Origin: a virus
Lineage: Duplodnaviria; Caudoviricetes
DNA length: 30,275 nucleotides
Virus record (IMG/VR): IMGVR_UViG_3300020045_007984
Coordinates: 1 to 30,275 of that record
Strand: one strand, 5' to 3'
How positions within the stretch are numbered: the first letter of the stretch is position 1; the number at the start of each line of letters is the position of its first letter. Below are positions 1 to 30,275 of the stretch, one piece after another. The notes beneath the pieces are model-generated. The model was not told the origin of the DNA and did no database searches. It worked only from the letters and a program-made list of their open reading frames with translations. Both the position numbers and the translations under genes were made by a program.

Positions 1-1
1 T

Positions 2-169
2 TATTTTTGGGCCGTTAAAGAAGCAAAGCTAATTGAGATTAGTTGCGTAACTGAAGGCTCAAACGAACTTACAGGAATGATAAACCCGTCTAAGGACAGT
101 TTAAATATAGACCCGCCTGCGAGCAGTCAAAAAACAATTAACTCAATTTATTCACATTTCCTAAAATAA
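2..169 (+). CDS. Prohead (capsid maturation) protease, C-terminal fragment, 5'-truncated
   Basis: Hand translation from base 2 gives YFWAVKEAKLIEISCVTEGSNELTG...HFLK* (TAA 167-169). The L-x-E-x-S-x-V...SN pattern fits HK97-type proteases and the gene lies directly before the capsid. Confidence 0.75.
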   Translation, partial: YFWAVKEAKLIEISCVTEGSNELTGMINPSKDSLNIDPPASSQKTINSIYSHFLK

Positions 170-176
170 AAAAGAA

Positions 177-1487
177 ATGACACAAGAAGAAATCGCAGCG
201 GAAAAAGCTGAGGCATTGAAAGCGGTAAAAGAAACTGCAGAAAAAGCCGCAACAGAAAAAATGCCAGAATTAATCAAACAAGGATTAAGCTCTGAGGAAG
301 TAAAAAAACAATTAGGCGAAATTGTAAGTGAAGCATTCAAATCATTCAAAGTGAAAGATATTGATGGTGCTGAGAAAGCAATGGAAGAAATTGTTAAAGC
401 ACAACAGAAACAACATGACGATTTAGCGTTAATTGTTAAAGAGTTTCAAAAAGGTGGTGTTGGTCAAGAAAAAGGTTCTTTGTTTGAGTTCGTAGAAAAA
501 AACATCAAAGAAACTGGTTTAAAATCTTCTACCGATAAAGGTAGCGCAAAATATAACGAGACGTTAGCATTCAAGGCTCCTGCTTTAATGACTACCGCAA
601 ACGTTGTGCCTAACGTTGCTGGCGGTTTCTCTCCGTTATTCGGTAATTATATCGACAATGAGATTGGTCACACGCCAAAACCTGCACCAATTTTTATGCG
701 ATTGGTAACTGTTAAATATCAGCCTGGAACTGAGAACATCTATTTCACTGATCGTATCAATGAAGAAGGTACTGCCCAATTTATTGCAGAAGGTGCTTTA
801 AAACCATTGATCGACGCTGAATATAAAACAACTTCTTTGCAGACTAAAGAGCTTGCAGAACGTTGGAAAATGACAACTCGTTTGATGTATCATGCTCCTG
901 CAGTAGTTTCTGATTTCAGAGAGCATGCAAACGAATTAATTGAGCAAGTGTTGGATACTGCTATTTTAACTGGAGACAACACAGGAAATAACTTAAACGG
1001 TATCGTTGCTCAGGCTTCTGCGTTTGTTGTTCCTGCTCAATTGGCTGCTTATTATGCAGATGCTAACATTTGGGATGTTGTTATGGCAATGGCTACCGCT
1101 ATCCGTTTAGCAAATTACACTGGAAAAATTACTGCTGTTCTGAACACTGTTTGGATGGCACAAATGGCAGGTATCAAAGATGCTGAAGGACGTTATGTAA
1201 TTGCTCCATTTGTTGCGCCTAACGGAAAAATGATTGGCGATGTTGAAATTGAGTTTACTAACAAAATTCCAGCAACATCAATCTTGATCGGTGATTTGAA
1301 GAAATACAACTTGGTTATTTCAGAAGATGCGATTTATAACGAAGGTTATGAAAACGATGATTTCTCTAAAAACTTGGTTTCTAAAAAAATCGAGACATTT
1401 GCTCAGGGTTACATCAAATTATCAGATAGAGGATCTATCCTTTACGATACAATCGCAGATGTTTTAACTGACATCTCAGCAGTTTAA
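177..1487 (+). CDS. Major capsid protein, HK97 fold, with N-terminal coiled-coil delta/scaffold region
   Basis: 436 aa with a charged helical N-terminus. Motifs AQFIAEGALKP, ILTGDNTGNNLNGI, IKDAEGRY, ILIGDLKKY and DDFSKNLV are typical of HK97-family capsids. Confidence 0.93.
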   Translation: MTQEEIAAEKAEALKAVKETAEKAATEKMPELIKQGLSSEEVKKQLGEIVSEAFKSFKVKDIDGAEKAMEEIVKAQQKQHDDLALIVKEFQKGGVGQEKGSLFEFVEKNIKETGLKSSTDKGSAKYNETLAFKAPALMTTANVVPNVAGGFSPLFGNYIDNEIGHTPKPAPIFMRLVTVKYQPGTENIYFTDRINEEGTAQFIAEGALKPLIDAEYKTTSLQTKELAERWKMTTRLMYHAPAVVSDFREHANELIEQVLDTAILTGDNTGNNLNGIVAQASAFVVPAQLAAYYADANIWDVVMAMATAIRLANYTGKITAVLNTVWMAQMAGIKDAEGRYVIAPFVAPNGKMIGDVEIEFTNKIPATSILIGDLKKYNLVISEDAIYNEGYENDDFSKNLVSKKIETFAQGYIKLSDRGSILYDTIADVLTDISAV

Positions 1488-1493
1488 AAATAT

Positions 1494-1518
1494 AGCCCCT
1501 TTAATCGGGGGCTTTTTT
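1494..1518 (+). terminator. Intrinsic terminator after the capsid gene
   Basis: AGCCCCT-TTAATC-GGGGGCT stem-loop followed by a T-tract. Confidence 0.85.
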
Positions 1519-1541
1519 ATTCATAATTAACAAATTTTAAA

Positions 1542-1763
1542 ATGGCAGAAGAACCAAAAGTTAAGGCATTCGATTCAAAGAAGATGATTGCCGAACACGC
1601 TGAAAAAGGAACGATAATCGATTACGCCGAAAGGTTAACGGTTGAAATCCTAGAAGATACCCGATATTACAAGAAAGGCGATATTATCAGCCCTCACAAA
1701 ATAAAAGGTCAGGCTTTGATCGATCAAAAGCTCGCTAAAAAGTATTCTAAAAAAGATAACTAA
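1542..1763 (+). CDS. Small hypothetical head-region protein
   Basis: 73-aa ORF between capsid and connector. The YKKGDII...LIDQKLAK pattern resembles small proteins commonly found after capsid genes. Confidence 0.7.
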   Translation: MAEEPKVKAFDSKKMIAEHAEKGTIIDYAERLTVEILEDTRYYKKGDIISPHKIKGQALIDQKLAKKYSKKDN

Positions 1764-1783
1764 CCATTAGGTTAAAATAACAT

Positions 1784-1817
1784 AAAGCCTAGCTATTAAT
1801 TTAGTTAGGTTTTTTTA
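1784..1817 (+). terminator. Probable intrinsic terminator
   Basis: AAGCCTAGCTA-TTAATT-TAGTTAGGTT stem with G:U pairs, followed by a T-tract. Confidence 0.6.
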
Positions 1818-1830
1818 TTACATTTACACT

Positions 1831-2424
1831 ATGCAATATCAGTTAATAGACGAAGCCGAAGTAACGGAGCCTGTATCATTAGCAGAGGTCAAGGCCTATT
1901 GCCGTATTGATGCAGATTACACGAGCGAAGATACGGACTTAGAAATAACAATGTCAGCGGCCAGGATTAGGCTGGAGCAATACTTAAACATTGGTTTCGC
2001 TAATCGTGATGTGACATTGCAATGGACTGGAGGATTAATTGATTTGCCTTTAAGTCCTAATGGAGATGTAGTAACTTTGACGGATAAAGATGATGTTGCA
2101 GTTCCTACCGATAAGTACACAGTAAGCGCTTACCAGGCTAAGAAAATATTTATCAATGATGTTGCTGGTGGTAATTATAACTATTTCTACAGTAGTATTT
2201 ACGAAACAGTAGAAATTTCTGGTGGTTCGCATTGCGCAGATATTACAGATATTTACACCCTAGTTTACAACACTGGTTACGAAGATTTGCCTAAAGCATT
2301 AAAACAGGCTTTGCTTGCCGAGATAGATTATTTGTATAAGTTAAGAGGTATGCCAGTTTCAGATGTAGTAAGTCCTAACGCTGCGTTATTGGCAAACGGA
2401 TATTCACGTAATCTAGTTTTATGA
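1831..2424 (+). CDS. Head-tail connector/adaptor (HK97 gp6-like)
   Basis: N-terminal EPVSLAEVKAYCRID and C-terminal Y-x-TGY...LPKALKQALL...YLYKLRG are gp6-family hallmarks. Confidence 0.88.
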   Translation: MQYQLIDEAEVTEPVSLAEVKAYCRIDADYTSEDTDLEITMSAARIRLEQYLNIGFANRDVTLQWTGGLIDLPLSPNGDVVTLTDKDDVAVPTDKYTVSAYQAKKIFINDVAGGNYNYFYSSIYETVEISGGSHCADITDIYTLVYNTGYEDLPKALKQALLAEIDYLYKLRGMPVSDVVSPNAALLANGYSRNLVL

Positions 2425-2760
2425 AACAGGCCAGCGGTTTTCTAAACCAGAAGATTGAGATTTATAAATTTGCCGATATAGACGATGGCGCTGGTGGATC
2501 TATTCCAAAGAGTTTTATATTGGGCAACTTCCGCAAATGTTAGATCGTTAAAGGCTGGAAGGAATTTAGAAGCAAACCAAGAACGGTTGAAATCTGTATT
2601 TGATTTTGAGGTTAGATATAGGGATGATAAATTCGTTATTGCAGATATGCAAATCGAATGGCGTGGGCAGGTTTTTACCATCAACCAAGCTGAACCGGAT
2701 TACGTTTATAAAGAGAAATTAATCATTAGGGCAATAGCAAACGATCCACCATCACAATGA
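2421..2760 (+). CDS. Head-closure (SPP1 gp16-like) protein, split by an apparent +1 frameshift near 2500-2512
   Basis: ATG 2421 overlaps the connector stop and reads MKQASGFLNQKIEIYKFADIDDGAGGSIP..., stopping at 2541-2543. The +1 frame (ORF 2485-2760) continues VLYWATSANVRSL...FEVRYRDD...IEWRGQVFTI, the rest of a head-closure protein. Confidence 0.8.
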
Positions 2761-3254
2761 GTAAGGTAACGGGATTAGATCAGGCAATATCAAAACTTCT
2801 AGACGCTTCAAAAGAGTTTCAGCAAGAGGTAAAAGAAATTGTTGAGTTTAGGACTGGAGAAATCGAAACAAAAGCGATTGCAGATGCGCCTGCTGGTGGG
2901 GATAGGATAAATACTACCAATGGAAGTATATTGTTATCTAGTGTTGGTAAAAAAGGATTTACGCCAATAAACCAAGCGATAGGTTACGTTATTTCTTCAG
3001 ATGGATATAAAGGCTCTGTGTTTGTCGAAAAATCAGCAGGAGAGGTTGCCGCTTATGTTGAGTTTTCAACTGGACAGGATGCGGCTTCATATCTTGCAAC
3101 TGTTGAACCCGAATGGAGGGAACAGGCGAAGAAATTTTACGTTAATGGTAAGGGTACTATAATTGGCAAACCTTATCTTTACCCTAATTATTTAAAACAA
3201 AGAACAGAGTTCCTTAAGGACTTGACGAAATTAGTAAAAGGTTTCAAGATATGA
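2757..3254 (+). CDS. HK97 gp10-like neck/tail component
   Basis: N-terminal KVTGLDQAISKL, AAYVEFSTG (YVEFGT-like) and C-terminal KPYLYP; expected gene position. Confidence 0.82.
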   Translation: MSKVTGLDQAISKLLDASKEFQQEVKEIVEFRTGEIETKAIADAPAGGDRINTTNGSILLSSVGKKGFTPINQAIGYVISSDGYKGSVFVEKSAGEVAAYVEFSTGQDAASYLATVEPEWREQAKKFYVNGKGTIIGKPYLYPNYLKQRTEFLKDLTKLVKGFKI

Positions 3255-3727
3255 AAGATCCAGATTTAGCAATACGAACAGCATTAGTTAGCGCGCTAGA
3301 TGGGATTATCTATTTAACCAAAACTATAGCTGTATTTGAAGAAGATTTACAGGAAACCTCAACACGAAAGAAAGCCATTCTAACAATAGGCAATCAGCAG
3401 GTAGAGGCTTATATTCTGTTAACCAATCAAACGTCAAATGATACATCGGCCAAGTGTTTAAGGGCAGATCAAGTTTCTATTCAAATTCAAATAACAACGG
3501 TATGGCCGGCAAATAAAGGAGGCTCTAAAGTAGCTGAAGAAATAGGCGAATTGGTAACTGGTAAGTTATTCACTACTGATGGGCTATTCACCACACTCGA
3601 AACTGCTTTACCAATAAATGTTTGGATGGGCGAGTTAGCTGAAAGAAGAAATATTAAATACGATACAACAAGTTCTAAAGTATGGATCAAAAACCTGTTT
3701 CTGATATTCCAGACTACGCAGTACTAG
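3251..3727 (+). CDS. Tail terminator/completion protein
   Basis: 158 aa, located after the gp10-like gene and before the tail tube. MKDPDLAIRTALVSAL start and YILL...SIQIQITT strand pattern. Confidence 0.7.
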   Translation: MKDPDLAIRTALVSALDGIIYLTKTIAVFEEDLQETSTRKKAILTIGNQQVEAYILLTNQTSNDTSAKCLRADQVSIQIQITTVWPANKGGSKVAEEIGELVTGKLFTTDGLFTTLETALPINVWMGELAERRNIKYDTTSSKVWIKNLFLIFQTTQY

Positions 3728-3805
3728 CAGAACAGCTATTCCCATTTCCTGCCCGTTGCTGCTCTTGGAACAGAAAGCGAATATTATGGAAGCGTGAACA
3801 ATGGA

Positions 3806-3925
3806 TTACTTCCGAAATTTCCAAGTTGCAACCAGCCAAAAAAGAAATAAGCAAAGGATAGCGAATATTGCAATGCCTGTAATAACTGTAAATGGTTGTC
3901 GGCTTAGTGATTGGGTTAGTGTCAT
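3806..3925 (-). CDS. Small single-pass membrane protein (39 aa, not in ORF track)
   Basis: MTLTQSLSRQPFTVITGIAIFAILCLFLFWLVATWKFRK*. Its ATG overlaps the TGA of 3922-4224 (ATGA). Confidence 0.6.
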   Translation of the reverse strand: MTLTQSLSRQPFTVITGIAIFAILCLFLFWLVATWKFRK

Positions 3926-4224
3926 AATAAATATTCTTTAATTGGTTTTTCGTTTAATATTGCTTGTGTTTTTCTCCATGAAGCAATCTTTTCTTTAGCT
4001 TCTTCTAAATTTCTAGCATTATCTCTAAATTTCCAAACATTAATCCGCTTATGATTTAAAAAATTTAAACCTATTGAACACCAAAAGCATAAACAGGAAA
4101 TTGTTCTTAAAGTTCGTATTTCAAACCTCGAAGAATACTCCACTATTTTATATTGTGTAGTATCGCTATTGAATTGAAAAGGAATATCTTCTTCTTTGAT
4201 AGGTATAATATTGTCTTTTGCCAT
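3922..4224 (-). CDS. Hypothetical protein, antisense insertion
   Basis: 100-aa ORF tightly coupled to its neighbours, with no competing + strand ORF. Confidence 0.65.
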   Translation of the reverse strand: MAKDNIIPIKEEDIPFQFNSDTTQYKIVEYSSRFEIRTLRTISCLCFWCSIGLNFLNHKRINVWKFRDNARNLEEAKEKIASWRKTQAILNEKPIKEYLL

Positions 4225-4227
4225 GCT

Positions 4228-4431
4228 TTAATCTTTAAATATTGTAATATCATTTGAATTATAAACTATATTGTTATCCGAGAAGATAAATATTACCGGA
4301 ATAAGCAAAATAGTTTTACTAGTTTTGAATGCAACCGTATCAACCATTACATTCTTAATCTTAATCTTACCAGTTACCTTTTTTCTGTCTCCGTAATAAC
4401 AGAAGCGCTTGCCTATCAGGTCAGTCATCAT
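4228..4431 (-). CDS. Hypothetical protein, antisense insertion
   Basis: 67-aa ORF with ATGA overlap to the upstream ORF. Confidence 0.6.
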   Translation of the reverse strand: MMTDLIGKRFCYYGDRKKVTGKIKIKNVMVDTVAFKTSKTILLIPVIFIFSDNNIVYNSNDITIFKD

Positions 4432-4625
4432 AAATCAGTTGGGTTAACGTGTTCGATTGATTTAATTTCGCTAACAGATATAATTGACCAATCATCAATA
4501 CCGCTATGTATTTTTACATTAATTACTTTTTCAAATTCCAAAAACATACAATATAAAAATCTACAATTTTGCTTTAACCCATGTTGGTAAAATGTTGTAG
4601 GTTCATTAAAAGTTAATTTTAACAT
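4428..4625 (-). CDS. Hypothetical protein, antisense insertion (likely start MLKLTFNEP at 4625)
   Basis: The track ORF is 4428-4664, but its start lies inside a hairpin. ATG 4625 has an A-rich leader typical of Bacteroidota. Confidence 0.55.
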   Translation of the reverse strand: MLKLTFNEPTTFYQHGLKQNCRFLYCMFLEFEKVINVKIHSGIDDWSIISVSEIKSIEHVNPTDL

Positions 4626-4649
4626 TTTTCTTTTCTCTTTAAATAAATA

Positions 4650-4680
4650 AGGCCGCTCAACCATCCGATTGAAACGGCCT
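4650..4680 (-). terminator. GC-rich hairpin upstream of the antisense cassette
   Basis: On the - strand: AGGCCGTTTCAA-TCGGATGG-TTGAGCGGCCT followed by TATTTATTT. Confidence 0.5.
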
Positions 4681-4725
4681 CTCTAAATTAACGCTCTCAT
4701 ACAATTATACACCAATAAAATATAT

Positions 4726-4757
4726 TTTGCTATATCGTAGTATAATTGTTACATTTG
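4726..4757 (+). promoter_or_regulatory. Bacteroidota primary-sigma promoter for the tail genes
   Basis: TTTG (4726-4729), 20-nt spacer, TACATTTG (4750-4757): a full match to the -33/-7 consensus, 24 nt upstream of the tail tube ATG. Confidence 0.75.
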
Positions 4758-4781
4758 GTTAAATAATTTAATCCAATAGAA

Positions 4782-5264
4782 ATGAAATTAAACGGCAGAG
4801 AGTGGTTATTGTATTATGACGATACTACACCTTTAACGACAGCCATAAATGCTGTAACTACCGCTAACGCAAAATTAGTGGGTTGTTTAACAAGTAATGG
4901 TTTTGAATACAATAACGAGACTATCGATGTGACAACCAAGTGTTCAGGTAATTTTGGCGAGTTCTTGCCAGGAGCATCAAACTCTACAATGTCGGGCGAA
5001 GGCTTGTTTGATTTTGGAGCTAACATGGCGCCAGAATTGAGTAACAACGAATTGTTCGCTTTAGCTAAAAGTCGTGAAACTGGCTGGTGGTTTTTGATCA
5101 GCGATACTGAAGCAGCTTCGGTTCCTGTTATTTGTCGTTACGCACAAGGTTTCATTACTTCTTATTCTGAAACTGGTGGTGATCAAGAAGGCGTTGGTTT
5201 TTCTTTATCAGTACAGTGTGTTGGTGAGGTAGGTGATCAAACGACTTTAGACACAACGCCATAA
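4782..5264 (+). CDS. Major tail (tube) protein
   Basis: VGCLTSNGF...ETIDVTTKCSG...EFLPG...MSGEG and GFITSYSET...FSLSVQCVGE match TP901-1/lambda-type tail tubes. Confidence 0.9.
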   Translation: MKLNGREWLLYYDDTTPLTTAINAVTTANAKLVGCLTSNGFEYNNETIDVTTKCSGNFGEFLPGASNSTMSGEGLFDFGANMAPELSNNELFALAKSRETGWWFLISDTEAASVPVICRYAQGFITSYSETGGDQEGVGFSLSVQCVGEVGDQTTLDTTP

Positions 5265-5265
5265 T

Positions 5266-5661
5266 ATGAGTAACCGAATTACATTTACTTTAGGAGAAAC
5301 CGAACATAATTTATTGTTCGGAATGACCTCTGCAGAAATATACCAAAGACTTGCGGTAAAGTTGGCAATTGAATTTGGAGAAAAAGAAAAAGAAGCCGAG
5401 CCGTTTACGGTTGAAAATTCTGTTGCATTCAATAACATTGTTTATGCAGGGCTTTGCAATTACGCGGATAGGATGGTTGTAAAAAGACCGACATTCCAAG
5501 AGGCATATGATATTTCTGAAGAAATAATGTATGATGATGATTTGCAGAATAAAGTTTACCAATGTTTTACGGATAGCCAGCCTATCAAAAAGATGATGGA
5601 AAAGGTTACTGGTATTTCATCGGAAACAAAAAAAAAGAAGAAACCGACTGGGACGAAGTAA
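5266..5661 (+). CDS. Tail assembly chaperone (gpG-like)
   Basis: Lies between tail tube and tape measure and ends in a Lys run encoded by an A9G slippery tract. Confidence 0.85.
   Translation: MSNRITFTLGETEHNLLFGMTSAEIYQRLAVKLAIEFGEKEKEAEPFTVENSVAFNNIVYAGLCNYADRMVVKRPTFQEAYDISEEIMYDDDLQNKVYQCFTDSQPIKKMMEKVTGISSETKKKKKPTGTK
5628..5637 (+). other. Programmed -1 ribosomal frameshift site (A AAA AAG)
   Basis: In-frame A AAA AAG at 5631-5637. The -1 frame is open as KEETDWDEVKAFAFGELRISLTEWQMLSPRDY... up to 5975. Confidence 0.85.
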
Positions 5662-5975
5662 AAGCATTCGCATTCGGTGAACTAAGGATTTCTTTGACCG
5701 AATGGCAAATGTTAAGTCCTAGAGATTATGTAAATACCTGCGTGGGCTATCAAAGCCAATTAAAACGTGAGGAATTTTACCAAAGGGAACTTAATTATAA
5801 TGTCGTAAGGGGGTGGGCAAACCCAAAAGATTTACCGAGCAAGTATAGCTTTTGGCCTATAAAGGGTGAGACTATTCCTAAAGCGAATACTTTAACCAAA
5901 ACAGATATTAACCGTTTAGACGGTCTATTTAGATCATTAAGCAAGAAAGATGGCCAATCCACAACTAACGGTTGA
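5637..5975 (+). CDS. gpT portion of the G-T chaperone fusion
   Basis: ORF 5694-5975 is in the -1 frame relative to gpG and is open back to the slippery site. The G-x-L-x-I-x-x-x-E-W-x-x-L-S-P-R motif is typical of gpT regions. Confidence 0.82.
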   Translation, partial: EETDWDEVKAFAFGELRISLTEWQMLSPRDYVNTCVGYQSQLKREEFYQRELNYNVVRGWANPKDLPSKYSFWPIKGETIPKANTLTKTDINRLDGLFRSLSKKDGQSTTNG

Positions 5976-7971
5976 AATAAGCGCAAAGATTGACGGATTA
6001 CGTGACGCTTTCAATAAAGCCGTTAAGGAGATCAAAGGTCTTGATGCGAATACAAAAAAATCTTTATCATCCATTGATAACGGCTTTGAAAGATTAGCAA
6101 ACGATATTGATAAGTCAATGTCTAAAGCCGCTGCTTCGACAAGTAAAGCCAGCAGCACGATAACTAAAAACCTAGCAACGGCAGCCAATGCAACGGCAAA
6201 AGCTGGGCAGGGCATATCCGTAGGAAGCAATCAAGCTGCTAATTCACTTCAAAATTTAGGAAGGGTTGCCCAAGATGCTCCATTTGGTTTTATTGGCATT
6301 CAAAATAACTTAAACCCATTATTAGAAAGTTTCCAAAGGTTAAGAGCAGAAAGCGGTTCGAATAGCGCAGCTTTTAAAGCATTGGGGCAATCATTAATTG
6401 GTCCTGCTGGATTAGGCCTTGCGCTTAGTTTAGTTAGTTCTGGCGTGTTATTATACCAGCAATACCAACAACGAGCTAATAAGACTGCCGAGAATGCCAA
6501 AAAGGTCACAGAGGATTATATCGCAACTCTTGAAACTTTAAGGGGCGTTAATTTAAGGGGTACAGAAAATGCCCAAAAAGAACTAACCGATTTAAGATTG
6601 CTGTATAATGCTTACCAAAATGCAAACCTACCTTTAACAGCAAGAAAAGAAGCGTATTCTGAATTACAAAAACAATACCCTAGTTATTTTGGGAATATAG
6701 CATTTGAGAAAGAAGCTACAAACAAAACAACTACGGCATACAATGAGCTATCTAACGCTATCATTGCAACCGCTAGAGCTCGTGCTGCTTCAGACAAGAT
6801 AACCAAAAATGAAACTCGTAAACTAGAGAATGAACAAAAGCAGATTGATCTACAGAAGGAGCAAATAAAATTAAGGGCGCAACAAGCAAAGATTGCTAAT
6901 GCTGCTGTAGAACAGATTTCGACATCAACAAGAGAGGGAACTGGTTTAGCTGCTGCAACAAGAAGTAATAGTATTCAAGGCAAGATAAACGAAACTATTA
7001 AGGCGACTAATGCTTTAAAAACCGACACCAATTTACTAGATGCCGAAAACGCAAGATTAGTTGGATATGTAAATGAGCAATTAGCAAAAGGGGCTAAAAT
7101 AATAGGAGGCTTCGGAGGCGGTGGCGCAGTAGCCAAAACAAAAGATATTTTCAAGGAAGGAGTTTCAAAGTTATTAATTGCTGATCCAACGATTAGAATA
7201 GGAGTTGATTTAGATACAAGTGCTTTAAAAGTAAAATTCAAGGAATTAGCGCCTATAGTTGATGAAAGTTTAGCACAGCTTAGATACCAGTTTGATGTTA
7301 CCGATGATCAGATTAAAAGTTTCATTGAAAATACAGGAACTAACGCAGCTAATTACTTAAAGGTTCTGCAAGATTATAACAACGGATTAAGCCAATCAAT
7401 AAGTTCAGGAGCAGTTTCTACGCTTGCTGGATTAGGCTCTGCTATTGGCGAAGCATTTGCTAATGGCGCCAATGTAGTTCAAGCGGCAGCGGGTAGTATA
7501 TTGGGTTCAATTGGATCAATTCTTGTAAAATTTGGCGAGCTCACTTTGGCTGCAGGAGTTGCTGCCACTGCATTAGGGAAGGCACTATCTCAGCCACTAA
7601 ATCCAGCTAGTGCTGCTTTAGCTATTGGCGCTGGTGTTGCTCTAATAGCCATCGGATCTGCTGTAGGGGCATTTAGTAAAAATTTAGGGAGCGGTAGTGG
7701 TGGTTCTGGTGGCAGTTCGGTAAAACCTATTAGGGGATTTGCTACTGGTGGACAAAATATTTCTGGTGGTTTAGCTGTTGTTGGCGAGCATGGTAGGGAA
7801 ATTATAAACGTGCCAAACGGTAGCGATATTTTGCCAACACCACAAACACAACGAATTTTAGGAGGCAATAACGGCGGCAATGTAAACATCATTCCAGAAA
7901 TAGGTTTTAGCATGGATCAATTTGTTATCAAATTTAGACAAGCTGAAAGAAGATTGGGGAGGTCTAACTAA
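5950..7971 (+). CDS. Tape measure protein
   Basis: 673 aa, Ala/Gly-rich and helical, with L-x-V-x-I-x-A N-terminus, VAQDAPFGFIGIQNNL, and C-terminal FATGG...AVVGEHGREII. Confidence 0.92.
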   Translation: MANPQLTVEISAKIDGLRDAFNKAVKEIKGLDANTKKSLSSIDNGFERLANDIDKSMSKAAASTSKASSTITKNLATAANATAKAGQGISVGSNQAANSLQNLGRVAQDAPFGFIGIQNNLNPLLESFQRLRAESGSNSAAFKALGQSLIGPAGLGLALSLVSSGVLLYQQYQQRANKTAENAKKVTEDYIATLETLRGVNLRGTENAQKELTDLRLLYNAYQNANLPLTARKEAYSELQKQYPSYFGNIAFEKEATNKTTTAYNELSNAIIATARARAASDKITKNETRKLENEQKQIDLQKEQIKLRAQQAKIANAAVEQISTSTREGTGLAAATRSNSIQGKINETIKATNALKTDTNLLDAENARLVGYVNEQLAKGAKIIGGFGGGGAVAKTKDIFKEGVSKLLIADPTIRIGVDLDTSALKVKFKELAPIVDESLAQLRYQFDVTDDQIKSFIENTGTNAANYLKVLQDYNNGLSQSISSGAVSTLAGLGSAIGEAFANGANVVQAAAGSILGSIGSILVKFGELTLAAGVAATALGKALSQPLNPASAALAIGAGVALIAIGSAVGAFSKNLGSGSGGSGGSSVKPIRGFATGGQNISGGLAVVGEHGREIINVPNGSDILPTPQTQRILGGNNGGNVNIIPEIGFSMDQFVIKFRQAERRLGRSN

Positions 7972-9125
7972 TGGCCGCTACAGTAATAGATGAATTTTGG
8001 GTTAAGCCAGAAGGTATATTTGCTTCAAGGCGATATATTAGGGTATTGGTTGATGAAAACGGTATAATATCCAATCAGAACGTACCTGGCAAAGAAATAA
8101 TAAACGAAGATAGGATAAGCGATTATAAGTCTAATGGTAGACAGTACGGAGTTGGTAATCAAATGACACAGTTCTGCAACTTCATTACCCACGCTAGATA
8201 CACGGTCATAGCGCAGGATGAAAGACCATTTGCGTACGTTGTTGATGAATTGAATGTTCCTGCTTGCGGATTTGAAGAACCATTACCAGAGCCGAACGTT
8301 CCGTTTAATCCTTTTGGAAATTTGGTTTATAATCCTTACAAGTTCTTTGATTACTGCGATTGGGATGGTGCGCCAATATCGGTTGTAATTGAAAAGAAAG
8401 ACTATACAGGTGATCCGATTAAAATACTTGCGGCCGATGGTGTACCAATTAAAATAATCCGTTCTGAAGTAGAAGATATAACCGTTCCCATTAGGGCAAC
8501 ACAAGTTGAGTTTGGTATAATGAATGCCGAAAACTTCGCTACTGAAGAATTTTATACAGAAGATGAGCGCACTTTTAGGATTACGGTAACTAAGGATGGT
8601 AATATCGAATTTAGAGGCTATATCATTCCAGATAATTGCCAAGAAGAATTTGTAAATCCAAACTATATTAGTAAGATTAGATGTTCTGACGGATTAGGAG
8701 GTTTGAAAACAGTTACTTATCCGGTGCAAAGAGGGCAAAAGTTTGATTATAAACAATCGTTTATTGGTGTGCTTTGCTATTGCTTATCGGCGGCAAACCT
8801 AAATCTAGATATTGCAACGGTCGTGAATATATATTCTGAAAATATGCCAACAGGTTTAGATGATGATCCTTTAGATATGACAATGGTAAGTCCTTTACGT
8901 TTAGCTACCGATAAGGGAGAGATAATGAGTTGCTATGAAGTGTTATTGGAAGTTTGCAAATCATGGGGTGCGTTCATAGTTCAAGACGGAGGCAAATGGT
9001 GCATTGTAAGGACAAAAGAATTAGCGGTTGACAGTATTAGGCAAAGGCTTTATAATTACACAGGATTAAGGATTAATGCAAGCGTAATCACAAGACAAAG
9101 AGTTATAGGAGGTGCAATACGATGA
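7971..9125 (+). CDS. Tail tip/baseplate structural protein
   Basis: Directly after the tape measure. FRGYIIPD...IRCSDGLGGLK and CYEVLLEVCKSWGAFIVQDGGKWCIV resemble Bacteroidota siphophage tail-hub proteins. Confidence 0.7.
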   Translation: MAATVIDEFWVKPEGIFASRRYIRVLVDENGIISNQNVPGKEIINEDRISDYKSNGRQYGVGNQMTQFCNFITHARYTVIAQDERPFAYVVDELNVPACGFEEPLPEPNVPFNPFGNLVYNPYKFFDYCDWDGAPISVVIEKKDYTGDPIKILAADGVPIKIIRSEVEDITVPIRATQVEFGIMNAENFATEEFYTEDERTFRITVTKDGNIEFRGYIIPDNCQEEFVNPNYISKIRCSDGLGGLKTVTYPVQRGQKFDYKQSFIGVLCYCLSAANLNLDIATVVNIYSENMPTGLDDDPLDMTMVSPLRLATDKGEIMSCYEVLLEVCKSWGAFIVQDGGKWCIVRTKELAVDSIRQRLYNYTGLRINASVITRQRVIGGAIR

Positions 9126-11041
9126 AATTAGTTATCAAACAATTTAGAGGACTAACGCTTGTTCCAGAAATTATAATCGGCAATGAGATTATTCCAGCTT
9201 CTTATATCAAAGATGATTTCAAAGTTTCTTATGACGATGTTACTTACGAGGTATCTGCTGTTTTGTTAAATGGAAGTATGCCAAAGCCAACTTATAACGA
9301 TTTTGTTCCAAGTTATGACGAGGGGGAAATAATAGGCACTATAATTACCGAGTTTAGTGAAAAGTTTATAAAATTTACCAGATACTACCCTTTTGCAACA
9401 ATAACCGATCCAATTCCTGTTGATCCTCCAGAACCAGGAATTACGATTACAAATATCGCAACTACAGATATAACTGGAGCAGGATTGATTGACGGTAGCG
9501 TAACGGTTACTGCAACAGGTGGATTTATGCCATACGAATATTCTATTGATGGCATAAACTACCAAGACAGTAATATTTTTACCGATCTAGCTGCTGGAAT
9601 ATATGCGATGTTGGTTAGAAGTAAAGCCAATATTCAAGTAAACACATCGGCAAGTTTTACCATACAACCTTTTATTATTCCATTACCCCCAGTAGAGCCG
9701 CAAATAAAAGACATTATTGCATTAGCTGGAGCTGATCTGACAATACAGAACGCTTATAAAAGGGTAGTAGTTAATTCGGTTTTCGGCAAAGTGCCATCGA
9801 TAATTACTAATGGAGATTTCGAAACCTATGACGGGCAGAATTGGGAATTTTGGGTTAAGTATGGCGGTATAAATATCAGCAGAATAAAACGTACCGTAAT
9901 GAATTCAAACGGCGTATTGGTGCCAACAGATAATTATGCAATTAGATTTAACCAAAGAGCAAACGCCGGTAAATGGTTGGAGCATGGAGATATTCCGGTG
10001 CAGTTGGGCGATACGATTAAGATTTCGTACAATGTTGGGCAAACGCCAAATACAGTTACGACTACTGGCTTTTACGGAATAGGTAATTATTCTATTCCTG
10101 CAACTTTCAGGTATTATTATCTGTTTAAGATGCGTATCAAGGTTGGCAATTATTACTTATACAACGAAGGGAATAATAACAAATACGAATGGGTGCAACA
10201 ACTTGCGTACGTTGGTAATCAGATTACGAATGATAAAGGGGATTTGAATAGTTTTACATTTAACTTTACCGTTCCAGAATGCCCTGTTACTGGGGCTATG
10301 GTTATTCAATTATTTGGTTTTCAGAAGATAGAATATGTCGTAACCGAACCGTACCAAGTTGGATTTGGCGTTACTTTGCCATCCCAGTCATTTGTAAACG
10401 AGCTGACTTCATACGATCCAATTGAATTTGACAATATCAAAGCGGTCAAGTCAAGTTCTAACGAAGAAAACGATATTATACAGATTACCAATGTTGCGGA
10501 TAACCTCCGAAACTTTAGCCAAAAGCCAGATCCGATTGATATTCTATTTGGGGATTATTTCTATCGAGAAAAAAATACAAATCCTTTAGACAACCTTTAT
10601 GCGCTAACTTATAATGGTCAATACACAACTAATTGGGCTGAATTTACGGGAAGCGATTCAAAGTCTCAACCATTCGGGATGGTATTGGCTAGATCGATTT
10701 TACAGGCGTTCCAAAAACCATTTAGACTATGGAATAACGGCGGGTTAAAGCTTAAGCAAAATGCAAGGTCATTCAGCTATTTGGATATACTTTCATTCGA
10801 TGTTAAAAACGAAACGGAGTTTAGCAATAAACTATTTGCAGTATTGGGTTGTGAAATAGATTTAAAAACAAATATCGTTAGTAATGTACTGTTGAGTGAG
10901 ATATTCGATAAAGTTGCAAAAAGCAATGATATTACTATACCATCTACAAGTGAAACACCGTTACCACCAATTTTACAAGACCCTAATTATATTGAGGAAA
11001 ATGGTATATTTACAGAAGAATTTACAGGAGAATTTAGGTAA
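9122..11041 (+). CDS. Tail tip protein with a SprB-like repeat and a carbohydrate-binding-like (NGDFE) domain
   Basis: TDITGAGLIDGSVTVTATGGFMPYEYSIDGINYQDSNIFTDLAAGIY matches the SprB-repeat pattern. IITNGDFE marks a jelly-roll start. Confidence 0.65.
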   Translation: MKLVIKQFRGLTLVPEIIIGNEIIPASYIKDDFKVSYDDVTYEVSAVLLNGSMPKPTYNDFVPSYDEGEIIGTIITEFSEKFIKFTRYYPFATITDPIPVDPPEPGITITNIATTDITGAGLIDGSVTVTATGGFMPYEYSIDGINYQDSNIFTDLAAGIYAMLVRSKANIQVNTSASFTIQPFIIPLPPVEPQIKDIIALAGADLTIQNAYKRVVVNSVFGKVPSIITNGDFETYDGQNWEFWVKYGGINISRIKRTVMNSNGVLVPTDNYAIRFNQRANAGKWLEHGDIPVQLGDTIKISYNVGQTPNTVTTTGFYGIGNYSIPATFRYYYLFKMRIKVGNYYLYNEGNNNKYEWVQQLAYVGNQITNDKGDLNSFTFNFTVPECPVTGAMVIQLFGFQKIEYVVTEPYQVGFGVTLPSQSFVNELTSYDPIEFDNIKAVKSSSNEENDIIQITNVADNLRNFSQKPDPIDILFGDYFYREKNTNPLDNLYALTYNGQYTTNWAEFTGSDSKSQPFGMVLARSILQAFQKPFRLWNNGGLKLKQNARSFSYLDILSFDVKNETEFSNKLFAVLGCEIDLKTNIVSNVLLSEIFDKVAKSNDITIPSTSETPLPPILQDPNYIEENGIFTEEFTGEFR

Positions 11042-12171
11042 TGGCAGATAATACTGGACTTTTTAACGGATTTATAACCGCGGTAAAACAAGCTATTACG
11101 CAAAAGAATACTATTAACAGTATAGACCCTGTAGATGTTGGTGATAGCATAACCAATCTCGCGTCACTTTTAGTCCCTATACTGAATACCATAAACCAAT
11201 TTGCAACTACAAGCGGGGGAAATGCTCCGTCTAATGGCAATGGGGTGGATGGTGATGAGTATTTCCAAACCGGCCCAGAACTAAAGGTTTGGCGTAAGGT
11301 TTCTGGTGTTTGGGTTTTAAAAGCAACGCTTGATTTAGGTATAAATGTAGTTGATGGAAATATCAGCGTTCAATCTAGGGTTAGCGGTTTTACGTTAACT
11401 GCAACAGCAGGCCAATGGGGTATTAACAATACCATCCATACAAAAGCAATACAAGATCAGTTTACGATTGATGCAGCAAACGCTAGTTTAGACCGTATCG
11501 ATGCTGTGTTCGGTAAAGAAGATAATACCGTTCATTATGTTGCTGGTACGGCTTCTGCTAATCCGGACACAACAAAACCCGTTACGCCAGCCAATGAAAT
11601 TATAATCACATACGTTTATGTCCCGGCTTCATCAAGTGGTGGTTTGCCTTACATTGCAGATAGCAATGCCAATAGTAATTTAGAGCAAACACAATCACTA
11701 TTGGCTGGTGTAGATAATCCAGACAACAGCGATGGTAATAATGGAGATTTTTATTACCAGTTTGACGGCGCCTCTACTTTAACGTTCTGGCAAAAGATTA
11801 ATGGCGTTTGGGTTAGTGTTTTGGTTTATGCACCGGAGGGCGGTTCCTCTGGCTCATCCAGAATACCATATCTTGACAGAACTGCAAATTCAAACGGGGA
11901 GATAGATTTAAGCGGAGAAAGCAACTTACCAAGTTATCCGACTATATCAGTTTACAATGCAGTTACAGGGGAGTCGCTGACTACATTTCAGTATAATGCT
12001 TTACAAGGGAATGCTAGATATGGCATTCTATACAGCTTAGAGCCTTTACAAACGTATAACATTTACATGATAGGTGAGACTGGCGGAGGGGGGACAACAC
12101 CTAACCCACCAACAAACGGTATAGTTGACGATACAAATAAAACATTCACTTTTACAGGAGGGGTAATATAA
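11041..12171 (+). CDS. Tail fibre/fibre-anchor protein
   Basis: Two GxDGD-[EF]-Y...WxKxxGVW repeats typical of phage fibres, plus an LDRIDAV motif. Confidence 0.7.
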   Translation: MADNTGLFNGFITAVKQAITQKNTINSIDPVDVGDSITNLASLLVPILNTINQFATTSGGNAPSNGNGVDGDEYFQTGPELKVWRKVSGVWVLKATLDLGINVVDGNISVQSRVSGFTLTATAGQWGINNTIHTKAIQDQFTIDAANASLDRIDAVFGKEDNTVHYVAGTASANPDTTKPVTPANEIIITYVYVPASSSGGLPYIADSNANSNLEQTQSLLAGVDNPDNSDGNNGDFYYQFDGASTLTFWQKINGVWVSVLVYAPEGGSSGSSRIPYLDRTANSNGEIDLSGESNLPSYPTISVYNAVTGESLTTFQYNALQGNARYGILYSLEPLQTYNIYMIGETGGGGTTPNPPTNGIVDDTNKTFTFTGGVI

Positions 12172-13559
12172 TGGCATTTAGACCACTAACGGCACACGAA
12201 TTTAGATACAGAACAGGAGGAGTTTGGTCTGCTTGGACTGCGTGTACGTCTGGTAACTGTACTGATTTGGGTGGCGGACAATATCGCATAAACGGACTTG
12301 ACTATAATATCGCCATTGGCGATTTACAAGTTAGGGTAGCTGCTTCGGGAGGTAATCCACCGAGCGCAGTACTTACTAACACGGTGGCTTTTACGGCAAA
12401 TATTCCTATTCCGATAGATACAATACTAGATGATGATTTTGCAAGATCTTCTTTAGGAGATGATTATACAACAGAGGGAGATGCAGATTTTATAACAGAC
12501 GGTTCATCTTTAATAGTTAGTGGAGGCTCTGGTTCTTTTTCAGATTTAATAAAATATAACGCTTACACGAGTTGTCTTGAAAAGCACACTATAAAATTAA
12601 GATTTTTAGTAACTACAAAGGATTCTACATCCTATGGAATTGGAATAGGTGTTAGAAGTATTAACGTTTCTGACTATAGAAGTTTGCTTGGTAGAATTGA
12701 TTTGTCTACTGGACCAACCAGCGGAAAGGTTATGTTGTCTACAACTAATAATTCAACATCTGATTACACTCAGCACGTTATTAGTGATGATGCTGTTGTT
12801 TTTTCGGAGGGTGACACTTTAGAAATTAACATACAAAGAGTTTATAATATTGTTACGATAACTGCTTTTAATGTAGCTTTGCCCTCTACAATAGTACCAG
12901 CTACATTTGACTTTAGTTTAGGAATATCATCTCCAATATATGTCCCTCATAATACCGGACAATTTGCAATACATACTTTTGGAGGGGAGCAAAATGTTAC
13001 TAATTTTTTCGTTGGATCTGGGGCTTTAAAGAATATCAACATACTGGGTATTGGTGATAGTATCACGTATGGGTTGTTTTCTGAAACTTTAGAACAAAGA
13101 TTTCTAAACGTTTTATTTAACTCGTCTGAAAAGTCAAACGATAGTAATGGGGGTGGGTCAGATAAAACAGCAGAGGTACTGGCTAGAATAGACGAGATAT
13201 TATTAATAAATCCAAAATACGCACTGTTAATGATAGGTGGTAATGATATATTTTTTGGTATTTCAAATGAAATTTATGAGTCCAATTATATTAATATAGT
13301 GTCCATATTGGAAAATTCTGGAATAACCGTTGTACATTGTTTACCGACTCCTAGAAATTCACCTAATGAACAGCCACTAAGAGATTTTATATTGTCACAA
13401 TATTCGTCAGGCAAAATAGTAGATACCTGGACTGCTCTTTTAGGCGATGGTACGGGATTAAATACTATTTATGACAGCGGTGACGGTACACACCCAAATT
13501 CAGATGGACATGCTAAAATCGCAGATCAAATCACAATAGATGCGCCAGAAATATTATAA
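12171..13559 (+). CDS. Tail-associated SGNH/GDSL hydrolase with lectin-like middle domain
   Basis: SGNH blocks: GDSITYG (I), G in GGGSDKT (II), IGGND (III), DGTHPNSDGH (V). Confidence 0.85.
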   Translation: MAFRPLTAHEFRYRTGGVWSAWTACTSGNCTDLGGGQYRINGLDYNIAIGDLQVRVAASGGNPPSAVLTNTVAFTANIPIPIDTILDDDFARSSLGDDYTTEGDADFITDGSSLIVSGGSGSFSDLIKYNAYTSCLEKHTIKLRFLVTTKDSTSYGIGIGVRSINVSDYRSLLGRIDLSTGPTSGKVMLSTTNNSTSDYTQHVISDDAVVFSEGDTLEINIQRVYNIVTITAFNVALPSTIVPATFDFSLGISSPIYVPHNTGQFAIHTFGGEQNVTNFFVGSGALKNINILGIGDSITYGLFSETLEQRFLNVLFNSSEKSNDSNGGGSDKTAEVLARIDEILLINPKYALLMIGGNDIFFGISNEIYESNYINIVSILENSGITVVHCLPTPRNSPNEQPLRDFILSQYSSGKIVDTWTALLGDGTGLNTIYDSGDGTHPNSDGHAKIADQITIDAPEIL

Positions 13560-13563
13560 ATAG

Positions 13564-15153
13564 ATGAAATTAAAACTAACCATATTACTATTGCTCGCTT
13601 GTATTGGAGTGATGGCTCAAGCTCCCTATCCTATTCCATCTACTAATATTGTAATGGGTCAAAACACATCAAGCACAGTCTTGATAAAGGGTTCAGTAAA
13701 GATCAACGGCATTTCAACGGGTAGCACAGACAGTCTTGTGACGATATTTAACGGGGTGTTGAGGAAAGTACCCCAATCACAGTTGATGAGCGTCTACACC
13801 GCAGGATATGGGCTTCTAACGACAGGTAACCAGTTTAGGGTCGACACATCGATACTCGTTAACAAAACCTATATAACCGCATTAAACGCAACGTTACCCC
13901 ATTTAGCAACAAACAATACATACACTGGTAATCAGCAGATTTCTGGAGCTGCAAATATTTACATTACGGGTAATTACGGTTTCTCGGCTCCCGTTCAATA
14001 CACGACTTTGATAGCTCCAGAACGGATAAGGATTGGCGGAATGCAAGATGTTTTTGATATTGCTCCCTCATCAATCAAACTTACCAATGGCCCATCTGGT
14101 AACATAACTTTATTACATAACAATATATCAGCAACAAGAACGGTTAACTGGCCAAATAGGGATGGTGTACTAGTGGTTGGTGGTGACCTTACTGATGGTT
14201 TAGCAACCAAACAGAATACATTAGTTTACGATGCATTACCTGCTAATGGAAGTACCAATTCTGTAAACAGTAACGGTATATTTCAGGCCATACAAACATC
14301 GGCTTCAGCTCAATCAGCTACTTACATTCAAAATCAATCCGCTACACCTCAAACCGCTACGTTCAATATCTCAGGACTAGCCAAAGCAGGAAGTAGTAGT
14401 ATAACGGGAAATAGTGACGTAGGAGGTTCGCAAACGGTAGCAGCTACAAGTACATTGCAGAATGTTGTTGTGAATAATAGGATAGGTGTTGGAGGTAGTC
14501 CAAATACTGGGATAGAATATATTTCTGCAACTAACGGGATAGACGGGATTAGAGTTTCAAGAACAACCGTGCCAACACAATATATACAGATAGACGTTGG
14601 AACTGGAAGTGATCACAGATTAAATTCAACTGGTTCTGGAAAAGGGTTAATCATAAGAAATAATAATACAGGTGTAGCTTTGGGGAACACAACGGATGGT
14701 ATAACTTTCCAAGTACCATCTGCAACAACAAATACTACGACACCCGCCCTTACTATTTCTAGTGGTAATTCCCCTGTTGTAGCAATAATAAATAAAGGCA
14801 CGCAAGCCAATGCGCCAACGGCAGCGAATGATTTGTTCAGACTAACGGATGCGAAATCAAACAAGTTAAACACAGCGGCAAGCGCAACAATAACTACAGC
14901 ACAATTACTGGCCAATAACGGAACATTTTACATATACGTTGATGCAAGTGGAGGCGCAAGAACAATTACTTTGCTAAGTGTAGCGGCTCATTTGGGTAAG
15001 ACAGTTATCATTCAAAAAACTGACTCTAGTGCCAATACTGTTACGGTAAGCGGTGGAGCAGTAAATATCAATCAAGCTACAACATACCCTTTAACAACAC
15101 AAAATGCCAGCGTAGCAATTGCAGAGGACGGTACTCAATTTAGGGCTAGGTAA
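13564..15153 (+). CDS. Fibre-like beta-rich protein with predicted Sec signal peptide
   Basis: MKLKLTILLLLACIGVMA|Q signal and a Thr/Gly/Asn-rich body. Fibre-like motifs include YTAGYGL, LATKQNTL and C-terminal DASGGARTITL...GKTVIIQKTDSSANTVTV. Confidence 0.75.
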   Translation: MKLKLTILLLLACIGVMAQAPYPIPSTNIVMGQNTSSTVLIKGSVKINGISTGSTDSLVTIFNGVLRKVPQSQLMSVYTAGYGLLTTGNQFRVDTSILVNKTYITALNATLPHLATNNTYTGNQQISGAANIYITGNYGFSAPVQYTTLIAPERIRIGGMQDVFDIAPSSIKLTNGPSGNITLLHNNISATRTVNWPNRDGVLVVGGDLTDGLATKQNTLVYDALPANGSTNSVNSNGIFQAIQTSASAQSATYIQNQSATPQTATFNISGLAKAGSSSITGNSDVGGSQTVAATSTLQNVVVNNRIGVGGSPNTGIEYISATNGIDGIRVSRTTVPTQYIQIDVGTGSDHRLNSTGSGKGLIIRNNNTGVALGNTTDGITFQVPSATTNTTTPALTISSGNSPVVAIINKGTQANAPTAANDLFRLTDAKSNKLNTAASATITTAQLLANNGTFYIYVDASGGARTITLLSVAAHLGKTVIIQKTDSSANTVTVSGGAVNINQATTYPLTTQNASVAIAEDGTQFRAR

Positions 15154-15186
15154 AGATATTTTATAATTTAAACTTTAATCGACACC

Positions 15187-15774
15187 ATGAAAAAACTTTT
15201 ACTAATCATTTTATTGGCAGTCTCAAGTTTCGCCTACGGGCAGAACATAACAGTTGACGAGCCTTTTATGAGAGTTGTTAGGACGGCACCTCTCACTTTA
15301 AGCACATCTTGGCAAACAGTAGTATATTCCGCTACGGCATCAAGCTACACATCAAATTCCTACGCCATAGACCCTGTTACGGGAAGCAATTACGTATGGT
15401 ACGACACGGGAACCAACAAATTCATGTTTGTCGGGCAGTATAACAAGATTGCCATCATTCAGGCGCAATTCAGTACGACAAGTTCGTCAATACTTACAAG
15501 GGGCACCATACAGATGAGAATGGTAGTCCCTAACGCAGGTGTAGGGGGAGGTGACCTATATCTGCCAGCTCCAGAATTGGGAGGTCTATGCGATGTCCAT
15601 GAGGTAACGATTATAGCTGGAACGGCAATGAGCAGTAGACCCATAGTAATACAGCTACCAGTAGGCTTGGGAGTTCGTACAAACGGTTTTTATTTTCAAG
15701 TGAGGCTAAGTAATGCTTTGGTTGGAACAGCTACTTTAAACGGCTCTACAGTAACAATAAGTACAAACTATTAA
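15187..15774 (+). CDS. Secreted beta-sandwich hypothetical protein
   Basis: MKKLLLIILLAVSSFAYG|Q signal. The mature part has alternating beta strands like fibre-tip or C1q-like domains (fold is inference). Confidence 0.75.
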   Translation: MKKLLLIILLAVSSFAYGQNITVDEPFMRVVRTAPLTLSTSWQTVVYSATASSYTSNSYAIDPVTGSNYVWYDTGTNKFMFVGQYNKIAIIQAQFSTTSSSILTRGTIQMRMVVPNAGVGGGDLYLPAPELGGLCDVHEVTIIAGTAMSSRPIVIQLPVGLGVRTNGFYFQVRLSNALVGTATLNGSTVTISTNY

Positions 15775-15785
15775 AATTAAATATT

Positions 15786-15956
15786 ATGAAAAAAGAAGTA
15801 CAAGAAAACGAGCAGGAAGTAAAAGAGAAGGTTCAAGACGGAACTCCACAAACACCTAATTGCGGAGAGAAGCCAACGCATTCAGGCGGTGACGGTCAAG
15901 GGGAATGGGTATGCAATTGGAGCACAAATAAATGGGAATGGCACCCATCCGCTTAG
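15786..15956 (+). CDS. 56-aa peptide with charged leader and Cys/Trp-rich C-terminus (not in ORF track)
   Basis: MKKEVQENEQEVKEKVQDGTPQTPNCGEKPTHSGGDGQGEWVCNWSTNKWEWHPSA*. It has an A/T-rich leader, fills the gap between genes, and its stop is 1 nt before the next ATG. Confidence 0.78.
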   Translation: MKKEVQENEQEVKEKVQDGTPQTPNCGEKPTHSGGDGQGEWVCNWSTNKWEWHPSA

Positions 15957-15957
15957 T

Positions 15958-16326
15958 ATGTTAAGAGAATACGGATTAAAGATTGTGTTCTTTGTTTACC
16001 TAGTTTGGTATAGTTTTATGATTTACGTAGATATTACACATAAAGCTATACCATTCTCTGTTTACAATCCTTTATTGGGACTTAGTTTTGGTTGGCTGAC
16101 TATTGGTACGGTTTGGGTGTTTAAAAAATGTATGGATGATTGCAACATACGTTATTTAGATTGGTGCATAACGATGATAATTTTACGTGTTACTATAATA
16201 TTCATAAGGGATTTGGGGTTTGATGAACCTAGATATTTAGCTAGTTTTACGTTAGGCGGAATGATATTGTTTTTTATTTATAAGTTAATAATGAAGCGGA
16301 GCGCAGAGAGGTACTTTAATTTTTAA
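15958..16326 (+). CDS. Polytopic membrane protein (about 4 TM, 122 aa)
   Basis: Start reassigned to ATG 15958 (MLREYGLKIVFFVYLVW...). Four hydrophobic segments and a basic C-terminal tail. Confidence 0.75.
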   Translation: MLREYGLKIVFFVYLVWYSFMIYVDITHKAIPFSVYNPLLGLSFGWLTIGTVWVFKKCMDDCNIRYLDWCITMIILRVTIIFIRDLGFDEPRYLASFTLGGMILFFIYKLIMKRSAERYFNF

Positions 16327-16363
16327 ACCTTTTGATTATCTTTATAAAAAAACAGCCTATAGG

Positions 16364-16843
16364 ATGAACTCTACTTTGAATAATATGTTATGGTTTATGG
16401 CAATAATGGAAGAACTTTACGATAATAAGGTGGTCAATTCCTTGGTTAAATTTATGGGCACTCTACTCGTTGTATCAGGGCTTTTTAGCGGATTAAGTTC
16501 TGATGATGCATTATTTAGATTGGGGTGCGCAGCTTCAATATTATTTGGTTTCCTATTGCAGACTACTCATTTAAGTAGAAGGAAAAAATTAAGCAAATGG
16601 CTTATATTTTCAAACGTTGTTACTACGAGCTCAATCGTGTTCCTTGCATTCCTTTTTTGGAATGCAAAGTATGGTAACGATTATGGGGATTGGTTTATGT
16701 TGTACCTTTTTTTATGCTCATTTACATCGATCGGATTATCCGAGATTATATTTAATCTTACAAAAAAAGGCGCTAACGAGTATTTGTCAATACTGGCACG
16801 AAAATTTCTATCTGAGACAGATAAAAAGGAGGATGAAGCATGA
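16364..16843 (+). CDS. Membrane protein (3-4 TM), holin candidate
   Basis: Hydrophobic helices with a highly charged C-terminus (ETDKKEDEA), upstream of the endolysin. Several in-frame Met residues near the start. Confidence 0.55.
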   Translation: MNSTLNNMLWFMAIMEELYDNKVVNSLVKFMGTLLVVSGLFSGLSSDDALFRLGCAASILFGFLLQTTHLSRRKKLSKWLIFSNVVTTSSIVFLAFLFWNAKYGNDYGDWFMLYLFLCSFTSIGLSEIIFNLTKKGANEYLSILARKFLSETDKKEDEA

Positions 16844-17202
16844 CTTTTGACCACTGGTTAAATTACGCAACGATAATTTTAATAATGGGATTTTCAAGTC
16901 TTATTGTTTATTTCCTAGCAGGGGCAAAATACTCGCTTCACAAAGCATTATTCAGGGCTTTATTTATGTGGGATTTCTGGTATGTGAAATGGTTTTGTAA
17001 AAACAAAATATACCTTTGGTCATTTAGTTTGTTGATATTACTTATCTGTACTGAGCTAACATTGATTACTAAATTTAGCGAGGACAGTATATTTCAAAAG
17101 CCCAGGTTTATGTTCTTGGTAAGCCCTTTGTTATGGGCATCTTTATTTGGAACTTTCTCTTGGTTGATACTTTACTATAATAGGACAAAGAACATCGATT
17201 AG
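16840..17202 (+). CDS. Membrane protein (about 3 TM), lysis-associated candidate
   Basis: ATGA-coupled to the previous gene; three Trp/Phe-rich hydrophobic stretches. Confidence 0.65.
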   Translation: MTFDHWLNYATIILIMGFSSLIVYFLAGAKYSLHKALFRALFMWDFWYVKWFCKNKIYLWSFSLLILLICTELTLITKFSEDSIFQKPRFMFLVSPLLWASLFGTFSWLILYYNRTKNID

Positions 17203-17206
17203 TTAC

Positions 17207-17238
17207 AAACCCTCGTTAATTCGGGGGTTTTGCTTTTT
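17207..17238 (+). terminator. Intrinsic terminator between the membrane genes and the endolysin
   Basis: AAACCCTCG-TTAATT-CGGGGGTTT followed by TGCTTTTT. Confidence 0.75.
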
Positions 17239-17260
17239 ACAAGTATTTACACTACCTTCG
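17229..17260 (+). promoter_or_regulatory. Near-consensus Bacteroidota promoter for the endolysin
   Basis: TTTG (17229-17232), 20-nt spacer, TACCTTCG (one mismatch). ATG follows after a 3-nt gap. Confidence 0.55.
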
Positions 17261-17263
17261 AAT

Positions 17264-17719
17264 ATGGCAATACTTGGAGCTAACAGCAAGAAAAAACTAA
17301 TCGGTGTTCATCCTAATTTAGTTAAGGTAATTGAAACCGCAATAATAGATACACAAATTGATTTTTCTATTACCAGCGGCGTTAGAACTACAAAAGAACA
17401 GCAAGCTCTTTACGCTCAAGGTAGAACTACAAAAGGCAATATTGTAACTAAAGTTGATGGCGTAATTAAAAAGTCTAATCACCAACCAAAATCGGACGGT
17501 TACGGTCATGCTATAGATTTTGTGCCGTATATAAATGGTAAAATTGATTGGAATGATATTAAAGCGTTTATTACTATTGCTGGTCATATCAAAAAAACAG
17601 CTGATAAATTAGGTGTTGCAGTACGTTGGGGCGCAGATTGGGACAGGGACGGAATAACAAAAGCGCAAGGCGATAAAGACGAGAATTTTGTTGATATACC
17701 ACATTTTGAGTTAGCTTAA
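17264..17719 (+). CDS. Endolysin, peptidase M15 family (L-Ala-D-Glu endopeptidase-like)
   Basis: LIGVHPNL, ITSGVRT..EQQALYAQGRT, S-N-H...GHAIDF, RWGADW and DIPHFEL supply the H/D/H zinc ligands of M15C. Confidence 0.93.
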   Translation: MAILGANSKKKLIGVHPNLVKVIETAIIDTQIDFSITSGVRTTKEQQALYAQGRTTKGNIVTKVDGVIKKSNHQPKSDGYGHAIDFVPYINGKIDWNDIKAFITIAGHIKKTADKLGVAVRWGADWDRDGITKAQGDKDENFVDIPHFELA

Positions 17720-17744
17720 TTATGCAACAGATATAATTGAAGTA

Positions 17745-17858
17745 ATGCCAGACGAGTTCTACCAAAATATCAGGCACATATCTTCGTTTAAGAACAGTAC
17801 CGAATACGAGAAATATTTACAAATAGAAATAGAGAAATGGCAGAAAAGAAAATCTTAG
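17745..17858 (+). CDS. Small hypothetical peptide (37 aa)
   Basis: MPDEFYQNIRHISSFKNSTEYEKYLQIEIEKWQKRKS* fills the gap after the endolysin. Confidence 0.35.
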   Translation: MPDEFYQNIRHISSFKNSTEYEKYLQIEIEKWQKRKS

Positions 17859-18118
17859 TCGACAACAAAGCCGTTCCTGTCGAAGAAACTAAAACAAAAT
17901 TTGGTATTGGGCAGATAGGCAATACAACTCCGATATGGGCTAAAAACGCTTTTAGGGTTGCGTTATATGTTGCAACAGCTTTAGTATTGGTAACGCAAAC
18001 TATAACTGAAATTCCAGAACCTATAAAAGTATCTATAGCTAAATATGCATTAGAAGCTATTACGTTAATTCATGCTTTAACAAAGTTATTTGGGGTTCAA
18101 TTAGATGAAAATAAGTAA
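17837..18118 (+). CDS. Small membrane protein, holin-like
   Basis: TPIWAKNAFR followed by two hydrophobic or amphipathic helices; lies in the lysis cluster. Confidence 0.6.
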   Translation: MAEKKILVDNKAVPVEETKTKFGIGQIGNTTPIWAKNAFRVALYVATALVLVTQTITEIPEPIKVSIAKYALEAITLIHALTKLFGVQLDENK

Positions 18119-18200
18119 AATAAACAGTCCGATATTCAATTGGTTGTGGTTTATATTGGCCATGATACTTTTTGCATCGGGATTAATAGCAATACTTTAA
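18105..18200 (+). CDS. 31-aa single-pass membrane peptide
   Basis: MKISKINSPIFNWLWFILAMILFASGLIAIL* fills the gap between 18118 and 18211. Confidence 0.45.
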   Translation: MKISKINSPIFNWLWFILAMILFASGLIAIL

Positions 18201-18210
18201 CTAAAACACA

Positions 18211-18621
18211 ATGGCAAAAACAGTATTCGGAAAAGCTCTAGAAGCTATCCTATCATTATTCAAAGAGAACTGGTTTGAGTTTATCACCAAACTTTGGAAA
18301 AAAATCCCTAAAGAACTGCAGGAAAAACTTGTTGACATCGTTGAGATTGTTGAGCGTATTAAAACCTACGTTGACAGCCCTATTGTTGATTTCATTGCTT
18401 CGGTTATTCCTGGCGATAAGGATGATAAAATTATCTCAACACTTCGGGCAATATTGCGCTCGATAATCGAGGAACTTAAATTGATTGATACACCGTCAAG
18501 CGAATTGAAAGCAACGGATTTACAGTCAATCGCCACTAGGTTAACTCAAGAGGTTACCGGATTACCTTTTGGACAGGCCGCGATAACTATTGAGAACGCC
18601 TACCAGAATTATACGGCGTAG
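18211..18621 (+). CDS. Helical protein with amphipathic N-terminus, last gene of the lysis cluster
   Basis: FGKALEAILSLFKENWFEFITKLWKKI is amphipathic; a terminator follows. Confidence 0.75.
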   Translation: MAKTVFGKALEAILSLFKENWFEFITKLWKKIPKELQEKLVDIVEIVERIKTYVDSPIVDFIASVIPGDKDDKIISTLRAILRSIIEELKLIDTPSSELKATDLQSIATRLTQEVTGLPFGQAAITIENAYQNYTA

Positions 18622-18625
18622 AATT

Positions 18626-18666
18626 ATCCCCCACCAGACGGTTTTGTTTAGTGGGGGATTTTTTTT
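18626..18666 (+). terminator. Terminator at the convergence of the late and leftward operons
   Basis: ATCCCCCAC...GTGGGGGAT stem plus T-tract; overlaps the stop of the convergent ORF. Confidence 0.75.
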
Positions 18667-18836
18667 AGGTATGAACCATCAATAATAACGGGACTATTTT
18701 CTTCAAATTGTATAATATAATCGTTATCTCCCCAATCGTACTTTTCAATTACAGTTACTTCTAAATCATTGTAAGGGTGAAAGTATTTTGATTTTACAAT
18801 AGCAATGTCTCCTTTTTTAAATTTCATCTTTCTCAT
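18648..18836 (-). CDS. Small hypothetical protein (KOW/SH3-like MKFKKGD start)
   Basis: MKFKKGDIAIVK pattern is common in small phage beta-barrel proteins. Confidence 0.65.
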   Translation of the reverse strand: MRKMKFKKGDIAIVKSKYFHPYNDLEVTVIEKYDWGDNDYIIQFEENSPVIIDGSYLKKIPH

Positions 18837-18877
18837 CTTCTTTTTAAGGTTTAAGCCGATCGCAATGGATAGGGGAG

Positions 18878-19075
18878 TTAAAATGTGTTAGCTGACAATA
18901 GATGTTTATTTTTTCTTAGAATACACTTTACATCAACATAATCTATACTGTTACTTACAGAAAAATATCGTTTAGCTTCATTCCTATTAACGGCTTTAAA
19001 GTCTAAATAATTAGCGTGAAAAGGATCTGTTTCCCATTCTGATTTACTTACGCAGATGTAATATTTCTTCTCCAT
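18878..19075 (-). CDS. Hypothetical protein
   Basis: 65-aa ORF in the co-oriented array. Confidence 0.6.
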   Translation of the reverse strand: MEKKYYICVSKSEWETDPFHANYLDFKAVNRNEAKRYFSVSNSIDYVDVKCILRKNKHLLSANTF

Positions 19076-19082
19076 ATCTAAT

Positions 19083-19589
19083 TTAATTTTTAGGCTGTTG
19101 TAGTCTTGGATGCCAACCTTTTATTATGTTGTGTAAGCTATCTTTTAACCTATAAAAAGATTTATTTTCACAACTTGCTTCTACATCAATTTCATCAGAT
19201 ATTAATTCCCATATATCTTCTGCTTTTTTCTGTTCTCCACTCACCCACCCATCACTAACATTCAGTTGCTCTAAAACTTTGGGTAAAACATATTGTGGTA
19301 TTATCATTGCTCCATTGCAAACTTTACATTGTTGATACAATGAACTTACGCAACCATCTGCTAAAATTTTGCCCGTTCCATTACAAATGGGACAGCATTG
19401 GTATGGAACTGTTTTCACCGCCTGTTGTATAGATGCAGATTGTGATTGTTGGGCTAGTTCGTAGCCTTTGATGAATGCAGAACGTTCCATTTCAACAACT
19501 TGACCTGTTTTATATGCAAATCCAGTTGGGTGGTTAGGCAATGGGTATATATCCCGAGCCAATTGCTCTATATCTTTTTTATCTTTCAT
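19083..19589 (-). CDS. Hypothetical protein with a DnaJ-type CxxCxGxG zinc-finger pair
   Basis: CPICNGTG...CKVCNGAM motifs. Confidence 0.7.
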   Translation of the reverse strand: MKDKKDIEQLARDIYPLPNHPTGFAYKTGQVVEMERSAFIKGYELAQQSQSASIQQAVKTVPYQCCPICNGTGKILADGCVSSLYQQCKVCNGAMIIPQYVLPKVLEQLNVSDGWVSGEQKKAEDIWELISDEIDVEASCENKSFYRLKDSLHNIIKGWHPRLQQPKN

Positions 19590-19770
19590 TTTGTTGGGGG
19601 TTTAATTTATTGAAGCAGTTGACACAAAGTTTTATTCCGTTATTTTCTTTAATGGGTTCATTTTCACAACTCCTTTTTACTTTTACGACCATGATTTTTT
19701 AATAAAAATGCATCACAATATGATTTACTTTTTTTAATTCCCATAATATTAATAATGTTTTAAAGTTTGT

Positions 19771-20016
19771 TTACTTTGTTGTTGGAACACTTTCTGAATT
19801 GAACTCTTTACAATATTTGTTCAACCTAGTTAGATATTCTATTAGACTATCAAACTCATGTTCGTCAAATGAATAATCGATCTGCAAACCTTTATTGTCA
19901 AATACTACAATTCCTAATTCCCTAATTTCTCTAGTTGGATTTAGGTCGTTTGTTTGGCAACAGAAGAAATCTAATTTTATATCTTTTTCTTGCAATTGGT
20001 AAATTTGGTTTTCCAT
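19771..20016 (-). CDS. Hypothetical protein
   Basis: 81-aa ORF in the array. Confidence 0.65.
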   Translation of the reverse strand: MENQIYQLQEKDIKLDFFCCQTNDLNPTREIRELGIVVFDNKGLQIDYSFDEHEFDSLIEYLTRLNKYCKEFNSESVPTTK

Positions 20017-20030
20017 ATTTCTAATATTTT

Positions 20031-20210
20031 TTATATTTCATTAGTTGTTGGGGTTAAGAGTGACTTAGCAAAAGTTTCTATTTTATCTAATAAATGTGGT
20101 AATGCAAATAGTATGACTAATTTATCCTTGCCATACTCTTCAACTATAGTTACATTTAATGGTTGATCATTCTTTAGTATTTCAACTAATTTATCTGTGT
20201 TTATTTCCAT
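20031..20210 (-). CDS. Hypothetical protein (59 aa, not in ORF track)
   Basis: MEINTDKLVEILKNDQPLNV...LLTPTTNEI* fills the gap. Confidence 0.6.
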   Translation of the reverse strand: MEINTDKLVEILKNDQPLNVTIVEEYGKDKLVILFALPHLLDKIETFAKSLLTPTTNEI

Positions 20211-20253
20211 CTTTCTAATCCTTTTTAAATAGTACCTGTTGGTAGTTTGTGGG

Positions 20254-20727
20254 TTATTTGTTGCATGGTGAATTACCTCCTTTTAATATAAACATAGCTA
20301 TGTGTCTACCTGTTCCTTTACCAACAGTATTATCTTCTGTTGCAACCCATTTTACATCTCCTAAATTCCTTATCTCAGCATCATCTCCTAATATTGCTTT
20401 AGTCAACATTAAAAGCCATTTATCAACAGGGTAAACTAAAACTACTGTTTTACCTTTTTGCCATTCTGTTATGCATTTTCTAACCCAAGCGGTAGGACCT
20501 TTCTTTTTACCCTCATGTATAATTGATCCGAAAGGAGGATTAACATAATTTGATTGCCCCCATTCGCATGTTAGTCCATCAAAATTATCTGGTTTAGGGA
20601 AAGGGCATGGGTCAAAATCAAAATTAAACTCTTTATTTAATTCTTTATACAATTCTGGAGGTGTAAGCCAATAATGCTTTCCATCAGATCCGTTGCCTTT
20701 GTGAAATTTGTTATCTTTAGGTTCCAT
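20254..20727 (-). CDS. DNA N6-adenine methyltransferase, phage Dam-like family
   Basis: W-x-TPP-x-LY...EFNFDFDPC, DGL-x-x-x-W, catalytic VNPPFG, and WVRKC...GKTVVLV. Confidence 0.85.
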   Translation of the reverse strand: MEPKDNKFHKGNGSDGKHYWLTPPELYKELNKEFNFDFDPCPFPKPDNFDGLTCEWGQSNYVNPPFGSIIHEGKKKGPTAWVRKCITEWQKGKTVVLVYPVDKWLLMLTKAILGDDAEIRNLGDVKWVATEDNTVGKGTGRHIAMFILKGGNSPCNK

Positions 20728-20765
20728 CTTCTCTTTCTTTATCCCACATAACTAAACGGGGATGG

Positions 20766-21140
20766 TTAATCAATTTTAAGTATTAATATTTTTTGCCAGA
20801 TTTGTGATTGGGCTTCTTGCCATTGGCTCGCCATTTCAAGCCATTCGCTAATTTTACCCTCATATTGGAGTAATTTTGATTTATCCCCGTACTTATTAAC
20901 CGTTTCAATACCATTGGTTTTTATTGCTTCTGCAAATTCTGGGAAATCATATGCAAAGCCTATAATTGAATATTTTCCCTCGGGTATAGGATCGTTATTT
21001 AATGAATCGAAATCAGAATATTTTACCCAATAACGTAATATATTATCTGTCTCTAATAAAGAGAAATCAAAAGCCTTTTTAGGCACTTCGCACAACAGGT
21101 ACCTAGCTCCGTTGATTTCTATTTCAAGTTGTTTGCTCAT
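20766..21140 (-). CDS. Hypothetical protein
   Basis: 124-aa ORF overlapping its neighbour; C-terminal WQEAQ...ILILK. Confidence 0.7.
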   Translation of the reverse strand: MSKQLEIEINGARYLLCEVPKKAFDFSLLETDNILRYWVKYSDFDSLNNDPIPEGKYSIIGFAYDFPEFAEAIKTNGIETVNKYGDKSKLLQYEGKISEWLEMASQWQEAQSQIWQKILILKID

Positions 21141-21441
21141 GCCATCTGATTAATATTTCTTTTTTGCCGTTATATTTTGTTCGCCATTCTTCACGTTCCC
21201 GAACTGTGAATATCTCAATATCTACATTATCAAGAAGAATAGAAACAAAACCTTCATTTTCTCCAGCGTGGTGAGTTCTTGTTTTCATTCCAAGTTCATT
21301 TAAAGCCTTTAATAATGGGATAGCTTTCTTGTTTGCTATAAACTCCCCATCTCCAAAATCTACAAATTCGTGTTCAGAAGTCAATTCGTGATGATGGTTA
21401 AAATGTTGGTACTTATCTGTTGGTTCTGCTTTCTTTTTCAT
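21124..21441 (-). CDS. Hypothetical His-rich protein (likely start MKKKAEPTD at 21441)
   Basis: HFNHHH and IPLLKALNELGMKTRTHHAG. The track's longer start overlaps another plausible ORF. Confidence 0.65.
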   Translation of the reverse strand: MKKKAEPTDKYQHFNHHHELTSEHEFVDFGDGEFIANKKAIPLLKALNELGMKTRTHHAGENEGFVSILLDNVDIEIFTVREREEWRTKYNGKKEILIRWHEQTT

Positions 21442-21467
21442 CTTTTTAATGCCTTTCGGCTGTTGGG

Positions 21468-21590
21468 TTAATAAAGGACTATTTGTTCCCATTCCCTTAA
21501 CTCTTTCAAAGCATAACCAAGCGCTGCCTTTATACGCTGTGAACCTATCCAAATATGGTAGTGTTGCAATGGTGTTAGTTTTCTGGACAT
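21468..21590 (-). CDS. Hypothetical 40-aa protein (not in ORF track)
   Basis: MSRKLTPLQHYHIWIGSQRIKAALGYALKELREWEQIVLY*. Confidence 0.5.
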   Translation of the reverse strand: MSRKLTPLQHYHIWIGSQRIKAALGYALKELREWEQIVLY

Positions 21591-21931
21591 GGTACAACCT
21601 TTACAACATGAACACTACCACCCTTAACCGCATCAGTTCTGAAATGCCAATTGTTTACCACTCTGGACACGCCGTTGCTGTAAGTAATCTCATAACGGGT
21701 AGGGTTTATTGATTGGGTTTTGCATCCGAAAAATAAACAGCAAAATAGAATTATAGCAATAATATCCCTATCTATCAAACTATTGACATAAGCAGAAAAA
21801 CTCATGTACTTAGTTCTTGATCTGAATGTTTCGTTATCTTGAGTTTCGCCAGAAACCATAACATTCATTTGTTTAGCTTTTGGATCTTTTTCGATTGTCG
21901 GTCTACCGACTGTTTTTTTTTCTTTTTTCAT
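21575..21931 (-). CDS. Ribbon-helix-helix-like protein fused to a hydrophobic/lipobox-like segment
   Basis: GRP motif, MNVMVS strand and MSFSAYVNSLIDRD helix, then IIAIILFCCLFFGC. Confidence 0.55.
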   Translation of the reverse strand: MKKEKKTVGRPTIEKDPKAKQMNVMVSGETQDNETFRSRTKYMSFSAYVNSLIDRDIIAIILFCCLFFGCKTQSINPTRYEITYSNGVSRVVNNWHFRTDAVKGGSVHVVKVVPCPEN

Positions 21932-22260
21932 ATTAAAGGCTTATAGTATTTTATACAATGTTCGCATTGAGTTTTACATTTTTGATTACACTCTATTTCG
22001 CTTTGACAATATTTGAAATAAAAAATATTATCTAATATCGTTTTGACTTCTTCAAAAATTATTTTTTTCGCTAAAGATTTCCATTCCTTAGATTCTTTTG
22101 CGCTTGTTGTAATTATTTTTTTATCAAACTCAATTCTAAAATTATGACCGTTGACTTGACAAATATTTACAAATTCATTTTTTAAATAAGACTGAACTAT
22201 AAATTCAGTCTCTAAATATTTAAACTTATTTAACAACATAATATTTCTCTTTAAAAGCAT
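21928..22260 (-). CDS. Hypothetical protein with Cys-rich C-terminus (start uncertain)
   Basis: YCQ...CNQKCKTQCEHC at the C-terminus; very AT-rich. Confidence 0.55.
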   Translation of the reverse strand: MLLKRNIMLLNKFKYLETEFIVQSYLKNEFVNICQVNGHNFRIEFDKKIITTSAKESKEWKSLAKKIIFEEVKTILDNIFYFKYCQSEIECNQKCKTQCEHCIKYYKPLI

Positions 22261-22408
22261 TTATTTGTTTAATAACCCCGCCCACATTATCAGCAGATTG
22301 TTTTGCTTTTTTGGCTCCTGAATATATTTTAGGAAAGTTTGAATCGTCGCATAAAACAATTCCTTTGTAATTCATTAATTCTTTTTTTTGGAAATTTGGA
22401 GTTTTCAT
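22226..22408 (-). CDS. Hypothetical protein, first gene of the leftward operon
   Basis: 60-aa ORF just downstream of the leftward promoter. Confidence 0.6.
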   Translation of the reverse strand: MKTPNFQKKELMNYKGIVLCDDSNFPKIYSGAKKAKQSADNVGGVIKQINAFKEKYYVVK

Positions 22409-22432
22409 AATTGCTTTTCTTTTTTGTTAAGA

Positions 22433-22463
22433 CAAATATAAAACATATATTTAATATAACAAG
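22433..22463 (-). promoter_or_regulatory. Leftward Bacteroidota-type promoter in the divergent region
   Basis: On the - strand: CTTG, 19-nt spacer, TATATTTG (22440-22433). Confidence 0.65.
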
Positions 22464-22553
22464 AAATATTTTATTTTTATTTTTTTGTATTTTTAATTTG
22501 CATTATTCATTTATTATCCCGAACATTGTTTAAGATTTAAACGCAAGAATATT

Positions 22554-22739
22554 ATGATAGATTACGATTTTGAAGAAAACGGCCAGTTGATCATTATAGA
22601 TGAAGATGGCACAGAGCATCGCCCAGATGTTAGCGAATTGATGGAAATCAATGACGATACTGTAATGTACTTAAATGATAAGTACTATTGGCGTGGCGAA
22701 ATAAAACAATTGTGTTACGAATACTTAAATTCTTTGTAG
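22554..22739 (+). CDS. Small acidic hypothetical protein, first rightward early gene
   Basis: 61 aa, strongly Asp/Glu-rich. Confidence 0.65.
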   Translation: MIDYDFEENGQLIIIDEDGTEHRPDVSELMEINDDTVMYLNDKYYWRGEIKQLCYEYLNSL

Positions 22740-22741
22740 TT

Positions 22742-22930
22742 ATGGACATAGAAAAATTAAAATCAAAAATTGAGGTTGAAATGGATGAGTGCAGGGCTGT
22801 TAAAGACAATACTAGGCATTTATTCAACGCCATTTATTTGTCGGCTAATTCAGAGCTACAAGCCTACAGCCGAGTATTAGAAATTATTCACGAATTAGAA
22901 GTTGAGGAAATTAAAAATGAAAAACTTTAG
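22742..22930 (+). CDS. Hypothetical protein (start MDIEKLKSK at 22742)
   Basis: ATG lies 2 nt after the previous stop; helical sequence. Confidence 0.6.
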   Translation: MDIEKLKSKIEVEMDECRAVKDNTRHLFNAIYLSANSELQAYSRVLEIIHELEVEEIKNEKL

Positions 22931-23039
22931 ACAGCAGTGGCTTGAATTGACATCCGACTGCAGAGTGTTTATTATTGGAATGGCATTTATATTATCATTC
23001 TTTGTTGGGTTTAGTCTAATTAAATTTTTAGGGATATGA
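22917..23039 (+). CDS. 40-aa single-pass membrane protein
   Basis: MKNFRQQWLELTSDCRVFIIGMAFILSFFVGFSLIKFLGI*; ATGA-coupled to the YopX gene. Confidence 0.55.
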   Translation: MKNFRQQWLELTSDCRVFIIGMAFILSFFVGFSLIKFLGI

Positions 23040-23494
23040 GAGAAATTAAGTTTAGGGGCAAACGCATAGATAATGGTGATTGGGTAGAGGGATATTATGC
23101 GATTAAAGGCAAAGATACAGATATTGAAAAACACGTTATCTGTCAAAGCGAATTAAGCAATGGATCTATCGATATGTTTTATTTGATAGATATTGATGTA
23201 ATTCCCGAAACAGTAGGTCAATTCACGGGTTTGCAAGACAAAAATGGCGTTGATATTTATGATGGAGATATTTTACCAATAAAAATTGGAATTCAAAACT
23301 ATTCACAGTGGACTGTTGGCGAAGATGCCGAATTAAACGGGTTTTTAGAATGGAATGATAAACATTTTTGTTGGCAAATCTCATTCAAACAGCCAAATAA
23401 ATACCAAGTTATAAGTTTAAATTTTGGTTGGCACATGGGGCCAATGCTAAAAGTAATCGGCAACATTTACGAAAACCCCGAATTATTATCATGA
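23036..23494 (+). CDS. YopX-family phage protein
   Basis: MREIKFRGK...WVEG, PETVGQFTGLQDKNGVDIYDGDIL and VIGNIYENPELL. Confidence 0.93.
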   Translation: MREIKFRGKRIDNGDWVEGYYAIKGKDTDIEKHVICQSELSNGSIDMFYLIDIDVIPETVGQFTGLQDKNGVDIYDGDILPIKIGIQNYSQWTVGEDAELNGFLEWNDKHFCWQISFKQPNKYQVISLNFGWHMGPMLKVIGNIYENPELLS

Positions 23495-23607
23495 ACCGCC
23501 ACAAGTACAAAGCCGATTTTACTGGATTGAAAGTAGACAGGATATTTTATTTAACACTTTATTTAATTGGAATTTCAGCAGCAATTATATGGCACCCATT
23601 TTTTTAA
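23491..23607 (+). CDS. 38-aa single-pass membrane protein
   Basis: MNRHKYKADFTGLKVDRIFYLTLYLIGISAAIIWHPFF*; ATGA overlap. Confidence 0.5.
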   Translation: MNRHKYKADFTGLKVDRIFYLTLYLIGISAAIIWHPFF

Positions 23608-23753
23608 CCCGAAACCAAACCAGACTTGTATTCATTGGATGGTACTTGTTGTGTGCATTAGCAATCTGCACGCTCTATTACCTACAACAGCCTAAAATAA
23701 TTGCTGTTGATAGCGAATACAGAATGAGTTGGGAAATCCAATATGGGAAGTAA
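23589..23753 (+). CDS. 54-aa single-pass membrane protein
   Basis: MAPIFLTRNQTRLVFIGWYLLCALAICTLYYLQQPK...YGK*; stop 1 nt before the methyltransferase ATG. Confidence 0.5.
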   Translation: MAPIFLTRNQTRLVFIGWYLLCALAICTLYYLQQPKIIAVDSEYRMSWEIQYGK

Positions 23754-23754
23754 T

Positions 23755-24411
23755 ATGAAAATACTTAATCTCTATAGCTGCCTTGGCGGCAACAGATACA
23801 AATGGGGCGATGAACACGAAATAACAGCCGTCGAATTAGATCCCGAATTAGCTAGGCTTTATCAAGAGCGATTTCCAAATGACACTATTATTATTGCCGA
23901 TGCACACCAATATCTTTTGGATCATTACAAGGAATTCGATTTTATTTGGTCAAGTCCTCCTTGTCCAAGTCATTCTAGGGCTCGTTATTGGAACAGCAGT
24001 AATTACGATACAACAACCGAAGCTATTTATCCGGATATGAAGTTATATGAAGAAATACTTTTTTTACAGCATTATTATAGAACCGGTAAATTTGTAGTAG
24101 AAAATGTAATCCCATATTATGAACCTTTAATACCTGCAATAAAAAGGGATAGGCATTTATATTGGACTAATTTTAAACTGCCATCGATATTGAGCAATAG
24201 AGATATTAGTGGCGTGGTTTCTTCGGCTAAGAATGAATTAAAATTATTATCTGAAATACATGAATATGATTTTAGTAGGTACAAAGGAACTCAGCCGATA
24301 TTAAAAATAGCCCGTAACCTGGTTGACTACGAAGCTGGGAAAACTATTCTTGAAACCGCAATGGGCGTAATAAAATCAAATAATATCAACCAGGCATCTC
24401 TCTTCACGTAA
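23755..24411 (+). CDS. DNA cytosine-C5 methyltransferase, compact phage type
   Basis: MKILNLYSCLGG (motif I), SSPPCPSHS (catalytic PC, motif IV), VVENV (motif VI) and R-x-R-H. Confidence 0.88.
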   Translation: MKILNLYSCLGGNRYKWGDEHEITAVELDPELARLYQERFPNDTIIIADAHQYLLDHYKEFDFIWSSPPCPSHSRARYWNSSNYDTTTEAIYPDMKLYEEILFLQHYYRTGKFVVENVIPYYEPLIPAIKRDRHLYWTNFKLPSILSNRDISGVVSSAKNELKLLSEIHEYDFSRYKGTQPILKIARNLVDYEAGKTILETAMGVIKSNNINQASLFT

Positions 24412-24495
24412 CAAATCTGCTATAATCAACCAACTAAACGATTAAGGTGGTAAATTCACATATCGGAACGCAAGCCGATGGAAATAATTAATTAC

Positions 24496-24552
24496 TGGCT
24501 GTTATCCTAATCCCGAACTTGCGTGTAGGGAGATAAAGAGCAGCCTTTTTTT
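24496..24552 (+). terminator. Long terminator-like hairpin directly upstream of the Sak4 gene
   Basis: GGCTG-TTATC...GATAA-AGAG-CAGCC followed by a T-tract. Confidence 0.5.
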
Positions 24553-24569
24553 ATTAAAAACATACTGAT

Positions 24570-25412
24570 ATGTCAGGTTTAAGAAAGGCAACGCGCCAAA
24601 AAGCGAAAATTAGATTAGGACTTTCTGCAGTTAGCGGAGGTGGTAAAACCTATTCGGCAATACTAATTGCCAAAGGACTAGCAAAAGGAGATTTAAGTAA
24701 AGTCGCTTTAATCGATACAGAAAATGGGAGTGGTGATCTTTATTCAAATCTGGGTGATTACAATGTATTTACTTTAGAAGCACCTTATACCCCAGAGCGT
24801 TACATTAAAGCTATTAAGGAATGTGAAGAAGCAGGGATGGAAGTAATAATTATTGATAGCATTACCCATGAATGGAACGGTGAAGGTGGAATACTTCAAA
24901 TACATGGTGCTATGACAGGTAATTCATTTACTAATTGGGCAGTTTTAACGCCTCGTCACGAAAAGTTTAAACAATCTATACTAATGTCTAAATGTCATGT
25001 AATAACTACAGTAAGACGTAAGCAGGACTATGTGATGGAGCTAAACGATAAGGGTAAGCAAGCGCCTGTAAAAGTTGGATTAAAAGAAGAGACAAGAGAG
25101 GGTTTTGAATATGAGTTGACTGTTAACATTGAGTTGGATCAAAAACATAATGCAACATCTACCAAAGACCGAACAGGTTTATTTCAAGATCAACCATCAT
25201 TTATCCCTTCAGAAGAAACTGGTAAACTTATTTTGGATTGGTGTGAAAATGTTGTTGAGCCTGTTGTTAGGAATTACAAAAACGAATTAGAAACCTCTAA
25301 AAATTTAATTGAATTACAAGCGGTTTATTTATCATTACCAAAAGAAGAACAGGCCAAATTAACTGATTTAAAAGATAAAATGAAAGAAAAATTAACCCCT
25401 AAAACAAAATAA
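24570..25412 (+). CDS. Sak4-like single-strand annealing recombinase (AAA_24/RecA fold)
   Basis: Walker A SGGGKT, IDTENGS, IIIDSITHEW, EGFEYELT and KDRTGLF; neighbours are Gp157 and SSB. Confidence 0.88.
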   Translation: MSGLRKATRQKAKIRLGLSAVSGGGKTYSAILIAKGLAKGDLSKVALIDTENGSGDLYSNLGDYNVFTLEAPYTPERYIKAIKECEEAGMEVIIIDSITHEWNGEGGILQIHGAMTGNSFTNWAVLTPRHEKFKQSILMSKCHVITTVRRKQDYVMELNDKGKQAPVKVGLKEETREGFEYELTVNIELDQKHNATSTKDRTGLFQDQPSFIPSEETGKLILDWCENVVEPVVRNYKNELETSKNLIELQAVYLSLPKEEQAKLTDLKDKMKEKLTPKTK

Positions 25413-25416
25413 TAAA

Positions 25417-25914
25417 ATGGAAAATAAAAGTATTTATCACATTCAGAACGATCATTTGCAGTTAATGCATTTGATCGAAACCAATGAAGGAGAAATAACT
25501 CCAGAAATTGATAGTCAATTGTCACTTACAAAAGAACAATTTGAAGATAAAGCAACTTCATATGGTTTTTTAATGAAGTCATTAAATGATGACGTTACAA
25601 TAATTAAGCAAGAAATCGATCGTCTTTCTAAAATAGTTTCTGCAAAAAATAAACTAGAAGATGAATTAAAACATCGTTTAGTTTTTGCAATGGAAACATT
25701 TGGCATCGATAAGGTTTCAAAAAACAACCTTACGTTATCTTTTAGGAAGTCTAATCAAACTATTGTTTCTCCAGAAGCCGAAATACCTAAAAAGTACATT
25801 ACTACTGAAATATCTGAAACAGTTAATAAAACTCTTTTAAAATCAGATATTCAACACGGTATTGTTATCCCTGGAGTAGAAGTAAAAGAAATTAATAATT
25901 TACAAATAAAATAA
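25417..25914 (+). CDS. Siphovirus Gp157-family protein
   Basis: Coiled coil, LSFRKS, NKTLLK...G..IPGVE...NLQIK C-terminus. Confidence 0.9.
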   Translation: MENKSIYHIQNDHLQLMHLIETNEGEITPEIDSQLSLTKEQFEDKATSYGFLMKSLNDDVTIIKQEIDRLSKIVSAKNKLEDELKHRLVFAMETFGIDKVSKNNLTLSFRKSNQTIVSPEAEIPKKYITTEISETVNKTLLKSDIQHGIVIPGVEVKEINNLQIK

Positions 25915-25940
25915 TAATTCACTATTAACATTTAAAAATC

Positions 25941-26246
25941 ATGTCACAATTGTATTATGGATCAATCTGTCTAACAGATTTAATTGCAAACGCAAAACTA
26001 CCACATTCAGCATTTACCAAAGGCGCGAATGGTAAGATTTACTGTAACGTCAACATTTGGCTGAATGATGAAGCTGATAAATTTGGGAACGTTATTGGTG
26101 TTCAGTTAAATTCCACAAAAGAAATGAGGGATTCAGAAGGTAAAGTTTATATAGGTAACGCCAAAAAATCAGAACGTCAAGAACCGGAAGCACTAAGCGC
26201 ATCAGCAGCAAGTGAATTGCCAGACGATGACGATCTACCCTTCTAG
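25941..26246 (+). CDS. Single-stranded DNA-binding protein, small phage type
   Basis: Acidic DDDDLPF tail, beta-rich core ending YIGNAK, located beside the recombinase. Confidence 0.78.
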   Translation: MSQLYYGSICLTDLIANAKLPHSAFTKGANGKIYCNVNIWLNDEADKFGNVIGVQLNSTKEMRDSEGKVYIGNAKKSERQEPEALSASAASELPDDDDLPF

Positions 26247-26272
26247 TCAAATCATCAATCGTGTATCAATCT

Positions 26273-26301
26273 ATCCCGGCCTTATCAGTCGGGATTTTTT
26301 T
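26273..26301 (+). terminator. Intrinsic terminator after the recombination module
   Basis: ATCCCGGC-CTTATCA-GTCGGGAT followed by a T-tract. Confidence 0.82.
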
Positions 26302-26326
26302 GTAGCGATAATGTTGCAAATAAACT

Positions 26327-26358
26327 TTTGGTTAATTAATAGGTTAACATTATATTTG
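26327..26358 (+). promoter_or_regulatory. Bacteroidota primary-sigma promoter
   Basis: TTTG (26327-26330), 20-nt spacer, TATATTTG (26351-26358): full consensus. Confidence 0.78.
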
Positions 26359-26379
26359 GTTATTAATTAAAAAAAAGAT

Positions 26380-26556
26380 ATGACTGAAGAATTATTATTA
26401 ATGCGGTTAAACGAAACAAAAGTTTTCGATACCGATAAGTACCTTGATTTACAAGCTACTAAATCAAGATTAAAACGTAACGGTAAAGGAGAATGGATTT
26501 CTACTTTATCAGGTTTCAAAGGTGAAAAAAGTTTAACAGTTAAAAGGATTAGGTAA
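26380..26556 (+). CDS. Small basic protein, probable DNA-binding regulator (58 aa, not in ORF track)
   Basis: MTEELLLMRLNETKVF...LQATKSRLKRNGKGEW...LTVKRIR*; first gene after the promoter. Confidence 0.65.
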   Translation: MTEELLLMRLNETKVFDTDKYLDLQATKSRLKRNGKGEWISTLSGFKGEKSLTVKRIR

Positions 26557-26557
26557 T

Positions 26558-27190
26558 ATGGCAAAGCAAAAGAAACATGAGCTGTTGAAATACGCTTATG
26601 ACAACTATCCAAAGGGGACTAGGTTTGAGCAAATCGGTAGTAAAGAAACGATAGAAAGTAGTGGTTCTTTTTATTTCGGTTCTTATAGAAATAGTCTTTC
26701 GATTTATGATGTTGTGAAATCAGTTATTGTATTCAGTAAACAAACTGAGAAATGGGCAACCATAATCACCAGACCAGAAAAAATAGCCGTTAAGGTTGCC
26801 AACGAAAGAGAGTTTAATCTGCTGATGAAGTTCTATGATAGCAAAGGATGGAAAAGCAGAAGCGAAATAAAATCCACCGATTTAAATTACAATTATTGTA
26901 AAGATCTAAAGCCAAGTATTTTGGCTACTATTTCAAACGGCGTTATGTTTCCTAATTATGATGGCTATAAACGTGACGGAAATGAAGAATATAATCCTGA
27001 TAATTACACTATAATCGATTTCACCGACTTCGCCAAAGAAAATGGGATTGATACTACCTATGACGTGCCTTTAGAAGATGGCACCTGGGCAAGTATTGAC
27101 GGGGATAAAGTGTTACTTACCGATCAGTGTATTACAACTTCCGACATCAAAAAATTATATCATGAGTTGTTTGGAAATGGTTGCTCATAA
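26558..27190 (+). CDS. Hypothetical phage protein
   Basis: 210 aa. NYPKGTRF...KWATII and IAVKVANEREFNLLM segments look modular. Confidence 0.75.
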   Translation: MAKQKKHELLKYAYDNYPKGTRFEQIGSKETIESSGSFYFGSYRNSLSIYDVVKSVIVFSKQTEKWATIITRPEKIAVKVANEREFNLLMKFYDSKGWKSRSEIKSTDLNYNYCKDLKPSILATISNGVMFPNYDGYKRDGNEEYNPDNYTIIDFTDFAKENGIDTTYDVPLEDGTWASIDGDKVLLTDQCITTSDIKKLYHELFGNGCS

Positions 27191-27542
27191 TAGAAAATAC
27201 AAGGATGGACAAAGAATAAATGGCAAAATAATCATTTCTTACAACCTTGATAAAAAATCTTATAAAGCTAAGTGCTTAAAGTGTGGGAACAAAAAACACA
27301 TGGATTTAAATACATTGGAAAGATATAAAAAAGGATGCCCTACATGTCGGCTTACAAATAGAACTATTGCTGTAAAAAATAAAATAGCTATCGTTTTAGA
27401 AATGTATTTTGGTAGGCAAATGATGATAAAGGATATAAGTCTTTCGGTAGGTTTAGGTTATGATAGCGTTTTATACTTCATTAACATTCATGGTTTTGGG
27501 AACGGAGAAAAGACTTTCAAAAGATTAAAATCAGCAGTATGA
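27177..27542 (+). CDS. Zinc-ribbon plus HTH-like protein (start MVAHNRK)
   Basis: CLKCG...CPTC motifs and C-terminal IKDISLSVGLGYDSV helix-turn-helix pattern. Confidence 0.6.
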   Translation: MVAHNRKYKDGQRINGKIIISYNLDKKSYKAKCLKCGNKKHMDLNTLERYKKGCPTCRLTNRTIAVKNKIAIVLEMYFGRQMMIKDISLSVGLGYDSVLYFINIHGFGNGEKTFKRLKSAV

Positions 27543-27721
27543 AAACCCCAATCCACACACTTAAACCCGGCGATACGTTCGCGAATGGCACGCGTAGGGT
27601 TAGAGACAATGACGGCGATAGTATTGGTATTGTCCGTTTCGCTGGCACGCCCGATCAATGGTTCACAAGAATTCACAAACACCAGGATAACTGGAATAAA
27701 ATGGTAGAGAAAGATGATTGA
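27539..27721 (+). CDS. Hypothetical protein
   Basis: 60 aa, overlapping neighbours at both ends. Confidence 0.6.
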   Translation: MKTPIHTLKPGDTFANGTRRVRDNDGDSIGIVRFAGTPDQWFTRIHKHQDNWNKMVEKDD

Positions 27722-28478
27722 GAATAAAAAAACTTTAGTATTTCCTTTTGGATGTGGTGTTAATTCTGTTGCGTTGGCTATTTTAATGGTGAAAAAAGGC
27801 ATTAAGCCCGATTTCACATTGTTTGCAAACACTGGTGGTTTTTCAAACTTAGGCGAGAAAAACGCCACTTACAGATACAAGCGCTTTTTTAGTAAATGGT
27901 TAGTATCAAAAGGTTGGAAGCCGATTACAACAGTTGTTTATAATAGTGAGGGGTTGTATCGTGAAGTCATAAGGTTAAAAACTTTACCATCAATAGCTTT
28001 TGGATGGAAAACATGTAGCCAAAAATGGAAAATACAAGCATCTGACAAATACTTGACGTCAAAAGGCGTTGTGGATCGTAAAAAAATAATTGGTTACGAT
28101 GCTGGTGAAAGTCACCGAACTAATACTGATTATAGTGAGCCAGGTTTAGAGTTGTGGTACCCATTAGTCGATTGGGATTTAGATCGCTTTGATTGTGTTA
28201 AAATAATCATAGATGCAGGCTTGCCTTTACCACCGAAAAGCAGTTGCTTTTTCTGTCCTAATATGAAAGCGCAGAAAATACACGATCTAAAAAAAGATGA
28301 TTTATGCAGGTTTGATAAAGCCATTGAACTTGAAGAAAATGCGCAACAGCGATTAACTAAAATCCGCGGCTTAAGTGGTAAAAAGAAATGGTCGGAGATA
28401 ATAACCATGCCTTATTTACCAATACCGGAAGACCAAATTTTTGAACTTGAGCACATGCCATGCTCATGTAGTTTATAA
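27714..28478 (+). CDS. PAPS-reductase-superfamily (PP-loop adenylyltransferase-like) protein with Cys cluster
   Basis: FGCGVNSVAL PP-loop variant, FANTG, CSQKWKI, IGYDAGESHR, YPLVDW, PPKSSCFFCP and terminal CSCS. Confidence 0.85.
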   Translation: MIENKKTLVFPFGCGVNSVALAILMVKKGIKPDFTLFANTGGFSNLGEKNATYRYKRFFSKWLVSKGWKPITTVVYNSEGLYREVIRLKTLPSIAFGWKTCSQKWKIQASDKYLTSKGVVDRKKIIGYDAGESHRTNTDYSEPGLELWYPLVDWDLDRFDCVKIIIDAGLPLPPKSSCFFCPNMKAQKIHDLKKDDLCRFDKAIELEENAQQRLTKIRGLSGKKKWSEIITMPYLPIPEDQIFELEHMPCSCSL

Positions 28479-28600
28479 AACATATTATAATTCCCGTTAA
28501 ACAGATGTGGTAGGAATTTAGTATATTTGGGGTGTGAAACAGGCCTTGTTTGGTTTGTTTTATTTTTTAAAATAAAATCGTTAACAATAATTAATTTTAT

Positions 28601-28608
28601 TATATTTG
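28601..28608 (+). promoter_or_regulatory. -7 element directly before the HTH gene, possibly leaderless
   Basis: TATATTTG-AAT-ATG. A second TATATTTG lies at 28522-28529. Confidence 0.5.
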
Positions 28609-28611
28609 AAT

Positions 28612-28788
28612 ATGGATGAAAAACTAAGAGAAAAGGTTGAAAATAGAATTCAATCGATGGGCTTCAAAAAAGAATTTGTGGCCAAACAAATAGGACTTGA
28701 TAAAGTCCGTTTTTCGCAAACGCTTTCCGGAGTAAGAAAGATTACTTCTGATGAGCTATCGGCATTGACTAGAATTTTAGCATTGTAA
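28612..28788 (+). CDS. Cro/XRE-type HTH regulator
   Basis: GFKKEFVAKQIGLDKVRFSQTLSGVRKIT is an XRE HTH. Start reassigned to ATG 28612. Confidence 0.8.
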   Translation: MDEKLREKVENRIQSMGFKKEFVAKQIGLDKVRFSQTLSGVRKITSDELSALTRILAL

Positions 28789-28825
28789 TTTTTAGGCTAT
28801 AAACTTTTTAATTAAAATTAATCAA

Positions 28826-29089
28826 ATGAAAAAATCAGAGTTAGAAGCAATTAAAACAAATGCAATAAAATATATCGCTGAAGTAGAAAAAGATATGGGT
28901 TGTTGCGTTCTTGGTGATGGCATATACATATTCAATGGCAAGAGGAATATAATTTTATTCGACCATTATGAGTTAACAGAGTTTCAAGGTGATCTTTCTG
29001 CCTGTATAGCAGATAAGCCGGTTATTGATTGGTTAAATGAAAATCATCCTAAACTTAAATCTTATTTTGATAACGGTATAATCGATTAA
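28826..29089 (+). CDS. Hypothetical protein
   Basis: 87-aa ORF with A-rich leader. Confidence 0.7.
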   Translation: MKKSELEAIKTNAIKYIAEVEKDMGCCVLGDGIYIFNGKRNIILFDHYELTEFQGDLSACIADKPVIDWLNENHPKLKSYFDNGIID

Positions 29090-29092
29090 AAT

Positions 29093-29788
29093 ATGAAAGT
29101 AGATATAATCCCTTTTGGAAAATACCAAGGTAAACCTTTAGAAGTACTTAAACAAGATGTTGAATACGTTAAGTGGCTGCAAACCCAAAGTTGGTTTAAA
29201 TTAAGGTACCAGAATATAAATAATTTAATCATAAATAACTTTGGACAGCCTTCAGAAACTCCGGAACATAACAAAATACAAACGTTATTTTTAAGTAAGG
29301 ATTTTTGCAAACTATTAATAGATTTTATGGTAGATAATGAACTGCTTCAAAAATTCTATTACATAGAAAAAAAGATAAAAAACGATACTTCAGAAATGTT
29401 AATACCGATACCGAGTTTAACATATTTAGAACACTCTCTTAAAATTACTAAACCAGTAGTACCTTTATATACCACAGTTAAAGAGAAGGTGTTTTATAAT
29501 TATGACTACCTGAATGTTTTTTTTGAGATTGACGGTATTGATGTTATTCTACAGCTTAAAGAGGCTACGTTACATATTGAGATTAAACCAAATTTATCTG
29601 ATGACTATCCTGCTGTATTAAGGCAGATGATGGCTAACAAAAGCAACGTATTATTAATTGCTTCCTTTGATGCTATAGGTGCAAATCTGAACCAGGTTAA
29701 AGAGATATTCTTTAAATCGAAAATAAGAGTTTTATTACTTACTGATTTTTACAATTTTGATATGGAGGTTACTGATGGCTACAGGTAA
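29093..29788 (+). CDS. Protein with N-terminal PFGKY (DUF3820/ExoX-C-like) domain and putative PD-(D/E)xK nuclease domain
   Basis: IPFGKYQGKPLEVL...YVKWL, SETPEHNKIQ, and FE..G.DV...HIEIKP. Confidence 0.6.
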   Translation: MKVDIIPFGKYQGKPLEVLKQDVEYVKWLQTQSWFKLRYQNINNLIINNFGQPSETPEHNKIQTLFLSKDFCKLLIDFMVDNELLQKFYYIEKKIKNDTSEMLIPIPSLTYLEHSLKITKPVVPLYTTVKEKVFYNYDYLNVFFEIDGIDVILQLKEATLHIEIKPNLSDDYPAVLRQMMANKSNVLLIASFDAIGANLNQVKEIFFKSKIRVLLLTDFYNFDMEVTDGYR

Positions 29789-30275
29789 AAAATCTTTCGT
29801 GCTATATGCCGATTTAATCCACACCTTCGAAAGTTTAACAGATGAAGAAGCTGGAAAACTAATTAAAACAATACTTCAATACGTTAATGATCAAAACCCT
29901 GAAGTTGAAGATAAAATCATAAAAATAGCATTTGAACCGATAAAGCAACAACTTAAAAGAGACTTGAAAAGGTATGAGATAATCATAGAAAAACGTTCTG
30001 CAGCAGGTAAAAAATCAGCAGAATTAAGAGGCAACACAAGTCAACAAGTGTTAACAAGTGTTAACAAAGCTCAACAAATTCAACAAGTGTCAACTGATAA
30101 TGTAAATGATACTGTTAATGTAAATGAGATAAACAATAATATAAGTGCAGCTAAAGCGGCACCTATTGACTTCGTAAAGTTTATTAATTTGTTCAATTCA
30201 TTTGCTAATCGAAAATTTAAACTCAACGATAAAATAAAAAAAGCACTTACCGCCAGATCAAAGAACTACACACCA
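29775..30275 (+). CDS. Replication initiator (DUF6291-type N-terminus), 3'-truncated
   Basis: MATGKKSFVLYADLIHTFESLTDEEAGKLIKTILQYVN...IAFEPIKQQLKRDLKRYE...RSAAGKKS; open to the window end and contains internal repeats. Confidence 0.85.
   Translation, partial: MATGKKSFVLYADLIHTFESLTDEEAGKLIKTILQYVNDQNPEVEDKIIKIAFEPIKQQLKRDLKRYEIIIEKRSAAGKKSAELRGNTSQQVLTSVNKAQQIQQVSTDNVNDTVNVNEINNNISAAKAAPIDFVKFINLFNSFANRKFKLNDKIKKALTARSKNYTP
30041..30095 (+). repeat. Iteron-like ~10-bp tandem repeats, putative replication origin
   Basis: TCAACAAGTG TTAACAAGTG TTAACAAAGC TCAACAAAT TCAACAAGTG TCAAC inside the initiator gene, followed by AT-rich AATGTAAATGA x2. Confidence 0.75.

Follow-up and report, generated by a model that had tools for sequence, protein, structure and literature searches.

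What does a predicted 56-aa phage microprotein with two Cys residues do directly ahead of a small membrane protein gene and upstream of an endolysin? The gene pair lies at positions 15786–16326 of a virus record of 30,275 bases, which is ~76% complete by estimate and is called the window here in its full length. The pair is real, rare and undescribed, and it falls outside every family tested. Literature searches among open-access articles turned up neither a description of the pair nor, for Bacteroidota phages, any functional work on how lysis is controlled. The window encodes an HK97-type capsid, head-tail connectors, a tail tube and a tape-measure-like gene, so its phage is siphovirus-type. 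The nearest named phages by capsid are Flavobacterium, Cellulophaga and Leeuwenhoekiella phages (~27–29% identity), from which we infer a Bacteroidota host, likely Gram-negative. Elsewhere in the window, a 462-aa late gene (12171–13559) has a GDSL/SGNH esterase domain at its C-terminus (E 4e-15) and likely encodes a tail-associated deacetylase. Three small ORFs (100, 67 and 78 aa) occupy an AT-rich patch on the reverse strand (3922–4664) between tail-completion and tail-tube genes and have no Pfam match.

The microprotein ORF (15786–15956, + strand) encodes Cys26 and Cys43, Trp41, Trp45, Trp50 and Trp52, a single GG at residues 34–35 and a charged N-terminus, all as described in an earlier reading made from the sequence only. 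The exact protein is present as a called gene in a public protein collection, where it is a singleton. No signal peptide was found, and the highest 19-residue hydropathy is −1.13. AlphaFold predicts strands at residues 39–44 and 49–54 (15900–15947, + strand; pLDDT ~82–86 in that part), in agreement with the C-terminal beta-hairpin first proposed, which is plausible on this model. The microprotein model retrieved nothing at E ≤ 0.001 in a fold search, ESM Atlas gave no usable match, and the best PDB sequence match to the peptide alignment (A5) had an E value of 0.65. A single base separates the TAG stop of the microprotein from the ATG of the membrane gene (15958–16326, + strand), an arrangement that the first reading had right. 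A GTG at 15889 was rejected as the membrane gene start, because the 122-aa protein begins where its relatives begin, at M-x-R-E-x-G (ATG 15958).

DNA was readable for two further members of the membrane protein family, on phage contigs of 75.6 and 76.6 kb; the same two contigs are present in both collections (L001, from genome G001, and L002, from genome G002). A peptide lies directly upstream of the membrane gene in both, which supports the coupling of the two genes seen in the first reading. The L001 homologue has 47 aa (5858–6001) and overlaps the membrane gene by one base (gap −1), and the L002 homologue has 48 aa (5843–5989) with an 11-nt gap. Common to all three peptides are the first Cys, EKPT, W-[IV]-C and KW, which define a conserved core from Cys26 to Trp50 in the window peptide (15861–15935, + strand). 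The N-terminus and the loop between the two Cys residues differ from phage to phage. An upstream ORF of the form C...WxC...WxW had been predicted for homologues; both loci have the Cys residues and W-[IV]-C but not the WxW tail, as Trp45 and Trp52 are not conserved and the relatives keep W29 and W36 alone. A tryptophan zipper was also proposed for the hairpin. Designed tryptophan zippers have two cross-strand Trp-Trp pairs, whereas the window peptide has Trp at three of the four pattern positions and Cys at the fourth, and its relatives have only two Trp residues. By register, the second Cys lies opposite the second conserved Trp in the predicted hairpin of all three peptides.

In alignments to the L001 peptide the window peptide outscores 20000 shuffles with 3 exceptions, and in alignments to the L002 peptide it does so with 268 exceptions out of 20000. 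For the core only, the exceptions number 33 (L001) and 207 (L002). A profile built from the two relatives did not single out the window peptide, which ranked third among the 548 six-frame segments of the window with an E value of 7.1. This copy is thus divergent, and peptide homology is argued from position and motif. Identical degenerate residues are encoded by different codons at 6/18, 8/12 and 6/21 positions in the three peptide pairs. Between the window and its relatives, synonymous differences affect three of the four EKPT codons, and second codon positions vary least in every pair. Such codon changes with residues kept point to protein-level selection on the peptide. The tight spacing (−1 to 11 nt from stop to start in all three loci) and the varying length (47–56 aa) and N-terminus would suit a translated leader that couples ribosomes to the membrane gene and has a functionless product. 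This is very unlikely, as costly residues (two Cys, two Trp and EKPT) are kept while their codons change and second positions vary least.

Signs of further copies are indirect. In P0024, an N-terminal extension that was called wrongly can be read in a shifted frame as W-[IV]-C-x-x-G-x-W, a reading open to none of 2478 genomic controls and to 47 of 100000 shuffles. It is strongly compatible with an upstream peptide, and would make a fourth case. The extensions of P0013 and P0017 would also fit a peptide upstream; that of P0012 is weak and that of P0007 uninformative. Two motif scans of IMG/VR used patterns derived from the two known loci and recovered these loci only, with the motif in frame in 2 of 51 stretches in the first scan and a downstream membrane ORF in 2 of 59 in the second. 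Neither scan found a full-motif peptide away from a membrane gene. IMG/VR holds three loci with DNA in all, two of them in related phages. Searches with a single pair protein by word index returned the protein itself alone, and viral scans with the membrane protein, the next membrane gene (gene 3), the upstream gene or P0011 gave no confirmed locus. Bacterial-genome scans confirmed 0 of 138 candidates with the capsid and 0 of 23 with alignment A4. Annotated phages and plasmids gave no significant match, the lysis end of Flavobacterium phage snusmum9-1 has no such pair, two low-share DNA runs did not cover it, and no RNA run was listed as containing the sequence. Separately, ORFs of ~40–43 aa ending in W-V-C-x-G-G-R-W were seen in L071, L101 and L123; they look hairpin-like and have neither EKPT nor a downstream membrane ORF.

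The 122-aa membrane protein belongs to an unnamed family. AlphaFold predicts the four helices that had been read from the sequence, at residues 2–27, 33–57, 64–85 and 91–120 (pLDDT 78.6). A phmmer search against 1.84 billion representatives returned 8 matches, namely the protein itself, five full-length relatives (27–34% identity) and two spurious hits, and a profile search added ten further members. The window protein has at least 19 full-length relatives, none of the listed ones named, and the family comprises about two dozen proteins overall. The two spurious hits, P0004 and P0009, were discarded as short repeat matches in long proteins. In a 20-row alignment, of which 13 rows form one clade and are not independent, G6, S43, D61, N63 and R77 are invariant. 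E4, C70, G87 and Y119 are present in 19/20 rows, C58 and C62 in 17/20, and at least two of Cys58, Cys62 and Cys70 in 19/20. The invariant D61 and N63 belong to a D-D-C-N motif (residues 60–63; 16135–16146, + strand) in the loop that joins helix 2 to helix 3, which is predicted to be cytoplasmic.

Mean K+R counts reach 2.05, 4.85 and 1.75 at the termini and in loop 2–3, whereas the remaining loops average 0.75 and 1.05. This distribution of positive charge suggests that both termini are inside the cell (N-in/C-in). Under this topology the N-terminal, D-D-C-N and C-terminal motifs, with the conserved E4, G6, D61, N63 and Y119, fall on the predicted cytoplasmic face, and S43 and R77 lie within helices. 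Foldseek with the membrane model found nothing at E ≤ 0.001 in PDB or BFVD. The best VIA match (Z 8.7, rmsd 3.9, 113 aligned) was to helices of Cys-loop receptors, in the range of generic helical bundles, and comparison with solved structures, including for likeness to holins, gave generic four-helix matches alone. A PDB sequence search with alignment A7 had 0 matches, and ESM Atlas gave unnamed clusters at 0.89, as a lead only. A24 prepilin peptidases have two catalytic Asp residues, one of them in G-x-G-D. A sub-cut-off Pfam match to this family (E 0.0026) in 1 of 19 members was rejected; D89 is not conserved.

The sequence-only reading saw in the pair a candidate signalling or effector system that could tune lysis timing, sense phage density or exclude superinfection, outside described families and without a dedicated exporter or modifying enzyme. 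The last two points held. Neither protein has a match above cut-off in Pfam, PHROGs, NCBIfam or PADLOC, and Pfam scans of 50 window proteins, 77 of 82 G001 ORFs and 80 of 82 G002 ORFs found neither exporter nor maturase and no ABC or radical-SAM match. The leader-GG-core precursor was not supported: GG occurs in one of three peptides, where it lies between the conserved Cys residues, and no GG leader is conserved. A double-glycine bacteriocin or RiPP was rejected on the same count and for lack of a C39 exporter or modifying enzyme in the phage genomes. Six-frame domain searches of the three phage genomes (G001 and G002 complete, window 76%) detected no C39 peptidase (PF03412), histidine-kinase ATPase (PF02518), response regulator (PF00072), tyrosine integrase (PF00589) or serine resolvase (PF00239); a host-encoded exporter or receptor may take the place of such partners. 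AgrB (PF04647) was found in none of the three, with a weak control in which 0 of 14 control genomes passed the cut-off, and Pfam matched AgrB in 0 of 19 members of the four-helix family.

The AgrD/AgrB likeness was examined against AgrB of Staphylococcus, which has a His77-Cys84 pair and six helices according to passages of PMC10482373. As far as those passages go, the systems are alike in placing a 40–60-aa Cys peptide beside a polytopic membrane protein with conserved Cys. They differ in that the present protein has four helices and no His-Cys dyad; no His is invariant in its family, and at both His-rich columns the residue in the window protein is Tyr. The present peptide has two Cys residues rather than one and no conserved amphipathic leader, and the phage genomes encode no kinase or response regulator.

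A precursor that is cyclised or exported by the four-helix protein in the manner of AgrD/AgrB, or released at lysis, could still signal phage density. Gene order, tight coupling and two conserved Cys residues, which could close a ring only outside the cytoplasm, would fit. So would the partner's Cys58, Cys62 and Cys70 (at least two in 19/20) with its invariant S43, D61, N63 and R77, and the variable inter-Cys loop, as a specificity region might be. Against this, AgrB needs its His and Cys and six helices (passages of PMC10482373) and no His column is conserved here, no amphipathic or GG leader is kept, AgrB, C39, kinase ATPase and response regulator domains are absent from all three genomes, and no lysogeny gene was found for a signal to control. 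This explanation is unlikely. A more specific variant for phages of Gram-negative Bacteroidota, also improbable and slightly more so, has the microprotein exported by its four-helix partner or released at lysis and then closed outside the cell into a hairpin locked by a disulfide; neighbouring infected cells would sense it and delay lysis, and the inter-Cys loops would be phage-specific dialects.

Arbitrium was the other comparison drawn. The arbitrium AimP propeptide carries a secretion signal. Like arbitrium and other RRNPP systems, the locus has a small phage peptide gene adjacent to a partner gene. It differs in having a membrane partner rather than an intracellular receptor, no signal peptide, no integrase or resolvase gene found in the two complete genomes and the 76% complete window, and a host that is likely Gram-negative, and the Pfam scans contained no RRNPP receptor. 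Density sensing of the arbitrium kind is unlikely, and the secreted-signal reading of the pair as a whole is weak.

The neighbourhood bears on the remaining explanations. As first described, two more membrane genes and a terminator follow the pair in the window. Gene 3 (16364–16843, + strand) encodes a 159-aa protein with four hydrophobic segments and a weak match to the holin family phrog_1350 (E 0.017); the protein at L001 6387–6821, after the L001 pair, is 27% identical to it (E 8e-13). Gene 4 (16840–17202, + strand) encodes a 120-aa protein with three hydrophobic segments and has an L001 homologue (31% identity, E 3e-11). The run ends in an intrinsic-terminator-like hairpin (17207–17240, hairpin 17207–17230, + strand), with equivalents at L001 7194–7219 and L002 7723–7748. 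No Rfam family was found in window 15000–18700. An M15-family endolysin follows (17264–17719, + strand; PF13539 E 1.3e-5, phrog_465 E 7e-48), and the pair is upstream of the endolysin in all three phages, as it was first placed. The three endolysins belong to three families: M15, Amidase_2 plus SH3, and the muramidase PF11860. In L002, four other membrane genes stand behind the pair (best E 0.004 against genes 3 and 4), and a 412-aa gene precedes the endolysin.

Other small membrane genes follow the endolysin in all three phages. The one in the window (17837–18118, + strand) encodes a 93-aa protein with no family match and is possibly the conventional holin, judged from position and hydropathy. 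The L001 (8534–9085) and L002 (9961–10497) phages have homologous proteins after the endolysin (37% identity), each with a lipoprotein-like segment at the N-terminus and a hydrophobic one at the C-terminus. They resemble unimolecular spanins and have weak spanin matches; no homologue was detected in the window. The 7-mer GCCTATA occurs within ~35 nt downstream of the four-helix stop in all three loci (window 16355–16361, L001 ~6378–6384, L002 ~6383–6389) and is probably a relic of shared descent, with a regulatory site as the alternative. In two DNA runs, short contigs of low depth agree nearly exactly with the beginning of gene 3 (window 16300–16640). One of them (depth 2.7) matches from 16336 onward with 73 differing letters upstream, and this single contig hints that gene 3 can sit behind other upstream sequence.

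Genomes G001 and G002 have crAss-type muzzle domains and share 33 of 82 ORFs. Only 4 of 41 window ORFs of at least 90 aa are matched in G001, three of them the cassette membrane genes, and 5 of 41 in G002. Since G002 keeps the pair but has no clear homologues of genes 3 and 4, the pair is the minimal unit rather than the four-gene block. By these comparisons it is a mobile module that has moved between siphovirus-type and crAss-muzzle-type phages.

Morons are transcribed as units of their own and spread by horizontal transfer. The cassette may be moron-like, with membrane proteins that remodel the envelope against superinfection or serve as an abortive-infection effector, and with a peptide that is their cytoplasmic inhibitor or trigger. 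Movement of the block between unrelated phage types, a terminator closing the run in all three phages and small membrane genes after each endolysin agree with such a unit. A Bacteroidota −7 box (TAHHTTTG, the consensus given in part of PMC6847099) also precedes the peptide start in two of the three loci, by 5 nt in L001 and 29 nt in L002, against a background of 0.35–0.43 per kb. The window itself argues otherwise: no such box occurs on the + strand between 12974 and 17011, and the peptide gene begins 11 nt past the preceding late gene. PADLOC had no match for 14 cassette proteins. As neither integrase nor resolvase was found in the two complete relatives, lysogenic conversion is not indicated, though lytic phages exclude superinfection too. 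A moron-like role, the main rival of the explanation put forward below, is possible, if somewhat unlikely.

Upstream of the pair, secreted-looking genes are found in all three phages and are followed in turn by the membrane-gene run, the terminator-like hairpin and the endolysin. Immediately before the window pair is a gene for a 195-aa protein with a signal-peptide-like N-terminus (15187–15774, + strand); a 104-aa gene intervenes in L001. These fibre-like late genes have signal-peptide-like N-termini followed by Gln (window 13564–15153 and 15187–15774; L001 3710–5517; L002 2370–5804), and the product of window 13564–15153 is 31% identical over 234 aa to that of G002 16537–19260. The cassette could serve late virion maturation and handle these proteins, whose route to the virion or cell surface passes through the membrane, with no role in lysis timing. 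The upstream genes differ among the phages, and no cassette protein has homology to secretion or chaperone families; this explanation is quite unlikely.

The explanation that we put forward, tentatively and as somewhat less than probable, is that a cytoplasmic beta-hairpin microprotein binds its membrane partner and tunes lysis in the manner of a soluble antiholin. The peptide would stay in the cytoplasm and bind the conserved inner face of the four-helix protein. Expression would be late, the partner would belong to an accessory membrane complex with the downstream holin-like proteins, and binding would tune the time of host lysis. More speculatively, the two Cys residues of the peptide and Cys58, Cys62 and Cys70 of the partner could form a disulfide or a metal site, making the contact redox- or metal-sensitive. 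Several points favour this proposal. The peptide precedes the membrane gene in both readable relatives, the extension of P0024 allows its motif, and cassette membrane genes make up three of the four window ORFs matched in G001. The pair is kept upstream of the endolysin despite three endolysin families, the peptide has no membrane or signal segment, as expected of a soluble regulator, and the conserved E4, G6, D61, N63 and Y119 of the partner map to its predicted cytoplasmic face. Soluble antiholins of T4 and P1 are precedents.

Other points stand against an antiholin-like role. The pair matches no holin or antiholin family in PHROGs, Pfam or NCBIfam, and the sole holin hint, that to phrog_1350, belongs to gene 3. 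In all three phages a terminator stands between the cassette and the endolysin; with the small membrane genes after the endolysin as possible real holins, the cassette is perhaps unrelated to lysis. The L002 genes behind the pair have no detectable homology to genes 3 and 4, and a 412-aa gene precedes the endolysin there. The case is also limited to three loci, two of them in related phages. The position of the pair could also have been kept by co-transfer with the neighbouring secreted genes, given the similarity between the window and G002 fibre-like genes.

Known lysis systems offer partial parallels to the proposed antiholin-like pair. Holin T of phage T4 has one helix and a periplasmic domain. 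In the working model, as in T4, a small soluble phage protein acts on the cytoplasmic part of a membrane protein and affects lysis; T4 antiholin RIII binds the cytoplasmic domain of T, according to passages of PMC11413866. There is no sequence match to RIII or T, the present partner is predicted to have four helices and lacks a large periplasmic domain, the peptide has 47–56 aa and two Cys residues, and the genes here are adjacent and coupled. For LydB of phage P1, no membrane domain is predicted and transcription is separate from that of the endolysin, as stated in part of PMC9025707. Within that account, LydA/LydB resembles the present pair in that one operon unites a membrane gene with a non-membrane regulator and other holin-like genes lie elsewhere. 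It differs in that here the soluble gene comes first and encodes a microprotein, holin activity is putative, and PHROGs and Pfam give no family match. Gordonia phages carry up to four unrelated, poorly shared holin-like membrane genes of 1–4 helices beside the endolysin (abstract of PMC9671378). Their hosts are Gram-positive, and that abstract mentions no coupled Cys/Trp microprotein.

The pair is a small portable unit ahead of three different endolysins in siphovirus-type and crAss-muzzle-type phages. Should the peptide tune lysis by way of its partner, it would be a new microprotein class among the few soluble antiholins and a handle on burst timing. Were it exported, phage peptide signalling would extend beyond Bacillota, a much larger result. 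The rarity of the family (three IMG/VR DNA loci, ~two dozen proteins) limits its reach.

Several other features were seen in the two related phages. Just beyond the lysis genes, G001 encodes the Gabija anti-defence protein Gad1 (G001:C1:7423-8397, E 2.6e-90). It also encodes a Thg1 tRNA-His guanylyltransferase (G001:C1:70041-70769, E 1.6e-25) and a reverse transcriptase (RVT_1, E 7.5e-17; G001:C1:66251-68366, L063 6251-8366) beside similar-looking genes of 156 and 157 aa, which is possibly a diversity-generating retroelement. In G002, three glycosyltransferase-2 genes and an FkbM methyltransferase gene lie between terminase-like and portal-like genes (G002:C1:63231-66834, L067).
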